Source: Candidatus Woesebacteria bacterium (GTDB lineage: Bacteria > Patescibacteriota > Microgenomatia > UBA8517). From it: a stretch of DNA of 64,000 bases. The notes below the pieces were generated by a model. The model was not told the DNA's origin. It saw only the letters and a list, made by a program, of their open reading frames with translations, and ran no database searches. The DNA lies in the NCBI GenBank assembly GCA_016700095.1, contig CP065002.1, forward strand, positions 112,463 through 176,462, written 5' to 3'. A program made the translations under genes and the position numbers. This document shows, piece after piece, positions 1-64,000 of the stretch (position 1 is its first letter; each line of letters starts with the position of its first letter).

Positions 1-219
1 TGCGGCTAAGAAGCGCTTCTTGCGGACACTGGTGTTACGCTAATGCGTAACTTGCGGCAGCATTAGGTTGCCCCAAGGTGCCGAAAAGCGCATTAAAGCG
101 CTCTGCCAGACTGGGACTTTCGTCGTCAGCATGTATTTTTTGATCCTGTATTAACGAGTTGTGATCAAACTCGACTTGCATCTTTTAAATGTACTTTCCG
201 TCGAAACCTGTACGTCCCC
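1..219 (-). ncRNA. ssrA: tmRNA (SsrA), 5' portion; the 3' end lies beyond the window start
   Basis: Minus strand reads GGGGACGUACAGGUUUCGACGG... (canonical tmRNA 5' tRNA-like start) from position 219 downward. A tag reading frame ...AAASYALA ends at a UAA that is the reverse complement of 35-37. The gene lies directly downstream of smpB on the same strand. The six-frame ORF at 189-410 is therefore spurious. Confidence 0.8.
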
Positions 220-433
220 TCGTCGGAATATGCTTCGTTTACCGCAAATTGCTTATGCTTTTTGCTTTTCACTATGCAATTCCTCCTCTCAAATCGCAAT
301 GCGATTTGTTAGAAATATCTAATACAACCAGACAAACAATTTTTCGTCCATCGCCAAGCTTAAGGACTTCAAACGCATGTCGGTTGCTCCTTTCCAATTT
401 TATTTTGTAAAATTGGGATAATACTTTAATTTT

Positions 434-880
434 TTAAATTCTATTCTTATCTTTCTCGCCCCTAAATTCTCTTTCTATTTCTCTTTCGATGTCGTGTTTT
501 TTGATACTTTCTTTTTTCTGGTGTTTGAGTTTAGATTTTGCCAAAGCAATCTCTATTTTTATTAAGCGCTTCTTAGTATACAGTCTTGTAGGCACGATAG
601 TCAATTTTTTAGCCTTGATTTTGGTTTTTATGGAAACGATTTCACTTTTATGAAGTAGGAGCTTTCTGATTCTTGCTTGGTTGTAATTTTTCTTACCTTC
701 CACCGGTATATCCGCATTGATTAGAAAAAGTTCATCTTCCATAACTTTTACATGTGAGTTGGAAAGATTGGCATGACCTCCCCGAATTGCTTTTACTTCA
801 CCGCCTAAAAGCGCAATTCCTGCCTCATACTTATCAAACAGAATGTAATTAAAATTAACCTTTTTGTTTACGATATTCAT
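434..880 (-). CDS. smpB: SsrA-binding protein SmpB
   Basis: 148 aa with a typical SmpB core (FNYILFDKYEAGIALLGGEVKAIRGG ... LHKSEI) and a lysine-rich C-terminal tail. Adjacent to the tmRNA. Confidence 0.9.
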   Translation of the reverse strand: MNIVNKKVNFNYILFDKYEAGIALLGGEVKAIRGGHANLSNSHVKVMEDELFLINADIPVEGKKNYNQARIRKLLLHKSEIVSIKTKIKAKKLTIVPTRLYTKKRLIKIEIALAKSKLKHQKKESIKKHDIEREIEREFRGEKDKNRI

Positions 881-904
881 GGTAATACTATATTCTATCA
901 GTTA

Positions 905-1576
905 ATGAGTGTTTCTGACTTTTTGTTTCCTAAAAAGTGTATAACTTGCGGTAGGCAAGGCGTATATGTATGCAGGCAATGCCTGATGAAAGTCAAGTAT
1001 GCGAAATCTATTTGTCCAATGTGTGGGAAGAGTTCAATAGATGGCGTGACACATGTAGCATGCCTAAAACCCTTGGGTATGGATGGGCTTACCTCGTTGT
1101 GGGAATATACAGGGGTAATAAAAAAGGCAATCGGCAAGCTCAAGTTTCAGTTTGCGACAGAAATTGCCAATGAACTAACCAAAGGCTTTGTGATTTCAAT
1201 GAGATCAGCCGATAAACCGTTGCCAATAAATGTTACCTTGATACCGATTCCGCTTCATAGAATTAGGAAAAACTGGAGAGGTTTTAATCAAGTGGAGATT
1301 ATTGGACAACACCTGGCGAAATATTACCGGTGGGGATTTGAACCTGATTTGTTGGTTCGACATGCAAATACGCTCCCTCAATCAAAACTTGCCAAAGATG
1401 AAAGAAGTAAAAACGTGCTTGGGATATTTTCTGTTTCCGAAAACAAGAGTGTGCAAAATGCCAATTTTGTATTGTTGGATGATGTGTGGACAACGGGATC
1501 TACGATGAAAGAGGCGACTAAAGTATTAAAAAGACACGGTTCGGGAAAAGTCTGGGGAATTACCCTGGCTCACTAA
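905..1576 (+). CDS. ComF family protein (double zinc ribbon plus phosphoribosyltransferase domain)
   Basis: N-terminal CxxC...CxxC...CxxC zinc ribbon; C-terminal PRTase motif VLLDDVWTTGST. Confidence 0.75.
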   Translation: MSVSDFLFPKKCITCGRQGVYVCRQCLMKVKYAKSICPMCGKSSIDGVTHVACLKPLGMDGLTSLWEYTGVIKKAIGKLKFQFATEIANELTKGFVISMRSADKPLPINVTLIPIPLHRIRKNWRGFNQVEIIGQHLAKYYRWGFEPDLLVRHANTLPQSKLAKDERSKNVLGIFSVSENKSVQNANFVLLDDVWTTGSTMKEATKVLKRHGSGKVWGITLAH

Positions 1577-1595
1577 ACCAGTTTGCCTTGTCTAG

Positions 1596-2126
1596 TCAGT
1601 TGAATTTGATAGAAGGCAGCAGCAAGTTGAATAGTACCCATTGTGATAAAAGGACGTCAAATGAAAAATTCTGAACAATCAGCCCGCCAACAATAATGGC
1701 CAATCCGCCCAGTATTTTTCCCTCGCCGTCTGCTAGACCCCAGACTGTTCCTGTTGTTTTTGGGTTTGAATATTTGTCGTAAAGCGCATACCAAGTAGGG
1801 TTGCTAAGAGAAAGTGCTAGGCCTAAACCGGCCTGAACTAAAATTAGGTGAAGTGGTGTTGCGACAAATAAGTAGCAGAAAGTAAACAAAGCTGTCAAAA
1901 AATAACCTAAAACAAGAATCTTCTCTTTTTTGTGATGGTCTGAGTATTTACCAATTATTATTACAAACATACCGGTAACAATAAGATAAATCGCCCAAGC
2001 CCAAGCGACGTCGAGAATGTCGCCTCCTACTTTTTCAGCAAATATTGCAAAAAGAGGACCCAACATGCCGTCTGCGAAATTCCACATATTACTACTAATT
2101 AATAGTACTTTTTCATTACGATTCAT
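1596..2126 (-). CDS. MFS transporter, N-terminal half only (C-terminally truncated, possible pseudogene)
   Basis: 176 aa with about 5-6 TM segments and an MFS-like N-terminus. The stop lies 20 bp from the comF stop, so there is no room for a C-terminal half. Confidence 0.45.
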   Translation of the reverse strand: MNRNEKVLLISSNMWNFADGMLGPLFAIFAEKVGGDILDVAWAWAIYLIVTGMFVIIIGKYSDHHKKEKILVLGYFLTALFTFCYLFVATPLHLILVQAGLGLALSLSNPTWYALYDKYSNPKTTGTVWGLADGEGKILGGLAIIVGGLIVQNFSFDVLLSQWVLFNLLLPSIKFN

Positions 2127-2175
2127 TGTCTAATGATACTCTTTTTCGATTACTCGCGAATGAGGTATATTGTAA

Positions 2176-2607
2176 TTATTTAGAAATTAACCCAGGATTT
2201 TTTGCGGCTTTTTGAATAATCATTTTTAATGCAGGTAGGTTTATGTCTTCTAATTTTCTAAACCTAATACAGCTTTTCCCGACACTCACTTTTCCAAATT
2301 TTTCTTTGTATTTCTCTGCAATATACTCACCACCTTCGATTGCACAAATATAAATACTTACGTAATTTTTCTGATTAGCCAGAGCTATGATTGGCCAGTT
2401 TAATTTTTCTTTCTTGTAATTAGTGTAGGGGAAAGAGCCATACCCAAGCATATTGTGTGCAAAGTACACCCTTAAGTTTGGAGCCGCCTTGTGGATAAAG
2501 TTATGTAGAGTATTTACCATCTCTTTTCTTTCATCAGGCACCAAAGCAAGGTATGTTGATATTGAAGTAGCCCTACTTTCTTTAAACATATTCATAAACG
2601 TTTTCAC
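2176..2607 (-). CDS. DUF1801 / YdhG-like domain protein
   Basis: 143-aa protein; family-level resemblance only. Confidence 0.45.
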   Translation of the reverse strand: MKTFMNMFKESRATSISTYLALVPDERKEMVNTLHNFIHKAAPNLRVYFAHNMLGYGSFPYTNYKKEKLNWPIIALANQKNYVSIYICAIEGGEYIAEKYKEKFGKVSVGKSCIRFRKLEDINLPALKMIIQKAAKNPGLISK

Positions 2608-2621
2608 TATTCAATTCACGG

Positions 2622-3635
2622 TTAATAAAGATTGTAACTTATATACGTTCCCTTGCAGGGATGTCCATAGCAAAAACTTGCTTGTAGTTCGGATGGAATA
2701 AAAATTGCCGAACCGATTGTCTCGTTCTCGCGGCAAATGGGATATTCATTGTCATTCGTGTCGGAGAGAATCCGTTTTATATCCTCGTCAGTCATATTGG
2801 TTGTTAACAACGAATATGCTCTTTCATATCGTGCATCCGAACTTTTGGTGTGAAACTTTTCAAGCGGTTTTAACTCATTAGTTAGATAATGATTGGTGTG
2901 CACATACGGTTCGTTAATAATATTTTGAATTCCGAGTTTATCTCCCGCGATTTCAATATTTCTAATTTCATTTCCGCACGCCAAGACATGGTTAAACCCG
3001 GACGCCTTATTGGTATTTCTAATTAACCTTTCGGCTTCATCAAGACTTTTTGTTTCCAATATTGCTCTGGCAACGTAGTTTTTAGGGACACCAATTTGTG
3101 CTGTTTGATAAATATCGTTTATGCATTGAACCAATCCCGCGTTGTTTAACGAAGCGGCGGAACCTGGAATTACAGACATATAGTTAAGTCCAATAAAAGC
3201 AATATTCTCAATTTCAATTTCAAGAATACATATTTCACTCAGTGCGCTAATCGACCAGTCTTCGTTGTGTCCAATGACAAGTTTTCCCTTGTCAAACCCA
3301 GCCACCACGGTGCAATGATCGATATTAGCTGAATGTTTTTTGTCGTGTGCTTCGGCTTCGTCGAACACTTCTCGGTTATTCATGAAAAAATATTCAACAA
3401 GCGGAATACCTGCAGCCTTGGCAATTTCTGTTGTTTCTTTCATTAAATGAGGAAAGAAGTATCTTGTTATATCCAAACATTTTTGGGATTTGGTTAAATA
3501 ACTTTCATAATTAGGAATGGAGCGTCTTCTTTCCTTTATCCTTTGTGTGATTTTATCCCTAAATGTGTTTCCCAAAAATTCACCTACTTTTTCGTAGTTT
3601 CCTGACACTTTGTAGTACGGAAGATTTTTTGTCAT
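2622..3635 (-). CDS. Ntn-hydrolase, peptidase C45 (acyl-CoA:6-APA acyltransferase-like) family
   Basis: CTVVAGFDKGKLVIGHNEDW motif (putative N-terminal nucleophile Cys after processing, plus HNEDW), typical of the C45 / choloylglycine-hydrolase fold. Confidence 0.5.
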   Translation of the reverse strand: MTKNLPYYKVSGNYEKVGEFLGNTFRDKITQRIKERRRSIPNYESYLTKSQKCLDITRYFFPHLMKETTEIAKAAGIPLVEYFFMNNREVFDEAEAHDKKHSANIDHCTVVAGFDKGKLVIGHNEDWSISALSEICILEIEIENIAFIGLNYMSVIPGSAASLNNAGLVQCINDIYQTAQIGVPKNYVARAILETKSLDEAERLIRNTNKASGFNHVLACGNEIRNIEIAGDKLGIQNIINEPYVHTNHYLTNELKPLEKFHTKSSDARYERAYSLLTTNMTDEDIKRILSDTNDNEYPICRENETIGSAIFIPSELQASFCYGHPCKGTYISYNLY

Positions 3636-3736
3636 TTACGCTACATTAGCCTGTTTGGTAAATAAATTCAACACATCAGGGGAAGAATATAAAATTACGA
3701 TGACTAAAACATAAGAAATTAAGAAAAGTTGGAGGT

Positions 3737-3844
3737 GAGCGGAGGAGGTGGGATTCCTTTCGGCTCACTATGTTCGCTCAAGGCAAGCTTCTCATCCCGA
3801 TTTATAAAACAAAATACCTCACACTTTGGTGAGGATTTTTGTTA
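3737..3844. repeat. About 108-nt unit = tRNA-Ser 3'-terminal 18 nt (GCGGAGGAGGTGGGATTC on +) + 63-nt conserved segment + terminator hairpin. Copy A, immediately 3' of tRNA-Ser(GGA).
   Basis: Same unit as the copies at 4861-5175. It begins with an exact duplicate of tRNA positions about 57-74. Confidence 0.85.
3817..3843 (-). terminator. Rho-independent terminator after tRNA-Ser(GGA), bidirectional
   Basis: CCTCAC-ACTTTG-GTGAGG hairpin followed by ATTTTTGTT on +. On the minus strand the same hairpin is followed by UAUUUUGUUUUAU. It recurs in every repeat unit. Confidence 0.5.
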
Positions 3845-3845
3845 G

Positions 3846-3929
3846 CGGAGGAGGTGGGATTCGAACCCACGTAGCCCGTAAGGACTCGGGCTTTCCAAGC
3901 CCGTGCAATTGGCCGCTATGCGACTCCTC
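3846..3929 (-). tRNA. tRNA-Ser(GGA)
   Basis: Hand-folded. Acceptor GGAGGAG/CTCCTCC, D-arm GCA..TGC, anticodon stem CGGGC/GCCCG with loop TTGGAAA (anticodon GGA), long variable arm, T-arm GTGGG-TTCGAAT-CCCAC, discriminator G. CCA is not encoded. Confidence 0.9.
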
Positions 3930-4100
3930 CATTATTATTCAAAAGATGTCGCTCAAGCTTTCGCTTATGCGACTCCTCCAAAACTTATTTACAAATCAAG
4001 AGTCGGACAAGCTTTCGCTTATGCGACTCCTCCAAATCTTTTTTACAAATCAAGAGTCGGACAAGCTTTCGCTTATGCGACTCCTCCAAAACTTATTTAT
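3930..4100. repeat. Tandem repeat, period 54 nt, about 3 copies; each carries the first 13 nt of the tRNA-Ser (rc GCGACTCCTCC..) plus about 41 nt
   Basis: GCTTATGCGACTCCTCC recurs at 54-nt spacing. The intervening sequence is also near-identical (AAACTTATTTACAAATCAAGAGTCGGACAAGCTTTC). Confidence 0.85.
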
Positions 4101-4274
4101 AAAACACTGCTTATATGTCATTAACCTAATATTTATCAAGATATAATTTATTTACTAATATGATCACCTACAAGAATGTTACGTTAGTAAATGTTATAAA
4201 ATTGTTGGTCAATAAATATATACTACTAAAGGTTAACAGGAATGAGGGTATTATATCAAAAAGTGAAGATAAAA

Positions 4275-4736
4275 TTACTTGAGATCATCTTCTTCCATCT
4301 GTTTGTCTTTACCGCTTTTTTTCCATTCGGCAAGTTCTTTGCGTGCAGCTTTCAGCATAGATTGATCTCTTTTTGATGATAGCTTTCTCGTTGCTTGTGC
4401 ATACGGAAACCATTCGCCCTTGGTAAAACCGACAGCTTCTCCTGCACTGGAAAGCTCAATCATTAAATAATACAAATGTCTTTGCGGAACGGTTTTGTCG
4501 TTTATTGTTGTTACTCCACCGGCTCGACCGGCTTCTTCTAAGACTCGTGCGGTCATTCCCGCCTGTTCGCCCATTAGTCTGATTGCGGCTCTTACGGATG
4601 ATTCACCTTTTCTGACAATTGTTTTGGGAAATTCCCACTCACCATCGTCAGATGTTTTAACTAAAAACCAATCATCTTTTTCACCCTTTTGTTTTGCAGT
4701 AACCGTACTTGAAATTAGCACTAAACTTTTATCCAT
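4275..4736 (-). CDS. NUDIX-fold protein with a degenerate NUDIX box
   Basis: GEWEFPKTIVRKGESSVRAAIRLMGEQAG aligns to the GGWEFPGGKxExGE..REL.EELG NUDIX box, but the REx and EE catalytic residues are replaced (RLM, EQ). Embedded between the two tRNA-Ser repeat arrays. Confidence 0.55.
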   Translation of the reverse strand: MDKSLVLISSTVTAKQKGEKDDWFLVKTSDDGEWEFPKTIVRKGESSVRAAIRLMGEQAGMTARVLEEAGRAGGVTTINDKTVPQRHLYYLMIELSSAGEAVGFTKGEWFPYAQATRKLSSKRDQSMLKAARKELAEWKKSGKDKQMEEDDLK

Positions 4737-4860
4737 TGTTGTTATTATACACGAAGTTTGTAAGTTATGAAGCCTGATTGAGGTTTAAGTCTCGTGTTTT
4801 TATGATTCGCTCGTGCAATGTTGGTGGATTGTGTCCACCGAAGTGAGCTTTGATGAACAT

Positions 4861-5200
4861 GGGGCAAGGAGGTGGGATTTCTTTCGGCTCACTATGTTCG
4901 CTCAAGGCAAGCTTCTCATCCCGATGCATAAAACATAAAACTTCACACTTTGGTGAGGATTTTTGTTAGCGGAGGAGGTGGGATTCCTTTCGGCTCACTA
5001 TGTTCGCTCAAGGCAAGCCTCTCATCCCGATACATAAAACTTCACACTTTGGTGAGGATTTTCTTGTTAGCGGAGGAGGTGGGATTCCTTTCGCTCACTA
5101 TGTTCGCTCAAGGCAAGCTTCTCGTCCCGATACATAAAACATAAAACTTCACACTTTGGTGAGGATTTTCTCGTTTGCGGAGGAGGTGGGATTCGCTACA
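4861..5200. repeat. Tandem array of 3 full (about 99-108 nt) units plus one partial unit: tRNA-Ser 3'-terminal 18 nt + conserved 63 nt + terminator hairpin. Lies 3' of tRNA-Ser(GCT).
   Basis: Units at about 4861-4967, 4968-5066 and 5067-5175, with a partial unit at 5176-5194. Each begins GCGGAGGAGGTGGGATT(C/T) (the first copy is GCAAGGAGGTGGG) and ends CACACTTTGGTGAGGATTTT. Confidence 0.85.
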
Positions 5201-5263
5201 CACAAATAAAATTCCTTACTTGTTGTGTCCATCGAACGCCAACTGTGACGCGAACCTCGTGAG

Positions 5264-5348
5264 CGGAGGAGGTGGGATTCGAACCCACGTAGCCGGTAAG
5301 GGCTCAGGATTAGCAATCCTGTGCAATTGGCCGCTATGCGACTCCTCC
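5264..5348 (-). tRNA. tRNA-Ser(GCT)
   Basis: Hand-folded. Same acceptor, D- and T-arms as the GGA isoacceptor. Anticodon stem CAGGA/TCCTG with loop TTGCTAA (anticodon GCT). Long variable arm, discriminator G. Confidence 0.9.
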
Positions 5349-5525
5349 AAATCTTTTTTACAAATCAAGAGTCGGACAAGCTTCCGCTTATGCGACTCCT
5401 CCAAAACTTATTTATAAATCAAGAGTCGGACAAGCTTTCGCTTATGCGACTCCTCCAAAATGTAATCATTGAGGAGAGTGCACAAAGTTCTCACGTAGTG
5501 AGGTTTTTATGCGACTCCTCCTAAA
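5349..5525. repeat. Tandem repeat (period 54 nt, then a variant unit) carrying 3 further copies of the tRNA-Ser 5'-terminal 11-13 nt
   Basis: (AT)GCGACTCCTCC occurs at about 5338, 5392, 5446 and 5512. Units are near-identical to the 3930-4100 array. The last unit contains its own CTCAC-GTA-GTGAG + T5 hairpin. Confidence 0.85.
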
Positions 5526-5742
5526 TTATTTAAAAACGCTTAAAGTAATGCACCAGAAATATTGTTAACTTTACTTCAACTAACGCTTTGGCAAGTCATT
5601 ATACCAAAGTTAAAGACTTATCAGTAGTTTTGAATTTGCTTAAATCAAATTTTGTAAGCAGATAGTTTTAAGCATTTTCATAATCAACCAATTGTTAGTT
5701 TACCAGCAATTTAATTTCTCGAATGGGTAGCAATATTAAGTT

Positions 5743-5769
5743 TGAAAAAATAAATAATAATGTATACTT
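5743..5769 (+). promoter_or_regulatory. Putative sigma70-type promoter for the 5781 gene
   Basis: TTGAAA - 15 nt - TATACT, ending 12 nt before the start codon. The spacer is short, so this is weak. Confidence 0.25.
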
Positions 5770-5780
5770 AAAGTACTAGC

Positions 5781-6335
5781 ATGGAAAAGGAAAACGTTAA
5801 GCTTGAAAAACCGGTAGAACAAGAAGATGATATCAAGCGTGTAATTGTTGAGACCCCAAACGAAAAATCGCTTTATAAATGGCGGGGGAGCGCACGAGCT
5901 TTTAAAAAACGTGATCGAGATTTTTGGGTGTCAGTTATTGCCATTGCATCGGTGACCGGTTTTATACTTTTTATTATTGAAGGGATAATTTCTGTAATAC
6001 TTATTATTTCAATCTTGTTTCTATATTACGTTTTGAGCACGGTAGAACCCGGAGAAATCGACTATGAAATTACAAACAAAAGTATTATTATTGCCGGTGA
6101 GAAAAATCCACTAGAGAATTTTATTTGGTTCTGGTTCGGACAAAGTCTTGGAAATGAAGTGTTGGTTTTGGGCTCTGTTAATATGCCCGGCAGACTTGAT
6201 TTGGTTTACAAATTAGAAGATAAAGAGAAATTGCGCAAGGTGCTTTCCCCGTATCTACCGGAACTAACCGATTCTCCAACGAGAACCGATAAAGCGACAG
6301 AATGGTTGTCAAAGAAAATCCCCGCAAATAAATAA
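5781..6335 (+). CDS. Hypothetical membrane protein (2 TM)
   Basis: 184-aa ORF with a hydrophobic core region. No recognisable domain. Confidence 0.5.
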   Translation: MEKENVKLEKPVEQEDDIKRVIVETPNEKSLYKWRGSARAFKKRDRDFWVSVIAIASVTGFILFIIEGIISVILIISILFLYYVLSTVEPGEIDYEITNKSIIIAGEKNPLENFIWFWFGQSLGNEVLVLGSVNMPGRLDLVYKLEDKEKLRKVLSPYLPELTDSPTRTDKATEWLSKKIPANK

Positions 6336-6374
6336 CTTCATCAAATACTTTCTGTGCGGTATAATAGCCAATAA

Positions 6375-6446
6375 GCTCCCGTAGTTTAATGGACAGAACA
6401 AGGCTTTGCGGAAGCCTAGATGCAGGTTCGATTCCTGCCGGGAGCA
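6375..6446 (+). tRNA. tRNA-Arg with anticodon GCG (unusual G34)
   Basis: Hand-folded. Acceptor GCTCCCG/CGGGAGC, D-arm GTTT-AATGGACA-GAAC (A20 present), anticodon stem AGGCT/AGCCT with loop TTGCGGA, T-arm GCAGG-TTCGATT-CCTGC, discriminator A. Confidence 0.75.
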
Positions 6447-6507
6447 CTTAATAAGTATTTCATGTGCTTTCGAGTTAAACATTAACTTACCAGAAAACTT
6501 TTTTAGT

Positions 6508-6592
6508 GGAGGGTTGGCAGAGTGGACAAATGCACGGGTCTCGAAAACCCGAGGGATTTTTCCCTGCACAGGTTCGAATCCTGTACCCTCCG
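6508..6592 (+). tRNA. tRNA-Ser(CGA)
   Basis: Acceptor GGAGGGT/ACCCTCC, anticodon stem CGGGT/ACCCG with loop CTCGAAA, long variable arm, T-arm ACAGG-TTCGAAT-CCTGT, discriminator G. Confidence 0.9.
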
Positions 6593-6606
6593 CACGAAAT
6601 TGAATT

Positions 6607-7071
6607 ATGATTATTAGACCATTCCAGACAAGCGACTTGTTGCAAATTAGTGAAATTGTAGCTTCATTACATCCAAAGTGGTTTGACAATAACGCCGTGG
6701 TTAATATTCCGATAGATGCACAGCTTGGAAGATCTTTTGTCGCACAAGATAATAAGAAAATTAAAGGTTTCATTATTCTTTCGTCACTTGAAGGCAAAGT
6801 GTGGATAAATTGGATAGGTGTAGATTTAAGTTTCCAAGGACAATTGTTTGGAACTAACTTATTGAAACATGCGGAGAACATCTTGAAAGATCTCGGAGTA
6901 AAAGAGTTAAGAGTTGATACGGTTATAGAACAGTTACCGGCTGATGGAAGTTATGACAAAACGATAAGATTCTATCTAAAGAATGGTTTTAAAGTTGTCA
7001 AAAAGTACAAACAGCGAACTTTCAATGAGTTTGTTTATCGAAGAGGTGTAATGTTAAAGAAACTCCATTAA
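6607..7071 (+). CDS. GNAT family N-acetyltransferase
   Basis: 154 aa with an acetyl-CoA-binding-like core (WIGVDLSFQGQLFGTNLL). Confidence 0.75.
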   Translation: MIIRPFQTSDLLQISEIVASLHPKWFDNNAVVNIPIDAQLGRSFVAQDNKKIKGFIILSSLEGKVWINWIGVDLSFQGQLFGTNLLKHAENILKDLGVKELRVDTVIEQLPADGSYDKTIRFYLKNGFKVVKKYKQRTFNEFVYRRGVMLKKLH

Positions 7072-7146
7072 ACTGTTCTACCGCGCTTATCGATTTCATT
7101 GTATTATAAGATAACTTAACCAATAAATATAAATCCGTACTCCAAT

Positions 7147-7716
7147 ATGGCAAATAAAGATATTGAAATCGAAATAAAACTACCCTTAAAAAATGCGTTG
7201 GAAGTTAAGAAGTTTCTTAATAAAAAAGGGAAGTTAGTAGCGCGCGACATATTCCAAAAAGATACTTACTTTGTACCGATACATAGGAATTTTTTAGATG
7301 TTAAATTTCCTTTTGAGTGGCTAAGGCTCAGGGAATCTTCAAAAGGTTTTTCACTAAATTACAAACATTTTTACCCTGAGAACGTAAAAAAGACCGATTA
7401 CTGTGATGAGTATGAGACAAAAATCGACGACGTTACTGTTATGAAAAAAATTCTTCAAAGTCTAGATATTAAAGAAATTGTGACGGTAGAAAAAACGAGA
7501 ACAACTTGGATATTCGAAGGTGTGGAGGTTGTGGTTGATAAGGTTAAAAATTTAGGCGATTTTATTGAACTTGAGGCAAAAACGTATTTTGAAAATCCAC
7601 GAGACGGAAAGAAGTTACTTTTTGAAACACTTAAGAAATTAAATGCACGCGTTGGAGAAGAGGATCTAAGAGGATATCCATTTAGAATTTTGGAGATGAA
7701 GGGATATAAATATTAA
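7147..7716 (+). CDS. CYTH domain protein (class IV adenylyl cyclase / triphosphatase-like)
   Basis: EIEIKL, LRLR and ELEAK signature motifs of the CYTH fold. Confidence 0.7.
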   Translation: MANKDIEIEIKLPLKNALEVKKFLNKKGKLVARDIFQKDTYFVPIHRNFLDVKFPFEWLRLRESSKGFSLNYKHFYPENVKKTDYCDEYETKIDDVTVMKKILQSLDIKEIVTVEKTRTTWIFEGVEVVVDKVKNLGDFIELEAKTYFENPRDGKKLLFETLKKLNARVGEEDLRGYPFRILEMKGYKY

Positions 7717-8125
7717 GAGTTAAATTCATTTGGGGTTTTTCAACCCAATCTTGTACACATTATTAATTTAGTTTAAACAATAAACGTGGAGTGGGTTATG
7801 AAAAATGTACACTAAAAAACCAACAAATATTTCTTGTTGAGAAATGTACAAGATTGTTGAAGATTATAGATTAACATGTTTTGGTTCACGACCTTTCGTA
7901 ACCTTGAAACTGTTTTGAAATGTAAGTATGGAGGGATATTTGTTTGCTGGAAAATTTATGCTAATTCTAATGATATTTGTGGCAGCATGGTCAACTCTTT
8001 AACAGAGTTTTTTTACTTTATAATTCAAATTATTATATGCATGTATACATTTCAGACTTGGTAGTTATTTTCTGTACAAGCACTGTTGATAAACAAATTG
8101 GCAATAACTATTACCTTGAGTTATA

Positions 8126-8383
8126 ATGAGAAGAGCGAATATGTTTAGATTTATTACAAGTCACTTTTTACCCGAAGCACACGCCCAGGCTGTTACGGAA
8201 GGAATGATTGAATCAGACGTCCCATTTTCAGACTTTGTTCGGCAATCTGAAGCCGATCCATGGCCTAAAGACGTAGACGATACACAGTTACTTACACAAG
8301 CACATCGCGACGTAAAGCATGTTATAGCAGGTGACGAAGTTGGAAGATCTGTTATAGATAGATACTTCGGGAAAGAGAGGTAG
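8126..8383 (+). CDS. Hypothetical protein
   Basis: 85-aa ORF upstream of dnaG. No recognisable domain. Confidence 0.3.
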   Translation: MRRANMFRFITSHFLPEAHAQAVTEGMIESDVPFSDFVRQSEADPWPKDVDDTQLLTQAHRDVKHVIAGDEVGRSVIDRYFGKER

Positions 8384-8463
8384 TATACTTTCAAATTACA
8401 AGTAATTGATAAATAGCATTACTTAATCCACGCACTTTGCGTTTGTGTTAAAATCGGCAAAGG

Positions 8464-10248
8464 ATGACAGATAATCAAGTCGAGGAAGTAAAGGCAAAAA
8501 CGGACATCGTGACCGTTATTGGAGAATACGTGAATTTGACGAAAGCAGGCCGCAATTACAAGGCTAATTGTCCATTTCACAACGAAAAATCCCCATCTTT
8601 TATAGTGTCACCCGAGATGCAACGCTACAAATGTTTTGGTTGCGGTGTGTCAGGTGATGTTTTCACTTTTTTAGAAGAATACGAGGGACTTGAATTTTAC
8701 GAAGCCCTGAAAAGTCTAGCCAGTAAAGCCAATATTAAACTTAAAAAACCGACCGGAAACAAAAGCGATAAAGAAAAGCTCCTTGAGGTTAATAGTCTGT
8801 TGGCAAAATTTTATCATTATTTATTGGTCAAACATCCCATTGGCAAGCCCGCTTTGCACTATCTTCTTGATATAAGAAAATTGAAAAGAGAAACACTTGA
8901 GACATTTCAGTTGGGATTTTCTCCGGAAGACAGCAGTATTTTTCGTCAGTTTATAATTGGCAAAAAAAAGATTGACACAAAAATTCTACATACCTTGGGA
9001 ATTTTAGTTGATGAGAAAAAGATCTGGGATAGATTCAGGGGAAGAATAATTTTTCCTCTAATTGATCACAGGGGTGAACCGATTGGTTTTGCAGGACGGA
9101 TATTACCGCAGTTTGATTCCGGAAAAGTTGGTAAGTACATCAATTCTCCCCAAACCCCCTTGTATCAAAAATCGTTCCATTTGTATGGATTAAACATAAC
9201 CAGAAGTGACATTAAAAAGAAACGGGAAGTGATTATGGTTGAGGGTGAACTTGATTTGATTTCGGTTTGGCAAGCAGGGATAAAAAACACTGTTGCAATT
9301 AAAGGAAGCGCAATTACCCAAGAGCAGTCTTTTTTGATAAGACGATTTGCCGATAGGGTTATCCTGGCACTTGATGCTGATATTGCGGGTGATGCTGCTG
9401 CAAGACGGGGGATTGCAATTGCCGAAAAAGCCGGTTTAGAAGTTAGGATTGCGCAACTTGGTAAATATAAAGATCCCGATGATGCGGTCAAGGCAAACCC
9501 TGACGATTTTAGAAAAATCATCGCAACAGCGGTACCCATTTGGGACTTTTTAATTGAAAGTGCAATTGCAAGGTACGGTGATTCTACAGGTGTTCAAAAA
9601 TCGAAAGTCAGTAAAGAAATTGTTCCTGTCCTCGCTTTGATTAATGACCAGATTGTAAAGGCGCATTATATCGGAATTGCAGCAAAAAAACTCGGCGTGC
9701 CGGTCGAGGCCGTAACTAAACAAGTAGCTGGTTACCATGTCGAAAAAAACGCACAGGTTCCAAAACTGGAATTTGTTCAACCGAAAGAAGGGACTCATAG
9801 GCGTGATCTGATTGAACGAAGATTGTTGGCGGTTGCTTTTGCTAATGATCCGACAAATTTATTAACCAATGAAATCAAGTCCAGTTTCCGTACTGTATTG
9901 GCAATAAAAATAATCGATTGTTACAAGTCGTTTATGCGTATTAATAAACAATATAATCTGTCGGGATTTTCTTCATATTTACCACAAGAGTTGTATGAAG
10001 GTTTCAGCGACGCAATTATGGAGGACTTATCCAATCAAGGTAAAAATGCTTCCCCGGATCGAGAATTTAACATGCTGGTTGTTGAATTAAACAAACTGGA
10101 TATCAAACAAGAACTTGAAACTCTCGCGGAGTCATTTATAAAATTAGAAAGCACTAAACAGAAAAAAGAATTGAAGGAAGCACAAAAATTGTTTAGGGAA
10201 AAGTCGCACCAACTGGCGGAAATTGAAAAACGCTCTTTGCTCAAATGA
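8464..10248 (+). CDS. dnaG: DNA primase DnaG
   Basis: CHC2 zinc finger (CPFHNEKSPSF...CFGCG), TOPRIM region (EGELD, LALDADIAGD). Classic dnaG-rpoD order. Confidence 0.92.
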   Translation: MTDNQVEEVKAKTDIVTVIGEYVNLTKAGRNYKANCPFHNEKSPSFIVSPEMQRYKCFGCGVSGDVFTFLEEYEGLEFYEALKSLASKANIKLKKPTGNKSDKEKLLEVNSLLAKFYHYLLVKHPIGKPALHYLLDIRKLKRETLETFQLGFSPEDSSIFRQFIIGKKKIDTKILHTLGILVDEKKIWDRFRGRIIFPLIDHRGEPIGFAGRILPQFDSGKVGKYINSPQTPLYQKSFHLYGLNITRSDIKKKREVIMVEGELDLISVWQAGIKNTVAIKGSAITQEQSFLIRRFADRVILALDADIAGDAAARRGIAIAEKAGLEVRIAQLGKYKDPDDAVKANPDDFRKIIATAVPIWDFLIESAIARYGDSTGVQKSKVSKEIVPVLALINDQIVKAHYIGIAAKKLGVPVEAVTKQVAGYHVEKNAQVPKLEFVQPKEGTHRRDLIERRLLAVAFANDPTNLLTNEIKSSFRTVLAIKIIDCYKSFMRINKQYNLSGFSSYLPQELYEGFSDAIMEDLSNQGKNASPDREFNMLVVELNKLDIKQELETLAESFIKLESTKQKKELKEAQKLFREKSHQLAEIEKRSLLK

Positions 10249-10287
10249 GCTTATCGCTGTATAATTCACCCTAGCTTAAAGAAATTT

Positions 10288-11400
10288 ATGACAAATACGA
10301 AAACAAATTCAAAACCTTCGAAATTAACCAAATCGCAAGAAGATCTAATAAAACAAGGTAAAGAGCAGGGATTTTTGACACAAGACAATATCTTGGAAGT
10401 GTACCCCGAGGCAGAAAAACATCTTGATGAATTGGATGCTTTGTACGATATCCTAATTGCCGAAGGATTGGATGTTTTCGAGAGTGTTGTCGGTGAAGAA
10501 TTTGAAACCGATGACTTGGCACGGGATAAATTGGACAAAGAAATCGAAATTCTTTCCAAACTCTCAGGTGCGGAAAGCACCGATCCCGTCAGACAATATT
10601 TACGTGAGATTGGAAAAGTACCCTTACTTTTTGCAGAAGAAGAAGTGGAATTGGCGAAACGTTTTGAGAAGGGTGAGAAATTTGCTAAAGATAAACTTAC
10701 AGAAAGCAATTTGAGGTTAGTCGTTTCGATTGCCAAAAAATATATCGGTCGCGGACTTTCTCTCCTTGATTTAATCCAAGAAGGTAATCAGGGTCTTATT
10801 CGTGCGGTAGAAAAATACGACTGGAGAAAAGGATATAAATTCTCAACTTATGCAACATGGTGGATAAGACAGGCGATAACACGAGCGATCGCAGATCAAG
10901 CAAGGACGATTAGAATTCCTGTCCACATGGTGGAAACGATCAATAAACTTTACCGAATTAGCAGGCGTTTAATGCAAGAAAAAGGTAGAGAACCGACTGC
11001 TGACGAGATTGCAGAAGAAGCGGAAGTAGAACCGGAACGTGTACGCGAAATCTTTAAAATAGCTCAAGAAGTTGCCTCATTGGAAGCTCCCGTCGGAGAG
11101 GACAAAGAGAGTTTTCTTGGGGATTTCATACCCGATGATAACCAATTGTCTCCAGTGGATGCCGCGAGCAAGCAACTTTTAAAAGATCACCTTGATGAAG
11201 TGTTGGCGACTCTTTCGGAAAGAGAAGCAAAGGTTCTTAAACTCCGTTTTGGACTTGAGGGCAGTAAACAAATGACCTTGGAAGAAGTTGGAAAAGTCTT
11301 CGGTGTAACTCGTGAACGAATTAGACAAATCGAAGCAAAGGCGTTAAGAAAACTCAAACACCCCAGTAGAAGGAAAAAACTTCAGGATTATTTGGAATAA
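10288..11400 (+). CDS. rpoD: RNA polymerase sigma-70 factor RpoD
   Basis: Regions 1.2 to 4.2 are present ([41 protein letters not shown]; region 4 HTH). Confidence 0.95.
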
Positions 11401-11441
11401 TTGGAATTATCTAAAGACACCCGAATAAACTTTGACAACAA

Positions 11442-12314
11442 TTACTTCACGAAATAAAAAGTTATGTAACTGGTTGTGCCGTCTAAATTATCGATATCTA
11501 CCAGTTTAGCCGAATTTGTGTTTACAAGTAACTGTGGCGTAGCGGTGTTTTCCTTCATAAGTTTGGAGATAATATACACAGAGGCGGGTGTATCGACATG
11601 TTTTACGGAATCTAAATTGTAAATTTTATCAAGGTGGAAGTTGGTAATTACCTCTATGCTTTGTTTGTCAAAACCGTCTGCCATGTTTGATGTTTGGTAA
11701 TGCGAGAAATCGGCACTTACGAGAACCAAAACATCCTCACTCAATGATCGTAAAATTTCAGTCAATTGGTCACATTCCTCTTTGGTAGTGGTCGATTTGA
11801 CGGTAATTGGTACAAGTTTCGCAGACGGAAATTTCTTTTTTATAAAGGCGACTGTTCCGTAAACGGCGTGTTCGTTTTCGAAAACATTTTCATTGTGTCC
11901 GGCTGTGTCTTTAGATATGTTATCCAATATTTCCACATTGGGGTTTAACTCACCGTAAGGTGTTTCCCACCTCGCATAAGAAACCTGGATATTGTCATAT
12001 CCTGCATTGTAATGATTTGGCGTAATCAAAATAATGGTGTCGAAATTTTCTTCGATACCGTCAAAAAATGCTTGAATTATCGGTGCCGCAAGTAAGTGGT
12101 GGGGGATAATTCCGCCAAGTACTTTTCCATTTGGAGATATGCGGTATTTGACGGCTTTTTCTTCGGCTTGATTGTAAAAATCAAGATCATACTGCCTCGA
12201 GGAATGAGTAAGAGTGTGATTAGAGTCGACATTGTTGTCGCGGTGTACGAGGTAGATTTGTCCAAACAAAGATAGGATTACAAAACTAGAAAAAACAATC
12301 AGCAACCACTTCAT
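11442..12314 (-). CDS. MEMO1 / AmmeMemoRadiSam system protein B family (class III extradiol dioxygenase fold)
   Basis: N-terminal signal/TM. PHH, NHYNAGY, ENEHAVYG (ExxHSxE-like) and SADFSHY (SxDLSH-like) motifs. Confidence 0.5.
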   Translation of the reverse strand: MKWLLIVFSSFVILSLFGQIYLVHRDNNVDSNHTLTHSSRQYDLDFYNQAEEKAVKYRISPNGKVLGGIIPHHLLAAPIIQAFFDGIEENFDTIILITPNHYNAGYDNIQVSYARWETPYGELNPNVEILDNISKDTAGHNENVFENEHAVYGTVAFIKKKFPSAKLVPITVKSTTTKEECDQLTEILRSLSEDVLVLVSADFSHYQTSNMADGFDKQSIEVITNFHLDKIYNLDSVKHVDTPASVYIISKLMKENTATPQLLVNTNSAKLVDIDNLDGTTSYITFYFVK

Positions 12315-12315
12315 G

Positions 12316-14844
12316 TTATGGAGTAATGATGTCTGTCACCCAACTTGGTGTAGGGGGTAATTGCTCCTTTCCCTCATACACTATTTCTTGCCATTTTTCA
12401 TCTGTTAACCTTCGTTCAAGCGGTTGAGTAAACTCGTAATAGCTATATACTGCGCCCCGTGTCAATCTGGTGCCGTTGGTGTCTTTTACGGCAACATAGA
12501 TAATCATCGGAGTACCCGTTGCCTCATATAAAATTTGATTCTTTGTCGCATCGGTATGTACATCGGCAACAATTCCCATGCGCGCATCTTTTTCGCGCAT
12601 GATATCTCCATCTAAGCTCCATACGATGTTGGGGAAATTATAGGTAACGTAATTTCTAAGTTTCTCAAATTCTTCATCCGAAATTTTTTGGTCAGTCAAC
12701 TCTTTTTCGGCAATTTCTTTAAAGAAATTAAGCGCTTTGTCGAAGTTTTCGAATTTTTGTTTCATTCCGTCAATGAGAAGGTCGTTATCATCCAAACCTT
12801 CGAGAGTCATTTTGTTTAAAGCAATAAGTCTCGTTATGAAAGACAAATCGGGTTCAACATATCCTTTGGGGACGGGTGGAATTTCTCCCTCCTCCGGCCC
12901 ACCTCCCATTTCTGCATACGATTGTTTGGCATACAAGAGTGTATCGTGTCGTAGTTCTGTCCATGAACCAAGTACGGTATTGAGCGATTTTTTGTTCCAG
13001 GCATAATTTCTCATAAAACCGGGATAACCATCACCGTGCTCTTCGAAAAGCGGCATAAAGTTATAAAGCCACGCCCAATAGATATTTTGCGTCCATGTTT
13101 TTTCATCCAATGACAAAAATTCACCCTTTAATTTATTTTGTACTTGTGCAATAACCCTATCCGAATCGGGGGCATTTTCTTTCACCCAGTCGTCTAAAAG
13201 TGGGTCAGCGGTTTTATTGCCGAGAATTGACATGACCATTAACGATGTCGGAGTGGAAGGTAAATATTGACCTGTTGTCTCATCGGGTTTTTCGTCTCCT
13301 TGTGTTAACTCACTAAACATATAACTGTCAGGAATAAAGCGCTGTCCCATAAATCTGAAACCTTTGGTACTTTGCAGTAACTCGTCTTTTGTGGGTGCCT
13401 GCAGCGGATCAAAAGTTTTTATTTCAGATAGAATTTTTGGACCCGCCAACAGCTGTGCCTTTTGTCTTAAGATCTCCAATTTAGCCAGATCTTTAAAATC
13501 GGTTAGTTTAACACTATCGCCATAAACCTCGTTTACCAAATCGGAATACTGGTAGTAAGTAAGATCATCACTTTGTCCCACAAAAAACACGGTCGGTAAG
13601 TAAATATCTTCCCAGAGACTTGATGCTCTTGTTTTGTCGTAGTCGACATGTCCAAGTTGCCATGCAATTATTGCCGCATCTTGCGTGAGGAATTCGTTTC
13701 TCAATTCAAAATTGCGCCTGCCATACCACATCATAGCTCTGAAATAACTTCGAAGTGTCGAATTTTTTGTATAATGGCCGCGCGGAGTGTACTGGGTATA
13801 ATCCTCAAGTAAATCCGGTGTAAATTTTCCAAAAAGGGGAGACTCGCTTGGTGCTTGTGCGTCGAAAATTAAATTCAGTTCTTTTTCTGCAAGAGAATAA
13901 ATTTCATCCGGAACATCATTCTTGTATTTTTCCAGATTGGTTAACATGCGCTCTTTTGTATCTACTGATTCGTCGGTCTCCAATGCTGATTGCTGTTCTT
14001 CGACTGTTTCGAAGTACATAGTTTTGTTTTCTGTGTTGCTGGTGTCAAGAATTACGAGTGGAATCAGATAATAAGTAGTAATTCGCGACAGGCTGCTCGT
14101 TAGTTCGGAATCCTTATTTTCTTTGTAACTCACGATAGAACTTTCATATAGTGCTTTGGTCAAAGTATGTAATTTGGAATGCATTTTTGTTTCTTCAATC
14201 TTTTGAAATGTTCGATCAATAAGCACATGGTACGTATGAAGGAGTAAGTCCGAAGTTATAAAAACCGCATTTTCAGGTTGTCGGTCATATTGACTAGTTG
14301 ATCCACCAACCTTCATGTATATATCAATCATATCGTCGACTCTGTTTCCGTTGCCGGATCGGGGTTCAAAAATTGGAGTCTCGGGGTCTGAATATGTGAT
14401 TTGCGTTGGTTTTATAAAAAAACCATTCCGTGTTAGTTGGGACGTGAGATTTTCATCGATCTGAAAACCTCCGCTTTGTGATACTTCCGATAAATTAGTT
14501 ATTTCAGGAACAGAAATGGTGTAAGCAGGCAGGGAAGGTTTAATAGTTGATTTAATCTCTTTGTACTCTGCGAAGACGCCTGGGCTTGTAATACGGAAAC
14601 TGTGTTTTGTATCAAGATTATTGGTTGAGTCAGCCCTGTTTTTTGCTAGGTGTGTGATTGTAAATAACCCGATTGCGACAAGGATAGAAATAGCCAATAA
14701 CACCCTTTTTAAAGTAATAGGTTTTGTTTTGGGTGTGTGGGCAACGGGATCAGTTTTATTAAACACACTTTGCTCTCCATTGATATTTTCTGTGTTTTGA
14801 GGATTATCGGAAATTTGGTTTACGGGAGGAATACCTTCATCCAT
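12316..14844 (-). CDS. Large (842 aa) membrane-anchored extracytoplasmic protein, possibly DUF3160-like
   Basis: Single N-terminal TM helix then about 780 aa of soluble sequence. The family assignment is from memory only. Confidence 0.55.
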   Translation of the reverse strand: MDEGIPPVNQISDNPQNTENINGEQSVFNKTDPVAHTPKTKPITLKRVLLAISILVAIGLFTITHLAKNRADSTNNLDTKHSFRITSPGVFAEYKEIKSTIKPSLPAYTISVPEITNLSEVSQSGGFQIDENLTSQLTRNGFFIKPTQITYSDPETPIFEPRSGNGNRVDDMIDIYMKVGGSTSQYDRQPENAVFITSDLLLHTYHVLIDRTFQKIEETKMHSKLHTLTKALYESSIVSYKENKDSELTSSLSRITTYYLIPLVILDTSNTENKTMYFETVEEQQSALETDESVDTKERMLTNLEKYKNDVPDEIYSLAEKELNLIFDAQAPSESPLFGKFTPDLLEDYTQYTPRGHYTKNSTLRSYFRAMMWYGRRNFELRNEFLTQDAAIIAWQLGHVDYDKTRASSLWEDIYLPTVFFVGQSDDLTYYQYSDLVNEVYGDSVKLTDFKDLAKLEILRQKAQLLAGPKILSEIKTFDPLQAPTKDELLQSTKGFRFMGQRFIPDSYMFSELTQGDEKPDETTGQYLPSTPTSLMVMSILGNKTADPLLDDWVKENAPDSDRVIAQVQNKLKGEFLSLDEKTWTQNIYWAWLYNFMPLFEEHGDGYPGFMRNYAWNKKSLNTVLGSWTELRHDTLLYAKQSYAEMGGGPEEGEIPPVPKGYVEPDLSFITRLIALNKMTLEGLDDNDLLIDGMKQKFENFDKALNFFKEIAEKELTDQKISDEEFEKLRNYVTYNFPNIVWSLDGDIMREKDARMGIVADVHTDATKNQILYEATGTPMIIYVAVKDTNGTRLTRGAVYSYYEFTQPLERRLTDEKWQEIVYEGKEQLPPTPSWVTDIITP

Positions 14845-14998
14845 ACTCTCATCTTAAGCGTTATGTGCCCCCTTTTACAATAACGGTATTTTAAAAATTT
14901 CGGTCTGAATATCAAACTGTCATTAAACGAGCCAACAAAACTCTTGAAAGAAATAGGTGTCGTAAAAGTCAAACAACAAACGCCATTCTGCGTTTCTT

Positions 14999-15421
14999 TT
15001 AAATATACTTTTCAATTTCAAACGTGGGGTAGCAGATTATGCTTTTATCCTTTACCAAAGAAACAGGTATCCACACTGCAGGGAAGTTGGGCGAGTCGGG
15101 GTTGGGAATTGTCTCACTGCCTAATACCTTTTCGTCTCTTAATTCACCCTCAAAGACAAAAATTACTTCATGACCTCTTTCGCCTTGATAAATAAAAATT
15201 TCCTCAATTGGTGTTACAAATTCTAGATTAAATATTTCTACACCCAGCTCTTCAAATATTTCTCTTTTAAGTGTATCAATTGCTTTTTCTCCAAATTCGA
15301 CGTGTCCTCCAATTAGTCGGTAAAAGGTTTCGTTTTTGATACTGTCAAAACCTTTATTCAAAAGAAGTTTGTCATTGTGCTTAATTATGCACATTGCTTT
15401 TACTTTAATTTCTTTTATCAC
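14999..15421 (-). CDS. NUDIX hydrolase
   Basis: Canonical NUDIX box GGHVEFGEKAIDTLKREIFEELGV. Confidence 0.85.
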   Translation of the reverse strand: MIKEIKVKAMCIIKHNDKLLLNKGFDSIKNETFYRLIGGHVEFGEKAIDTLKREIFEELGVEIFNLEFVTPIEEIFIYQGERGHEVIFVFEGELRDEKVLGSETIPNPDSPNFPAVWIPVSLVKDKSIICYPTFEIEKYI

Positions 15422-15546
15422 ATGTGAATTATATCAAGAGAATTTGATTTTAAGGAATCGAAAGTATGATCTGGATAAAATCAGGCTTAATTGATATACT
15501 TTACTCGCTTTGTAGTTTTGCAAGGCGAGTACATTAATATAATTAT

Positions 15547-15621
15547 TCCCCGGTAGCTCAGCGGCAGAGCAGAGAGCTGTTAACTCTAAGGTCGTAGGTT
15601 CGAATCCTACCCGGGGAGCCA
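15547..15621 (+). tRNA. tRNA-Asn(GTT), CCA encoded
   Basis: Acceptor TCCCCGG/CCGGGGA (U1-A72), D-arm GCTC..GAGC, anticodon loop CTGTTAA, T-arm GTAGG-TTCGAAT-CCTAC, discriminator G + CCA. Confidence 0.9.
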
Positions 15622-15692
15622 GATAGTAATTAAAAATAACTATTTGAAAAGCACCGAAGGGTGTGAAGCCATTTCACCCGACGGGTGATATA
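15613..15692 (+). repeat. 80-bp direct repeat, copy 1 (attL-like); starts inside the tRNA-Asn 3' end (GGGGAGCCA)
   Basis: Exactly identical to 17515-17594. Contains the GTGAA-GCCAT-TTCAC and CACCC-GAC-GGGTG hairpins. Confidence 0.9.
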
Positions 15693-15859
15693 ATCCAAAC
15701 AACTTAGCTAAAGCCACTAGAGAGCTTTTTGATTTGTTTGAAATAACTACAAGAACTTATTGCGAGAAAGTTAATAAAGATTTCCCAGAAGACAAAGTTA
15801 TCGCAATGCGTAGGTTATTTGACGAGTTTGATTTGGCTAAAAAGTGACCAATATTTTTT

Positions 15860-16870
15860 ATGAAGTTTATTGCATATACAGTGAAGGGGTTAGAAGAAAT
15901 TGCAAAAGACGAGTTGTTTCAACTTACGCCAAATGCTGAGGTTCTGGAAGTAGGTCCCAAAAGGATTATTTTTGAAATTGATGAGGCAATGCCTTTATTA
16001 AAGCTAACTACAGTGGACGATATTGGTTTGCTAGTAAGCCAATATAAAGGGATAAACATTGATGAAATCACTTCTAATATATTAGAACTTAACTTTGGTG
16101 AAGCTAAAGACAAACTTCGTGACATACGCAAAATAGAAGATACTTTTTCAGTTACGGTTAGTAAAGCAAGAACCCAGATTGATACAAATGATCTTCAAGT
16201 AAAAATTGCTAATGCTTTAATTGATAAATACAAATGGGAATATACCCAACTAGACCATACTACTTTTGATGTGCGGGTTTTTATTGATAAAAAAGATATT
16301 TATGTGTCAGTTAGGCTAACCGAGAAGCCGTTATTTCACAGGACTTATAAAGTTGCTTCGGTCATAGGCGCATTAAAGCCAACAATAGCTTCTGCGATGG
16401 TTAGATTAGCCATACAAGGCACTAAAGGTCTTGTGGTGGATAGTTTCTGTGGTAGTGGCACTATTTTAGCCGAGGCGTTAGGCGCGGGTAATGAGGTCTA
16501 TGGAGGTGATATAAGTGGCGAGGCCATAGAAGTTTGTAAAACTACATTAAGAAATATGGGTTACGAACCTAGCGACAAAATTAAAGAGCAGGATGCAACT
16601 AAAACAAACTGGCCTGACAATTACTTTGACTTTGCTATTTCAAACTTACCTTGGGACAAACAAATAAAAATTGATAGCGTTACGAACCTTTATATCGGAA
16701 CCTTATCTGAGTATGCTCGTATGGTTAAACCGTTAGGAAGTATATGCCTTTTAGTTTCAAACCCAGATTTACTTGTAAAACTCGCCAAAAAGTATTTTCC
16801 TAATAGAAAAATAGGGAAATTAACAATTGGAGTATTGGGTCAAAAGCCTACAATTGTTACTATTAGTTAG
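15860..16870 (+). CDS. THUMP-domain class I SAM-dependent RNA methyltransferase (Trm14/TrmN/RlmL-like)
   Basis: N-terminal THUMP-like region. SAM motif I VDSFCGSGTILAEA and NPPY-like motif IV SNLPWD. Confidence 0.7.
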   Translation: MKFIAYTVKGLEEIAKDELFQLTPNAEVLEVGPKRIIFEIDEAMPLLKLTTVDDIGLLVSQYKGINIDEITSNILELNFGEAKDKLRDIRKIEDTFSVTVSKARTQIDTNDLQVKIANALIDKYKWEYTQLDHTTFDVRVFIDKKDIYVSVRLTEKPLFHRTYKVASVIGALKPTIASAMVRLAIQGTKGLVVDSFCGSGTILAEALGAGNEVYGGDISGEAIEVCKTTLRNMGYEPSDKIKEQDATKTNWPDNYFDFAISNLPWDKQIKIDSVTNLYIGTLSEYARMVKPLGSICLLVSNPDLLVKLAKKYFPNRKIGKLTIGVLGQKPTIVTIS

Positions 16871-17465
16871 CTTCTATATTCTCCTTAACCCACTCGTCTA
16901 AGTCCATATTGATATTGTAGGTAATGTAATTTTCGTCAGCACTTGGAGCTTCAAACATACCTAAGGCTCTTTTAAGGGTTACTTCTTCAAGTTGACCTCG
17001 TTCTTTGGTTTGTTCATTCCTTTCCCACCTAGCCCTAATTTCGTTTAGTGGTGTATTTAGGTATATAAGTTTTGACCCAACATTTAAGCTTTTTGCTATA
17101 TTTTTAGCAGTTTCTCGTTCACTCCTTTTAAGATTGCCGAGGTCTAATACGACAGTCTTACCTTCGGACAATAACTTTTTAAGCTCCTTATATCCTTCTG
17201 AGTAAACTATGTTCCAGTCGTCCTGTGTCATTTCTTCAACCTCGTAACCTTTTTCGTCCATAATATCGTCCATAGAAACACCACTAAAACCAAACCGTTT
17301 AGTGAGTTCTTTGGTAAGTGTAGTTTTTCCTGAGTAAGGAAGTCCTATCAAAATATAAAGCATAAGCATATTATAAAGGTTAATTTGCAGTAAGGTAATT
17401 GGCTTTACTATAATCTTGCTGATAGGCAAGTAGGCATTGAAGCATAACCTCGCTTTGCTTATCAA
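16863..17465 (-). CDS. P-loop kinase (AAA_33 / polynucleotide-kinase-like / zeta-like NTPase fold)
   Basis: Walker A GLPYSGKTT near the N-terminus; about 170-aa kinase fold. Convergent with, and overlapping, the THUMP gene. Confidence 0.6.
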   Translation of the reverse strand: MISKARLCFNAYLPISKIIVKPITLLQINLYNMLMLYILIGLPYSGKTTLTKELTKRFGFSGVSMDDIMDEKGYEVEEMTQDDWNIVYSEGYKELKKLLSEGKTVVLDLGNLKRSERETAKNIAKSLNVGSKLIYLNTPLNEIRARWERNEQTKERGQLEEVTLKRALGMFEAPSADENYITYNINMDLDEWVKENIEAN

Positions 17466-17514
17466 GATATTGCGAACTAGGGTTATTTATAAATGTGCCT
17501 ATTAGGGGGAGCCA

Positions 17515-17594
17515 GATAGTAATTAAAAATAACTATTTGAAAAGCACCGAAGGGTGTGAAGCCATTTCACCCGACGGGTGATATACTAGTTAAC
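17515..17594 (+). repeat. 80-bp direct repeat, copy 2 (attR-like), with degenerate extension into tRNA T-arm sequence (CCTATTAGGGGGAGCCA)
   Basis: Exact match to 15613-15692. The preceding 8 nt resemble tRNA-Asn ..CCTACCCGGGGAGCCA with mismatches. Confidence 0.9.
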
Positions 17595-17770
17595 ACCAAA
17601 GTCATCTGTAATGTTTGCTAGCTTGCAAATTCCTTCAATAAAATATTTTTTCTCCGCTTCCATAAATTCCTGTGAAGCTGTATCTGTATTAACCGCAAAT
17701 TATACATATGAGTTTAAGTAATTTTCAGGTTTACTATTTTAACGATTTTTATTACATGGCATAATAAGGC

Positions 17771-18175
17771 ATGAGAAAATTTGAATTCAAAAAACTGGTA
17801 AGAGACAAAATTGTAGAAGGCATTATCGCAGTGGGTAACAAACCAAACTGGAAAACCCTATCCGACTCAGAGTTTGTTCATGAGCTAAAGAAAAAGATTG
17901 TCGAGGAGGCTTTGGAAGTACCACGGACAAATGACCCAGCGGAAGTAGTTAAGGAATTGGCAGACATACAGGAAATAATTGACAACTTGTTGGAAGCGCT
18001 AAAGATTTCAAAAGAAAAATTTGCAGAAGTTCAGAAGAAAAAGAATGAAGACCGAGGTTCGTTCAAGAAAAGACAATATATTGACACAGTAGAAACTTCA
18101 GACGAAGTTACCAAGTGGGTTTCGTATTACCTTGATAATCCGGATAAATACCCTGAGGTCAAAGATGTCAAATAG
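17771..18175 (+). CDS. MazG-like nucleotide pyrophosphohydrolase (small all-alpha NTP-PPase)
   Basis: KLVRDKI and EELADIQEII motifs typical of the MazG/HisE-like fold. Confidence 0.5.
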   Translation: MRKFEFKKLVRDKIVEGIIAVGNKPNWKTLSDSEFVHELKKKIVEEALEVPRTNDPAEVVKELADIQEIIDNLLEALKISKEKFAEVQKKKNEDRGSFKKRQYIDTVETSDEVTKWVSYYLDNPDKYPEVKDVK

Positions 18176-18251
18176 TGGAGATACCTCCAAAGCCGTAACG
18201 GAAAAGCTTGCTTACACCATGTTGGTTAAACGGGGTAAGCTAAATACATAA

Positions 18252-18776
18252 ATGGACACTTGTACAACAAAACTATATAACATTGGTTTGTGGACAATTG
18301 CAAGATTACCTGAAAATATCAGCAAAAAGCTTCCGTCCCGAGGAATGGTGATGGTGGAAGGAAGGATTAATGGTGTGTATTTCCAGACACCGCTTGAACC
18401 GGACGGGAAAGGGAGTCACTGGTTTAGAGTAGATGATGTTTTACTTAAAAAAATTAATGCCAAAGCAGGCGATACGATTGATCTGAAACTTGGACCTATT
18501 GACGATTGGCCGGATCCCAAAATACCCAAAGATGTTGATAGGATATTTAATACCTTAAGTATTAAACAGCACTGGGACAGTATTACTCCAAATGCCAAAT
18601 GGGAGTGGATACGTTGGATTCAGTCTACAGGTAACAAAGCGACTAGGGAAAAAAGAATTAATCTGGCGATTGCAAAACTAGCTAAAGGGGAAAAAAGACC
18701 ATGCTGTTTTAATCGCAATATGTGTTGTGTACCCGGCGTGTCAAAAAGCGGTGTTCTTATGGATTCTAGTAGCTAA
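18252..18776 (+). CDS. DUF1905 + YdeI/OmpD-associated family protein
   Basis: N-terminal DUF1905-like beta-rich segment; C-terminal WEWIRWIQSTGNKATREKRINLAIAKLAKG. Confidence 0.55.
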   Translation: MDTCTTKLYNIGLWTIARLPENISKKLPSRGMVMVEGRINGVYFQTPLEPDGKGSHWFRVDDVLLKKINAKAGDTIDLKLGPIDDWPDPKIPKDVDRIFNTLSIKQHWDSITPNAKWEWIRWIQSTGNKATREKRINLAIAKLAKGEKRPCCFNRNMCCVPGVSKSGVLMDSSS

Positions 18777-18857
18777 TCTTTTCCCGACTTCACATGGATT
18801 GGAATTATTTGTAAAATATAGTTGACATAATGTAAAAAATAATATACATTTAAGCGA

Positions 18858-19277
18858 ATGAATCTCAAAACATACACTGTATTGCGGAGGTTAATCACAT
18901 TTACCGTTGGCTTGATTGTCGCAATGGCAACAGTTCGCGGCAGTTATTTATTGGCACTGACGGGGATTGTGACAGGATGTATTTTTCTAGTTATTGTACG
19001 GTCAAAAGCGGGAATAAAAATTGACGAACGGGATAAATTGATACGAGAAAAAGCCGCACAGATGGCATATGCGATTTTCACACCGACTTTGGCAATAGGT
19101 ACATTCCTTATCATGTTTCCCACACTAAGTGATCTGTCCGTATTTGCCAATGGTGAATTTACTTATCTGGAGTCTCTTGGGGTAATATTTGCATATTTAA
19201 CGCTATTTTTAATAACAGTGTATGCAATTTCATATCATTTTATAAACCGAAAGTTTTCGGGCGGCAATGAAGAATAA
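18858..19277 (+). CDS. DUF2178-like membrane protein (4 TM), partner of an XRE regulator
   Basis: Hydrophobic profile, and the stop overlaps the start of the downstream HTH gene. This is the characteristic gene pair. Confidence 0.5.
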   Translation: MNLKTYTVLRRLITFTVGLIVAMATVRGSYLLALTGIVTGCIFLVIVRSKAGIKIDERDKLIREKAAQMAYAIFTPTLAIGTFLIMFPTLSDLSVFANGEFTYLESLGVIFAYLTLFLITVYAISYHFINRKFSGGNEE

Positions 19278-19464
19278 TATTAAAGTACAAAGAGCAATGC
19301 ACGCTATGACTCAAGAGCAATTGGCTAAAAACATCGGAGTAACAAGACAAACTGTCAATGCCATTGAGAGCAATAGATACTTACCGTCTTTGGGATTAGC
19401 CTTCAAAATTGCAAACTTGTTTAAGGTTAAAATTGAAGATATTTTTCTTGATGACAAAAAATGA
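19267..19464 (+). CDS. XRE-family HTH transcriptional regulator
   Basis: QEQLAKNIGVTRQTVNAIESNRYLPSLGLAFKIANLF, a Cro/C1-type HTH. Confidence 0.8.
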   Translation: MKNNIKVQRAMHAMTQEQLAKNIGVTRQTVNAIESNRYLPSLGLAFKIANLFKVKIEDIFLDDKK

Positions 19465-19871
19465 CACTTAAAGATCAGGTTGTAAATAAAATAATATTCA
19501 TGAGTGCAATCGGTGTTAGTGTACTTGTGCTATTTTTCGTTATTACGTGCACATGGATAGGCTTTGATGTAAAAACTACATGTCAAAGTGCAAAAGAAGA
19601 ATATGGAGGTGATTGCACGGAAGCACTTTCCAGCTTATTGGATGATGAAAACAGAGGATTTAAAGCAAGAAATTCTGCGATTTGGGCGTTAGGTCAATTG
19701 GGAGATAAAAAGGCTTTGCCTGTCTTGGAGAGTTATTATACAGGTGTCATTCCCGAAAGAGAGCCGCTTAGTGACAGCATTAGCCAATATGAACTTAAAA
19801 AAGCAATAAAGCTCGCAAGCGGGGGAATTAATATCACTTCGCTTTTTTGGAAATACGGAATTGAAAACTAG
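19461..19871 (+). CDS. Membrane-anchored HEAT/PBS-lyase-like repeat protein
   Basis: N-terminal TM; NSAIWALGQLGDKKALPVL HEAT-like repeat. Confidence 0.4.
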   Translation: MTLKDQVVNKIIFMSAIGVSVLVLFFVITCTWIGFDVKTTCQSAKEEYGGDCTEALSSLLDDENRGFKARNSAIWALGQLGDKKALPVLESYYTGVIPEREPLSDSISQYELKKAIKLASGGINITSLFWKYGIEN

Positions 19872-19995
19872 TAAAGTATGGGTGTAACAATTTTATAATT
19901 TAAAATCCTCAGCGTAATTTCATGAAAGGAACTGGTTTATTGAAGCAAAACAAGATTTAAACAGTTCAACTAAAGTGTTTTAGTACACCACAAAT

Positions 19996-20622
19996 CTACA
20001 AAATAAGTGACGCCACAAAGAAATAAATCGTGATACTCAAGATGTCCTGGATAATGGTTGCAATTGGGCCACTGGCGTTAGCGGGATCCGTATTTGTTTT
20101 TTCAAAGATTCTCGGCATGATAAGACCGGTAAAAACAGAAGAAAGAATTGAGAAAAATAAAGAGATTGATAAAACCATGCTTATTGTTAGTTCGTGATTA
20201 AGTATCAGCGTAGAGAGAAATAAAAGTAAACTGACAATCAATCCAACAAAGGTGACCGTTGTCAGATGTTTCATGAAATATTTTATAAAATTTATCTTTG
20301 GATGCATGGCGAAATCGCGAATGACATACGATTCCATTTGTGTTCCCACGGCATCGCTCATATAGACAATCAAAGGTATAAATCCCGCCAAAACGATGTT
20401 TGTCGAGAGAAGTTCTTCAAATCCTCCAACAATTTTGGAAGCGAGAAGTCCTCCAAGTAAACCAATAAATAGCCACGGAAGTCGGTGTTTGAGGGATTTT
20501 GTCAGTGATAGTTTGAAAACATCATCGATCTGACCCGTATGATTAATGTTTTTGTGATGGTGAGAATAGGCACGCATGAAATTAAAGAAAAACGCTCGCA
20601 ACGCCAAAGTAAATCGAAACAC
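19996..20622 (-). CDS. MgtE-like membrane domain protein (TM domain only)
   Basis: Paralogous to the C-terminal half of the upstream MgtE (..GPIATIIQDILSITIYFFVA vs ..GPFATILQDLLSVSIYFGVA). Confidence 0.65.
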   Translation of the reverse strand: MFRFTLALRAFFFNFMRAYSHHHKNINHTGQIDDVFKLSLTKSLKHRLPWLFIGLLGGLLASKIVGGFEELLSTNIVLAGFIPLIVYMSDAVGTQMESYVIRDFAMHPKINFIKYFMKHLTTVTFVGLIVSLLLFLSTLILNHELTISMVLSISLFFSILSSVFTGLIMPRIFEKTNTDPANASGPIATIIQDILSITIYFFVASLIL

Positions 20623-21586
20623 TCAGAAGATCTTGTAAAATAGTAGCAAACGGGCCACTACCTGACGCGGGTTCTTGGTTTAGCTTGAAAAGAAGGTAGG
20701 GAATTAAGACCGCGACAATTGTCGATACGGAAATGGCAACAAATGATGCCAAACCAACCACAATTCCAATAAAAGACAATTTCCAAAATGTAGCGATTAC
20801 CAACCAAATTAAAGTACCGCATATTAGGCCAATACAAGTACTGGAGACGAGTTGCTTTGCAAAATACGGAAGGATTGTCAGTTTGGGACTAAAAGCTAAA
20901 TCACGAACAAGGAAAGTTTGGGTCTGAGCACCCACTGCATTGCCTATATAAACGACAAGAGGAATGAATATCGCAAGAACCACATTTGCCGATAAGGTGT
21001 GTTCGAAAAATCCAATTACTTGTGCGGAGAAAATTCCTCCAATTAATCCCACTAATATCCACGGTAAACGAGAGATGATGTTTTTAAAAATACCATAGTC
21101 AAGAATTGTTTGGTATTTGTCTCCAATTGAAACGACTCCTGCGAAATGATGAAAGCTGTTCCTGTATTGATTGTAAAGAATTGCCAACACTTTATCGTTC
21201 GTGAGTACACCCACAAGGTGATTGGTAGTATCGACAATGGGAACGGCTTTGATGTTATGTTTTATTGCCATGTGCGCAACTTTTCCTTTGTTTATTTTTG
21301 GATGACTAACGACCAGATCCGTTATCATAATGTCTTTGACCTTTTTGGCGGGGTCGTTTTGGAATAATTCTTTTATGGAAATTACACCGGCTAACTGACT
21401 GTTTATATTATTTACGTAAATATAATCGACACTGTCTGTGTTTTGGGTAAATTCTGACAGCTTGTTTCTTATTTCTCCAATTGTCATGTTGCTATCAACT
21501 ACCGGTATTTTGGTTGTAATGTCTTTGCCGACGGCTCCGTTGGGCAGGCGAAGTTTCTTCTTGGTTTGTAATTTACGTGAATTCAT
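20582..21586 (-). CDS. mgtE: Magnesium transporter MgtE (CBS pair + TM domain)
   Basis: Tandem CBS domains followed by an MgtE TM domain with the conserved D/E-rich motif. Confidence 0.85.
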   Translation of the reverse strand: MNSRKLQTKKKLRLPNGAVGKDITTKIPVVDSNMTIGEIRNKLSEFTQNTDSVDYIYVNNINSQLAGVISIKELFQNDPAKKVKDIMITDLVVSHPKINKGKVAHMAIKHNIKAVPIVDTTNHLVGVLTNDKVLAILYNQYRNSFHHFAGVVSIGDKYQTILDYGIFKNIISRLPWILVGLIGGIFSAQVIGFFEHTLSANVVLAIFIPLVVYIGNAVGAQTQTFLVRDLAFSPKLTILPYFAKQLVSSTCIGLICGTLIWLVIATFWKLSFIGIVVGLASFVAISVSTIVAVLIPYLLFKLNQEPASGSGPFATILQDLLSVSIYFGVASVFL

Positions 21587-21685
21587 GTATTTATAGACTT
21601 TCCACGAGGATCGCTCGGGGTATTTTTATAACTTACGTCAAATATAACTTTACTTCAAACTCGTGTTCGGAGCAATTATGGTTAA

Positions 21686-22162
21686 TTATCGCAAAGCTAT
21701 TCCTAGGTACAAAAACAAAGCAATAAAAACGAAGGATATCCAGTATTGGGACGGTAGCAGGATAAACCATGAAGTATGCCAGGGGATTGCCTCTTTATTG
21801 AATTTTTTCAATCCATAGTGGGGATTAAAAACAAACCACAGAAAGTCGCCCAGTCTCAAGACAAACAATACAAACGAGATGATAAGGAATTCGTTGGCTA
21901 AACTCCACGCGGAAAAAAGTAGAGGTGTATGGGCAAGTGTAAGTATAAAGAGCCATAAAAAGGTGTGATATCCGGTTAGAGGTTTGTTGGCACCCGGAAA
22001 ATAATTAAACCACTTCGGGTGAAGGCGCCAAGTGGATAAATTTTTTGCCCAACCATCTTTTCCTTCGATTTGAATTTCAAGTAGAGCCAGGAAGCTACTA
22101 ATTGTTCCACCCAGAAGAAAATACTTTACCAGAAAGACGTGTAAGTCTGACATCCACTCCAT
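21686..22162 (-). CDS. Hypothetical polytopic membrane protein
   Basis: 158 aa with 4-5 predicted TM segments. Confidence 0.45.
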   Translation of the reverse strand: MEWMSDLHVFLVKYFLLGGTISSFLALLEIQIEGKDGWAKNLSTWRLHPKWFNYFPGANKPLTGYHTFLWLFILTLAHTPLLFSAWSLANEFLIISFVLFVLRLGDFLWFVFNPHYGLKKFNKEAIPWHTSWFILLPSQYWISFVFIALFLYLGIALR

Positions 22163-22305
22163 AAATATATAATACTATATCTACAATAAAACAACTTCCT
22201 GTCAAATTTATCCGTGGGTCAAGTAAAAGAGATTTTATCAATTTAGTTTACGCTTGTCTTAACAAAAGTCGGTAATTAAGATAACTATGGTTAATATATA
22301 CTGAA

Positions 22306-23445
22306 GTGATGAATTTTAATTTTCGTGTTGCGTGGAGATTTCTTACTTTCAATAAGTTGCAGACTCTGTTTATTTCAATTGGTATTGGAGTTGGGGTAAC
22401 CGTGCAGATGTTTGTAGGTCTATTGATTGATAGTTTGCAAACAAATTTGATTGATCAGACGGTTGGTCGGTCTGCTCATATTACTGTGATTGCAGAAAAA
22501 GAAAAAGAATATATAAAAAATTCCGACAACATTCTAGAACTAATTAAGCCGATCGAGGGTATAAAAATTGCTCAGAAAGTAGTTGAGGGGAGTGTGTTGG
22601 CAATAGGAAGCGATGATAGTAAACGGGTAATTTTCAAAGGTGTGGAATTAATTAATAATGATATTTTTGGAATTTCAGAAAGTTTAGTTGAAGGATCCCT
22701 GCCCACAACCCAGAGTGAAGTGTTGGTGGGAACACAACTGGCGCAAACTCTCAATCTCAAGTTGGGCGACAGAATATTTTTAGACGATGTTTCGCAAGCA
22801 GGTGGAGGGTTTAGGATTTCAGGTATTTTCGATATAGGCAACAGCGCGATTAACGAAAACTGGATTGCTGCGGACGTTGAAACGGTCCAAAATTTCTTTG
22901 GATTGAGGAAATATATTAATCAGATAGCAATTCAGGTCGATGACATTTTTGCTGCCGATACGCTAGCCTTAACAATTGACCAGACTATCAAAGAAGAATC
23001 GATCAAAGTAACCAATTGGAAAGACGAAAACCGGGATTTTTTAAGTGCCTTATCTAGTCAAACAGCAAGTAGCTTTATGATTCAGTTTTTTGTACTTGTT
23101 TCGGTAATTATTGCAATTACGAGTATTTTGAGTATTACCGTCATGCAAAAACAACGCCAACTGGGAATATTAAAAGCCATGGGGATCAAAGATAGTGATT
23201 CAATGTCGATATTTATTATTGAAAGTTTTGCTATCGGTTTGTTGGGGTCAACGCTTGGGATTGCGGGTGGGTTTGGTCTTTTCCTGGGATTTATAAATGG
23301 AACAAAGTTGTTTGAACCTACGGTGAGATGGACGTATGTAGCAGGAACTTATCTTTTAACTGTTGTTGCATCGACTCTTGCGGGATATATACCGGCAAGA
23401 AAGTCGGCTAATTTAAATCCCATCGATATCATTCAAAATGAATAA
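22306..23445 (+). CDS. ABC transporter permease (FtsX/MacB/LolE-like)
   Basis: N-terminal TM, large periplasmic loop, and C-terminal FtsX-type 3-TM domain. Confidence 0.85.
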   Translation: MMNFNFRVAWRFLTFNKLQTLFISIGIGVGVTVQMFVGLLIDSLQTNLIDQTVGRSAHITVIAEKEKEYIKNSDNILELIKPIEGIKIAQKVVEGSVLAIGSDDSKRVIFKGVELINNDIFGISESLVEGSLPTTQSEVLVGTQLAQTLNLKLGDRIFLDDVSQAGGGFRISGIFDIGNSAINENWIAADVETVQNFFGLRKYINQIAIQVDDIFAADTLALTIDQTIKEESIKVTNWKDENRDFLSALSSQTASSFMIQFFVLVSVIIAITSILSITVMQKQRQLGILKAMGIKDSDSMSIFIIESFAIGLLGSTLGIAGGFGLFLGFINGTKLFEPTVRWTYVAGTYLLTVVASTLAGYIPARKSANLNPIDIIQNE

Positions 23446-24127
23446 AATAATTCAAATCAGCAATTTAAATAAAACATACGGAGATATTTCTCCCACTGTT
23501 GCACTAAAAAACATCAATCTGGAGATTAACGAAGGAGAAATTACGGCGATTATTGGCCAGTCGGGAAGTGGCAAGACAACGCTTCTTAACATGATAGGAT
23601 TGCTTGATACTCCAACTAATGGAAATATAACGATAAACGGACAAGATGTGCGAAATCTGACAAACGACCAACGTGCCGAATTTAGGAACGAAGTAATGGG
23701 TTTTGTTTTCCAATTTCATTATCTTCTGCCTGAATTTAGCGTAATTGAAAACGTCAAAATGCCGTGTTGGATAAGATGCGGCAAAACAAGAAGCCAAGAC
23801 GACAAGTGGGCAGATACGCTTATCGACCTTGTGGGTCTAAAAGAGGAAGCAAACAAACTGTCGACAAAAATTTCCGGCGGACAAAGGCAAAGGACGGCAA
23901 TTGCCCGAGCTTTGATGAACAAACCAAAAATAATCTTAGCTGATGAGCCGACGGGAAATTTGGATACAAAAAACTCCGACAATATATATGAGATATTTAA
24001 AAAGATTAATCACGATTTAAAAACCACCTTTGTCATAATTACCCATAGTGAAGAAATCGCCAAACGCGCAAATAGAATTATTGAAATTAAAGATGGGGAG
24101 ATAAAAAGTGATAGCAAGAAATACTAA
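23438..24127 (+). CDS. ABC transporter ATP-binding protein (LolD/MacB type)
   Basis: Walker A GQSGSGKTT, signature LSGGQRQR, Walker B ILADEPT. Confidence 0.9.
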   Translation: MNKIIQISNLNKTYGDISPTVALKNINLEINEGEITAIIGQSGSGKTTLLNMIGLLDTPTNGNITINGQDVRNLTNDQRAEFRNEVMGFVFQFHYLLPEFSVIENVKMPCWIRCGKTRSQDDKWADTLIDLVGLKEEANKLSTKISGGQRQRTAIARALMNKPKIILADEPTGNLDTKNSDNIYEIFKKINHDLKTTFVIITHSEEIAKRANRIIEIKDGEIKSDSKKY

Positions 24128-24170
24128 AAGTGCTTTATTTTTTCTTTTCGGCAATACAACCTGATTTATC

Positions 24171-24602
24171 GTGTGGGTGGAGAATAGTCTTGCCGTCGAA
24201 GGCGCAAAAGATACCGCGTATCCAGGTTTGTTGAATATCGTATGTAGTATAATCGCTGTTGTGAAGGTAATTCCACAAAGCAAAGCAAAAAAATTCCAGA
24301 ATAGTCGATATTGTGAGGTGCTTGAATATGGCTTAAATGATAAGGATATAAATGCTGCACTGGTTACAATAACTGGAAGATATCCCGATAAAGGCTATAC
24401 GGTAAATAAAGCCTGTAAAGAATTGGTTTTAGTAATAGCCGGACGGGGAAAAGTTGTGATCGAAGAAAAAGTATTTCAACTCAGGAAAGGGAGTGTTATT
24501 CTGATAGAACCGGGGGAAAAGTTTTTCTGGGAAGGAAGGTTGACGATGTTCATGCCTTGCACCCCTGCCTGGTACCCGGCACAACATATTAAAGTAGATT
24601 AA
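24171..24602 (+). CDS. Cupin-like small protein
   Basis: Beta-rich. The cupin assignment is weak. Confidence 0.3.
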   Translation: MWVENSLAVEGAKDTAYPGLLNIVCSIIAVVKVIPQSKAKKFQNSRYCEVLEYGLNDKDINAALVTITGRYPDKGYTVNKACKELVLVIAGRGKVVIEEKVFQLRKGSVILIEPGEKFFWEGRLTMFMPCTPAWYPAQHIKVD

Positions 24603-24609
24603 GTAAATA

Positions 24610-25141
24610 ATGAAAAAAGTGATTATAGCTTCAACAAATCCAGTAAAAATAAATTGTGTCAAACATGGATTCAGAAAAATGTTTCCTGATAATAAATTTT
24701 CTTTTGAGGGTATTTTATGTTAAATCAGGAGTATCAGATCAACCAATATCTGAAGAAGAAACCCGAAAGGGTGCACAACAAAGGGTGCGAAATGCATTCA
24801 AAACACATCCAAACGCAAATTTTTGTGTTGGGGTAGAAGGAGGATTAAAGATCAGAAAGGGGAAGATGGAAGCCTTTGCGTGGGTTACAATAAGATCAAA
24901 ATCCGGAGTAGTCGGTGAAGGGAGAACGGGATCATTTATATTACCTGAAAAGATAGCAAAACATGTAAAGCAAGGAAAAGAACTTGGCGAGGCGGATGAT
25001 ATAGTTTTTGGACAGGTAAATTCAAAGCAATCAAATGGTACTGTTGGTAATCTAACCAAAAACGTTATTACTAGGACGTCGTATTATGAACCGGCTGTGA
25101 TATTTGCTCTGATTCCCTTTGTGAATCCAGCACTTTATTAA
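24610..25141 (+). pseudogene. yjjX: yjjX-type non-canonical NTPase (ITPase/XTPase), interrupted by a +1 frameshift at about 24712-24722
   Basis: Frame 1 (24610-24723) encodes MKKVIIASTNPVKINCVKHGFRKMFPDNKFSFEGILC*, which matches the YjjX N-terminus. Frame 2 (24656-25141) continues ..VKSGVSDQPISEEETRKGAQQRV...ILALIPFVNPALY, which matches the rest of YjjX. Removing one T from the ATTTTAT run joins them. Confidence 0.7.
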
Positions 25142-25183
25142 TTTGCGGTTATTGTATTTTTGGGAATGTGAGATTGAAACAAG

Positions 25184-25819
25184 ATGTTTATGAAAAAATT
25201 AGTTTTTGTCGTTTTCTTTCAACTTATCCTTCTTCATATTTTCGTTACAAGTATCAAGGCAGATTTAATAAATCCTGATTATTTAACCAAAAAATGTTCA
25301 CCGGGGAAAATCGAAGTTGAATGCAGTTATCGAAGCAGTAAGCCGTTTGGACCAAAAACTTTTGATGGGTGTGCCAAATACAAGAATGATTCCAATTACT
25401 CATATTTAACAAGCGAAGGCCATTCCTTTGGGGGAAAGGAGAAATATTGCTACACGCAGGGCGACTCAGTTAATTTTTTACTCTTAAACTTAAAGAAGTT
25501 ATTTTCATTAGTGATAATCACAATTGCGCTTGAATCAATTTTTTACTTTCTTGTTGGGTTTAAAAATAAGAAACAATTTTTATCACTAGTTTTTGCCAAC
25601 TTGGTTTCCGTATCTTTATTGTACCTTGCTACACTAACACTCCCGTATTCAAATTATTTAATAGTTTTGGGTATGGAATTAGCGGTGGTTGTTTTTGAAG
25701 CATGGTTTATAAAATTAGTTATAAAAACTATACGTGTAAGAAAGATATTACTTTTAAGTTTTGGTGCTAATTTGATTTCTGCAATAGTAGGTACCTTAAT
25801 ACTTGCTTTGTTGATGTAA
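25184..25819 (+). CDS. Hypothetical protein: signal peptide, Cys-rich ectodomain, C-terminal multi-TM region
   Basis: 211-aa ORF with an N-terminal signal peptide, a Cys-rich central region and C-terminal hydrophobic segments. Confidence 0.45.
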   Translation: MFMKKLVFVVFFQLILLHIFVTSIKADLINPDYLTKKCSPGKIEVECSYRSSKPFGPKTFDGCAKYKNDSNYSYLTSEGHSFGGKEKYCYTQGDSVNFLLLNLKKLFSLVIITIALESIFYFLVGFKNKKQFLSLVFANLVSVSLLYLATLTLPYSNYLIVLGMELAVVVFEAWFIKLVIKTIRVRKILLLSFGANLISAIVGTLILALLM

Positions 25820-25837
25820 TAATCTTTGTAGGAAGGA

Positions 25838-26206
25838 TTAGTATTTTTCCCTTAAGTTATTCAGTGCCAAGAAAATTTCTTTTTCAGCTTGACGGGCGAG
25901 CTCGGAGTGTGGATTAACGTTACCTGCCTCAAGTATCATCGTCGTTACAGCACGCCTTACACTGCCAAGCGTTACACCCTGACCCCTTAAACCATACACA
26001 GCAAATTCCGCATCAGGATCGTCGGGTGTCGTAAATTCTTTTCCGCCCAGGTTTCTGATTGGTGTATGTGAATTGGCAAGGCGTGTCGACACTGCTTCGG
26101 CAAGAGACCTGATAAAAGAATCGTCGGGTTCCTTATTGTTTTTTAGTCGCTCTATGGCAAGATTAATCGAATTGGCGGGTAGATATTTGGATAATGTTGC
26201 GACTAT
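25838..26206 (-). pseudogene. Remnant of an N-acetylmuramoyl-L-alanine amidase (Amidase_3), C-terminal part only
   Basis: ..FAVYGLRGQ..MILEAGNVNPHSELAR matches the C-terminal MPAVLVE-GFLSN block of Amidase_3 (intact paralog at 36721, ETGFLTN). The ORF has no ATG, is closed by a stop at 26207-26209, and the upstream region lacks the GHGG/HAD blocks. Confidence 0.5.
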
Positions 26207-26373
26207 TTATCAAGGCAATGATCCCGAGCATACCGCAAAAAGAAAAGAAAACGTGGAAAGAGGGATTGAAATATATAAGAAAAGATACAATTAGTTAGGA
26301 AATTCTCTGTGTTTACAGAATGGCTTTTAAATATTAAGTCACAGAAATAAGACAAGTTTCTGAAACATATCTG

Positions 26374-27108
26374 TTATTCGTTTGCGGGTTTGACTTGTTT
26401 TGTGAGATTTTCTTCATACTGCCCCATTTTTTCAGGAGCCAAATACACCGTAATATTTTCAACTAGCCTGGCTTCAATTACTGTATCAACACCCATATAT
26501 CTAGCGAGAATAGTATTTGGCATATTTTTCCATAAATCAGAGGCTGAAACACCCGTTCCACGCTTTCCCTCGAGCTCTCGGGCAGCTCCGGCTGTTGGTG
26601 ATGCATGTAACGCGCGTATGACAATATAGGTTCCACCATTTACCTCCCCCTTTGGTTTTTTGTCTTCGACTTGTCCATCAGTACCGACTAATTCAGTGAA
26701 ACCGATATGCTGATGATTTACCATTTTGCTGTCAGGAATATCGACAGTTTTCTTTTTTAGCCACCCCACCTGTCTAGATGAAGCTGCCCAAGTTCGAATT
26801 TGTTTTTCATGAATTGGCCTGGGGTCATGAGCTTGGTCCCATTCGGTTTGACCCTCAGGTTGTTCTGTATAACCGTTCGGGAAAGATACACCTCCGTCAG
26901 GAGTGGCTTTAACAATTACATTGGTGTGTACACCTCCTTCGTGCATTTCTGGTCCATTTTCTCCAAAAAGTTCAATCATCTCTGGTTTTGCTTTGACTGC
27001 TTCACTTATAAACTTACTTACATCTTCTGGCAGCACTCCAACAAGAGCCGCCGCACGATCAGCATGGGTAATACTTGTTGTTGACTCCTTACTAACTCTT
27101 TCTGTCAT
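26374..27108 (-). CDS. Hypothetical protein with atypical (GC-richer) composition
   Basis: 244-aa ORF, visibly more GC-rich than its neighbours. No motif recognised. Confidence 0.55.
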   Translation of the reverse strand: MTERVSKESTTSITHADRAAALVGVLPEDVSKFISEAVKAKPEMIELFGENGPEMHEGGVHTNVIVKATPDGGVSFPNGYTEQPEGQTEWDQAHDPRPIHEKQIRTWAASSRQVGWLKKKTVDIPDSKMVNHQHIGFTELVGTDGQVEDKKPKGEVNGGTYIVIRALHASPTAGAARELEGKRGTGVSASDLWKNMPNTILARYMGVDTVIEARLVENITVYLAPEKMGQYEENLTKQVKPANE

Positions 27109-27250
27109 TTTTGGTTATATTGCCCAATAAGCCTTGGACGTCTAGATTATATATTAGTTAGTGTAAAAATTCACCAACAGAGTTAATTAGGACAAAAGCT
27201 GTATGAGTATTGTTGTGTATCAAATGTGCAAATAATATATACTTTTTGTT

Positions 27251-27841
27251 ATGAAACCTTACGAAAAAGTATTGCAAGACGCAATTTTTCCCGAGCTTGA
27301 AAAGGGTCGACCCAATTGGGATAAGCCGCACACCGAAACCGTTGTTTGCTATGTTAAAAAAATTATTGAAAAATCAAAGGAATTGAATCTAGACGAGGAC
27401 GTTTTGATTATCGCCGCTTATGCCCACGATTGGGGATATGCGAGGTTGTTTGAAAAGGGCAAGCGCTTAAGTTTGGAGGATATCAATAAAGCTAAAAAGG
27501 TTCATATGATTATCGGAGCCGATAACATAAAAAATCTGCTGACGAGTGATGAGTTTGATTTTTTGTCCAACAAACAAAAACGTCGGGTGGAGCATCTAGT
27601 CCGCGTTCATGACAACCTAGATATTTTACAAGACACGGATGAATTGGTGTTGATGGAGGCAGATACACTAGCGGGATTAGATGTAAAAAGTGTAAAGCCG
27701 TCTTTTGATGCAGTGTCAAATGCTAGGTACATGAGAAGTGTTTATACCAAAAGATACCCTTTGTTTATAACCGATTACGCCCTGGATCTGTTTGCAAAAC
27801 TTTTCAAACAAAGGCAAGATTATTACAGAGGTTTAGATTAA
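27251..27841 (+). CDS. HD-domain phosphohydrolase
   Basis: H..(AAYAHDWGY) HD motif in a 196-aa protein. Confidence 0.7.
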   Translation: MKPYEKVLQDAIFPELEKGRPNWDKPHTETVVCYVKKIIEKSKELNLDEDVLIIAAYAHDWGYARLFEKGKRLSLEDINKAKKVHMIIGADNIKNLLTSDEFDFLSNKQKRRVEHLVRVHDNLDILQDTDELVLMEADTLAGLDVKSVKPSFDAVSNARYMRSVYTKRYPLFITDYALDLFAKLFKQRQDYYRGLD

Positions 27842-27850
27842 ACTAGTTAC

Positions 27851-28375
27851 ATGAATAAACTTTTTGATGGTTGTAAGGTGTATTTTTCCAATTCGATCAA
27901 AGGTGTCCCCGATATCGACCCGAATTTTGGGTACGAGCTGGTGCAATTTATGAAAAATAATGGAGCTGATGTTTTAAGTGAACACGTGGCCGGAAGAAAT
28001 CAGAAAGAGATAGACAAGGTGTTTGAGCAACGTGTTGGAATTAAATGGGATGAGGTGGAAAATCCTTGGGAGATGGCGAGAAAAGTCGACATGGCATGGG
28101 TAGATGAAGCGACGCATCTGGTTGCCATAGTAAACAGTCCAAGTTTGGGAGTAGGTATGGAAATAGAGCGTGCAATTGGAAAAGCCAAAAGGGGATTAAA
28201 TAAAACTTATATACTTTGTTTGGTTCGTGAAGATCTATTACACAATCTAAGCAGTATGGTTCGGGGAATCACCGAAGAAGAAGCGCCAGAATTTAACTTG
28301 GTAACGTATACCAATTTAGATGACGCTAAACAATTAATTGAGAAATTTTTGTCAAACAGTGCTTCATTTAAATGA
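27851..28375 (+). CDS. Nucleoside 2-deoxyribosyltransferase / DNPH1 (Rcl)-like N-glycosidase family
   Basis: VYFSNSIKG (compare YFCGSIRGG of DNPH1) and ...HLVAIVNSPSLGVGMEIERA (conserved Glu region). Confidence 0.6.
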   Translation: MNKLFDGCKVYFSNSIKGVPDIDPNFGYELVQFMKNNGADVLSEHVAGRNQKEIDKVFEQRVGIKWDEVENPWEMARKVDMAWVDEATHLVAIVNSPSLGVGMEIERAIGKAKRGLNKTYILCLVREDLLHNLSSMVRGITEEEAPEFNLVTYTNLDDAKQLIEKFLSNSASFK

Positions 28376-28587
28376 ACTTAAACGGCATGGTTAATATTTT
28401 TCTTATTGGTTGCTTTTTAAGCATTCCTGTGTTTGTTACCGGATTATATGTGATAAGGCAAAGGAAATTAAAAAGAAAAATACGTGCTCGGCATGTTCTT
28501 TTTGGTGTACTGCTTCAAGCCTTTTGGGTTTACCTGGTATATTATTATTTTGCCTTGGTGGTTAGAGAGATGATGATGAATTTGTAA
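28372..28587 (+). CDS. Small membrane protein (2 TM)
   Basis: 71-aa ORF overlapping the upstream stop. Confidence 0.35.
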   Translation: MNLNGMVNIFLIGCFLSIPVFVTGLYVIRQRKLKRKIRARHVLFGVLLQAFWVYLVYYYFALVVREMMMNL

Positions 28588-29243
28588 ACCAAGTGATGAA
28601 AATGCCTGTGCGGTTGTGATCAGCCATAAACATTTTTATAAGCGATTACATAAAACTGGCATTGGATCGGTCAGTTGGATATTTTAATAAGTATCTTAAT
28701 TAAATAACATTAAAATTTCGCAATAAATATATTTGATACGTACTTTGGTGTATAATTCTGAGCTAATGACAGGGGAGTTTGGAAAAAGATTATCTGAACC
28801 TTTAGTACAACAAGGAGTTTCGTTTTGCAGGCGATTGGATTTACCCAGTAAGACCGCGACTGAATTAATTATAGAGTATGCCAGAAGACGTGATTTACCA
28901 AAATATGAAACCAAAGTCGATCAAGTAGAATTTTAGTGGAGTAGTGGCTGATAAATTACCCGGCATGAGGCAAACTTTTGAAGGATTATATCCAAATATT
29001 TTCTCCGAGAACTAGCCTTCAGTGGTATAACTCCCTTAGTGCGACACTCAAATATCTTAACAACAAAATAACTTTACAAAATTAAACTTGTGAAAGGATT
29101 TTGTCGACGGGTTTGCTGTGTAATACAACTTATTAAGCTGCTTATGAAATACCGCACTGACTTGTGTTGCTTGTTTAAATAGTAATTATTGGAAACAACA
29201 TCCTTCACTAATTAAAGATCATAGTTTTTGAATCTGTGTTTTA

Positions 29244-30014
29244 GTGCGTCGCGTTAAGCGTATTTGGTATACTTTGGACATGTCGTTTATTGATAAGGAA
29301 GAAATTATTCGTAGTTTACGAACAGGTGGAAAGTACTACATTAGCTTTACAGGGGATTCAATTGCCAGCTGTGAATGGGTGCATCCAAATTGGCGCGATA
29401 TTGTCATCTATGTACTTCAGTGTGAATTTACAAAGTATATGGACGGTGACTGGAAGACTGTTGAGTGGGGACTGAAGGGTTTTAACTTTGCTTACGATGG
29501 TTCAACTACGAGTGACATTGTTACCAAGACTGATGAGATAATGATGGTAAATCCCAACCTGGTAATTTGTTTAATGGGAGGAAATGATAAGACATACCAC
29601 GTAACTCCCGAACAATCTGTTGAAAATATCATGAAGTTTTCAAAGACGATAAATGATTCACGCGTAAAAGTTGCTTGGTCAAATACCATCGCCTCGATCA
29701 GTACGCAGATTAATACGAAGTATAAACCATATACGCATTTGTTCATGCAAATTCCCGACACCACGTCTTTTTTTAAAATTGATATGTTTGGTAAATATTC
29801 CGCTTTCCCGGTTGAGAAATTTTTTACTTTTATATCGGAAGAAATACCGGAGGAAAACGTCAAAGAAGGGGATCCGGATGTGTGGCACCCAAATCAGTTG
29901 GGTAATTCCTATATCGCCAAAGTAATTCTAGACACGATTTTTGGAATAGATTTTGATCCGGAAAAATATATCACGGATACGCTCTTGGGTAAAAAACACC
30001 CGGGTTATCAATAA
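29244..30014 (+). CDS. SGNH/GDSL hydrolase
   Basis: FTGDSI (block I), GGND (block III), DxxH (DVWHPNQ, block V). Confidence 0.6.
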   Translation: MRRVKRIWYTLDMSFIDKEEIIRSLRTGGKYYISFTGDSIASCEWVHPNWRDIVIYVLQCEFTKYMDGDWKTVEWGLKGFNFAYDGSTTSDIVTKTDEIMMVNPNLVICLMGGNDKTYHVTPEQSVENIMKFSKTINDSRVKVAWSNTIASISTQINTKYKPYTHLFMQIPDTTSFFKIDMFGKYSAFPVEKFFTFISEEIPEENVKEGDPDVWHPNQLGNSYIAKVILDTIFGIDFDPEKYITDTLLGKKHPGYQ

Positions 30015-30126
30015 GCAAACTTTTCTTACCCCCTAAAAAAATTAACGCCGCAAAATATCTATCTTGGCGAAACTAACTCAAAGTTATTATTTGCGTTCTC
30101 CTAAATTTGGAATATAGTGAATTTAG

Positions 30127-30318
30127 ATGCCTCGCGAAGTTGAGACTAGTAAAATTGATGATGGTGTTGCACAAGATGCAGAGAGAAAGCTTCGTGAAAA
30201 GTATGTCGACGGCATGCATCATCCCAATAAACAGGTAGCAACTCATGCCGAAAACGTAATGCCGCTTATTAAAATATTTGAAAAAGCCGGACGACGAAAA
30301 CGAGAAAGTAATAATTAA
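30127..30318 (+). CDS. Small basic hypothetical protein
   Basis: 63-aa ORF. No support beyond the ORF itself. Confidence 0.2.
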   Translation: MPREVETSKIDDGVAQDAERKLREKYVDGMHHPNKQVATHAENVMPLIKIFEKAGRRKRESNN

Positions 30319-30401
30319 AGAAAACTAATTAACATAAAAAGTGTTACGTTAAAAAACTGCATTGTTTTAAATATTACCGAAAGTAGTGAGCAGAACAGTT
30401 A

Positions 30402-32177
30402 TTAAATTTTGGGAGCATGAATCCACGACTCGCAAAACCTTGTCTTATCCAGACTATCAAGGTCATAGTCGTCCAATAGGTGAAATCTACGATACATGGC
30501 ATCATTTTTATTACACGTTGCATCGTTGTAAATATTATAAAGCGTACCGGCATCTTTGTGGTCCAAAATAGCATTGTCTTGTTTTTTGTCTTTATGGCAA
30601 TCCGATCCGGCGATAATGATATAGGTGGAGCTGTCATTAAACGTGGGGCAGTTGGCACTGAAAATAACCCGCGAATCTAAGCTAAATGAATCACGTGCTG
30701 TGTCGGGTGAAGCGAGATTTTCTAGTTTATTAGTATATAGCGCATATCCACAGAAACTTGATCTGGGAGTGTTTGTTACAACGTAAATTGAACGGTCGGG
30801 GTCTGTGAAATCAATGTACCTTGAGATTATCTTGTCGGTTAAAAAATAGTTTTCCTGTTGAGAAATCGGTAATTGAAAATAGTAAAAATGTAAAAATTTG
30901 ACATACGAAATTAAGTAAAGCAGGAAAATGAGGACCGCCGCAGCTTTTTGGAAACTTCTATTTTTGACACCAAACGCGTAATTAATACCATACGCTACAA
31001 ACATTGTCATAATCGGTAGAGCCAGAAATGATCTGTTTACCTGGGAAGTGTCAACGGCACCGAGAGCGGTAGTGAGTGGTGATACAAGTAGTAGTGAGGT
31101 AAGTAAATAAAAAATCTTTCTTCTTTTCCTAAAGAGTGCAAATGCTCCAACAAAAATAAACACACTATCAATAACAAAGAATAGACCATGATCTTCGTAT
31201 CGGTATGTTGCTCTAGTGTCACCCGAAAAAAATAGTACTTCTGGAGAGAAGACGGAAAAATATTTCTTTGCAACCGTTTCCAGCATAACTGATGGTTTAT
31301 TGATTAATATATGTGAATACGGAAATTCGATAGAATTTCTTCTAATAGCATCAACTGTGTGGGCAATGTCATCCTGTCTGAAAATAACGATATCGTTTTT
31401 TCGTCCAGTTAATCTATCACCCGGAAGCATTGAGTCGATTGCGAAATACGAAATCACAAACATTGTCACAAGAAGAGTAGACCAAACAGTTATCTTTTTT
31501 GCAACTTGTCCGTCTTGTTTAAATTTGTAAACTGCGATGATTAACATAAAAGGAAGAAGAATTATTTTGGCACCTTGATAAGAAAAAAATGCCAATATGA
31601 AAAAAACGCTTGAGAGAACAAAATACGACTTTGTTTTAGCCCTAATTAAGAAGTGAAAAGATGCAAGCGAAAAAAGAAGTGCCCAAGGAGTGTCGACAGC
31701 CCATCTTGCCAAAAAATAACTCCAGGGATTGATTAAAAATAGAAGTGCGCTTGTTGTGGCAAGTTTTGTATTGTTAAAGATTTTTTTTGTAAACAGGAAA
31801 AGTATATAAGCGGTCATTAAGTTTACCAGTGTCAGTAACAGTCTGGTTGAAAATGGTGTAAGAGGAGTTAATAGGGAATATATGCCGTATATATAGGTAG
31901 GGACAAAACTTATTGCTCCTTCTGTCTTGGTGCGAAAAAGTGACAGCGGGAAGGAATAACCGCTTAGATCAGACCCGTTTGTCATATAACTAACCCCGTT
32001 TGCCAGATAAATCGCTTCGTCATGTGCCATGCCGGCAGGAAATCTATCAAGCCATACGAATTTGGAAAATATAACGCCTGCCAAAATTGTTAACCAAATA
32101 ATTCTGGATAATCGGGAAGAGAAAAATTTCATGTATTTATTATATCTTATCCCCCGGAGTGTATTAATAGAGGACAA
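30402..32177 (-). CDS. GT-C glycosyltransferase (family 39; ArnT/PMT-like)
   Basis: About 12 TM helices and the first-loop DEAIY (DExxY) motif. Confidence 0.7.
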   Translation of the reverse strand: MSSINTLRGIRYNKYMKFFSSRLSRIIWLTILAGVIFSKFVWLDRFPAGMAHDEAIYLANGVSYMTNGSDLSGYSFPLSLFRTKTEGAISFVPTYIYGIYSLLTPLTPFSTRLLLTLVNLMTAYILFLFTKKIFNNTKLATTSALLFLINPWSYFLARWAVDTPWALLFSLASFHFLIRAKTKSYFVLSSVFFILAFFSYQGAKIILLPFMLIIAVYKFKQDGQVAKKITVWSTLLVTMFVISYFAIDSMLPGDRLTGRKNDIVIFRQDDIAHTVDAIRRNSIEFPYSHILINKPSVMLETVAKKYFSVFSPEVLFFSGDTRATYRYEDHGLFFVIDSVFIFVGAFALFRKRRKIFYLLTSLLLVSPLTTALGAVDTSQVNRSFLALPIMTMFVAYGINYAFGVKNRSFQKAAAVLIFLLYLISYVKFLHFYYFQLPISQQENYFLTDKIISRYIDFTDPDRSIYVVTNTPRSSFCGYALYTNKLENLASPDTARDSFSLDSRVIFSANCPTFNDSSTYIIIAGSDCHKDKKQDNAILDHKDAGTLYNIYNDATCNKNDAMYRRFHLLDDYDLDSLDKTRFCESWIHAPKI

Positions 32178-32266
32178 TAGGTCGTGCAGTTATTACTTTG
32201 CCAAATAACAGTTCGAGACATTACGCGAACAATGTATGAAACACGATAAAAGAAAAGCTTGTGGAA

Positions 32267-32764
32267 TTATTCTGAAGCTTCTTCGGTAGGCTTTTTTACC
32301 TTAACTACCTTTTTTTCGGGAGCTTTTTTAATCTCAACTTCTTTTGCTTCGGTTACTTCGGGTTTTTCTTCGACGACTTTTGCCTCAACCTCTGACAGAG
32401 TCTTTGCTTCGACCGGTTGGGTGGGTTGAAGTAATGCTAAAATTTTATCGAGTTTAGCAATGACTGTTTCCATTTGACCATTTCCGCTAGGTCGTCTCTG
32501 TTGACCACCACCGCTTTTTTTAGTAAAGCAGTTGTCGCAATAAATAGGTTTACCGCTTGTTGGTTGGAAAGGAACTTCGCATTCATTGCCGCATGTATCG
32601 CATACAGCTTTGTGCATCATTGGTCTTTCTCTCCTACCGCCGCCAAATCCGCCTCTGCCACCACGGTCGCCACGATCATTGAAATCACGCTGATTTGAAT
32701 TTCTCCAACTGGGTCTTCCACCTCTATTTCGATTATTATCTCTCACGAAGTAGATTATACTCAT
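32267..32764 (-). CDS. RGG-box / zinc-ribbon protein with lysine/glutamate-rich tail
   Basis: RGGRGGFGGGRRERP repeats, then CDTCGNECEVPF...CDNCF (CxxC-x14-CxxC). Confidence 0.6.
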   Translation of the reverse strand: MSIIYFVRDNNRNRGGRPSWRNSNQRDFNDRGDRGGRGGFGGGRRERPMMHKAVCDTCGNECEVPFQPTSGKPIYCDNCFTKKSGGGQQRRPSGNGQMETVIAKLDKILALLQPTQPVEAKTLSEVEAKVVEEKPEVTEAKEVEIKKAPEKKVVKVKKPTEEASE

Positions 32765-32831
32765 ATATTGTTGTAAATACTAGATAGCAGAATTATGAGA
32801 GTATTTTGGTATAAATGGTAAAATATAAAAG

Positions 32832-33971
32832 ATGAAAGTCAAAAGTTTCATTGTAGCGTCAATTATCTTTTCCTCTTTCGTTTTGTTGGTTTTGGTTGAT
32901 AAGTTATATTTATCAAAAAAAGATCTTTTGGGGATGGTTAAGCTTGAATCGACCGAAAACACAGTTGTCGAAAAAGAAACCGTGGAATTTCTTGAAATAC
33001 TGGCAAGTAATCTAGAAGTACCTTGGGCAATAACATTTTTACCCGACAACACAATGCTTGTTACGGAACGCTCTGGAAAAGTCAGACAAATTGGCGTTGA
33101 TTCAAAACAAAATACCCCAATAGCAACACTGGATGTAAAGCAAATAGGAGAAGGGGGTCTTTTGGGAATTGCAGCACATCCCAATTTTGTCGAAAACCAC
33201 TTTGTGTATTTTTACTATACCTACAGTGGAAACGAAGAATCTACTTTAAACAAAGTGACGCGAATGGTTTTTGAACATGAGTCTCTTAGAGAAGAAATGA
33301 CAATTGTTGACAAAATTGAAGGTGCCGCAAACCACAACGGCGGAAGAATTAAGTTTGGCCCGGATAATTATTTATACATCACAACCGGTGATGCACAAGA
33401 ACCTTCTTTGGCTCAGGATATTACCAGTTTGGCAGGAAAAATTCTTCGTGTTGGTGATGATGGTCGGGTGCCCGACGACAACCCATTTGGTAATCTTGTC
33501 TACTCATACGGACATAGAAACCCGCAAGGAATTTCTTGGGACGAAAACGGAAATTTGTGGGCAACAGAACATGGAAGATCGGGTGTTTTGTCCGGACGTG
33601 ATGAAATAAATAGAATTGAAAAGGGTGTAAATTATGGTTGGCCGGAAATTCAGGGTGATGAGAAAAGGACAGGTATGGTTTCTCCCTATATACATTCCGG
33701 GGATTTTACGACCTGGGCTCCTGCAGGAATTGCGATTAAAAACGGCATTCTTTATTTTGGTGGTTTGCGCGGACAAGCATTGTATAAAGTTGACACAAAA
33801 AAGAATGTAGTAGAAATCGAGGAATTATACAAAGATCAATTTGGAAGAATAAGAGAGGTGATTTTCGGTCCTGACAATTATGTATATATAACAACGAGCA
33901 ACAAAGACGGTAGGGGCGATCCTGATGATACTGACGACAAGCTAATTCGTATAAATATAAATAGTCTGTAA
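32832..33971 (+). CDS. PQQ-dependent sugar (glucose/sorbosone) dehydrogenase, beta-propeller
   Basis: N-terminal TM; LEVPWAITFLPDNTMLVTERSGKVRQI; multiple propeller blades. Confidence 0.75.
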   Translation: MKVKSFIVASIIFSSFVLLVLVDKLYLSKKDLLGMVKLESTENTVVEKETVEFLEILASNLEVPWAITFLPDNTMLVTERSGKVRQIGVDSKQNTPIATLDVKQIGEGGLLGIAAHPNFVENHFVYFYYTYSGNEESTLNKVTRMVFEHESLREEMTIVDKIEGAANHNGGRIKFGPDNYLYITTGDAQEPSLAQDITSLAGKILRVGDDGRVPDDNPFGNLVYSYGHRNPQGISWDENGNLWATEHGRSGVLSGRDEINRIEKGVNYGWPEIQGDEKRTGMVSPYIHSGDFTTWAPAGIAIKNGILYFGGLRGQALYKVDTKKNVVEIEELYKDQFGRIREVIFGPDNYVYITTSNKDGRGDPDDTDDKLIRININSL

Positions 33972-34002
33972 ACACTTACATGATGTTATAATCCACATAA
34001 AT

Positions 34003-35310
34003 ATGAAACCCGTTTTCTCCGACCATTTTGAAAATATTCAACCTTCAGTAATTAGAGTTGCTCAAATTATATTTAGCAAAAGAAAAGACGGTGTGAAGGC
34101 AATTAATGCTGCGATAGGGAATGTTACTCTTCCAATTCATCCTGCAATGTTTGACAAGATGAAGCACTTGACCGGGCAGGAAAGCCCATTTGCGCAAGGA
34201 GAAGTCAGCTACTCGGCGACAATCGGAATTAGTGAAGCGAACAAAACGCTTTTACATGTCATGCAAGCTTCAGGGATTGATACGAAATTATTATTTAGTC
34301 AAATTACAGATGGGGGGAGTATGGCAATGGAACTGGTTTTAGCTGGAATTAGCGGAAGAGTGAAAAATACCGAAAGACCAATTTTAACGATAGACCCCAC
34401 GTATGCAAACTACAACTCTTTTGCCAAACGCCTTAGAAGAAAAACGGTAAGTATTACAAGAACATTAAACAATAATGGTCTGTTTGAATTACCCAAAGAA
34501 GAAGAAATTGTGAAAGCGATAAAAAGATATAAACCCAATGCAGTGTTAATTATCCCCTACGACAACCCGACGGGACAACACTGGTTGTTTGACGAACTTA
34601 TTGGTCTAACTAAAATTGCCGTAAAAAATAATCTGTGGATAGTAAGTGACGAAGCATATCGAGAGTTATACTTTACCAAAAAGAAACCGGTAAGCATTTG
34701 GTCGATAACCGAGAAAATGGTACCCGGAATAACCGGTCGGAGAATAAGTATTGAAAGTGCGTCAAAAGTTTGGAATGCATGTGGTTTAAGGATCGGTGCA
34801 GTTGTCACAGATAACTTCGAATTTCATGAAAAATGTGTAGCCGAACAAACAGCTAATCTTTGTGCAAACACAATCGGACAATACGTGTATACGGGATTAT
34901 TGGATGAAACGAAAAAAGACTTAAGTGCATGGTTTCGAAGTCAAAGAGGGTATTATAAAAGTCTAATAGAAAAAACTGTATCGGCCTTTAAATCATTGGA
35001 TAAAAGACTAATTGTGTCTCTTCCTGAGTCATCGATTTACTCGGTAGTTGATGTTAAAAATATTACCGGAAGTAATTTCGATGCGACAGATTTCGTAAAA
35101 TATTGTGCAAAATACGGCAAAGTAAAAATGGATGATACTTACTGGACTTTGTTGGTTTCACCTATGAGCGGTTTTTATAATTCATCTAAAGACAAGAAAA
35201 AAGCGTCAACCAAGATGCGCTTGGCATACACCGAGACACCAGACAAAATTGAAAAAATTCCACACTTATTTATGACACTTTTGTTGGATTATCTAAGGCA
35301 AAAAAAGTAA
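34003..35310 (+). CDS. PLP-dependent aminotransferase, class I/II
   Basis: SASKVWNACGLRIGAVV (SxSK..G.R.G, PLP lysine). Confidence 0.8.
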   Translation: MKPVFSDHFENIQPSVIRVAQIIFSKRKDGVKAINAAIGNVTLPIHPAMFDKMKHLTGQESPFAQGEVSYSATIGISEANKTLLHVMQASGIDTKLLFSQITDGGSMAMELVLAGISGRVKNTERPILTIDPTYANYNSFAKRLRRKTVSITRTLNNNGLFELPKEEEIVKAIKRYKPNAVLIIPYDNPTGQHWLFDELIGLTKIAVKNNLWIVSDEAYRELYFTKKKPVSIWSITEKMVPGITGRRISIESASKVWNACGLRIGAVVTDNFEFHEKCVAEQTANLCANTIGQYVYTGLLDETKKDLSAWFRSQRGYYKSLIEKTVSAFKSLDKRLIVSLPESSIYSVVDVKNITGSNFDATDFVKYCAKYGKVKMDDTYWTLLVSPMSGFYNSSKDKKKASTKMRLAYTETPDKIEKIPHLFMTLLLDYLRQKK

Positions 35311-35508
35311 AATACCCGACAATATTCCTTAATATTTTAATTAGACTCTCAATTAATTATGTTGCAAGATGTGGAACATTGGTTTGCAGATTATTGATCG
35401 TAAGATTGTCGAGTTGTTATTAGGTGCAAATCCCAAAAACCGCGAGTATTTGCACTCGGATCTTCGTGAACACTATTTAATAAAATATACAAATTAAGAA
35501 ATCGATTA

Positions 35509-36351
35509 TTACTCAGGAAAGATTTTGTTGTAGTAAATAAAGTCGGCAATCTGACGGCTCATAAGATTAAGCCCCTCATTGGAAGGGTGGATAAAATCAT
35601 TTGAAATATATTGCGTATCGACCAAACCATCATCCTTAAGTGAAGCAGTATACACATCAATAAGCGGGATTCCTTTTTCAAGCGCGAAGCGTTTATGATT
35701 TTCTATGTAGGCGATACGTTCTTTGACCCAATAGCTACTTTGCTCTTGCGACAAATGATAAACGTCCCTGGCAAAATTGTCCGGATTGGGAGCTATTGGT
35801 GTCATAAAAGCGATAACCGAACCGGGTTTTTCTTTTAGGATTTGTAAAACGCTTTGTTCCAAAACGTCAGTCTGCATTTTTAATCCTTCCTCAAGGGGAT
35901 ATTCAGAAAGCGGGTTATATGCAAAACTTTCAAGTATTATCAGCTCAAAGCCTTGTTTTAATATTGCTTGATTTGATGACTCGCGGTTTTTCGTCCAACT
36001 AGTTAATCTTTCCGGTAGTGATAAAATATTTGTTGCCCCGTAACCGTAATTGTAATTCACGAATTCACTGTCGGGGTAATAGTAAATCAAGTATTCACGT
36101 AAAATGTTTGCATTTAGCCCCAAACTTTCAACGATTGAATCGCCAACAATTACAGTTCTATACGATCGACTTTTGGGTATTTGGGGAATTTTGTACGGAA
36201 ATATGTAAGGGGTTGGAGTAGGCGTTGATGGATTTGTTAGTTTATCTAAGTAAGTAACACGATTTTCTTTTTTGGTTGATAAATTAACCACCTGGAAAAT
36301 AGTAAATAAGGTAACTATGGCTAATACTATGTGTTTATTACTCACAAGCAA
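35509..36351 (-). CDS. SGNH/GDSL hydrolase, secreted
   Basis: N-terminal TM/signal; VIVGDSIVESLG; DFIHPSNEG (DxxH). Confidence 0.65.
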   Translation of the reverse strand: MLVSNKHIVLAIVTLFTIFQVVNLSTKKENRVTYLDKLTNPSTPTPTPYIFPYKIPQIPKSRSYRTVIVGDSIVESLGLNANILREYLIYYYPDSEFVNYNYGYGATNILSLPERLTSWTKNRESSNQAILKQGFELIILESFAYNPLSEYPLEEGLKMQTDVLEQSVLQILKEKPGSVIAFMTPIAPNPDNFARDVYHLSQEQSSYWVKERIAYIENHKRFALEKGIPLIDVYTASLKDDGLVDTQYISNDFIHPSNEGLNLMSRQIADFIYYNKIFPE

Positions 36352-36720
36352 AGTATAACTTATTGCTCGAATAATAATTACTTAAAAATACGGCTACACT
36401 TTGTGTAATAGTTTTTTGTCATTTGTGAGATTGGGAATTTATTTGCTTGAGCTGTTTTATTCGAAATGGCTTTTAATTTACATTTAGAAATTTCTTAGGA
36501 TCAGTAACTGTAGATAGCGATATCCGTAGACATTTTTATGTGCTTTGTGGCTAACTTATATAATATTCTACTTAAATTGGTGTTTGATTCACGCGGTTAT
36601 TGTTTAGCTTAGCCATTTCCGGTATTTACATTGTAAGTGGTATATATAAGTGATCCGTACAACATCTTGTGTAAATCACAGCTTAAGTTAAGATTTATCT
36701 GCTAAAAATTAATTTTATAA

Positions 36721-37506
36721 ATGGTAAACTTATTGCTTGTGACTAATAGATTAACAATATTATTGGCAGTTGCAGGATTGTTGCTTGTATTTAATGGTGT
36801 TATTTATTTTACTGCAAGCAATGAAGCAATTACCGGCGCGCCGCCATACGGGGAATTTGAAAGTGAGATTCCCAACTTGGATCCCTATGCTTGGGTAAAA
36901 AATTGGAAGCGTCCGGATGGGCCAGCAAGAGTTGGTTTACAGGTGGGACATTGGGGGAGCAAAGACTTTCCCGATGAACTTGCAAAACTAAGAAACAATA
37001 CGGGAGCAACGGGTGGGGGAATTGCTGAATGGGAAGTAAACAAAAAGATTGCTGAAGAAACAGCTGCGATGTTGGAAAAGGAAGGCGTTATCGTTGATAT
37101 TCTCCCCGCAACCGTCCCCGTAAGTTATCAAGCTGATCTTTTTGTAGCTATACACGCTGATGGAAGTGAGGACACAAGAAAATCGGGTTTCAAGCTGGCG
37201 TCTCCCTGGCGTGATTATACTGGCAACTCCGCAGAAATTGTCCGAATTATCGAGGAGGAGTACGCACAGGCTACTGGTTTAGAAAAAGATCCAAATATAA
37301 CAAGAAATATGCGCGGATACTATGCTTTTTCTTGGTGGAAATATGAGCACTCGGTACACCCTGCAACTACCTCGCTCATTATTGAAACCGGTTTTCTAAC
37401 AAACTCATCCGACAGGAGATTGTTGTTTACCAATCCCGAAGTACCTGCCGGAGCGATTTCTAAAGGAATACTAATATATTTAAACAATAAAGGATTGACA
37501 AATTAA
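36721..37506 (+). CDS. N-acetylmuramoyl-L-alanine amidase (Amidase_3)
   Basis: GHWGS, DLFVAIHADG and ETGFLTN blocks; N-terminal TM. Confidence 0.85.
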   Translation: MVNLLLVTNRLTILLAVAGLLLVFNGVIYFTASNEAITGAPPYGEFESEIPNLDPYAWVKNWKRPDGPARVGLQVGHWGSKDFPDELAKLRNNTGATGGGIAEWEVNKKIAEETAAMLEKEGVIVDILPATVPVSYQADLFVAIHADGSEDTRKSGFKLASPWRDYTGNSAEIVRIIEEEYAQATGLEKDPNITRNMRGYYAFSWWKYEHSVHPATTSLIIETGFLTNSSDRRLLFTNPEVPAGAISKGILIYLNNKGLTN

Positions 37507-37532
37507 TTTGTCAACGAACGAAAATAATTTTC

Positions 37533-38003
37533 TTAGATATAAATTCCTTCGACCTCGTTTACATAATTTGTGCAAAGTACACTGAATAATTTTAAATCCA
37601 GATTATGGTATTTCGCCCATGCCTTGAGTGCCTTTAGTTTGTTGGCAAATTTTCCCTTGTTATTACCGTATTCAAAACTACCGTTTGTTAACAAAAATGC
37701 CTCCGCTATGTCATCTTTTTTGAAAAGGATTATCCTTTTTTGTCCTGCCGTAATCGTTTTGTCGCTGACTAGTTGGTCTAATCTCTGGGGAAAATTGCTC
37801 ATGAAATCCGTCTTTCTTTCTTCGTTTACAGCGTCGACAACCGCTTGAACATCAAGCGAACTTAAATTAAAGTTATCCGCGAGTCTTTTGTAAACCGGTT
37901 TTTGTGTGTTATTTTTCCTTGTTTTTAGGGCATGGTTTGTTGCTCTGGTTAGTGAGACTAAAGTACCCAGAGTCAGCATATATAACACTAAGTTGTTATC
38001 CAT
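37533..38003 (-). CDS. Hypothetical protein
   Basis: 156-aa ORF in the compact gene array. No motif. Confidence 0.4.
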   Translation of the reverse strand: MDNNLVLYMLTLGTLVSLTRATNHALKTRKNNTQKPVYKRLADNFNLSSLDVQAVVDAVNEERKTDFMSNFPQRLDQLVSDKTITAGQKRIILFKKDDIAEAFLLTNGSFEYGNNKGKFANKLKALKAWAKYHNLDLKLFSVLCTNYVNEVEGIYI

Positions 38004-38110
38004 AAACTTATGTATCCAATTTAAAACCCAATGCCAAGATTGTTAGATTGATTTGGTTTGGTCTTAAATTAGAATTAGGATAACCTTAGCAAGATAAGTT
38101 GAGAATTTGC

Positions 38111-39151
38111 TTAGAATTTGCGTTGTTGTTTGACGGGGAGTTTGGTGGTAAATGTTGTACCTTTACCGATTTTACTTTTGACAGTAATTTTTCCGTTATG
38201 GTTATCGACAATATTTTTGGCAAGTGACAATCCTAATCCGAAACCGTCAATGTTAGCTTTACTTCTGGATCTGTCGACGCGATAGAATCGGTCAAATACG
38301 TGGGGAATATCTTTTTTGGGTATTCCGACCCCTGTATCGCTAAGTGAAAGTACAAAATATTTACCCTTTATTTTGGACGTAATATCGATTTTTCCTTTTT
38401 TACCCGTATATTTAAGCGCATTGTCGAGAAGGATAGTTATAATTTTCTCAAAATTTTCTTTTTCAGCTTCAATTTTGCCGAATATTAGATGTGTGTGTAT
38501 GTCTACTTCAGCAAGTGTTGCTACGGACTCGAATTTGCTAACGACGTTTGTGATGCATTTTGAAGTTTCAAATTTTTCTACCTTTAAATTGGTGTCTTTG
38601 TCATGAAGACGCGCGAGATTTAATAGATTAGTAATCAATTTGTGCAGATTGTCCGCCTCCTCTAAACAATCAAGCAAAACCGATCTGGCATCCACCAGTT
38701 TCAGTTTTTTGTTTCGCAGGGTTACCTCGATTGTTGTTTTGATTGCGGTAACAGGAGTTTTTAGCTCATGTGATGCGTCGATAACAAATCTTTTTTGGTT
38801 TTCCAGAGTACTTTCAATCGGTTCAAGTGTTTTGCTGGCCAGAAACGAACCGGCTACGGTAGCAAACAATAAAATGAAACCATTTAGGTAAACCAGACTT
38901 ATGATTAATTTTTCATTAACCTTTTCGAGGTCTTTTTCAAAAAACGGGGAAGGTATTGGTGTAACCTCGAATCCATAAGCACCGCTTTTGAATTGTTGTT
39001 CGATTAAATAGAATTGCTTTTCCAGCACTACTGTTATTTCCTTATAAATAATAAGACTAAAGATAGTACTTACCACCAACGCAAAAATTACATACCAGAT
39101 TGTAAGTTTTATCCTGGCAGATTGGAACATGTTACCTAAATTAAATCGCAT
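38111..39151 (-). CDS. Sensor histidine kinase
   Basis: 2 TM helices, H-box SHELKTP, N-box DNALKYT, DTGVGI, GLGLSL. Confidence 0.85.
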   Translation of the reverse strand: MRFNLGNMFQSARIKLTIWYVIFALVVSTIFSLIIYKEITVVLEKQFYLIEQQFKSGAYGFEVTPIPSPFFEKDLEKVNEKLIISLVYLNGFILLFATVAGSFLASKTLEPIESTLENQKRFVIDASHELKTPVTAIKTTIEVTLRNKKLKLVDARSVLLDCLEEADNLHKLITNLLNLARLHDKDTNLKVEKFETSKCITNVVSKFESVATLAEVDIHTHLIFGKIEAEKENFEKIITILLDNALKYTGKKGKIDITSKIKGKYFVLSLSDTGVGIPKKDIPHVFDRFYRVDRSRSKANIDGFGLGLSLAKNIVDNHNGKITVKSKIGKGTTFTTKLPVKQQRKF

Positions 39152-39157
39152 ATGGTA

Positions 39158-39829
39158 TTAATCAATTCTATAACCAAATCCTCTTAAGGTTTTAATCATT
39201 GGTTTCATATTCGGAAATTTCTTGTCAATTTTGTTTCTTAAATATCCGACATAAACTTCGACAGTGTTTGGTAATACATCGGCATCGAAATTCCAAACAT
39301 TCTGAATAATTTGGTTTTTCGTTACTATTGCGCCTTTGTTTCTCAATAAATAATTAAGCAGTGCGAATTCCTTCTTTGACAATTTAATGCTTTTCCCGTT
39401 TCGTTTTACTTTATAAGTAACCGTATCAAGACTAAGGTTGTTTGCCGTTAGTACAAGTCCGGTACTTTGAGAGGGCCGTCTTGACAGCGCTTTGATCCGT
39501 GCCAGCAATTCTTCAAAGGCAAACGGCTTGGAAAGATAATCATCGGCACCCAGATTCAAGCCCTCAACTTTATTGTCAATTTCCGCTTTGGCTGTAAGCA
39601 TGAGTATTGGGGTATTAACTTTTTCCTTTCTTAACTTAGAACATACTTGCATACCATCCATTCCGGGGAGCATTAAATCAAGCAAGATCACATCGTAATT
39701 TTCACTTCCCGCCATGTCGTAACCAGTTAAACCATCCAGTGCAATATCGACTGCATAAGATTCTTGTTGAAGACCTTTTTTTAGCGAGTTAGCAATTTTG
39801 GCTTCATCTTCAATTATTAGTATTTTCAC
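39158..39829 (-). CDS. OmpR-family response regulator
   Basis: Receiver domain (D..DLMLPGMDG) plus winged-helix trans_reg_C. Confidence 0.9.
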   Translation of the reverse strand: MKILIIEDEAKIANSLKKGLQQESYAVDIALDGLTGYDMAGSENYDVILLDLMLPGMDGMQVCSKLRKEKVNTPILMLTAKAEIDNKVEGLNLGADDYLSKPFAFEELLARIKALSRRPSQSTGLVLTANNLSLDTVTYKVKRNGKSIKLSKKEFALLNYLLRNKGAIVTKNQIIQNVWNFDADVLPNTVEVYVGYLRNKIDKKFPNMKPMIKTLRGFGYRID

Positions 39830-39867
39830 TCCATAATTATACTTTTTTTGTTATCGATTTGCTGAAG

Positions 39868-40986
39868 TTAGTGTGAATTTAAACTGTTTGCTATAAACGC
39901 ATGAACGGGATTCCACTTGTCCGCGCCTTCTTTCGGGATCAGAATGTAAGCCCCCGCTTCACTGGTTGTATTGGAAAAAACATTGTCTGTGGTTAGATTA
40001 ATACTGTTAATTTCATACTCATCAGTATTACCGACAACGTTAATTAAATCCGTTACTCCCGCGAAATCAAAATCAGTTCTTATAATACTTCCAATTGTAT
40101 TTACAAATTCCATTGGGTTGTTTAATGCTCCAAGTGCTAATAATTTGTTTTTTGTAGCAACCAAGATTGCTTGTTGTCTAATACTGCGAGCAAAGTCTCC
40201 ACCGTGTTGGTCGGAGTGTCTGGATCTGACAAACTTCAGAGCCGTTTGGCCATCCATATGGCTTGTGCCTTTTTCAAAATGTAAATGTTCATATCTGCAT
40301 GTAAATTGTTTTTCCAGATCGAAACCCGAGAAATCAACATGAAATTTATCAATTTCTTCAGGAGAAAATCCGCATGTTTCGTTTTCTAAGCCCTTTATGG
40401 GATAAAAATAATCGTCAAAATCAACCGGTATCTCAACCTCTATCCCGTCTAAAAGATCGATTGCCTGAGAAAATTTGGCAAAATCTACCGATACAAAATA
40501 ATCTACAGGAATACCCGTTACAGTGGTAACTGCATATTTTGCCATTTCACCGCCACCCAGTTCACCTTGGTATTGCGGTTGTTTTAAACCATATTGAGAA
40601 TCATCTAAGCCAATCGCGTGTGCCATGTTTATTTTAAAATGTTGCGATAAATCAGATCTAACTGGCAAATTAACCCATAGATCACGGGGTATAGAGATTA
40701 GTGCAACCTGTTTGGATGCATAATCCAACCGAACCAGCATTAACACATCAGACAAGGTGCCTCCATCATGTCCTGCCCCTCCATAACCAAGCAAAAGTAC
40801 ACTTATCACACTTTCGGTTTTGGGAGTGGGGATGGGTTTTGATGGAAAATTATTGGTTTCCTGAAAGGTATTTTTTTTCGAGAAGACGTTGGTAAAACCC
40901 AAAGTGGTGTAAGAAACTGCGGCAGAGGCGAGAAAGAAAAATACAATCAACAAAGACGCTTTTGCTGTTTTGGGCATTTTAGACAT
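39868..40986 (-). CDS. LytR-CpsA-Psr (LCP) family protein
   Basis: VLLLGYGGAGHDGGTLSDVLMLVRLD...ISIPRDLWV LCP core; N-terminal TM. Confidence 0.8.
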   Translation of the reverse strand: MSKMPKTAKASLLIVFFFLASAAVSYTTLGFTNVFSKKNTFQETNNFPSKPIPTPKTESVISVLLLGYGGAGHDGGTLSDVLMLVRLDYASKQVALISIPRDLWVNLPVRSDLSQHFKINMAHAIGLDDSQYGLKQPQYQGELGGGEMAKYAVTTVTGIPVDYFVSVDFAKFSQAIDLLDGIEVEIPVDFDDYFYPIKGLENETCGFSPEEIDKFHVDFSGFDLEKQFTCRYEHLHFEKGTSHMDGQTALKFVRSRHSDQHGGDFARSIRQQAILVATKNKLLALGALNNPMEFVNTIGSIIRTDFDFAGVTDLINVVGNTDEYEINSINLTTDNVFSNTTSEAGAYILIPKEGADKWNPVHAFIANSLNSH

Positions 40987-41014
40987 GGTTTAAGTTTAAC
41001 ACGCGGGGCAAAGA

Positions 41015-42169
41015 TTACTGCTGTAATTTTTCCATTAAGATAGAATAAAATCTCAAATTGTGTATTGTCGAAAGCCTTAGAGCTGACTGCTCTTTGATTC
41101 TAAATAGGTGTGCAAGGTAACTCCTTGAATATTTGGTGCACAAAAGACAATCGCATGCGGTACTTACCGGAGACAGATCTTTAAAATGTTTTTCTTTGTC
41201 GGGAACGTAGTAAGAATAAAAATTCTCAGCGTGAACGTCGATATTGTTAATCGTATCTGCGTTATAAACGTACAGTCTTTTGTGTCGCGCATCTCGAGTG
41301 GGGAGAACACAATCAAAAATCTGATATCCAAGCTTTACGCAACCTACAATTTCATCGGGTTTGCCGACACCCAGCCCGTAGAGCAAATAGTTTTCGGGTG
41401 CGTTTTCGGCGATTACTTTTGCGACTTGGTAATTAAAATTGTTGTCTTTGTCGATTGGCCAACCACCGTAACCTAAACCATCAAAACCGATCTCGACAAG
41501 CCTTTGCGTACATTCTTTTCTAAGGTCGAGAAATTCACCCCCCTGAACAACGGCCAGTAAGTAAGGTTTGTTGTCTTCCGACAATTTCAATCTTGTGCAT
41601 TGCCTGTCGAATTCGTCTTTGCTTTTTTTTGCCCAGAGAATAGTTCTTTCGACCGTTTCTCTGGCTGACTTTTCAGTTGCTTCAGGATCGGTGAAATCGT
41701 CAAGTACAACCGCCATGTCGGGTTTGATTAACATTTGAAATTGAATTGATTTCTCAGGAGTAAATAGCACCTTTTTGTTTCTTGAGAGACGAAAAGTTAC
41801 CCCAATATCTGTAACCGCCTTTTTTTTGCTATCTTTTTTTGCAATGCTCATTACCTGGAAACCGCCGGAATCGGAAATTAGACCACCATTCCAATTCATA
41901 AACTCGCGGACACCGTTTACTTTTTTAAAAATATCTTTGCCCAGTTCCCGATATAAGTGCCAGGTGTTTACCAAAATTCCCGGGGTATGGGTGTTTGCAA
42001 TATCAGTTTGGTCAAGTGTTCGAATTACGGCACGTGTAGCATCGGGGAAGAATACAGGTAGTCTAATATTTTTCTCCTTGGATTTAAAAAATTCATGTTT
42101 CATTGTGCTAAGTATAACAACAACGCTCGGATATTTCTTGTTTGTAAAATAAAATGCTATACTTGTCAA
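41015..42169 (-). CDS. tgt: tRNA-guanine transglycosylase (queuine tRNA-ribosyltransferase)
   Basis: TGT TIM-barrel motifs (LVNTWHLY, DSGGFQ, LGYGG) and C-terminal CxCxxC..H zinc site. Confidence 0.8.
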   Translation of the reverse strand: MTSIAFYFTNKKYPSVVVILSTMKHEFFKSKEKNIRLPVFFPDATRAVIRTLDQTDIANTHTPGILVNTWHLYRELGKDIFKKVNGVREFMNWNGGLISDSGGFQVMSIAKKDSKKKAVTDIGVTFRLSRNKKVLFTPEKSIQFQMLIKPDMAVVLDDFTDPEATEKSARETVERTILWAKKSKDEFDRQCTRLKLSEDNKPYLLAVVQGGEFLDLRKECTQRLVEIGFDGLGYGGWPIDKDNNFNYQVAKVIAENAPENYLLYGLGVGKPDEIVGCVKLGYQIFDCVLPTRDARHKRLYVYNADTINNIDVHAENFYSYYVPDKEKHFKDLSPVSTACDCLLCTKYSRSYLAHLFRIKEQSALRLSTIHNLRFYSILMEKLQQ

Positions 42170-42248
42170 AGTTCTTTTGATACTTCATTGGTTAGGTTTC
42201 CTAAAGATGCAAGTTCCCAATAGAGCAGTTTTGCGGAGGTGAGTAAAT

Positions 42249-42509
42249 TTGAGTAAATTATACGTAGGTAATCTTGATTACAATGTAACTGGCGATCAGC
42301 TTAGAGATCTTTTTGCTACAGCAGGAAAGATACTTGATGCCGTAGTTATCACAGATAAATATTCCGGAAGAAGTAAAGGTTTTGGTTTTGTGGAATTCGA
42401 AAATGACGAAGAGGCCAAAAAAGCAATTGAAATGTTTAATGGTAAAGACTTCCAGGGAAGAAACTTGGTTGTAAACGAAGCTCGTCCTAAAGAGCCTAGA
42501 GAAAACTAA
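42249..42509 (+). CDS. RRM-type RNA-binding protein
   Basis: RNP-2 LYVGNL and RNP-1 KGFGFVEF. Confidence 0.85.
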   Translation: MSKLYVGNLDYNVTGDQLRDLFATAGKILDAVVITDKYSGRSKGFGFVEFENDEEAKKAIEMFNGKDFQGRNLVVNEARPKEPREN

Positions 42510-42650
42510 TAGTTTCCAGATTATTGCTACAAAACACACTCCTTACTTGTCTTTTGGCAAATACGGTTTTGTGTTTTGTAGCATAATATCTGATCTTCTT
42601 TGTTCTTCAAACGTTTGCCTTAAACTACACATAAGATTATTATTAACTCA

Positions 42651-43172
42651 GTGAGAGACAAGTCTATTCCAACAAAAGCTGCTTTTTTGCGTGACTGTGT
42701 ATTTGCGGCAAATGATGGAATAATCACAACCTTTGCAATTGTTGCAGGAGCACAAGGCGCTTCTTTTTCAACTTCCGTTATCTTGATTATGGGAATTGCC
42801 AATTTATTGGCTGATGGCATTTCAATGGGGGCAGGAAACTATTTAGGAGTTAAATCGGAAAAACAGTATAGAGCTGCCAACGGAGACGACGACGATGATA
42901 ATGGTACTCCTTTTGTTCATGGCTTAATTACACTCTCGTCCTTTGTGATAATTGGTTTAATTCCGTTAATCTCTTTTTTACTTCACTTGACTAACGCTTT
43001 CGAGATTTCAATTGTTATGGTTTTTATTGCACTGTTTACAACCGGATATATAAGGGGGAAGTATGCCAATAAACACAGTCTACAAGCTGCCATGGAGACT
43101 TTGTTGGTGGGTGGATTTGCGGCGCTTACAGCGTATGGCATCGGATTTTTGCTCGATCATTTCGTAGTATAG
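42651..43172 (+). CDS. VIT1/CCC1 family membrane protein
   Basis: AANDGIITTFAIVAGAQGA signature. Confidence 0.55.
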   Translation: MRDKSIPTKAAFLRDCVFAANDGIITTFAIVAGAQGASFSTSVILIMGIANLLADGISMGAGNYLGVKSEKQYRAANGDDDDDNGTPFVHGLITLSSFVIIGLIPLISFLLHLTNAFEISIVMVFIALFTTGYIRGKYANKHSLQAAMETLLVGGFAALTAYGIGFLLDHFVV

Positions 43173-43178
43173 GGATGG

Positions 43179-43376
43179 TTGGAGGTGATTAAAATGAAGG
43201 TATCAAAAAAAGACATGCGGGTGATTGCACAAATGTTAATGGGTGGAGCAATAGTCGCGGTTTTGTTGTCGGGTCTTGGATATCTCGGAACCGACATCTG
43301 GCTGGCTTCGACGCAATGGTTATTGGTAGCAGCTGTTCTTGCTCTTTTTGGTGTGTATTTGAGGATGGATAGATAA
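43179..43376 (+). CDS. Small membrane protein
   Basis: 65-aa ORF with 2 hydrophobic helices. Confidence 0.3.
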   Translation: MEVIKMKVSKKDMRVIAQMLMGGAIVAVLLSGLGYLGTDIWLASTQWLLVAAVLALFGVYLRMDR

Positions 43377-43485
43377 AGTGAGATGAAAACACGAATAGTG
43401 AGTAAGTAGCGAGTCTACATAATGTGAGAAGGTGGCGTAGTTTGATATTGCTAATCCTAATAACTAACAATGGAAGTTAGTGTAG

Positions 43486-43785
43486 TTACAGACCCGGGAC
43501 GCTAAACGTGAGAAGATTGACCCCGAGTGCTTGACCGATAAACTGCATAACCGTCCAAGAGAGAAAAACTATCAATAAACCGACAAACGCACTTTTTAAT
43601 TGACCCTTGGCTGCTTCTATTTTTTCTTTGTTACCCATTGATAGCATCCATCTTATTCCACCCGTTAGAAACATAAAAAAGAATAAAACAACTGCAAGAA
43701 CAAAAATAATTGTAATTAGGTACTGAACAATGGGGGATATTTCAACGTTTTGCAAATTTTCAAATCCTTGAGGAGTATCTAACAT
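43486..43785 (-). CDS. Small 2-TM membrane protein; TrbC/VirB2-pilin-like topology (speculative)
   Basis: 99 aa: leader, hydrophobic helix, polar loop (GNKEKIEAAKGQLK), second helix. Immediately downstream of the 659-aa orphan. Confidence 0.4.
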   Translation of the reverse strand: MLDTPQGFENLQNVEISPIVQYLITIIFVLAVVLFFFMFLTGGIRWMLSMGNKEKIEAAKGQLKSAFVGLLIVFLSWTVMQFIGQALGVNLLTFSVPGL

Positions 43786-43907
43786 GTTTTAAGTATAAAA
43801 CGAATTTTAAGTGATTGTAAATTAGGGAATTTGAAATCTTTGTTTGGAAAGCAATAATATTTTGAATTATGCGTAAAATAAAGCGAATCTAGTAGAATTG
43901 GTGTCTT

Positions 43908-45887
43908 TCAAGCCAAGTAACCGTTTACAATAGTTTGTTGTTGAGATAAATCTACTGCCGCAAAGAATTTTAGTAAAACATCTTCACCATTTTTTTTACT
44001 ACGTAGTTTGTCGACAAACCTCCAAAGTTTATCGACCCATTCGCGTCCCCCCTCCGTCCTAAGTGTTGCACTGTATTCGCCCATCATGGCACTTGGAAAT
44101 TCAATATCTTCAGGTTTTCCTTGTACCATTTGTTTACGAATAACTTTTGCAATTGGTTCTTTTAAAACATCTCTCCTGTGTGCATGCGATTGAATTACTT
44201 GGGCTAATCGCATAAGTTCATTACTTTGCCCCTGTGCTATGCGGCGGCTACTTGAAAAAGCGTCTTGTGTGGGGATTTCGTGAAGAGCGTGTTTGTGTCC
44301 ATTGTGTTTGTTTGTTAAGACTGAGTCGTAATGCGCATTTGCCGTTACCGATAATTGTCTATAGCCGGAATAAAAATTATCTCGTTCAATTTTTCGTGTT
44401 GTGTCAGAAACATATGCCGCACTTGCAAGATTACCAAAAGATTTGCCCAGAAAACTATTACGTACACTTGTGGAAGTTGTGATTCCTGAGGCTACTTTTG
44501 CAGGCTGGAACGGATGGTTTTCGTTTCCTTCATTTATTGCTTTCAAAGCCGCTTTTCTTGCATATAGAAGATATTGTGGGTTTCTGAGTAAATTATCTCG
44601 TGCTATCGCATCACCAGGTAAATCGTCGAAAAAGAAAACACTAGTAGAATTAACATACTGCTCTTTAATAACTGAACGCTGGTGATTATTAAGTAACTTT
44701 ATTAATATACTTGCCCCATCTTCCTCTATTGTTTGCGGTGTTATTTCATCAATAGCTCTGACTATTACACTTTGTGTGCGATCTCTAATATCCTCAAGTC
44801 TTTCTCCTTCTGCATTTACTAATTCCTGACGCAGAGCTGTCAAATTGCCGTGTTGTTGTGTGTCTGCAAATAACTTGGAAAGAATTCCAATTTCTGTTGG
44901 CGATAAAGGTTTTCGTAGAATATAATTACTAATTGATTTTCTAAGCTGATCAGGATTAAGACTGCGTATTTTATTTTCAAGTTGTCTTTGTAGATAGTCA
45001 GGGTCGTCTAGATTGACTCCTGCAATCTCAAATGCTTTAGCAATTTGCGTCCATTGGACACCATCTTCACTAGCACCAACAATTCTTTTATCGAGTTTGT
45101 AAATCAATAATTCATGATCACTATCCATTCTCATCTTTTCACTAAAGTGTTCACCTTCTGTTATTGCGATCTGATTTTGACAATATTCAAAACTTGCACA
45201 ACAACTACTTACCAGTGAGGTTGTTTTTGAGTCAACAGATAATTGCATGGCGTCAAATGCAGAATGAAGCCTGGCAACTTGACCCATCGACATTCTGACA
45301 ATGTGTTTTCCAGATTGATTTTTTTCAATTAAGTAGCCAATTGCGTGTTCAAAATCAGATTCACTTACAGGTTTCGTCCGGGGTGTGATTCCAATTTTTT
45401 CCGAAAAGATTCTCAGTTGTATCAGTTGAGCGTCGCGTACTTTGTCTATAATTGCCGCTGATTCGTTGACACCTTCACTTTTCATTCTGTACCACGTTTC
45501 TCGGTTTCTTGAAATTTGGAGTGACTCATTTCTTGTAAATGGATTTGCAGCATCATGGAGCCAATGTATTGTTTCTTCGACTCTTGTTTCGATGTCAGGG
45601 GTATGATTACTAGTAAGTATTCCGGGTTCAAAACCAACATGACCAACGGTTTTTCTTTCTCTTTGAACGACTTGGAAAAATCCGCTTCCCATGGGAATTC
45701 TTTCACTTATCTCTAAAGGCAATTCTCGGTTTGCCCTTAGAACGAAGTTGTCGCTTAACCTTAAATGTTGTGTAATATTTTGCACTGTATGATGCAAGGG
45801 GTGATCGGGAGAAGTTATGGGACCTTTGAAATCTCTTGCATTTAGTTCTATTTCGCGTTTTTTTTCATACGTTAGAGTTTCATCCAT
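43908..45887 (-). CDS. Large (659 aa) soluble hypothetical protein, no recognisable domain
   Basis: Long uninterrupted ORF, no TM segments and no catalytic motif recognised. Confidence 0.6.
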   Translation of the reverse strand: MDETLTYEKKREIELNARDFKGPITSPDHPLHHTVQNITQHLRLSDNFVLRANRELPLEISERIPMGSGFFQVVQRERKTVGHVGFEPGILTSNHTPDIETRVEETIHWLHDAANPFTRNESLQISRNRETWYRMKSEGVNESAAIIDKVRDAQLIQLRIFSEKIGITPRTKPVSESDFEHAIGYLIEKNQSGKHIVRMSMGQVARLHSAFDAMQLSVDSKTTSLVSSCCASFEYCQNQIAITEGEHFSEKMRMDSDHELLIYKLDKRIVGASEDGVQWTQIAKAFEIAGVNLDDPDYLQRQLENKIRSLNPDQLRKSISNYILRKPLSPTEIGILSKLFADTQQHGNLTALRQELVNAEGERLEDIRDRTQSVIVRAIDEITPQTIEEDGASILIKLLNNHQRSVIKEQYVNSTSVFFFDDLPGDAIARDNLLRNPQYLLYARKAALKAINEGNENHPFQPAKVASGITTSTSVRNSFLGKSFGNLASAAYVSDTTRKIERDNFYSGYRQLSVTANAHYDSVLTNKHNGHKHALHEIPTQDAFSSSRRIAQGQSNELMRLAQVIQSHAHRRDVLKEPIAKVIRKQMVQGKPEDIEFPSAMMGEYSATLRTEGGREWVDKLWRFVDKLRSKKNGEDVLLKFFAAVDLSQQQTIVNGYLA

Positions 45888-46071
45888 GGTGTTTAATAGA
45901 GCGCAAAGCGTTCATAGTTACAAAAAATATATTTTAAAGCATTATTGTTTAAAAGTTATCGAGAGAATTAGAATAATCACTTTGAATAGTAACATTAACA
46001 AAATAATTTATATAGCAATAATAAAACGAAACTTTTTTTAAATCATTCTTTGGTCTACTATAGTATTAGTA

Positions 46072-46809
46072 ATGACAAGCAAAATATTTCTCTCTCTTTT
46101 TTTAGCAGTTTTAGCTTTTTCAATTTCCAGCAAACTTGCCATGGCTTCAATTGTTGTTGTCGAGTCGTCGGGAGAATTGATTGTAAACGTTTTATCGTTG
46201 GAAGACGAAAGCGGTTTGGAAATTCCCGTAAGTGAACAAGTCACTGTGACAAGTACAGCTTCGTCAAATCAGAAATCCGACTCTACGGTAACCTTAACCA
46301 AAGAAAACGGTCTAATTGTTCTTAATGTCGAGACCGATGGAGCCAGTCATAAAATGGACGTTTCGGATTATCGGGACGAAGTTGTAAAAATCGAGGAACG
46401 ACCTCAAGTAAATAAAATGTCAATATTTATCAAAGAAAATAAATTTAACATCGAAGAATCGGGTGTCAGGGCTACGACCGATTATGAAATTACGGTTGAT
46501 CCGGCAAGCGCAAGATTAATGCTTAATGCCCCAAGTGGAAAGCGGTTTTTATCCGTTAATCCCAAAGAAGCAACACAGACTTTGCTTCGGGCAAAAACGT
46601 TAACTAAGTACGACAACGACGGCGTGACGATAGAAGAAATACCGGGAGGAGATCTCGCCTACAAGATTGCTGGTGCCAAAGAAATTAATGTGTTTAATTT
46701 TTATACATACCCCGTTAGTATTACGGCAAGTGTTTCGGCGCTTACGGGCGAAATAGTTGCCGTGGATCAACCTTCGTGGTTTAGAGTTATCGGATTTTTG
46801 TTTTCTTAA
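46072..46809 (+). CDS. Secreted hypothetical protein (signal peptide)
   Basis: MTSKIFLSLFLAVLAFSISSKLAMA signal peptide. Confidence 0.5.
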   Translation: MTSKIFLSLFLAVLAFSISSKLAMASIVVVESSGELIVNVLSLEDESGLEIPVSEQVTVTSTASSNQKSDSTVTLTKENGLIVLNVETDGASHKMDVSDYRDEVVKIEERPQVNKMSIFIKENKFNIEESGVRATTDYEITVDPASARLMLNAPSGKRFLSVNPKEATQTLLRAKTLTKYDNDGVTIEEIPGGDLAYKIAGAKEINVFNFYTYPVSITASVSALTGEIVAVDQPSWFRVIGFLFS

Positions 46810-46840
46810 CCGTCTCAACTTAGGGCTTATTCTCGTTAAG

Positions 46841-46874
46841 TCTAAAACCACTGATTTCAATCAGTGGTTTTAGA
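46841..46874. repeat. Perfect inverted repeat (16-bp arms, 2-nt spacer); putative terminator or protein-binding palindrome
   Basis: TCTAAAACCACTGATT-TC-AATCAGTGGTTTTAGA, 30 nt after the stop of the 46072 gene. No clear downstream U-tract. Confidence 0.4.
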
Positions 46875-47160
46875 TCGAATCCTTATTGAGAAGACGGATA
46901 CTACCGACTTTTGTCGGTAGAGGACGTCATTCATTTATATTAAAGCGTGCTTGACAATCACCGTCGGGTTTTACATACTTGCGATAAGTATGACAATAAA
47001 ACTGATTTATTTAATCGAATCATACTTCAACCAAACCCGAAGAAGTCAAGTATTGGTAACGAGAGCAAGTTGATAGCTTTTCATTTTGGTCAAAAAAGAA
47101 AGTACGGTTAATAATAACAATGATGCATAATATTCCTTATTGTAAATTTATTACTACTAC

Positions 47161-47880
47161 ATGGTTGAGATAACTTATCCGATCGCGTTAATGGCTGGAG
47201 TTGTATCCTTTTTGTCTCCGTGTGCTGTTGGTTTATTACCGACTTACATAGGTTATGTAACCGGGATTGCAATTGAAGATCTCAAAAAGAAAGGATATAA
47301 ACCATATCGCAAGAAAATGATTCTGGCTAGTCTGCTCTACACTTTGGGTTTCTCGACGGTTTTTGTATTGCTTGGTACAACCGCTGCCGGCTTAGGTGTA
47401 ATCTTTCGGCAATACAGTTTGCCGATACAGCAAATAGGAGGATTAATTATTATTTTTTTTGGACTCGAATTTTCTGGTCTGATTCGACTTCCATTTCTAT
47501 CAAAAACATATAAGTTTTCTCTTCCGACATGGGTTGAAAAAACACATTACGTCAAGTCGTTTTTGGTCGGTGTGATTTTTGCGACTGCATGGTCACCGTG
47601 TGTAGGAGTAGTTTTAGGGTCGATATTGGCTTTGGCTGCCACTACGCATCAGGCGTTAAGTGGGGCGATGCTATTATTTGTATATTCACTTGGTATTTCT
47701 ATACCGTTTTTGATTGTTACATTTACGTTAATTTCGGCACCGAAATATTTGAAAATATTTACAAAATATACTCATATCATTTCGATAATAGCAGGATCAA
47801 TACTTGTGATAGTTGGGCTAATGCTTGTCACTAATACTTATCGGTATTTAAATACTTATGTGTCCAATTTATTAAACTAA
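47161..47880 (+). CDS. ccdA: Cytochrome c-type biogenesis / thiol-disulfide transporter CcdA (DsbD family)
   Basis: SPCAVGLLP and second ..SPC.. motif; 6 TM. Confidence 0.8.
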   Translation: MVEITYPIALMAGVVSFLSPCAVGLLPTYIGYVTGIAIEDLKKKGYKPYRKKMILASLLYTLGFSTVFVLLGTTAAGLGVIFRQYSLPIQQIGGLIIIFFGLEFSGLIRLPFLSKTYKFSLPTWVEKTHYVKSFLVGVIFATAWSPCVGVVLGSILALAATTHQALSGAMLLFVYSLGISIPFLIVTFTLISAPKYLKIFTKYTHIISIIAGSILVIVGLMLVTNTYRYLNTYVSNLLN

Positions 47881-47976
47881 TAAATTTTCGAAAAAGGATA
47901 GATTATTTATAGTATGAAAAAAACTCCTCATTTAGTAGAATAAAGATATCGCTAAAGTATTTGATAAAAAAAGGAG

Positions 47977-48228
47977 GTGGTACTAATGACAGTAACAGTT
48001 TATTCAACAATGACATGTCCGTATTGCAAAATGCTAATGGATTATTTGGATGAAAAACAAATTCACTATACCAAAAAATTAGTCGACCAGGATGAGGATG
48101 CCAAAAATGAAATGGCAAATATCTCCGGGGGTTTTTTGGGTGTTCCTTATACGGTAGTCGACAAGGATGGTTTGGTAGAAAAAGTGGTTGGTTTTGATAA
48201 AAACAAATTAGATGAAATCTTAAAATAA
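47977..48228 (+). CDS. Glutaredoxin-like protein (NrdH/YruB type)
   Basis: CPYC active site in a thioredoxin fold of 83 aa. Confidence 0.7.
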   Translation: MVLMTVTVYSTMTCPYCKMLMDYLDEKQIHYTKKLVDQDEDAKNEMANISGGFLGVPYTVVDKDGLVEKVVGFDKNKLDEILK

Positions 48229-48229
48229 T

Positions 48230-48898
48230 ATGATTTTTGTAAACTACAAAACCTATAGCAAGGGAAGCGGACTAAGTGCTGTGTCATTAACAAAAATTCT
48301 TGAAGAGGTTTCAAGAAGTGAACACATAAAAATTATTCCTGTTGTTCAAGCGATTGATGCTGAATTAGTGATTGACAGTACGCGGTTGGATGTTTGGGTA
48401 CAACACATTGACCCGATTAGTTATGGAGCTCATACCGGTTGGACTTTACCGGAAGAAGTTGTCCGCATCGGGATAAAAGGAGTATTTTTGAATCATTCGG
48501 AACATAAATTTGCCGATTGGGAAAGTCTGGTAAAAGCCAGGGCAAGATGCGAAGAGGTAAATTTATCTACATTGATTTTTGCCGAGGATACAGACGAATT
48601 AGTAAAGATAATAAATTTGAAACCCGATTTCGTTTCATATGAACCTCCCGAACTTGTAGGGAACGAAGAAACATCAGTAAGTGAAGCAAAACCGGAAGTA
48701 ATAGCTGAGGCTTCAAAAATCGCAAAAGCAAATAGTTTACCTTTAATCGTTGGAGCCGGTATCAAGTCAAAAAAAGACGTAACAACGGCGCTTGATTTGG
48801 GGGCTACAGGTATTGCCGTTGCAAGCGGTATTGTCAAATCGGAAGATCCAATGGCGAGTTTAATGGATTTGGTTGAAGGTTTTAAAAATAGCTCTTAG
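48230..48898 (+). CDS. tpiA: Triosephosphate isomerase, short archaeal-type
   Basis: 222 aa; NHSEHK, catalytic SYEPPELVG, C-terminal GAG..A.ASG phosphate loop. Confidence 0.7.
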   Translation: MIFVNYKTYSKGSGLSAVSLTKILEEVSRSEHIKIIPVVQAIDAELVIDSTRLDVWVQHIDPISYGAHTGWTLPEEVVRIGIKGVFLNHSEHKFADWESLVKARARCEEVNLSTLIFAEDTDELVKIINLKPDFVSYEPPELVGNEETSVSEAKPEVIAEASKIAKANSLPLIVGAGIKSKKDVTTALDLGATGIAVASGIVKSEDPMASLMDLVEGFKNSS

Positions 48899-48910
48899 AA
48901 ACACACCGGT

Positions 48911-49360
48911 ATGACAATCTATTTGGGAACAGATCACAGGGGTTACAAATTAAAAGAGAATATTTTTCAGTGGCTTGTTGATGGGGGACATTTGGTTGAA
49001 GACTATGGTGCATATGAACTAAATCCTGATGATGATTATACTTTGCATGCCGAAAAGGTTGCCTCAGTCGTCGCACGCGAGAAAGAAGCTTTTGGAATTC
49101 TTTTGTGTGGTTCTGGAGTCGGAATGGCAGTAGCTGCCAATAAGTTTGATAATATACGAGCATCGGTAGGCAAAGAAGTTGATCAGGTAAAAGCGGGCAG
49201 ATGTGATGATGACTTAAACATTTTGGTTATTGCGGCTGACTTCACAAGTGAAACGGAAGCTAAAGAAATGATAGAGACTTTTCTTCAAACACGGTTTGAT
49301 GGGGAGGTTAGACACGTAAGAAGATTGGAGGATATAAAAAGAATCGAGGCGAATAATTAA
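48911..49360 (+). CDS. rpiB: Ribose-5-phosphate isomerase B
   Basis: GTDHRG..., LLCGSGVGMAVAANK RpiB/LacAB signature. Confidence 0.85.
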   Translation: MTIYLGTDHRGYKLKENIFQWLVDGGHLVEDYGAYELNPDDDYTLHAEKVASVVAREKEAFGILLCGSGVGMAVAANKFDNIRASVGKEVDQVKAGRCDDDLNILVIAADFTSETEAKEMIETFLQTRFDGEVRHVRRLEDIKRIEANN

Positions 49361-49392
49361 AAAGAAATAACAAGCGTCCTTTTTTAAGTATG

Positions 49393-49659
49393 TTATTTTT
49401 GCACGAAGTCTTTAGGAGACATGCAAGTGCTTGCGGATGGACACCCACCACCAAACTTACATCCGCGCTTTCCCCATTCGTCAGATTGTGGATTTGTGTT
49501 AAATCTTCTCAATCTTGGTTCTAACAAATAAATTTCCTGCCTCATCTTAAACAAACTAGCCGGTGGAGAATAGTATGTAAAGAGCACACACCCATCGCAA
49601 GTTTTATGTTCCATGAAAGGTGTCATAGGATTTAGGTTAGTAAATTTCAACTTTATCAA
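49393..49659 (-). CDS. Cys-rich small hypothetical protein
   Basis: 88 aa with CDGC...C(x6)C(x5)C. Coding status uncertain. Confidence 0.3.
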   Translation of the reverse strand: MIKLKFTNLNPMTPFMEHKTCDGCVLFTYYSPPASLFKMRQEIYLLEPRLRRFNTNPQSDEWGKRGCKFGGGCPSASTCMSPKDFVQK

Positions 49660-49713
49660 TAAACTTCTTATGCTATACCTTGTAGTTAATATGCGTAAGT
49701 TTTATCATGAGAT

Positions 49714-50763
49714 ATGAGCCTTATTGCGAGTAAACAAATAAATGCACAAGGAAAGCTTGCGTTTCTTCGTGTAGATTTGGATGAAGACAATTTTGACAAT
49801 CCAAGAATAAAAGTCGCCCTCCAGGTTTCAAAAGAATTACTAAAACAAAATCCCAAAAAATTGGTAATTTGCGGACACAGAGGACGACCAAAGGGAAAAG
49901 TCGATAAGCTGTCAATGTCTATTTTCAAAGCGTTTTTTGAGAATGAAATGAAAAGACATGTAGAATTTATCACCTACGAAGATTTTCCGTTTGGTAATAA
50001 ATTCAGCTCGTCAGATCACCAAGTTTTTTTAATGGAAAACTTAAGATTTTGGGAAGGAGAAACCGGTAATGCAAGTGAGTTTGTGGACAATCTATACAGT
50101 TATTTTAGCCCTGAAATATACATCAATGAAGCATTTGCCAGTAGTCATAGAGAGCATGCATCTATCTTTGGTTTGCCTAAACTTATTAAAACCAAAGGCG
50201 GTCAAATTGTTTTTGGAGAAAGATTCATAAAAGAGATTGAAATGCTGGAAAAGGTATTAAACGATTCATCTAAACCGTCGCGTGTTTATATCAGCGGTAT
50301 CAAGGAAGATAAACTAAAATACATTGATGCTTTTAAGGATAAGTTTGATGAAGTGTTGGTTGCAGGTCGGCTTCCCGATTTGATGGGAGAAATAGACAAA
50401 GACCCGATTACGCAAAGGCTAATTAATTCAAACGTTGTTGTGGCAAATCTTAATCAAGATAAAGAAGATATCACAATTAGATCAATTGAAATTTTTGAAG
50501 AAGCAGCCAAAGGGGCAAAGACAATTATTGTCTCAGGCCCGATTGGAAAATTCGAGGATGAAGGTCAAAGATTGGGAACAAAGAGAGTGTTTACGGCAAT
50601 TGCCAATTCTAATGCTTATAAGATAGCAGGGGGTGGAGATACCGAAGAAGCAATTAAATATTTTAAACTGGAAAACAAATTTGATTGGATTAGTACAGGT
50701 GGAGGAGCAATGCTTTATTATTTGGAGAATAAGACAATGCCGGGAATTGATGTAAGTCTTTAA
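49714..50763 (+). CDS. pgk: Phosphoglycerate kinase
   Basis: LRVDLD N-terminal motif; C-terminal WISTGGGAMLYYLE. Confidence 0.9.
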   Translation: MSLIASKQINAQGKLAFLRVDLDEDNFDNPRIKVALQVSKELLKQNPKKLVICGHRGRPKGKVDKLSMSIFKAFFENEMKRHVEFITYEDFPFGNKFSSSDHQVFLMENLRFWEGETGNASEFVDNLYSYFSPEIYINEAFASSHREHASIFGLPKLIKTKGGQIVFGERFIKEIEMLEKVLNDSSKPSRVYISGIKEDKLKYIDAFKDKFDEVLVAGRLPDLMGEIDKDPITQRLINSNVVVANLNQDKEDITIRSIEIFEEAAKGAKTIIVSGPIGKFEDEGQRLGTKRVFTAIANSNAYKIAGGGDTEEAIKYFKLENKFDWISTGGGAMLYYLENKTMPGIDVSL

Positions 50764-51048
50764 TTGTCTGAATGTCTAATGGGATCCGTTTCTATGTCAC
50801 CAGTTATGAAAGATCCATCGTTGCCAATTCCTGTGGCATCTTCCTTGTCATAATTATGACCTGTTTCATCTTCTAGAGGCGGGTTCGTATTATCATCGTA
50901 CTCGTCCTTTCTGTCAGGTGGATCATTTTCAATAGTAAAATACATTTTAGAGTAATACTATAACACACACTTGATAAGGTGGGGCGCGTCTACTAGACTG
51001 AATATATGACCCTAATGCTACTAACGTGGGTGTCGTGGGTTATAAATT

Positions 51049-51180
51049 ATGATTAGAGTTGCTATTAATGGTTACGGAAGAATAGGAAGACTTGCCTTTC
51101 GTGTAATTGCCAAAAGTCACGAAAGCGAAATAGAATTGGTTGCAATTAACACATCAGGTAGTATGAATACCGCTGGTTGA
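51049..51180 (+). pseudogene. Fragment of gap (GAPDH N-terminus), a partial duplicate of 51860-52070 with TGG changed to TGA
   Basis: MIRVAINGYGRIGRLAFRVIAKSHESEIELVAINTSGSMNTAG* against MIRVAINGYGRIGRLAFRVIAKAHESELELVAINTSGSMNTAGW... of the intact gap. About 82% nucleotide identity over about 210 bp (51049-51260); differences are mostly synonymous. Confidence 0.8.
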
Positions 51181-51308
51181 GCGTATTTAACGAATTACGA
51201 TAGTTCATATGGAAAGTTTGAAACGGTTATTAGGTCTGAAGAAATTTCAGATCCTAAGGATGTAACTGCAAACTCAGGTGAGAATACTATTGGAGTAGAA
51301 GTGCAACA

Positions 51309-51776
51309 ATGAACAAGGTAAATAACTATGAAAAGTTGAGAGATTTTATACAGAAACCTTCGATTGGGACTTTGATCCTTTGGTTGAACAAGTCCTTTAG
51401 AAAGTTGTGGAAGTGGTGGATTGTTTTGTTAATTATCATGTTCGCTGTTCCTTGTGTGAAATATCGCATCCCATTGGATCCAGCAATGGACAAGGAAGTG
51501 ATGCATAGTTTTCAAAACTATTTTGAACCATGCTCGAATGTCAATTTATGGAAGACTTATATTAATTTTGGTTATACATTAATTATTCCAGTAGTTTTAC
51601 CTTTACTTATAGTTGTAAGCTACATTTATCACAGGAGAGGGCAAAGATCTGAGATATATGATAATCTCCTTTCTTGGTTTGGTATTATTGCTTTACTAAC
51701 CTTTTCATATCCAATAGCTGGTTTAATTTTCGACTTCATGTTGATTCCTGTAGGAATATATTTCAATTTCATTTAA
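51309..51776 (+). CDS. Hypothetical membrane protein (4 TM), inserted between the gap fragment and gap
   Basis: 155-aa ORF with a hydrophobic profile. Confidence 0.5.
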   Translation: MNKVNNYEKLRDFIQKPSIGTLILWLNKSFRKLWKWWIVLLIIMFAVPCVKYRIPLDPAMDKEVMHSFQNYFEPCSNVNLWKTYINFGYTLIIPVVLPLLIVVSYIYHRRGQRSEIYDNLLSWFGIIALLTFSYPIAGLIFDFMLIPVGIYFNFI

Positions 51777-51859
51777 TGTCTTTACCTTTACAACCTGCCT
51801 TGATAGACTGAATATAGATCTACGTTGCTGCAATCTAAGCTTGTAGTAAAACAATAATT

Positions 51860-52969
51860 ATGATTAGAGTTGCTATTAATGGTTACGGAAGAATCGGAAG
51901 ACTTGCTTTTCGCGTGATTGCCAAAGCCCACGAGAGTGAACTGGAATTAGTCGCGATAAACACCTCTGGTAGCATGAATACTGCCGGTTGGGCATATTTG
52001 ACTAATTACGATACTTCGTACGGAAAATTTGAAACTGTAATTAGATCGGAAGAAACAAAAGACCTCAAAGAGGCAACAGATGATAATCCCGAAATTGGCA
52101 ACTTTCTATATCACGACAAAAAGGTTCCCGTTTTGGCACAAAAAGACCCCGAGAAACTTCCTTGGAAAAAGTACAACGTCGATGTTGTGATTGAAGCAAC
52201 CGGTGCATTTACCACACAAGAAGGTGCACATAAACACGCGATAGCGGGAGCAAGAAGGGTAGTAATTTCTGCTCCGAGTAAAGGTGAAAATGTGGGAACG
52301 TATGTGATTGGTGTCAATGAAGTAAAAGGGAATCCGGAAGTAATTTCAAATGCGAGTTGTACAACAAATTGCGTTGCACCTGTTGCGTCGGTTCTTCATT
52401 CTGCATTTGGGATTGAGAAGGCATTAATGACGACAATTCATGGTTACACCGATGATCAAAGATTAAAAGATAACTCGCATAAAGACTTGCGACGAGCTAG
52501 AGCCGCTGCCGAAAATATTATCCCGGCATCAACGGGAGCGGCTATTGCTACAACCGAGACAATTCCTGAGCTGAAAGGTTTGTTTGATGGCATGTCACTA
52601 AGAGTTCCGGTTGCCACAGGTTCAATAACAGACTTTACAATACTTCTTAAAAGAAATGTCACCAAAGAAGAAGTAAACGAAGCTCTCAAAAATGCAGCTG
52701 AAAACAATGCAATATACAAAGGAATTCTGGCAGTTACCGAGGAGCCGTTGGTTTCTTCTGACATTATTGGAAGGACGGAAAGTGCAATTGTTGATTTACC
52801 GCTAACGCAAGTGGTTGCCGGCAATTTAGTAAAAGTTTTTGCCTGGTATGATAATGAGTGGGGATATACCAATAGATTGGTGGAACAAGTAGTAAGAGTT
52901 GGTCATACATTAGGATCTGAAATTGCCCCCAGTGATCCGATTTCCCTTTCCCACCAAATGGAAAGCTAA
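51860..52969 (+). CDS. gap: Glyceraldehyde-3-phosphate dehydrogenase
   Basis: INGYGRIGR NAD-binding motif; catalytic ASCTTNCVAP. Confidence 0.95.
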   Translation: MIRVAINGYGRIGRLAFRVIAKAHESELELVAINTSGSMNTAGWAYLTNYDTSYGKFETVIRSEETKDLKEATDDNPEIGNFLYHDKKVPVLAQKDPEKLPWKKYNVDVVIEATGAFTTQEGAHKHAIAGARRVVISAPSKGENVGTYVIGVNEVKGNPEVISNASCTTNCVAPVASVLHSAFGIEKALMTTIHGYTDDQRLKDNSHKDLRRARAAAENIIPASTGAAIATTETIPELKGLFDGMSLRVPVATGSITDFTILLKRNVTKEEVNEALKNAAENNAIYKGILAVTEEPLVSSDIIGRTESAIVDLPLTQVVAGNLVKVFAWYDNEWGYTNRLVEQVVRVGHTLGSEIAPSDPISLSHQMES

Positions 52970-53016
52970 TGATTTAAGTGACTTTGGTTGGCTTATTTAA
53001 TTAAAAGAATTTTGAA

Positions 53017-53661
53017 ATGATAATAATACCCTCGATTCTTACAGGAAAGTTAGACGAATTTGAAAGCTTAATGCAGGTTGCACGAAGTTCAAAAGGAATT
53101 CATATAGATTTTATTGACGGAGTTTATGCGGACAACACAACAATCACACCCACAGAAATTGATCTAACTAAATACGATAACAGATTCTTTGATGCGCATG
53201 TGCAGGTTGCCTCTGACAGTTTGGATAATTGGGTTGAGGAATCCATTAACGCTGGCTTTGACAGAATTATAACTCAGTACGAAAGTATAAATCAGTTTGA
53301 AAAGTACTTGGCAACAATAGCTCAAGCTGGGAAAATTGCCGGAATCGCTTTTGATCTTAATACTGACATACCTACAAATACAAATATTTATAAAAATATC
53401 CAAACGGTTTTGGTTATGAGTGTTAAAGCCGGATTTGGAGGTCAGAAGTTTGATAATTTGGCACTTAACAAAATTAGCTCCTTGGCAAAAATAAGAAAGG
53501 AAAATAATTTAAATTTTTCAATCGGTGTTGATGGGGGAGTTAACGAAGATAACATTAGAAATATTTTTCAAGCAGGAGCTGATGAAGTAGTAATTGGAAG
53601 ACGGTTGTTAAAAGGAGACTTTAACGCTAATATATTAAAATACGAAAAAGCATTAATCTAA
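53017..53661 (+). CDS. rpe: Ribulose-phosphate 3-epimerase-like (divergent)
   Basis: PSIL..., IHIDFIDG, MSVKAGFGGQKF, VDGGVN....AGADEVVIG blocks of the RPE barrel. Confidence 0.65.
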   Translation: MIIIPSILTGKLDEFESLMQVARSSKGIHIDFIDGVYADNTTITPTEIDLTKYDNRFFDAHVQVASDSLDNWVEESINAGFDRIITQYESINQFEKYLATIAQAGKIAGIAFDLNTDIPTNTNIYKNIQTVLVMSVKAGFGGQKFDNLALNKISSLAKIRKENNLNFSIGVDGGVNEDNIRNIFQAGADEVVIGRRLLKGDFNANILKYEKALI

Positions 53662-53666
53662 ATTAT

Positions 53667-54314
53667 ATGACAGATCAAACAATCGGCGGACATCAACCAA
53701 TCAATGCAAAGCTAATCAGGCAAGTTGCATATTTTGGATGGGCAGACACACAAAGGGAAGATCCGTTGTACGAAGAAGCCGTTGAATGTGCCAAATTTTT
53801 AACGCAAAAGGGATATGTTGCAATTAACGGCGGTGGGCCTGGTACCATGCGGGCAGTGACAGAAGGAGCTAAAGAAGCAGGAGGAACCGCAATTGGTGTT
53901 ACTTTTTATCCCAAAGATATTACTAATTTCGAAGGAAGGGACATGGAAAACAAATTTGACCAAGAAATTGTTACAGAAAATTATCTGGAAAGGACACTTA
54001 AACTTCTGGAACTTGGGGATATTTATGTAGTCTTCAATGGAGGAACAGGGACTGTTTCTGAATTTGGTATGACGTGGGCAATGGCAAAACTTTATTTTGG
54101 CCGTCACAAACCACTTATTTTGTACGGTAAATTTTGGCACAATATAGTAAATGCTTTCCGAGACAATATGCACGTTGGGGATATTGCCTTTAAAGTATTT
54201 AGAATTGTCGAAACTCCCGACGAAGCTTATGAAGCAATTTTGTATTTTGAAGAAATGCTTGCCAAAAACGAAAACCGAGTTTTTAATCCTCCCGAAAAGC
54301 CCTTCCAGCTGTAG
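53667..54314 (+). CDS. LOG-family / TIGR00730 Rossmann-fold protein
   Basis: VAINGGGPGTMRAV glycine-rich motif and a ..GGTGT.SE.. second motif. Confidence 0.6.
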   Translation: MTDQTIGGHQPINAKLIRQVAYFGWADTQREDPLYEEAVECAKFLTQKGYVAINGGGPGTMRAVTEGAKEAGGTAIGVTFYPKDITNFEGRDMENKFDQEIVTENYLERTLKLLELGDIYVVFNGGTGTVSEFGMTWAMAKLYFGRHKPLILYGKFWHNIVNAFRDNMHVGDIAFKVFRIVETPDEAYEAILYFEEMLAKNENRVFNPPEKPFQL

Positions 54315-54409
54315 AAACTTCGGTTTAATGATTTTGTCCTCTTCACTTTGAATTCTAATTAAACTAGCAATAGAGCAATCAAAATACTTTTGCTACACTG
54401 ATATAAAAG

Positions 54410-55252
54410 ATGACGATTGAAGAATTGGAAAAAGAAGCAAATAAAGCACGCATTGATCTAATTAACATGCTACTTACTGCCGGGTCTGGGCATTCTGCAG
54501 GGCCTTTGGGGACGGCTGATCTTTTTACGGCACTTTACTTTGCTATTTTAAATCACGATCCCGAAAAACCTGACTGGGAAGATAGGGATCGGTTGTTTTT
54601 GTCTTGTGGACATTACGCACCAATTCGCTACGTTGTAATGGCAAGAGCGGGATATTTTCCCAAGTCAGAACTTAAAACACTTAGAAAGCTTGGGTCAAAA
54701 CTCCAAGGACACCCCGAAAGAACTAAAATGCACTCGCTTGAAAGTACGTCGGGTCCTTTGGGTGAAGGCCTTGCCCAAGCAGCGGGGTATGCTTATGCGG
54801 CCAGGATGGATGGTAAAAGATACAGAGTTTATTGTGTTACAAGTGACGGTGAACATAATGCCGGCAATCACTGGGAAGCGGTACTTTTTGCTGGGAAAAA
54901 CAGAATGTCCAATTTAACTACTTTTATCGACCGAAATAATATTCAAATAGATGGATTTACAGAGGACGTGATGCCTCTTGAGCCTTTGGAAGAAAAATAC
55001 AGATCCTTTAATTGGCATACTCTGCATATTAACGGCCACAACATGGAAGAAATAATCGATGCAGTAAATCATGCAAGAGCAGTTTATGAAAAACCAACGG
55101 CAATTATTTGCCACACAATTCCGGGAAGAGGGGTAAGTTTTATGGAGAATAAATTTGAGTGGCATGGCAAACCGCCAAATAGTGAGGAAGCCCAAAAAGC
55201 GTTACATGATATTAGAACATTGGGAGGAAAGATTGTTAGTGAGCATGAGTGA
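54410..55252 (+). CDS. Transketolase, N-terminal (TPP-binding) subunit
   Basis: GHSAGPLG, SDGEHNAGNHWEA, ThDP-binding fold. Confidence 0.9.
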   Translation: MTIEELEKEANKARIDLINMLLTAGSGHSAGPLGTADLFTALYFAILNHDPEKPDWEDRDRLFLSCGHYAPIRYVVMARAGYFPKSELKTLRKLGSKLQGHPERTKMHSLESTSGPLGEGLAQAAGYAYAARMDGKRYRVYCVTSDGEHNAGNHWEAVLFAGKNRMSNLTTFIDRNNIQIDGFTEDVMPLEPLEEKYRSFNWHTLHINGHNMEEIIDAVNHARAVYEKPTAIICHTIPGRGVSFMENKFEWHGKPPNSEEAQKALHDIRTLGGKIVSEHE

Positions 55253-55298
55253 TGGACTATAAGTTAATGAAGCGAATTAGTTAATTGAGTATATTTGA

Positions 55299-55670
55299 AT
55301 GGTGGGAACTTTTAAAGATTTGATAATTTGGCAGAAGGGTTTGGAATTGTCTATGAAAGTAAGAAAACTAACATCTAGATATCCAATTGATGAGAGGTTT
55401 GGTTTGGTTGAACAAACCAATAGGTCATCAAATAGTGTGATTGCTAATATTGCCGAATCGAGTGGAAGATATCATTATTCTGATAAGATACGAGTGCTAT
55501 ATATCAGTAGGGGTGAATGCTTTGAAACTCAGAGTCATTTGTCTGTAGCATACAATCTGGGATATTTGGAAAAGTCGGATTATGACTTATTGGACATTGA
55601 ATACCAAGGTTTAGCAAAAGGGATTAATAGTTACATCCTTAGTATTAGAAAATCTAAATCAACCAATTAA
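55299..55670 (+). CDS. Four-helix-bundle protein (23S rRNA intervening-sequence protein family, TIGR02436)
   Basis: 123 aa; DLIIWQKGLEL...IANIAESSGRY..., typical of this family. Confidence 0.65.
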   Translation: MVGTFKDLIIWQKGLELSMKVRKLTSRYPIDERFGLVEQTNRSSNSVIANIAESSGRYHYSDKIRVLYISRGECFETQSHLSVAYNLGYLEKSDYDLLDIEYQGLAKGINSYILSIRKSKSTN

Positions 55671-55697
55671 CTAAAATTACTTGTTTACTGTATTTAT

Positions 55698-56693
55698 ATG
55701 TTAAACAAAAAATTAAAACTAAACGAAAGTGTATTTAACAAAGATGTTGAGAAATCGCCAACCAGAAATGGGTTTGGTGAGGGACTGGTTTTGGCTGGGG
55801 AAAAAGACGATAGGATTGTGGTTTTGTGTGCTGATCTTGCCGAAAGTACCAGGGCATCGGTTTTTAGAGATAAATATCCAAATAGGTTTATCGAAGTAGG
55901 TGTAGCCGAACAATTACTTGCGACACTTGGTGCAGGATTTGCCGCTTACGGAAAAATTCCTTTTATTGCCAGTTACGCGGCTTTTTCACCGGGAAGAAAT
56001 TGGGAACAAATAAGAACGGCAATAGCACTAAATGATGTTCCGGTTAAAATTGCCGGTTGTCATGCAGGGGTTTCGGTTGGAGAAGACGGGGCAACTCATC
56101 AAGCACTAGAAGATATCGCAACGATGCGTGTAATTCCGAATATGATCGTTGTCTATCCATGTGATGTTAATGAAGCAGTGAAAGTTACTTATGAAGCTGC
56201 ATTTAATTCAAAGCCGACATATATAAGATTTGCACGAGAGGCTACGCCGGTAATTACATCTAAAGATACTCCCTTCGAGATTGGAAAAGCGCAGGTTTTT
56301 TGGGAGAGCAAAAATCCGCAAGTAACGATAATTGCCGCAGGGCCTTTGGTATATGAAGCCCTAAGTGCAGCAAATAAATTAGATAAACTTGGAATTGAAA
56401 GCACGGTAATAAATTGTCACACCATAAAACCACTTGATACCGATACTATTTTGCAATCGGTTATGGCAACGGGGTGTGTTGTAACGGTTGAAGAGCACCA
56501 AATTGCAGGGGGCTTGGGTGGAGCGATAGCTGAAACACTTTCTCAAAATTATCCCGTACCAATGGAATTTATTGGTATGCATGACACCTTTGGAGAAAGC
56601 GGAAAACCGGATCAATTGCTAAAAAAATACGGCATGAAATCCGATGATATTGTGATTGCCGCCAAGAAGGTGATTAAAAGGAAAAACTCCTAA
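55698..56693 (+). CDS. Transketolase, C-terminal (pyrimidine-binding) subunit
   Basis: FIEVGVAEQ, ..THQ..ED.. transketolase central and C-terminal domains. Confidence 0.9.
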   Translation: MLNKKLKLNESVFNKDVEKSPTRNGFGEGLVLAGEKDDRIVVLCADLAESTRASVFRDKYPNRFIEVGVAEQLLATLGAGFAAYGKIPFIASYAAFSPGRNWEQIRTAIALNDVPVKIAGCHAGVSVGEDGATHQALEDIATMRVIPNMIVVYPCDVNEAVKVTYEAAFNSKPTYIRFAREATPVITSKDTPFEIGKAQVFWESKNPQVTIIAAGPLVYEALSAANKLDKLGIESTVINCHTIKPLDTDTILQSVMATGCVVTVEEHQIAGGLGGAIAETLSQNYPVPMEFIGMHDTFGESGKPDQLLKKYGMKSDDIVIAAKKVIKRKNS

Positions 56694-56770
56694 TCACACA
56701 ATGCTCCTATTGGACAACAGCATTTGCCAAGTTTGCAATCTGCGACATATTGACTGGCAAGACAGGCTAA

Positions 56771-57499
56771 CTACTGGTCAAACTTAATAGAAGCAAGTAT
56801 GTGATCGTAAGTATCGATCGCTTTTTTACTTATACCCGAACCTTCTTCACCACCGGGGTAAAGAATGAAGTTTATGTAGCTTCCGTTATTTATCACCGTT
56901 ATAATTCTCTCAGAAACAAAATATATATTATTGGCTCGAAGGGCATCTTTGCCGGCGATAACAAGTTCACTTTTGCTTTTCTCAAATTGCTGTATGCAGT
57001 TTGCAACCATATGGTCGGTGTCGAAGGTTATAGACGAACCCCTTAACGTTTCACAATAACTCTCCAAATAGAAATCTCCCAGGTTTTTATTTGAGATGGT
57101 TTGTACACTAACGTCGAGATAAAAATTATCATCGTAGTGTGACGGATCGGAGATAACTTCTCGCTTTAGATTAATATATGATCCGTCATTTTTTTCTTCG
57201 AGGACTAAATACTTGGGATATTCAAAGGAAAATCCATATCTGTCGTTGTAATAGTGAACATAGTCACCGTTTTGGGATGTTGCAGTTTGGGAAATTTCAG
57301 AATTACTTGAATCGTCTTGCCGAAAATTTATCCCCCAAAAAGTTGTGCAAGTTGATGGAATCATTTTCGTTGCAGAACTTCCCGGGAGTTTCATACAAGA
57401 TTGGTAATCGGTTGGATGAAGATAAACAATAGTTGATATGCCCACCACTACAAACACGATGATAATAACAACAATTTGAATGAAACCTTTGTTTGTCAT
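56771..57499 (-). CDS. Hypothetical membrane-anchored protein
   Basis: N-terminal TM; no domain recognised. Confidence 0.4.
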   Translation of the reverse strand: MTNKGFIQIVVIIIVFVVVGISTIVYLHPTDYQSCMKLPGSSATKMIPSTCTTFWGINFRQDDSSNSEISQTATSQNGDYVHYYNDRYGFSFEYPKYLVLEEKNDGSYINLKREVISDPSHYDDNFYLDVSVQTISNKNLGDFYLESYCETLRGSSITFDTDHMVANCIQQFEKSKSELVIAGKDALRANNIYFVSERIITVINNGSYINFILYPGGEEGSGISKKAIDTYDHILASIKFDQ

Positions 57500-58125
57500 T
57501 GTTTGGTAAAGTTAAACGTCGACAGAATTTGGCTTAACGTTACCGGAATACTTTTCTCAGATACACTTTCTTTCTCATTGTGGCGATATGTGATTGTAAT
57601 AATGTCGGTTGAGGTAGGCGACTGTGCAAGATGAATTTCCGTGACGAAATACGCAAGACTTGTCGGTTTATAGGTGTAGCGTATGCCTTGGTATTTGCCG
57701 ATATTGTACTTGTCGGTAACAAAGTTTGCTCTGTCTATCTCTTCCTGGGTTAACTTTGAGAGACCTCGTAGTTCGATAAACTGATCAAAAGTTAACTTTT
57801 CGTTGTCGCCCTGATTGCCATAAACACCACGCGTTATCTCGAATTTAGCAATTTTGCCTGAACCTTCTTCACCGTCATTGAGAGCTATTTCAATCCTTGC
57901 CGCTTGAGGAAGTTGCGTTGTGTGCCATTCACCAGGATACTTGAAAGAAATACCCAACTTGTCATCATTGTAATTTTTCCATGTTTTTTTATCCAAAGAT
58001 ACAATTTTTTGACTTTCGGGAATTGTTATTTTGCTTTTGATAAATAGATATGTTCCGGTACCAAGGAGGATGAACATTACAACAACCACTAGTAGAGCCG
58101 TGGTGTCAAGACCGTTTTTTTTCAT
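57496..58125 (-). CDS. Hypothetical membrane-anchored protein
   Basis: N-terminal TM; 4-bp overlap with the downstream gene, suggesting an operon. Confidence 0.4.
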   Translation of the reverse strand: MKKNGLDTTALLVVVVMFILLGTGTYLFIKSKITIPESQKIVSLDKKTWKNYNDDKLGISFKYPGEWHTTQLPQAARIEIALNDGEEGSGKIAKFEITRGVYGNQGDNEKLTFDQFIELRGLSKLTQEEIDRANFVTDKYNIGKYQGIRYTYKPTSLAYFVTEIHLAQSPTSTDIITITYRHNEKESVSEKSIPVTLSQILSTFNFTKQ

Positions 58126-58190
58126 AATACTTTACTTATTGTAAACACCCTCATGTCGAAAGGGTAGTGATAAGTTTGCCGTGGATATTG

Positions 58191-58772
58191 TCAATTATTT
58201 TTTATACAAGTTCCACCGGCATCTGGTTGATTGTCGACTATTACGCATGTAAATCCTTCGGGGCACGGATAGTTTGTACGTCCTCCGCAATTTATAATTT
58301 TGCTATCGGGTGAGTCTTGGTTAATTAGCGAATCCGGTTTGTAATCCGAATTGTCTATTTCATCGGTTATTATTCTTGTAAATATTAAATTATTTTTAGT
58401 CACGCATGTTTCCGGGTAGGTTTCCCGAATGATACTTCCTTTTTGGTTGACGCACTCATCAAAGTTGGTAACGATTATCTCACTTTTATTCTTTTGAAAT
58501 TCACAAAACACAATTACGGATATGCAAACGATTAGTACCAATATACTTGCAAGTGTAAGTAACCGTGATCGTGGAATTCGATGTTTACGCATAATCTTTA
58601 CCTTTCCACTTTTGGCTTTCTGTGTAATAATTTCCAACTCCCGCTCTGCACTAAAACCATCATTCTCTTTCCTGAATAGTAGCTTTACTCTTTTTGGGGT
58701 TTTTCCCCAACCTTGAAACAACCACGGAGATTTTACTCCCGAATGCATGAAGCTGGTAAACATATTTTTCAT
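58191..58772 (-). CDS. Hypothetical membrane-anchored Cys-rich protein
   Basis: TM helix then a Cys-rich ectodomain (CGGRTNYPCPEGFTCV..GGTC). Confidence 0.4.
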   Translation of the reverse strand: MKNMFTSFMHSGVKSPWLFQGWGKTPKRVKLLFRKENDGFSAERELEIITQKAKSGKVKIMRKHRIPRSRLLTLASILVLIVCISVIVFCEFQKNKSEIIVTNFDECVNQKGSIIRETYPETCVTKNNLIFTRIITDEIDNSDYKPDSLINQDSPDSKIINCGGRTNYPCPEGFTCVIVDNQPDAGGTCIKNN

Positions 58773-59022
58773 CGTACAACGACGACTCCAATAAATATTG
58801 ATATTATAAGGGTAATCATGAGCATTACGAGAGCTCCGATCATGGGATTATCCAATAGTTTCTTCAAATAAAGAAAAGAGTTTGTCGCTTTTTTGTTGTC
58901 TGCATAGGGTGGTTTAGGGACATCGTTTTGGGTCATATTTACAGTTTAGCAAATGGTTGCCACTTTAGCCATAAAAATGTTAGAGTGTCTAAGGAGACTA
59001 GCGGTTTTGCAAATTTATTAGT

Positions 59023-60009
59023 ATGAATAAATTAAGTATTTTTGGTTCGGCGAGAGTGGATGCATTTATGGAAATTCCCGATGGAAAAGCCAACAAAAAG
59101 TGTTCGCTTGATACCAAAAAATGTGTTATCGAATTAAGTTACGCCGCAAAAATTTCAATGAATAATGTAACATTTCTTGCAGGTGGAAATGGCGCTAATG
59201 TAGCAATTGGTGCAAAAAGGATGGGTGTAGAAAGCGCTTTGGTTGCGGAACTGGGCGAAGGGGCACTTGCAGATTACGTCAAGGAAGTGTTAAGTCACGA
59301 GATAACTTTGGACTATGTGACACAATCGGAAGGAGTCAATCAGGGATTTGGCGCGGTAATAGTATATCAGGGAGAACGGACAATACTTTCTTATTACGCA
59401 CCCAAACAGCCACCATTTCCTGATAATCTTGAAGTTTCCGATTGGGCGTATCTAACTTCTGTTGGAGAAAACTTCGAAGGCTTTTACGAGGACGTCTATA
59501 ACTGGTTAATGTCAACGGGCGCTAAGTTGGCGTTTAATCCGGGAGGTAGACAAATCGCCAAGGGAAAAAGCTGGCTTGCTAAATACCTATCTCGAACGCA
59601 AGTGGTATTCTCAAATAGAGAAGAAGCAGAAAAAATAGTGGGACTAGCAGAGTCACACGGAAAAGAAAAGGAATTGCTTGAAAAGTATCTGGCATTAGGA
59701 CCAACTACGGTTGTAATAACGGACGGAGAAGGGGGTAGTTATGCAGCGCATAATGGTAACTTCTACAAAGTCGGCGTAATTCCTGTTACCTCGGTTGAAA
59801 GAACTGGTGCCGGAGATGCATATAGTACAGGATTTTTGGCGGCTACGATAAATGGATTTGGTATCGAAGACAGTTTGTTGTGTGGTACGATTAATGCCGC
59901 AAGTGTTATTGGATTTATCGGCCCGCAACAAGGTTTACTTGATTTGACAAGTATTAACGAGAGATTAAATAAAGCTAAAGAAAGCGGTCTTAATGTTACA
60001 CAATTCTAG
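59023..60009 (+). CDS. PfkB-family carbohydrate kinase (ribokinase-like)
   Basis: GGNGANVA and TGAGDAYSTGF motifs. Confidence 0.8.
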   Translation: MNKLSIFGSARVDAFMEIPDGKANKKCSLDTKKCVIELSYAAKISMNNVTFLAGGNGANVAIGAKRMGVESALVAELGEGALADYVKEVLSHEITLDYVTQSEGVNQGFGAVIVYQGERTILSYYAPKQPPFPDNLEVSDWAYLTSVGENFEGFYEDVYNWLMSTGAKLAFNPGGRQIAKGKSWLAKYLSRTQVVFSNREEAEKIVGLAESHGKEKELLEKYLALGPTTVVITDGEGGSYAAHNGNFYKVGVIPVTSVERTGAGDAYSTGFLAATINGFGIEDSLLCGTINAASVIGFIGPQQGLLDLTSINERLNKAKESGLNVTQF

Positions 60010-61000
60010 TATGGAAGAAACAAAGTATGATTTATTATCAGTTGGAGACGTCGCGCTAGATACGTATTTAGTGCCTCAAGAAAGTGACACTTTATGCATG
60101 GTTGACAGCAAAGAATCACTGATATGTTTTTCGTATGGAGATAAAATACCTGTGAAGTCACTTAGTATTTCCGTCGGAGGTAATGCGGGCAACAATGCCG
60201 TCGGGGTTTCTCGTCTCGGTTTAAAGGTCGGTTTAGTGTCAACACTTGGCGGAGATAGTATTGGCAACCAGATTCTTGAGAAATTAAACAAAGAAGGCGT
60301 TGATCTGACGTATACGATTAGGCAAGAAAATGCTTTGACCAATTCGTCAACAATTCTCAGTTATCAAGGCGAAAGAACGATTTTTACTTACCATGCACCA
60401 AGAAGCTATGAGTTTCCGGTAACGTTGCCGCAAGTTGGCTGGGTTTATCTCACGTCGATGGGCGAGAGTTTCAGACCATTTTATAATCATTTTTTGGATT
60501 ATCTGAAAACAAAGCCGGATACTAAATTGGCTTTTAATCCCGGAAGTAGACAGCTTCGCGCATTAAGCGACATTACTGAAGCGATTAAGCTTACACATAT
60601 GATATATGTCAACAAACAGGAAGCGCAAAAAATTACAGGGTACGAAGAAAACGATATCAAGGAACTATTAATAAGACTTAATAGTCTTGGGCCAAAAATT
60701 GTCGTTATTACGGCAGGATCCGATGGATCTTATGTGTATGATGGAAATATATTTTTGAAATCCGGTGTACTACCTGTTGATGCATATGAAAGGACGGGGG
60801 CGGGCGATGCTTTTGGCAGTGGATGTATTTCGGCAATAATAAAGGGTAAGACTTTGGAAGAAGCTTTGCTTTGGGGGACAGTCAATAGTGCAAGTGTCAT
60901 TGGCTACATTGGACCACAACAAGGACTTCTTCGGGAAGAAGATATACCTCTTTGGATGGAGAGAGCAAAAAGCAGTGGAGTAAGGGTGGAGGAGTTCTAA
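59993..61000 (+). CDS. PfkB-family carbohydrate kinase, tandem paralog
   Basis: GGNAGNNA and TGAGDAFGSG motifs; overlaps the upstream gene by 17 nt. Confidence 0.8.
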   Translation: MLHNSSMEETKYDLLSVGDVALDTYLVPQESDTLCMVDSKESLICFSYGDKIPVKSLSISVGGNAGNNAVGVSRLGLKVGLVSTLGGDSIGNQILEKLNKEGVDLTYTIRQENALTNSSTILSYQGERTIFTYHAPRSYEFPVTLPQVGWVYLTSMGESFRPFYNHFLDYLKTKPDTKLAFNPGSRQLRALSDITEAIKLTHMIYVNKQEAQKITGYEENDIKELLIRLNSLGPKIVVITAGSDGSYVYDGNIFLKSGVLPVDAYERTGAGDAFGSGCISAIIKGKTLEEALLWGTVNSASVIGYIGPQQGLLREEDIPLWMERAKSSGVRVEEF

Positions 61001-61033
61001 CGGTTTGTAATGTTTAGAGTTAAATAGACTAAA

Positions 61034-62032
61034 TCAAATTCGTTCTCTTGGCCACTGAAAGACGAAAAACCGACTTCTTTTGTGACCAACTTCGTCTATT
61101 CTAGCTTCGTTTTTCAGTAAGTCGGCTTTTACTAAAACGCTTGGCCCCTTGATTGTTTGTGCTCCATTATCGACATCTTGTAACATTGCCGAAAATCCTC
61201 CTCCAATATCTAAACCGGCGATATGCCATGATGCATATCCTTTCTTTTCTCTTATTTCATCGAGTGCTTTCAGACCACCTTTGATACCTTGTATACCTGC
61301 TTGATTTTTACTTTCAATTACAAAATATCTTTTTTGATTATTCATGTCTAAAAAGTATCCCATAGCGTTCCAATCATTTTTTAATTCACGGAAATTGTCA
61401 GAATCAGCCAAATTCGCCCAATTCTTGTTATTTGCAACAAACATCGTTTGCTCTGCGTTCTTACCGTCATTAATTTGTTGTTTGAGTTCATCTAATGGCA
61501 AAATGTTGAATCCACCATTAACCATGGAGAAGCCACCTGCAAAGTTTTCCAGTCCTTTGGTTGGGGGAGAAAAGTCTTTAATTAATTTTCCGTCCCTTGC
61601 AAGACCCAAGTAAGGCGTTTCTTCTGGTGACGATATGTCTGCGACTGTGGGATTAAGTATTAGATGGTAGTTTGTTCTGTCTTCTTTTTTTAGTTCATGT
61701 GCTTTACTGTAGGCAAAACACTTTTGTCCGGATACTTCTCTGAAAGTAGCATCCGTGGGGACAATTGAAACGCCTAAGCAAAATATTAATTCATTCGTGC
61801 TAAAGTGATATGATTCCATACCCGATTGGTCATCGTCGATATATGAAAGGTGTATTTTGCTATCAAGATTTGCTTCTGTTTTAATCCTGCTTTTAGTTAA
61901 TCTGATAAATTTAGTAAGCATAGCCTTTCTTCTTTCTGGTTCATTAACAAATTCACGCACCCGTCTTTTCCAGGCGTTTGCGTCTGCACCGATTGTTTGT
62001 TTTGGTGACACAGGCTCAGAAGATTCTTCCAT
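61034..62032 (-). CDS. Phosphodiester-glycosidase (NAGPA-like, DUF2233) family protein, tentative
   Basis: GGFSMVNGGFN and AGLDIGGGFSAM (LDGGGS-like) motifs. Confidence 0.4.
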   Translation of the reverse strand: MEESSEPVSPKQTIGADANAWKRRVREFVNEPERRKAMLTKFIRLTKSRIKTEANLDSKIHLSYIDDDQSGMESYHFSTNELIFCLGVSIVPTDATFREVSGQKCFAYSKAHELKKEDRTNYHLILNPTVADISSPEETPYLGLARDGKLIKDFSPPTKGLENFAGGFSMVNGGFNILPLDELKQQINDGKNAEQTMFVANNKNWANLADSDNFRELKNDWNAMGYFLDMNNQKRYFVIESKNQAGIQGIKGGLKALDEIREKKGYASWHIAGLDIGGGFSAMLQDVDNGAQTIKGPSVLVKADLLKNEARIDEVGHKRSRFFVFQWPRERI

Positions 62033-62143
62033 GTGTCATTCTAACATTAGAATATTATCTTTTACATTAGAATACAGAGGGACGTCCCTGTGTGAAAATT
62101 ATCTATCTTTTGAAAATCTTCATAAGTATGCTACATTTATTTT

Positions 62144-63133
62144 ATGGCTAAAGTTTTTGTATCCCGCAAACTTCCCGGAAATGCACTTGATCCTCTTTTT
62201 AATTCCGGACACGAAATTGTAGTTTCCGAATACGACCGACCGTTGACAGCGGAAGAATTTTTGGAACGCGCAAAAGGCAGTGATGCAGTACTTTCATTTC
62301 TGACGGACAAAATTGACAAGGACGTAATTGATGCGATTGGGCCGCAAGTGAAGATATTTTCTAATTATGCAGTAGGATTTAACAACATCGTGGTCGAAGA
62401 CGCGACCGAAAAAGGTGTGGTAATAGCAAATACTCCAAGCGATGAAGTTAATGAAAGTGTGGCTGAATTTGCTTGGGCGCTAATGATGTCCCTTTCCAAA
62501 AGAGTCGTTGAAGCCGATGAATCAACCAGACGGGGTGCTTACAAAGGATGGGAACCGGGGATTTTTTTGGGACAAAACATGATGGGTAAAACTTTGGGAA
62601 TAGTTGGTATGGGAAGAATTGGCGGCATGACGGCGCGCAGAGCAAAGGGGTGGAACATGCGAATTCTTTACTTCAACCGCTCGCGTGACGAGAAGGCGGA
62701 AAAAGAACTTGGAGTTGAATATGCAAGTCTTGATGATTTGCTTTCGCAAAGCGATTTTGTAACGCTACATGTACCACTGACTAACGAAACGAGAAGCTTA
62801 ATGAACAAAGATACTTTTGCAAAAATGAAAAAGGGTGCATTACTTGTCAATACCTCACGTGGGCCGATAGTGAACGAACAGGATTTGGTTAATGCAATAC
62901 GAGAAGGACAGGTTGGGGGAGCAGGACTGGACGTATTTGAAAACGAGCCAACTATTAACCCGGAGTTAATAGGTATGGAAAATGTGATTTTAACACCCCA
63001 TATTGCGAGTGCGACCTGGGAAGCGCGCAATAAAATGGGTGAGCAGGCTGTTAATTCGATTATCTCGGTTCTTGCCGGTAGTAAACCGGACACCATTGTT
63101 AATCCGGAGGTCTGGGAGAAAAGACGCGTGTAA
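62144..63133 (+). CDS. D-isomer-specific 2-hydroxyacid dehydrogenase (GyaR/SerA-like)
   Basis: GIVGMGRIGG NAD-binding motif, catalytic R...E...H region. Confidence 0.85.
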   Translation: MAKVFVSRKLPGNALDPLFNSGHEIVVSEYDRPLTAEEFLERAKGSDAVLSFLTDKIDKDVIDAIGPQVKIFSNYAVGFNNIVVEDATEKGVVIANTPSDEVNESVAEFAWALMMSLSKRVVEADESTRRGAYKGWEPGIFLGQNMMGKTLGIVGMGRIGGMTARRAKGWNMRILYFNRSRDEKAEKELGVEYASLDDLLSQSDFVTLHVPLTNETRSLMNKDTFAKMKKGALLVNTSRGPIVNEQDLVNAIREGQVGGAGLDVFENEPTINPELIGMENVILTPHIASATWEARNKMGEQAVNSIISVLAGSKPDTIVNPEVWEKRRV

Positions 63134-63203
63134 CGCATTTAACTTCACTTTGCATATTAAAGATAAATCTTACGCATATATGTTTTAAATAGTAGAATGT
63201 CTT

Positions 63204-64000
63204 ATGGGAATAATTCCGTTTGGTAGTAAAAAGGCAAAACCGGAAGAGGAGGTAGACGATGAAATCGAGGAAAAACCGAGAAGAAAAAAACGTTCACCCG
63301 ATGAACCGAAAAAGAAAATACCACCTAAACCTTGGGGTAAGAAAGAAAGGATTGTGCTTTTAATTATTCTTTTGGTTACCGCAGGGTCGTCCGGTGTACT
63401 TGCGATGTCGGCCAGAGAATTCAAGTTGCCAGGATTGCCGCGGATTATCCTTCCGGACGTATCAAAATTTAATCAACCGCTTTCTTTCGTCGGCGATGAG
63501 ACTATTGTAATAGAAGGCAACAGCAGTAATAAAATCATTTCCGAGGAAATAATAAAACACTTCAACATTATGACCAATGACTTGTCGGGAGTTTATGGAT
63601 TTTACATTATTCACACCGAGGATAATTATTCCTTTGGAGTTAATGTACAGGAGAAATTTGAACCGGCATCGTTAAACAAACTTGCGGTAATTCTTACCGC
63701 CTATAGTCAATACGAAAAAGGTGACTTTGATATTGACGAGGATTATGTACTCAAAGCTAGTGATAAGATCGGTGGATCGGGATCATTGTCTACAATGCCA
63801 AACGGCACTGTTCTGACTTATAGAGAGCTACTAACTAAGATGGGAAAAGCCTCCGATAATACAGCATTTAACGTAGTTAGACGTACTCTCGGAGATGCAA
63901 TTATTGCCGAAACAACAAGGGTTGCTGGTATGAACAGTACATCTTTAGATGAGAATGCAACTACAGTAAAAGACATCGGACAGTTTTTTATATCTTTATA
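63204..64000 (+). CDS. Beta-lactamase-class serine hydrolase / D-Ala-D-Ala carboxypeptidase-like, 3' end beyond the window
   Basis: N-terminal TM; SLNK (SxxK) and SDN motifs. Confidence 0.55.
   Translation, partial: MGIIPFGSKKAKPEEEVDDEIEEKPRRKKRSPDEPKKKIPPKPWGKKERIVLLIILLVTAGSSGVLAMSAREFKLPGLPRIILPDVSKFNQPLSFVGDETIVIEGNSSNKIISEEIIKHFNIMTNDLSGVYGFYIIHTEDNYSFGVNVQEKFEPASLNKLAVILTAYSQYEKGDFDIDEDYVLKASDKIGGSGSLSTMPNGTVLTYRELLTKMGKASDNTAFNVVRRTLGDAIIAETTRVAGMNSTSLDENATTVKDIGQFFISL

What the first reader, a model, noticed from the sequence alone, without database searches (positions are those of the whole stretch)
3737..5525. Two paralogous tRNA-Ser genes each embedded in tandem arrays of repeats built from their own 5' and 3' termini
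tRNA-Ser(GGA) (3846-3929, minus) and tRNA-Ser(GCT) (5264-5348, minus) share identical acceptor, D- and T-arms. The 5' side of each (higher coordinates on +) carries 3 extra copies of the first 11-13 nt of the tRNA at an exact 54-nt period; each copy is followed by a conserved 41-nt segment containing a GAGTCG...CGACTC stem. The 3' side of each carries one unit (GGA) or 3.3 units (GCT) of about 100 nt. Each unit consists of an exact copy of the last 18 nt of the tRNA (T-loop to discriminator), a conserved 63-nt segment, and a terminator hairpin. A degenerate NUDIX gene lies between the arrays. The 18-nt fragment is the part of a tRNA that tyrosine integrases typically use as an att core, so serial integration/excision scars or a tandem att array is one reading. 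But the material between the cores is only about 80 nt and carries its own terminator, which would also fit an array of small transcribed units (tRNA-terminus-derived sRNAs), or a promoter/terminator-module duplication that adjusts tRNA-Ser dosage. It is not a CRISPR array: the inter-repeat sequences are near-identical, not unique.
Basis: seen in the sequence. Interest (0 to 1): 0.8.

Follow-up and report, generated by a model that had tools for sequence, protein, structure and literature searches.

The report
Terminus-copy hairpin repeats flanking tRNA-Ser genes
Two serine-tRNA genes of an uncultured Woesebacteria (CPR) genome are flanked by tandem hairpin units that each carry an exact copy of the tRNA's own first 14 or last 18 bases; the downstream ones resemble the little-studied 'tRNA-linked repeats' of E. 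coli, and the upstream ones appear to be an undescribed counterpart, so this is a real feature of tRNA genes, not scars left by viruses.

Summary
The repeats are real. The tRNAs' first 14 nt occur 8 times and their last 18 nt 6 times in 64 kb (about 0 expected). They are unlikely to be integration scars. Each unit is an imperfect hairpin: one arm is an exact copy of the tRNA terminus (starting at mature +1, or ending at position 73/74), the other its imperfect complement. Single units of the same families flank tRNA-Ser and tRNA-Arg genes in other Woesebacteria. Tandem 5' arrays of 2-4 units recur upstream of tRNA-Ser in nine other contigs. Where a promoter is recognisable it lies upstream of the array, so the 5' units are probably leader RNA. 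The 3' units have the layout of E. coli 'tRNA-linked repeats' (TLRs: tyrT 178-bp repeat/RtT RNA, rrnB TLR), a known class of unknown function. One unit type shares GGATGAGAAGCTT with the tyrT TLR but does not match Rfam RtT. The 5' modules match no Rfam family, and I found no description. One form has covarying stems around an invariant AAC/AAC internal loop, shared by Ser and Arg leaders. Most likely these are co-transcribed terminus-mimic modules, amplified by slippage and exchanged between the two loci. Function is unproven.

The parts
3845..3930 (-). tRNA-Ser(GGA)
   Evidence: ARAGORN; Rfam tRNA, 56.1 bits.
5263..5348 (-). tRNA-Ser(GCT). Acceptor, D and T arms are identical to the GGA gene.
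   Evidence: ARAGORN; Rfam, 57.8 bits; 90% identity to the GGA gene (D3).
3980..4087 (-). Two 54-nt 5' leader modules of the GGA gene (4034-4087 and 3980-4033). Each consists of the exact tRNA nt 1-14, the hairpin AAGC-GAAA-GCTTG, an imperfect complement (CCGACTCTT) and an 18-nt linker.
   Evidence: Sequence. Each folds as a rod, -19.2 kcal/mol, z -4.2. The four 54-nt units differ at 4 positions, none in a stem.
3931..3979 (-). 49-nt GGA-proximal 5' module. It has the same 5' arm and GAAA loop but a different 3' arm (GAGCGAC) and a 17-nt linker. This layout matches the single modules of relatives.
   Evidence: z -5.4; comparison with L029, L036 and L017.
4088..4104 (-). Probable native promoter -10 region (TTTTATAAATAAGTTTT) directly upstream of the GGA array. 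A 16-nt copy of it forms the end of the 54-nt units; in three of the four units the copy is TGTAAA.
   Evidence: Sequence. The spacing to +1 matches other tRNA promoters in the window and in relatives. Inferred, not tested; the consensus scan did not call it.
5457..5521 (-). 65-nt GCT-distal 5' module of the 'long form': tRNA nt 1-14, then AAA|AAC|CTCAC-TAC-GTGAG|AAC|TTT|G, then TGC ACTCTCCTC and a linker.
   Evidence: z -4.4. It aligns with the long-form modules of L012 (Arg), L099, L186, L198, L203 and L119, with covarying stems around an invariant AAC/AAC loop.
5349..5456 (-). Two 54-nt 5' leader modules of the GCT gene (5403-5456 and 5349-5402).
   Evidence: Each is 53/54 identical to one unit at the GGA locus but only 50/54 identical to its own neighbour, and the order is reversed between the loci. 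This indicates exchange of at least 2 units between loci.
3739..3844 (-). TLR-like 3' unit of the GGA gene ('B1' type). It consists of a linker, the terminator hairpin CCTCAC-CAAAGT-GTGAGG with a T-run (3817-3834), CGGGATGAGAAGCTTGCCTTGAGCGAACATAGTGAGC (3763-3799), and an exact 18-nt copy of the tRNA 3' end (3739-3756).
   Evidence: The same family occurs in L010, L022 and L106.
5177..5262 (-). 'Type A' 3' element of the GCT gene: TCAC..CGCG, an imperfect complement of the tRNA 3' end, TTCGAT, an inner hairpin, GC, and an exact 18-nt copy of the tRNA 3' end (5177-5194).
   Evidence: Homologous elements follow tRNA-Ser genes in at least 14 other loci. The named structure is 74.6% paired against 27-42% in slid controls, and 10 pairs change on both sides.
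4863..5176 (-). Three tandem B1-type TLR-like units (5070-5176, 4969-5069, 4881-4968), ending in a degenerate copy of the tRNA 3' end (4863-4880). Each has a weakened terminator hairpin (5147-5164, 5040-5057, 4941-4958) and the conserved core (5093-5129, 4993-5029, 4887-4923).
   Evidence: (D2).

Best explanation
The arrays are tandem amplifications of a class of tRNA-flanking hairpin modules, probably acting as RNA, that is widespread in Woesebacteria and related CPR bacteria. A 5' module lies between the promoter and the tRNA. It is a rod-shaped hairpin. Its 5' arm is an exact copy of the tRNA from mature position +1 to the D-loop (nt 1-14 for Ser, 1-21 for Arg). Its apex is a conserved cassette, and its 3' arm is an imperfect complement. 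In many modules it therefore imitates the acceptor stem plus D-stem. A 3' module lies after the tRNA. Its 3' arm is an exact copy of the tRNA from the T-loop to position 73/74, and this arm pairs with an imperfect complement further upstream. That is the layout of E. coli tRNA-linked repeats (TLRs).

Shown here: the anatomy, the recurrence in other genomes, the covariation of the stems, and the upstream position of the promoter in relatives.

Inferred: the modules are transcribed with the tRNA, and the 3' units are reached by read-through of weak terminators, as in E. coli rrnB. Because they duplicate the tRNA's end determinants, they would be cut out by the tRNA-end processing enzymes (RNase P at the module's +1; RNase Z or an RNase E/Y-type cut after 73/74). 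This would yield small stable hairpin RNAs. What those RNAs do is not known.

Copy number probably changes by slipped-strand mispairing or unequal recombination between the 14-nt and 18-nt direct repeats. In this genome a block of at least two units was also copied between the two tRNA-Ser loci.
For: Anatomy:
- All 24 5' modules examined fold as rods (z -2.5 to -5.7), and the 3' arm changes with the acceptor sequence of the local tRNA.
- Long-form cassette: 91.8% of cells paired against 16-42% in slid controls; covariation 0.348 against 0.100 (0/500 shuffles); invariant AAC/AAC loop. It is shared by Ser and Arg modules, and a U.G pair is present in 8 of 9.
- Type A 3' element: 74.6% paired against 27-42%; 10 pairs changed on both sides; 0/500 shuffles.
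- Copies start at +1 and end at 73/74, or run through CC/CCA where the gene encodes it.

Recurrence:
- Among 159 tRNAs in syntenic Woesebacteria loci, the 3' end is copied downstream in 26 against 4 upstream, and the 5' end is copied upstream in 11 against 2 downstream. The wrong-side cases and a few of the right-side ones are neighbouring paralogues.
- 0 of 84 tRNAs in viral contigs have such copies.
- Tandem 5' arrays precede tRNA-Ser in L099, L103, L106, L119, L136, L179, L186, L198 and L203.

Leader position: a consensus extended -10 lies upstream of the module or array in L012, L017, L029, L036, L099, L198 and L203, and module-to-tRNA linkers are mostly 7-26 nt.

Known analogue:
- E. coli TLRs end in 18-19 bp identical to the 3' end of the upstream tRNA or rRNA, with 1-5 per locus. 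The rrn TLRs are transcribed by terminator read-through and processed (PMC8144298).
- I verified the tyrT/tyrV and rrnB layouts and the helix between the terminal copy and its complement in the Rfam RtT consensus.
- GGATGAGAAGCTT is shared between the window's B1 unit and the tyrT TLR (1 of 2000 shuffles score as high).

Dynamics:
- Near-identical units occur within arrays.
- Between-locus identity of 53/54 exceeds within-locus identity of 50-52/54.

Folding the whole GGA locus keeps the modules as separate hairpins and keeps most of the tRNA cloverleaf (anticodon, variable and T arms; the D-stem is not formed and most of the acceptor stem is kept).
Against: - No transcript data, so co-transcription, processing and any role of released RNAs are all inferred.
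- The 3' outer helices are imperfect. Only 69% of cells are Watson-Crick, and the mismatches look unselected (A.C 26, T.C 23, C.C 12, G.U 11).
- Type A elements fold better as the antisense strand in 15 of 15 cases, so the functional strand is not settled.
- In the window's main B1 units the complement arm has shrunk to 5 bp.
- The modules are patchy: roughly 5-20% of tRNA-Ser genes in relatives carry one. That fits dispensable or neutral elements.
- In L026 and L006 the exact arm follows the local tRNA but the complement arm does not. This argues that pairing is not always maintained.
- The window units do not match Rfam RtT (positive control).
- The window's 54-nt hairpin pairs tRNA nt 3-10 rather than mimicking the acceptor stem.
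Confidence: 0.5

Rival explanations
1. The units are neutral debris. Partial tandem duplications of tRNA genes and their spacers arise by slippage or unequal crossing-over, decay internally, and sometimes re-amplify. The hairpin character would be inherited from the tRNA's own acceptor, D and T stem complementarity, with no function.
For: - Patchy distribution among relatives.
- Young, near-identical units within arrays.
- Decaying complement arms with unselected-looking mismatches.
- The 3' part of B1 units and of the E. coli tyrT unit contains pieces resembling the variable arm or T-arm (by eye; E. coli leader D-arm similarity z about 3.6).
- E. coli TLRs still have no demonstrated function after more than 40 years.
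Against: - The interior cassettes are not tRNA-derived, yet they are conserved across species and between Ser and Arg modules, with compensatory changes around an invariant loop.
- The inner hairpin of type A covaries at 4 of 4 pairs.
- Several 5' modules are true palindromes of tRNA nt 1-21 or 3-14, including nucleotides that are unpaired in a tRNA. Internal deletion of a tRNA copy would not give this.
- The heterogeneous old array in L203 keeps the terminal copy while the interiors have diverged.
- Variation among the window units avoids the stems (0 of 28 stem positions against 4 of 26 others, p=0.047).
Confidence: 0.22
2. The units are attachment-site scars. Repeated integration and excision of tRNA-Ser-targeting elements by tyrosine integrases left tandem att cores with short remnants between them.
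For: - The 18-nt copy (T-loop to 3' end) is the segment such integrases typically duplicate (general knowledge; partial tRNA genes from integration are discussed in PMC9897764).
- The same 19-mer occurs in 40 viral contigs. In 24 it is not at the end of a called tRNA-Ser, so some could be attP or attR. These were not inspected further.
Against: - The flanking genes are housekeeping and no recombinase domain was found in 30 window ORFs scanned against Pfam.
- The interval between copies is 68-89 nt and carries no cargo.
- Gene order is the same as in relatives without arrays.
- Copies of the 5' end lie upstream, and also at tRNA-Arg genes.
- Interiors are conserved, covarying hairpins.
- Identity stops at the tRNA end.
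- The core motif is not enriched next to tRNAs in viral contigs.
Confidence: 0.04
3. The units are DNA-level mobile or templated hairpin elements. Small palindromic modules would spread between tRNA genes as single-stranded hairpins or by recombination. One arm would be regenerated from the target and the other carried from the donor.
For: - In L026 the Arg(CCG) module's exact arm matches the local tRNA, but its complement arm is complementary to an Arg(GCG)-type 5' end (GCACCTGTAG).
- The L006 gct and cga type A elements share one complement arm, while the exact arm differs to match each tRNA.
- The same cassette occurs at Ser and Arg genes.
- At least two units were exchanged between the window's loci.
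- Type A is at least as stable on the antisense strand.
Against: - No transposase or recombinase is associated.
- No copies occur away from tRNA genes: all 9 long-form cores and 14 of 19 short-form cores lie within 260 nt upstream of a same-strand tRNA.
- A target duplication running exactly from the insertion point to the mature tRNA end is not a known transposition outcome.
- Ordinary gene conversion with the adjacent tRNA explains the same asymmetry.
Confidence: 0.1
4. The arrays are an assembly artefact: mis-assembled or over-expanded repeats.
For: Tandem repeats of 54-106 nt are near short-read length, and the window's own genome was not found in the searchable collections, so no read-level check was possible.
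Against: - The units carry distinct variants in a consistent order, and the flanks are unique.
- Comparable arrays occur in nine other contigs from unrelated samples and assemblers.
- E. coli has the same kind of array in finished genomes.
Confidence: 0.02

Closest known systems
E. coli tRNA-linked repeats (TLRs): the tyrT/tyrV 178-bp repeat (RtT RNA, rttR/tpr; Rfam RF00391) and the rrnA/B/D TLRs (RrA/B/F)
   Same: - They lie directly downstream of a tRNA or rRNA gene on the same strand.
- Each unit ends in 18-19 nt identical to the gene's 3' end.
- There are 1-5 tandem units per locus.
- An internal segment is complementary to the terminal copy (helix in the RtT consensus).
- The rrnB TLR and the window's B1 unit share the order: gene end, terminator, spacer, copy of the gene end.
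- GGATGAGAAGCTT follows the complement arm in both the tyrT TLR and the window's B1 unit.
- Function is unknown in both (PMC8144298).
   Different: - The host is a CPR bacterium, not an enterobacterium.
- The units are shorter (86-107 nt against 150-178).
- The window does not match the RtT covariance model (control 133-137 bits).
- At least three unrelated interior families exist (A, B1, B2).
- No CCA is encoded, so the copy ends at position 73/74.
- There is a mirror-image 5' counterpart, which PMC8144298 does not mention for E. coli. I found only a weak D-arm similarity in the tyrT leader.
Direct repeats of tRNA 3' segments left by tyrosine-integrase elements (prophages, genomic islands, CIME-like remnants)
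   Same: A direct repeat of the T-loop-to-3'-end segment lies downstream of the tRNA gene, and several copies can accumulate.
   Different: There is no integrase, no cargo, and only 68-89 nt between copies. The interiors are conserved and structured. Equivalent copies of the 5' end lie upstream. Local gene order is unchanged relative to relatives.
tRNA-like processing signals and spacer-derived RNAs (plant mitochondrial t-elements, mascRNA-type tRNA mimics, E. coli 3'ETS-leuZ). The first two are from general knowledge; 3'ETS-leuZ is as cited in PMC8144298.
   Same: These are non-tRNA segments of a precursor that either imitate tRNA end structure and are recognised by RNase P or RNase Z, or are spacer pieces released from tRNA precursors as small RNAs. 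This is the proposed mode of action here.
   Different: Those elements are not exact copies of the neighbouring tRNA's own terminus, are not tandemly amplified, and do not flank the tRNA on both sides. Processing of the modules described here has not been tested.
tRNA-mimic operators bound by aminoacyl-tRNA synthetases (thrS leader of E. coli; general knowledge)
   Same: A leader hairpin imitates part of a cognate tRNA. The modules here retain elements I recall as identity elements: acceptor pairs and C11:G24 for Ser, and the D-loop through A20/A21 for Arg.
   Different: The thrS operator mimics the anticodon arm and sits in the synthetase mRNA. These modules mimic the acceptor and D region and sit in the tRNA's own leader. 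No binding data exist.

Membership tests
E. coli-type tRNA-linked repeats (TLR) | Located immediately downstream of a tRNA or rRNA gene, on the same strand | tested here: met
   The units start directly after each tRNA-Ser gene on the minus strand.
E. coli-type tRNA-linked repeats (TLR) | The last 18-19 bp of each unit are identical to the 3' end of the upstream gene | tested here: met
   An exact 18-mer occurs 6 times (2 in the tRNAs, 4 in units) plus one degenerate copy; 0.02 expected. The defining feature is as stated in PMC8144298 and was verified in E. coli.
E. coli-type tRNA-linked repeats (TLR) | One to five units in tandem per locus | tested here: met
   1 unit at GGA. At GCT there are 1 type A unit and 2 complete B1 units, plus a third B1 unit that ends in a degenerate copy of the tRNA 3' end.
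E. coli-type tRNA-linked repeats (TLR) | Internal segment pairs with the terminal copy (helix in the Rfam RtT consensus) | tested here: inconclusive
   The RtT consensus has the helix. Type A elements have it: 74.6% paired, with covariation. The window's B1 units keep only GGGAT:ATCCC. B1 relatives L010 and L022 have longer arms.
E. coli-type tRNA-linked repeats (TLR) | Sequence and structure homology to the family (Rfam RF00391 RtT) | tested here: not met
   No RtT match in window 3600-5650 even at E<=5. The model scores 133-137 bits on the E. coli units. Only a 13-nt identity is shared.
E. coli-type tRNA-linked repeats (TLR) | Transcribed with the upstream gene and processed | not testable with these tools
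   No transcript data. Weakened terminator hairpins in the GCT units are compatible with read-through.
Integrase att duplications at tRNA genes | Direct repeat of the tRNA 3' segment bounding an inserted element | tested here: inconclusive
   The repeats are present, but they bound only 68-89 nt.
Integrase att duplications at tRNA genes | Integrase gene or foreign cargo (or its remnant) between or beside the repeats | tested here: not met
   The neighbours are a C45 acyltransferase, NUDIX, a conserved 184-aa ORF, GNAT, CYTH and DnaG. No recombinase domain was found in 20 further ORFs. The synteny is shared with array-free relatives.
CRISPR array | Conserved repeats separated by unique spacers | tested here: not met
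   The inter-repeat sequences are 93-98% identical among the four 54-nt 5' units, and the best B1 pair is 95% identical.
Partial tRNA pseudogenes | The unit aligns to contiguous tRNA sequence beyond the terminal copy | tested here: not met
   No tRNA call by ARAGORN or Rfam on any unit. The interiors are cassettes shared by Ser and Arg modules and unrelated to tRNA interiors. Weak resemblance of the B1 3' part to the variable arm was judged only by eye.
MITE-like transposable elements | Copies dispersed at many unrelated sites with short target duplications | tested here: not met
   There are no other copies in the 64-kb window. All 9 long-form cores and 14 of 19 short-form cores in 1.29 Mb of held sequence lie within 260 nt upstream of a same-strand tRNA.

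The most novel reading that the evidence does not exclude
The 5' leader modules and the three 3' families may together form an undescribed system of tRNA-terminus mimics in CPR bacteria, a two-sided relative of E. coli TLRs. Each module would present the cognate tRNA's own acceptor and D-arm (or acceptor and T-arm) determinants as a decoy or recruitment site for a tRNA-binding factor such as RNase P, RNase Z, the CCA-adding enzyme, the cognate synthetase, or a tRNA-targeting toxin. Copy number would be tuned by slippage. The invariant AAC/AAC internal loop would be the protein-recognition element. If the link to E. coli TLRs (GGATGAGAAGCTT next to the complement arm) reflects homology, TLRs would be an ancient, cross-phylum feature of stable-RNA operons.
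Probability: 0.3. Interest if true: 0.75.

Novelty: new variant of a known kind. Interest (0 to 1): 0.55.

Why it matters
In the only account I found (PMC8144298), tRNA-linked repeats are described for E. coli, first reported in 1978, with no assigned function. My full-text search for the term returned only two papers. Finding the same layout in a CPR bacterium matters for four reasons:
- There are several structured families, and a mirror-image 5' version sits inside tRNA leaders.
- This suggests that copying a stable RNA's own terminus into its flanks is a general, recurrent solution or by-product of tRNA-operon biology, not an enterobacterial oddity.
- It gives the TLR question comparative material: covarying stems, an invariant loop, and natural copy-number variants.
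- It provides testable candidates for processing signals or tRNA-mimic decoys in organisms whose RNA processing has been little studied.

It also gives annotators a rule: terminal tRNA fragments next to tRNA genes in CPR genomes are not by themselves evidence of integrated mobile elements.

Tried and rejected
- Exact look-up of the window's NUDIX protein in the contig index: not on record.
- DNA scans for the window's own 3' core in genome contigs and its 5' unit in metagenome contigs: no hits. The lineage itself is therefore unsampled and strain-level copy-number comparison was impossible.
- RNAalifold on MAFFT alignments gave little for the short-form 5' modules (7 pairs, weak covariation) and nothing for type A. 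I therefore named the structures myself and used pair counting with controls.
- Rfam at permissive thresholds on the window and on five related loci found only tRNA, tmRNA and sub-threshold chance matches (group II D5-like, sX4, plastid motifs).
- Coding reading of the units: the mini-ORF MRSLP* is shared by the window and L010 with three synonymous differences. However, it has no Shine-Dalgarno sequence, the start codon is lost in one window copy, the frame is not kept in type A, and the peptide diverges in L022, L106 and E. coli tpr. Rejected as the main explanation.
- Origin by reverse transcription of mature tRNA or tRNA fragments: rejected, because copies lack CCA wherever the gene lacks it.
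- Hammerhead-like reading of GAUGAG...GAA: the core nucleotides do not fit (by inspection).
- Viral-contig scan for the long-form cassette: 15 hits, essentially all chance or coding, none next to a tRNA.
- Most of the 120 metagenome hits to the tandem GTCGCATAAG pattern were unrelated minisatellites, coding repeats or CRISPR-like arrays. Only those followed by a tRNA-Ser were used.
- Strand test by folding energy: not decisive for the 5' modules (16 of 24 favour the sense strand, p=0.09), and it favoured the antisense strand for type A. That is also what transition decay of a G-rich arm would give.

Full report
**1. What is in the sequence**

The window is chromosomal DNA of a Candidatus Woesebacteria (CPR/Patescibacteria) bacterium.
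- The NUDIX protein between the arrays is 100% identical to an NCBI Woesebacteria protein from a 1.27-Mb contig.
- The surrounding genes are housekeeping: tmRNA, SmpB, a ComF-like protein, a C45 acyltransferase, GNAT, CYTH, DnaG and sigma-70.
- ARAGORN and Rfam place tRNA-Ser(GGA) at 3845-3930(-) and tRNA-Ser(GCT) at 5263-5348(-).
- The two genes differ only in the anticodon arm and variable arm.

On the tRNA strand, GGAGGAGTCGCATA (tRNA nt 1-14) occurs eight times. Four copies lie at each locus, one of which is the tRNA's own 5' end. Shuffles of the window give none. GAATCCCACCTCCTCCGC (G57 to position 74) occurs six times, against 0.02 expected. A degenerate seventh copy lies at 4863-4880.

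Laid out in register:
- The GGA gene is preceded by two 54-nt units and a 49-nt variant. It is followed by one 106-nt unit.
- The GCT gene is preceded by a 65-nt unit and two 54-nt units. It is followed by an 86-nt element of a different kind ('type A'), two complete units of 101-107 nt, and a further 106-nt unit that ends in the degenerate copy.

Several details do not: the period is not exact, one unit in each 5' array and the first GCT 3' unit are of other types, and the NUDIX gene is intact and conserved.

**2. What a unit is**

Every unit folds as an imperfect hairpin. One arm is the exact copy of the tRNA terminus, and the other arm is an imperfect complement.

The 54-nt 5' unit has four parts:
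- tRNA nt 1-14;
- AAGC-GAAA-GCTTG;
- CCGACTCTT;
- an 18-nt linker whose last 16 nt repeat the sequence just upstream of the GGA array (TTTATAAATAAGTTTT), the probable -10 region.

In three of the four 54-nt units that -10 copy reads TGTAAA instead of TATAAA. Most units therefore probably lack an active promoter of their own.

The B1-type 3' unit also has four parts:
- a linker;
- a terminator hairpin with a T-run;
- CGGGATGAGAAGCTTGCCTTGAGCGAACATAGTGAGC;
- the 18-nt copy of the tRNA 3' end.

Type A consists of TCAC..CGCG, an imperfect complement of the whole 19-nt tRNA end, TTCGAT, an inner hairpin, and the copy.

**3. Relatives**

The window's own lineage is not in the searchable collections. 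I therefore fetched syntenic loci through NUDIX homologues of 45-68% identity. These came from metagenome contigs and from 31 GTDB species genomes. The gene cluster Ser(CGA)/Arg(GCG)/184-aa ORF/Ser(GCT)/NUDIX/Ser(GGA)/Ser(TGA) is conserved, with rearrangements.

In many relatives the tRNA abuts its neighbour with no repeats. For example, in L001 Ser(GCT) ends 3 nt before NUDIX. But single extra copies of the termini are common and directional. Of 159 tRNAs with full flanks:
- 26 have their 3' end copied within 160 nt downstream, against 4 upstream;
- 11 have their 5' end copied upstream, against 2 downstream.
The wrong-side cases, and a few of the right-side ones, are neighbouring paralogous tRNAs.

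tRNA-Arg genes also carry 5' copies. None of 84 tRNAs on viral contigs has such copies, including 26 tRNA-Ser genes, most of which end in this same 19-mer.

The window's 'unique' 68 nt after the GCT gene is homologous to the type A elements of at least 14 other loci.

It mostly returned unrelated repeats. Eight contigs, however, have 2-4 tandem 5' modules directly upstream of a tRNA-Ser (L099, L103, L106, L119, L136, L179, L186, L198).
- L179 also has a 3' array.
- L198 carries the same tRNA-Ser(GGA) acceptor, D and T arms as the window (it differs in the anticodon stem and variable arm). It has two 5' modules and a type A element.
- L203, one of the closer NUDIX relatives (63% identity), has three heterogeneous modules before Ser(GCT) and one before Arg(GCG).

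Arrays are therefore recurrent, not a peculiarity or artefact of this assembly.

**4. Are the hairpins more than inherited complementarity?**

5' modules:
- All 24 fold as rods with z-scores of -2.5 to -5.7.
- The 3' arm changes with the local acceptor sequence. Examples: GGAGAGG with CTTCTCC, GGTGAGG with CCTCACT, GCCTCTG with CAGAGG, GCACCTGTAG with CTACAAGTGC.

A 'long-form' apex cassette, AAG|AAC|stem-loop|AAC|CTTG, is shared by Ser modules of six contigs, by an Arg module (L012), and by the window's 65-nt unit. On a nine-sequence alignment:
- 91.8% of cells pair, against 16-42% with slid partners;
- 13 cells changed on both sides;
- the covariation score is 0.348 against 0.100 (0/500 shuffles);
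- the AAC/AAC internal loop is invariant;
- a U.G pair, favourable only on the tRNA-sense strand, is present in 8 of 9.

Type A elements:
- the structure I named is 74.6% paired, against 27-42% in slid controls;
- 10 pairs changed on both sides;
- all four inner-hairpin pairs covary.

Among the window's four 54-nt units, the four variable positions all fall outside the stems (p=0.047). These results favour selection on structure.

Counter-evidence:
- The outer helices of type A are only 69% Watson-Crick, with unselected-looking mismatches.
- Type A folds better as antisense RNA in 15 of 15 cases. Transition decay of a G-rich arm would also produce this.
- In L026 and L006 the exact arm follows the local tRNA while the complement arm does not.
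- The exact arm is thus the best-kept part. Either it is the functional determinant, or it is continually converted by the adjacent tRNA.

**5. Boundaries and position**

The 5' copies begin at mature +1 in nearly all cases. They end in the D-loop, after A14 in Ser and A21 in Arg. The 3' copies begin at C56/G57 in the T-loop and end at 73/74, or run through CC or CCA where the gene encodes those. Since CCA is absent wherever the gene lacks it, the copies derive from the gene and not from mature tRNA.

In relatives, a consensus extended -10 (TGnTATAAT-like) sits a few to about 30 nt upstream of the first module (L012, L017, L029, L036, L099, L198, L203). Module-to-tRNA linkers are mostly 7-26 nt. 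Ordinary tRNA genes of the clade have the same -10 about 10-13 nt before +1. The 5' modules are therefore leader sequence.

Some 3' elements lie between adjacent tRNAs on the same strand, separated by 11-24 nt and therefore probably co-transcribed (L017, L018).

Folding the whole GGA locus keeps each module as its own hairpin. It keeps the anticodon, variable and T arms and most of the acceptor stem of the tRNA, but not the D-stem. It also pairs the outermost 5' copy with the outermost 3' copy.

**6. Comparison with what is known**

From memory I recalled the E. coli tyrT 178-bp repeat, and I tested it. In K-12, the 19-nt 3' end of tRNA-Tyr occurs six times across tyrT-tyrV-rttR/tpr, with a 178-nt spacing. 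The literature names the class tRNA-linked repeats (PMC8144298):
- there are 22 TLRs at ten loci, 1-5 per locus;
- each ends in 18-19 bp identical to the 3' end of the upstream tRNA or rRNA;
- no function is known;
- the rrnA/B/D TLRs are transcribed by terminator read-through, processed, and bind Hfq and CsrA;
- the authors suggest that the repeat is a processing signal.

The rrnB TLR has the same order as the window's B1 unit: gene end, terminator, spacer, copy of the gene end. The Rfam RtT consensus contains the helix between the complement arm and the terminal copy. GGATGAGAAGCTT follows the complement arm in both the tyrT TLR and the window's B1 unit, and only 1 of 2000 shuffles scores as high.

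Membership by sequence fails, however. RtT scores 133-137 bits on E. coli but gives no match in the window. I therefore file the 3' arrays as TLR-like in layout and probably in mode of action, not as members of the enterobacterial family.

For the 5' modules I found no Rfam match and no description in four further literature searches. The tyrT leader shows only a weak partial D-arm similarity.

**7. The att reading**

Integrases do use this part of tRNA genes. The same 19-mer is present on 40 viral contigs, in 24 of them not at the end of a called tRNA-Ser. At this locus, however:
- there is no recombinase among the neighbours or among 20 integrase-sized ORFs in the window;
- there is no cargo;
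- the local gene order around the arrays is the same as in relatives without arrays;
- there is a 5' mirror image;
- the interiors are conserved and structured.
I consider this reading refuted for this locus.

**8. How the arrays formed**

- Units within arrays elsewhere are identical or nearly so (L099, L106, L186).
- In the window each GCT-locus 54-mer is 53/54 identical to one GGA-locus 54-mer, but only 50/54 identical to its own neighbour.
- The order is reversed between loci: alpha-beta at GCT and beta-alpha at GGA.
- A block of at least two units was therefore copied between the loci after the two variants had diverged.
- The GGA B1 unit is closest (95%) to the last GCT unit.

Slippage or unequal recombination between the 14- and 18-nt direct repeats, together with inter-locus conversion, accounts for this. 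That is an inference from the pattern, not an observation of events.

**9. Verdict**

The feature is real and well beyond chance. It is best described as tandemly amplified terminus-copy hairpin modules in the leader and trailer of tRNA-Ser genes. The 3' side is a new variant of a known but obscure kind (TLRs). The 5' side appears undescribed. The mechanism I favour is co-transcribed mimics of the tRNA ends that are released by tRNA-end processing. It rests on anatomy, comparative data and the E. coli precedent, not on transcript data. A substantial share of probability remains with neutral duplication debris.

Noticed in passing
window 5781-6335 (+): A 184-aa ORF is divergently oriented from the tRNA-Ser(GCT) array. 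It has no Pfam or NCBIfam match but is conserved in the same position within the tRNA-Ser/Arg cluster of other Woesebacteria (for example L001 5298-5864, L202 111-665).
   Followed up: partly
window 3600-3845, compared with L001 7065-7150 and L004 7242-7326: In several relatives tRNA-Ser(TGA) directly follows tRNA-Ser(GGA). In the window that position is occupied by the B1 unit and no Ser(TGA) gene is present in the 64 kb. Where the genome encodes it could not be checked.
   Followed up: no
window 6453-6464 (+), just downstream of tRNA-Arg(GCG): The motif AAGTATTTCATG in the Arg-Ser(CGA) spacer resembles the conserved inner part of type A elements (CAAGTAAAGTATTTCATGC in L012, L010 and L198). 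This suggests a trailer motif shared by tRNA genes of the clade. It looks like a ribosome-binding site plus ATG, but the reading frame is not conserved.
   Followed up: partly
window 3785-3797 (-) and equivalents in the GCT units (two exact, one with a single mismatch); E. coli L040 about 1165-1177 (-): A 13-nt identity, GGATGAGAAGCTT, links the B1 unit and the E. coli tyrT TLR, at the same place next to the complement arm. In E. coli it contains the start of the annotated 29-aa tpr ORF. In the window and in L010 it starts a mini-ORF MRSLP* whose three differences are all synonymous.
   Followed up: partly
window 4941-4958, 5040-5057, 5147-5164: The terminator-like hairpins inside the three GCT-side units have a C.A mismatch on the tRNA strand but a G.U pair on the opposite strand. 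The scan therefore calls them only as plus-strand terminators. The GGA-side hairpin (3817-3834) is perfect on both strands.
   Followed up: partly
window 4275-4736 (-): The NUDIX protein between the arrays has weak, sub-threshold NCBIfam similarity to RNA pyrophosphohydrolases (RppH/YtkD type). It is held between tRNA-Ser genes in most of the relatives fetched, though the Ser isoacceptor on its upstream side varies.
   Followed up: partly
L041-L080 (viral contigs): The exact 19-nt tRNA-Ser 3' end, CGAATCCCACCTCCTCCGC, occurs on 40 viral contigs. In 16 no tRNA is called anywhere in the stretch (possible attP or attR), and several matches lie in tRNA-Ser genes at contig edges (possible prophage borders). 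Integrase adjacency was not examined.
   Followed up: no
L216 about 720-750 (viral contig IMGVR_UViG_3300029813_000619): This is the only viral hit with a well-formed long-form cassette (AAG|AAC|CTCCGC-TTTCA-GCGGAG|AAC|CTTG, flanked by ATGGAGA/TTTCCAT). No tRNA is called nearby on the short stretch held.
   Followed up: no
L040 1624-1700 (E. coli tyrT leader): The tyrT leader contains TTCCCGATAAGGGAGCAGGCCAGTAAA. This aligns to tRNA-Tyr nt 8-40 with the D-loop shortened (score 24 against a shuffle mean of 14.3, sd 2.7). It may be a faint 5' counterpart of the modules described here.
   Followed up: partly
L004 5971-5984 and L005 3286-3299: A short-form cassette (ATAAGCAGAGCTTG) lies just downstream of tRNA-Ser(GCT) rather than upstream of a tRNA. 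This is an exception to the upstream rule and was not examined.
   Followed up: no

Follow-up and report, generated by a model that had tools for sequence, protein, structure and literature searches.

An islet at the 3' end of tRNA-Asn(GTT) is probably the attR-proximal remnant of a large serine recombinase element

Introduction

Derivatives formed by aberrant excision, such as lambda dgal, and products of homology-facilitated illegitimate recombination have one proper attachment (att) junction and one random breakpoint, and they carry along and duplicate adjacent host DNA while the recombinase gene is lost. An attachment site can also lie within the integrase gene itself, as in the intP/attP arrangement of Myxococcus phage Mx8. 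In the archaeal 'suicidal' integrases of the SSV1 type, the attachment site is likewise located in the integrase gene, the target is a tRNA gene and integration splits or re-tails the integrase gene; such self-disrupting integrases have been described as exclusive to archaea (review PMC8371274). Serine integrases, in turn, are reportedly not known to use tRNA genes as their targets (PMC7192596).

Here we analyze a 64-kb stretch of DNA (the window) in which a perfect repeat brackets a small islet at the 3' end of a tRNA-Asn gene, and compare it with related loci from other genomes (L083, L087, L089, L092, L174, L175 and L179). We consider it likely that the islet represents the attR-proximal end of a mobile element of the large serine recombinase (LSR) type, which had once integrated at the 3' end of tRNA-Asn(GTT).

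Results

A perfect repeat brackets an islet of foreign genes

A first-pass annotation of this DNA had described an exact 80-bp direct repeat that starts inside the tRNA-Asn 3' end, and a repeat search recovers it at 100% identity with a start-to-start spacing of 1893 nt. The second copy lies at 17506-17585, the earlier placement at 17515-17594 having been nine bases too far to the right. The repeat has no further occurrence within these 64 kb, and none of the shuffled controls produced a match. The features of the locus are as follows.

15547-15621, plus strand: tRNA-Asn(GTT) with encoded CCA (ARAGORN; Rfam RF00005, 66.9 bits)
15613-15692, plus strand: repeat copy 1, the last 9 nt of tRNA-Asn and 71 nt of native downstream flank (B')
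15689-15847, plus strand: 3' remnant of a nucleotidyltransferase gene of ANT(6)/Pol-beta type, 52 codons and stop, without a start codon
15860-16870, plus strand: THUMP-class SAM-dependent RNA methyltransferase of guanine-N2 type, Trm14/TrmN-like, 336 aa
16863-17369, minus strand: stand-alone PNK/PSTK-like P-loop kinase, 168 aa
17383-17511, minus strand: last 42 codons and stop of an LSR gene, LPLIGTFINNPSSQYLDKQSEVMLQCLLAYQQDYSKANYLTAN before the stop (blastn, tblastx, tblastn and translation)
17483-17530, no strand assigned: predicted attR junction, with P arm TTATTTATAAATGTGCCTATTAG, core GGGGAGCC and then B' beginning AGATAGTAATT (alignments A2, A3 and A6 and a four-site comparison)
17506-17585, plus strand: repeat copy 2, its first ~8 nt belonging to the recombinase ORF and att core

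Inspection of the ORFs thus yields an islet made up of a methyltransferase, a kinase, a nucleotidyltransferase remnant and an LSR tail, and the convergent pair noted earlier is present, with an overlap of 8 nt between the 336-aa and 168-aa genes. ARAGORN and Rfam also bear out that copy 1 opens with the last 9 nt of the tRNA, GGGGAGCCA, encoded CCA included, and the predicted core GGAGCC sits within these 9 nt. To judge from their position behind a real tRNA gene, the 71 nt that follow would be native flank; they can form three possible hairpins (fold z-score -3.26). In copy 2, the remaining ~72 nt are the native tRNA-Asn flank, which runs on into a MazG-like gene at 17771.

The right junction is a predicted attR that retains the end of an LSR gene

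Upstream of copy 2, we identified a piece of a recombinase gene. The 42-codon tail aligns with the 3' end of the intact 535-aa LSR gene of L174 (82% by blastn, 94% by tblastx; tblastn with residues 494-535 of P0195, 86%, E 1.5e-15), and its reading frame is still open and conserved. The open frame would fit a recent event, and would also fit some retained function, for example as promoter of the kinase. The statement that no integrase is present therefore holds for a full recombinase gene with Resolvase catalytic, Recombinase and zinc-ribbon domains, and tblastn finds no N-terminal LSR part in the whole 64-kb window, but it overlooked this C-terminal piece. The feature in the window is accordingly a remnant of an LSR element rather than a complete member.

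Homology to the intact LSRs of relatives ends exactly at GGGGGAGCC, the first bases of copy 2, which identifies the junction as an attR, and the homology to four relatives stops abruptly there. The window reads GCCTATTAGGGGGAGCC followed by AGATAG, that is, the P arm of the attP predicted in L174 joined to the window's own tRNA-Asn B' arm. All att assignments derive from cross-genome comparison and are predictions; the four sites compared fit a single scheme with the core GGAGCC. The stretch before copy 2, previously described as a degenerate T-arm, is indeed similar to one (CCTATTAGGGGGAGCC versus CCTACCCGGGGAGCC). It is not a decayed tRNA, a reading we rejected, but the attP P arm of a serine recombinase inside the 3' end of the recombinase ORF.

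Many CPR recombinases of this family end in tRNA genes

Intact LSR genes occur in L174, L087, L175 and L179; the L174 protein carries Resolvase, Recombinase and Zn_ribbon_recom domains. L174 (intact LSR) and L083 (tail only) are sister loci, with 91% identity in the methyltransferase, 92% in the kinase and 88% over a 2676-nt block. The window and L092, which are more distant from both, break at the same nucleotide, and the pattern recurs in a second lineage, in which L087 has an intact 635-aa LSR and L089 just the last 45 codons, ending in GTCCCACCA. This recurrence in sisters, in distant loci and in a second lineage indicates a site-specific break and not a shared ancestral deletion. The predicted att site thus lies within the integrase ORF, and comparison of intact with tail-only sister loci points to a gene that is split or re-tailed upon integration.

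We found at least 397 LSRs in CPR bacteria (Patescibacteria). Among the 119 relatives listed, 108 stop at a common residue, their alignments covering no more than 90-94% of the query, and most have a length of 496-505 aa. Following a common ...EYRTNG, 13 of the 29 sequences read run into (D/E)SN tails, the antisense of the T-loop GGTTCGAATCC, while 12 end within 2-3 codons and 3 have long non-tRNA tails. The 3' ends of the LSR genes overlap tRNA 3' ends in antisense, namely those of tRNA-Lys (L087), tRNA-Gly (L089), tRNA-Ser (L175) and tRNA-Asn(GTT) (L179). The common end residue and the antisense-tRNA tails together place the predicted attP within the LSR gene. Since the L179 LSR is 85% identical to that of L174, this closest subfamily targets the same tRNA as in the window, tRNA-Asn(GTT). 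The alignment of the L174 LSR with the PHROG integrase ends at residue 484 of 535; because only the non-conserved C-terminal 8% is removed, the integrated and re-tailed LSR may still be active. Small HTH_17/MerR-type genes, possible directionality factors, are found beside the LSRs of relatives.

The left side is attB-like and joined to a truncated gene

The left side of the islet has a different structure. The stretch at 15689-15847 matches just the C-terminal ~50 residues of nucleotidyltransferases of ~275 aa, the full-length type of this gene, which is cut at the repeat boundary. The remnant matches protein P0315 with an E-value of 1.3e-15 (phmmer, 1.84 billion proteins) and residues 226-274 of the 275-aa P0317, which has the Pfam domains Adenyl_transf/Polbeta. 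Its tblastn homology begins at 15689-15692, where TATA, up to 4 nt, may be microhomology at an illegitimate joint. The breakpoint into the truncated gene is non-specific, and the left copy is an intact attB-type arrangement (B-core-B', that is, tRNA plus native flank) and not an attL. A hybrid attL, in which host B and core are followed by the P' arm of the element with its recombinase gene, does not occur in the window, and the P' arm CATTAGWACGATACTCTGG is absent from all 64 kb; a true attL of the closest subfamily is seen in L179. The att core comprises just the first ~8 nt of the repeat, and the other ~72 nt are duplicated host flank. Thus, of the "classic attL/attR" pair proposed initially, only the right junction is a recombinase junction. 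Given that the window has neither the P' arm nor a true attL, mobilization in trans by the cognate recombinase, as was also suggested, is unlikely.

Searching for close relatives with an empty tRNA-Asn site, as had been recommended, or with an intact element at this locus returned none, the best flank homologue being only 51% identical. Nor did we find relatives with the same genes in conserved synteny at this locus: the gene pair sits at other loci, beside LSRs. Together with the LSR tail, this upholds the earlier view that the islet is foreign DNA at a tRNA gene 3' end and a remnant, now one that lacks its recombinase.

The cargo resembles RNA-modifying enzymes

The THUMP methyltransferase call stands. 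Pfam returned UPF0020 (3.6e-18), THUMP (7e-4, 20.4 bits against a cutoff of 20.6) and a weak RlmL_1st, and the predicted structure (AF2, pLDDT 93) matches at full length the tRNA m2G6 enzymes Trm14 (3tm5/3tlj, TM 0.81-0.82) and TrmN (3tma, 0.78) in Foldseek, consistent with an NFLD-THUMP N-terminal module and a Rossmann SAM methyltransferase. None of the curated equivalog cutoffs is reached: Trm14_Arch scored 4e-23 and 82.1 bits against 280 (NCBIfam), Trm14_Thcoccales 54.9 bits against 480, and EmtA, the 23S rRNA G2470 methyltransferase, 80.1 bits against 625 (E 1.9e-22) over a near full-length alignment. Both motifs are present, motif I as DSFCGSGT for SAM binding and motif IV as SNLPW, of the (N/D)PPY type that goes with exocyclic-amine methylation. 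In alignment A5, D194, F196, C197, S199, G200 and T201 are invariant and G198 is conserved in at least 90% (consensus D.FCGSGT), as are, in motif IV, S261, N262, P264 and W265 (invariant) and L263 (at least 90%). The enzyme would make an m2G-type change in tRNA or rRNA, docked via its THUMP domain. The family has 268 matches in Microgenomates, distant members lying in ordinary contexts such as QueF/Vut_1/TGT. In three relatives, an HD-domain gene lies downstream of the methyltransferase.

For the kinase, the AAA_33/PNK-like assignment is supported by Pfam (AAA_33 9.6e-18, KTI12 8e-13), by polynucleotide kinase as the best PHROG family (6e-11) and by fold (AF2, pLDDT 91.9), with PSTK giving the highest TM (0.78-0.80) and PNKP/T4 PNK ~0.67; NCBIfam PSTK scored 1e-10 and 41 bits against a cutoff of 290. 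Gluconate and sugar kinases equal PNKP in Foldseek E-values. Alignment A7 displays the Walker A motif GLPYSGKTT with G9, L10, P11, Y12, G14 and K15 invariant, and S32 and D34 are also invariant; the model thus has the Walker A motif and the catalytic Asp after strand 2 in what is predicted to be a PNK-like fold. The protein consists of the kinase domain only, with neither the C-terminal tRNA-binding domain of PSTK and KTI12 nor the phosphatase domain of T4 PNK, PNKP and Pnkp. It would transfer phosphate to a nucleic-acid hydroxyl. Zeta_toxin, for which a profile search had been advised, is not among its Pfam matches at E <= 0.01, and PADLOC gave just weak generic P-loop matches. The likeness to Pnkp/Hen1 drawn by the first-pass annotation did not hold up: TIGR04075 reaches 23.5 bits against a cutoff of 750, the methyltransferase is THUMP/Trm14-like and the kinase has no phosphatase or ligase domain, and we rejected membership.

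Conservation of the methyltransferase-kinase pair extends across LSR elements from several lineages, the kinase lying directly downstream of the LSR or its tail, as in L174, where it adjoins the LSR. We hypothesize that the cargo acts on RNA. The pair might alternatively belong to a resistance or xenobiotic cassette that is not tRNA-directed, in which the nucleotidyltransferase would be ANT(6)-like, the methyltransferase would modify rRNA like EmtA and the kinase would act on small molecules, a reading with a small but appreciable chance of being right. The truncated upstream gene does resemble ANT(6)/streptomycin adenylyltransferases, EmtA aligns over nearly the full length at E 1.9e-22 and the sugar kinases match as well as PNKP does; however, the EmtA score is far from its 625-bit cutoff, at full length the methyltransferase structure matches Trm14 and TrmN best, the kinase ranks PSTK first by TM and polynucleotide kinase first by PHROG, and a nucleotidyltransferase joins the pair in the window alone among the loci compared (tblastn).

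Discussion

We demonstrate that the islet, bracketed by the repeat, carries a truncated gene and the tail of an LSR gene with a sharp, site-specific break, and that tRNA targeting extends across the LSR family. Our preferred reading is that attP lies inside the recombinase ORF, ~42 codons before its stop, so that integration would split the LSR gene: the N-terminal ~493 codons would go to attL, reading antisense into the tRNA, and the last 42 codons would remain at attR, beside the kinase that lies downstream and the methyltransferase that converges with it. Of the element, the window would then retain just the right end, from the truncated nucleotidyltransferase through the methyltransferase, kinase and 42-codon tail to attR. 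Nothing is left of the recombinase body or of any other part of the element. On the left, a regenerated attB-type site (tRNA-Asn plus 71 nt) would have been illegitimately joined to the interior of the nucleotidyltransferase gene. A single unequal, non-homologous join between an empty-site and an occupied-site chromosome would produce exactly the observed structure. Two alternative routes would lead to the same result, namely homology-facilitated illegitimate recombination involving imported DNA, and an aberrant excision with subsequent homologous re-insertion; each of the three would yield a perfect duplication of ~72 nt of host flank. The single illegitimate join between empty and occupied site explains the repeat best; the order of events is our reconstruction. 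As it stands, the islet would be movable just by RecA-type loop-out across the 80-bp repeat.

It is quite unlikely that the structure is an artefact or mixture in which the chromosomal site is empty and the 1893-bp unit, a free circle or a subpopulation, was threaded in by the assembler. When the same run was assembled independently at k=31 (Logan, SRR11674018), the islet formed its own 1873-bp contig, equivalent to window positions 15663-17535 and with both of its ends 30 nt inside the repeat, and the downstream contig begins at 17556, again 30 nt inside the repeat, which establishes that both junctions between unique DNA and repeat are real in the reads. This graph fits an integrated islet no better than it fits an empty site accompanied by a free 1893-bp circle, as expected for either topology, and an 80-bp perfect repeat permits RecA loop-out, so both forms may coexist. 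Yet ordinary reads exceed the repeat in length and the contig as published measures 1.27 Mb, which makes spanning reads probable, and a 1.9-kb circle without a replication gene could not persist alone. Such a circle would, moreover, still hold the attR-type junction and the truncated gene, leaving the origin from an element remnant in place.

The view of the repeat as the attL/attR block of a classic tRNA island, whose tyrosine integrase was lost or acted in trans, is largely refuted and has in our opinion very little chance of being correct. The repeat does begin inside a tRNA 3' end with an islet between its copies, and the foreign cargo also occurs on mobile elements in other places. Against this, just 9 of the 80 nt are tRNA and 71 are downstream flank, so that the repeat is not a displaced tRNA fragment; the right junction is homologous to an internal serine recombinase site, with similarity ending after GGGGGAGCC; the left junction cuts a gene at a non-specific point; and the islet contains no tyrosine recombinase, nor was one seen among the genes called near the pair at related loci. 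The left copy resembles an attB, and, given the established directionality of LSRs, serine integrases do not accept attB x attR as a substrate pair. Equally improbable is an ancestral housekeeping origin, with methyltransferase and kinase native beside tRNA-Asn and a repeat that arose when the tRNA trailer or terminator was duplicated locally: the breadth of the methyltransferase family in Microgenomates, the ordinary contexts of its distant members and the HD-domain gene in three relatives speak for it, but in relatives the pair occupies different loci, where homology ends sharply and recombinases lie next to it, LSR tail and truncated nucleotidyltransferase flank it in the window, and no relative has tRNA-Asn beside the pair without such scars.

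Read as the decayed end of an LSR element, the puzzling integrase-less attL/attR islet becomes an ordinary outcome with a by-product duplication, and a perfect repeat at a tRNA end need not be an att core. The wider pay-off is the CPR recombinase family met while explaining it. That CPR LSRs use tRNA 3' ends as attB and carry attP inside their own ORF is well supported. Much bolder, and unlikely to hold in full, is the proposal that CPR bacteria harbor an extensive and hitherto undescribed class of integrative elements whose LSRs use tRNA 3' ends as attB and keep attP in an ORF that is re-tailed at each integration, including a sub-class in which a tRNA-directed Trm14-like THUMP methyltransferase and a PNK/PSTK-like kinase beside attP are coupled to tRNA-end integration. 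The functional coupling of the pair to integration is pure hypothesis: the pair might act in processing or marking the target tRNA, the 3' trailer of which (in L179 also the encoded CCA) changes on integration, or might instead counter tRNA-cleaving defences. If confirmed, these ideas would provide a simple sequence rule for finding CPR mobile elements and pinpointing where exactly they end, a new set of serine integrases whose att sites at tRNA ends are compact and predictable, and a conserved methyltransferase-kinase cargo with a directly testable substrate.

Among known systems, the methyltransferase shares the predicted NFLD-THUMP-Rossmann fold (TM 0.78-0.82), SAM motif I and an NPPY-like motif IV (NLPW) with the tRNA m2G6 enzymes Trm14 (archaea) and TrmN (Thermus) and with RlmL and EmtA, but it falls far below the equivalog cutoffs, resides on mobile elements and is paired with a kinase. 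The kinase has the P-loop fold, Walker A motif and conserved Asp after strand 2 of PSTK/KTI12, T4 and mammalian PNK and Pnkp, and as in Pnkp/Hen1 the kinase gene is accompanied by one for an RNA methyltransferase; at 168 aa, however, it lacks a tRNA-binding C-terminal, phosphatase or ligase domain, and its partner is of the THUMP/N2-G type, in contrast to the 2'-O type of Hen1.

Like Islander-type islands with tyrosine integrases, the locus has a tRNA at one end, a repeat of the tRNA 3' terminus at the other and accessory cargo, but its repeat is mostly non-tRNA host flank, the islet has no tyrosine integrase and the left end is no recombinase junction. With lambda dgal, it shares one proper att junction and a random breakpoint, an analogy for the proposed event only. 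LSR prophages and elements of the phiC31, Bxb1, A118 and SPbeta SprA type are also comparable: the relatives encode Resolvase, Recombinase and zinc-ribbon domains in 500-635 aa, match the PHROG 'integrase' at 1e-69 and have att sites that likewise share just a short core, yet the CPR targets are tRNA gene 3' ends, identity to phage LSRs is only 21-27% and the window keeps just the 42-codon tail. Finally, an att site inside the integrase gene and a tRNA target are held in common with the tyrosine integrases of SSV1 and Mx8; the Pfam domains Resolvase and Recombinase mark the present enzymes as serine and not tyrosine recombinases, so that we rejected membership of that family and see an analogous mechanism, carried out here by a serine recombinase in CPR bacteria.

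Results

The islet is bounded by an exact repeat that starts within tRNA-Asn

The window is taken from a 1.27-Mb contig of a Candidatus Woesebacteria genome, and we confirm that an exact 80-nt direct repeat starts in the 3' end of tRNA-Asn(GTT), with the correction that the first-pass annotation had placed copy 2 nine bases too far to the right. The features are:

15547-15621: tRNA-Asn(GTT), whose last 9 nt (GGGGAGCCA) are the start of repeat copy 1
15613-15692: repeat copy 1, exact direct repeat, 80 nt
15860-16870, plus strand: methyltransferase (MTase), 336 aa
16863-17369, minus strand: P-loop kinase, 168 aa
17506-17585: repeat copy 2, exact direct repeat, 80 nt, 1893 nt from copy 1

A dispersed repeat is ruled out, as the 64-kb window holds no further copy (shuffled controls also gave no matches), and the G+C content of the islet is not distinct from its surroundings. 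Reassembled independently at k=31, the same sequencing run gives the islet as a separate 1873-bp contig, composed of 1813 unique bases and 30 nt of the repeat at either end, and the downstream contig starts 30 nt inside the repeat. Because these independent contigs contain them, both unique/repeat junctions are real in the reads. The k=31 graph fits an integrated islet and an empty site plus a 1893-bp circle equally well, and its branching at the repeat may come from homologous loop-out across the 80 bp.

Downstream of tRNA-Asn, the 71-nt trailer (15622-15692, identical to 17515-17585) can fold into three hairpins in a row (MFE -23.2 kcal/mol, z -3.26). Neither a T-run nor an Rfam match is present in it, and a search for a terminator-like site within the 80-bp repeat found none; candidate roles are tRNA 3' processing, termination or a part of the recombinase B' arm.

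The MTase-kinase pair is mobile cargo

The MTase and kinase genes converge with an 8-nt overlap. MTase relatives at 54-75% identity are accompanied by the same convergent kinase at unrelated loci, and several of these loci also have large serine recombinases (LSRs) and small HTH_17 genes beside the pair, which is mobile cargo. Compared with the window, the kinase is better conserved (71-81% identity) than the MTase (54-75%), and it is absent beside more distant MTases (<=53% identity) and beside one closer relative (65%). The proposal that the islet genes are foreign stands, as none of the relatives checked carries the pair at the corresponding locus in conserved synteny. In the search for an empty site, the DUF3160 flank gene had no relative above 51% identity among 185,579 species genomes, and none with the tRNA-Asn context. 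Flanking repeats comparable to those of the window were not found around the pair in the related loci L083, L087 and L089; viral contigs searched with the MTase and with the LSR gave no matches, nor did exact-pattern scans of metagenome and viral contigs for the junction motif.

At locus L093 and for protein P0010, the MTase is retained without the kinase and recombinase tail, which hints at host domestication. The L093 relative (411-2026, 65% identical, lacking kinase and tail) is directly followed by an HD-domain gene that is 62% identical to the HD gene of the window (27251-27841), located 10 kb downstream, and L083 also has an HD gene about 6 kb downstream; the HD genes suggest that these loci share a chromosomal neighbourhood in which the MTase alone was retained (domesticated).

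Further observations concern the surroundings of the pair. A second UPF0020/THUMP-like MTase of 339-341 aa lies directly upstream of it in L083 (2436-3455) and in the related locus L174 (3196-4221), within a sharply bounded 2.7-kb block of 88% identity. In L083, an upstream region of about 63 nt is repeated (7745-7807 and 10316-10377, 82-95% identity) before two different genes, encoding a 718-aa protein and an HD-domain protein, and is possibly a shared promoter or regulatory element. In the window, 19996-21586 holds two overlapping minus-strand ORFs head to tail (334 aa, CBS and MgtE; 208 aa, MgtE), which are either two MgtE paralogues in tandem or one magnesium-transporter gene that has been split.

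The islet ends in an LSR gene broken at a specific site

About 140 nt between the kinase start and copy 2 are conserved above the level of coding regions in the window, L083 and the related locus L092, and this conservation breaks off sharply at ...TAGGGGGAGC, with which copy 2 begins. A structured RNA was rejected (Rfam at E<=1 matched the tRNA alone), as was an extended kinase ORF, since the 200-aa TTG-start ORF is spurious and the region is recombinase coding sequence. L174 has an intact LSR of 535 aa with Resolvase, Recombinase and Zn_ribbon_recom domains, whose gene stops 10 nt short of the kinase gene; 17383-17511 of the window matches its last 42 codons (82% nucleotide, 86% tblastn, E 1.5e-15) in a frame that is still open. 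Judged by this alignment, 17383-17511 is the 3' end of an LSR gene, and the earlier statement that no integrase is present is only partly true. Directly upstream of a kinase homologue in the related locus L175, a 46-aa ORF (5805-5945) starts with ATGGTGGGCAAGC, the antisense of the tRNA-like 3' end GCTTGCCCACCA. A further recombinase-tail/attR remnant, left by an LSR of another subfamily, may be present in this ORF.

L174, with its intact LSR, and L083, with the tail only, are sisters (MTase 91%, kinase 92% identity) that share a sharply bounded block of 2676 nt at 88% identity, and the more distant window and L092 are broken at the same nucleotide as L083. One ancestral deletion cannot explain the break, because the sisters differ and the distant loci break identically; on these comparisons the break is site-specific. 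In a second lineage, a 199-aa gene and the kinase of L087 lie downstream of an intact 635-aa LSR, and L089 keeps only the last 45 LSR codons, ending ...GCTGTCCCACCA. Another LSR copy in each of these loci runs antisense into a tRNA 3' end (tRNA-Lys in L087, tRNA-Gly in L089), and homology between the two recombinase genes starts 1-3 nt beyond the tRNA ends. The pattern is that expected with an attP inside the LSR ORF. L089 would then be a single integrated element (tRNA / LSR N-part ... MTase-kinase-p199-tail /), and L087 would be a tandem pair whose middle junction regenerates an intact LSR gene.

L089 also carries an exact 28-nt direct repeat (314-341 and 644-671) around a GIY-YIG endonuclease ORF (330..593, minus strand), overlapping the 5' part of tRNA-Asp (265-339, minus strand), an arrangement suggestive of a homing-endonuclease-type insertion next to a tRNA gene. 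The related locus L179 has two LSR genes 4.5 kb apart on one contig (3837-5495 and 10001-11506), the second running into tRNA-Asn. They probably belong to elements arrayed in tandem or nested, which differ in cargo (an ABC transporter and small ORFs) and lack the MTase-kinase pair.

Attachment sites compared across genomes (left part / right part)
attL, L179: ...TCGCCGGAGCC / CATTAGTACGATACTCTGG
attP, L174: ...GCCTATTAGGGGGAGCC / CATTAGAACGATACTCTGG
attR, window, copy 2: ...GCCTATTAGGGGGAGCC / AGATAGTAATT
attB-like, window, copy 1: ...TCCTACCCGGGGAGCC / AGATAGTAATT

The four sites have the core GGAGCC in common, and the P arm (element side) resembles the T-arm/acceptor part of a tRNA. The likeness behind the 'degenerate T-arm' formerly noted before copy 2 is real, and the stretch itself is the P arm. 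Nor is the repeat a classic attL/attR pair, as had been proposed: the left copy is attB-like and only the right junction is an attR.

The break recurs across the LSR family

With the L174 LSR as query, at least 397 CPR proteins matched; 108 of the 119 listed relatives align over just 90-94% of it, and most are 496-505 aa long. All 29 sequences read have ...KKPYDILL.PEYR.N. in common and then diverge: 13 carry tails such as LRRQDSNL, LPRLDSNQQPS, LPREDSNLEPSS and RGRRDSNSQPLP, 12 stop within two or three codons, and three have long unrelated tails, like the query. Translated, GATTCGAAC (the universal T-loop GGTTCGAATCC in reverse complement) gives D-S-N. The L175 LSR overlaps tRNA-Ser, and one from L179, 85% identical to the L174 LSR, overlaps tRNA-Asn(GTT), its tail NGLRRQDSNL being the exact antisense translation. 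Because of this L179 overlap, the LSR subfamily of the window tail appears to target the same tRNA that lies beside the islet.

The left joint is not an attachment junction

Behind tRNA-Asn, the 71-nt flank is followed from about 15689-15692 by a 52-codon open frame without a start codon. Because simple integration would put the LSR N-part straight after the tRNA, the left side is not an att junction. Similarity of the frame is confined to the C-terminal ~50 residues of Pol-beta/ANT(6)-type nucleotidyltransferases (NTases) of ~275 aa, namely the best homologue P0315 (E 1.3e-15; its gene lies at a contig end, where the context is uninformative) and P0317 (residues 226-274). The frame is not related to the genes preceding the MTase in other elements. 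The LSR N-part and the P' arm are absent from the whole 64-kb window. Since they are absent and the NTase frame is cut, we read the left joint as illegitimate, with its breakpoint within a gene that belonged to the original element; microhomology of up to 4 nt (TATA) could lie there.

The event behind the duplication we infer from this arrangement of sequences. Its simplest route would be one unequal, non-homologous join of two chromosomes, one with an empty site and broken 71 nt beyond the tRNA, the other with an occupied site and broken inside the NTase gene. Homology-facilitated illegitimate recombination of imported DNA, or aberrant excision with homologous re-insertion, would be equivalent, and every route would give tRNA-flank / ΔNTase-MTase-kinase-tail-attR-flank with a perfect duplication that is mostly host flank. 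A mini-element mobilised in trans is rejected, the left site being attB-like and without a P' arm. Because that site is attB-like, a cognate recombinase acting in trans should not excise the islet, and excision should be possible by homologous loop-out across the 80 bp only.

Discussion

The structure model of the MTase (pLDDT 93) matches Trm14 over its full length (TM 0.81-0.82) and TrmN (0.78), ahead of RlmL and Trm11, and alignment A5 shows the residues of motif I (D.FCGSGT, SAM) and of an NPPY-like motif IV (SNLPW) as either invariant or conserved at >=90%. Fold and motifs make it a THUMP-class RNA methyltransferase, probably of the guanine-N2 type. The kinase model (pLDDT 91.9) is closest to the PSTK kinase domain (TM 0.78-0.80), followed by PNKP, T4 PNK and, close behind, gluconate kinases; its best phage family is polynucleotide kinase. 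We tentatively propose, at low confidence, that the pair would modify an RNA, most likely the acceptor region of tRNA. A resistance-type cassette, comprising an ANT(6)-like gene, an EmtA-like methyltransferase and a small-molecule kinase, is a live rival; equivalog scores of the MTase are all far under cutoffs, and EmtA, an rRNA enzyme model, scores level with Trm14. The kinase lacks any tRNA-binding, phosphatase or ligase module and comprises the kinase domain alone, and neither a Pnkp/Hen1 nor a zeta-toxin affiliation holds. A known defence system was rejected, since the PADLOC matches were limited to generic methyltransferase and P-loop entries, with none at system level.

The first-pass annotation was right to see the islet as what remains of an element at a tRNA end, and mistaken about the nature of the repeat and the lack of integrase traces. 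An LSR integrative element, a known kind, left this remnant in the window. For the behaviour of the LSR family, a variant, we could not find a description in the literature, nor any account of CPR LSRs at tRNA ends, which is weak evidence given incomplete coverage. A 2021 review describes self-disrupting integrases as exclusive to archaea (PMC8371274). In itself the islet represents ordinary decay; the interest lies in the LSR family that it revealed. Among bacterial phages, phiRSM has a small serine recombinase at a tRNA, and Myxococcus phage Mx8 is a precedent for attP inside int. The family described here resembles Mx8 in having its attP inside the integrase gene, but differs in that the Mx8 enzyme is a tyrosine integrase.
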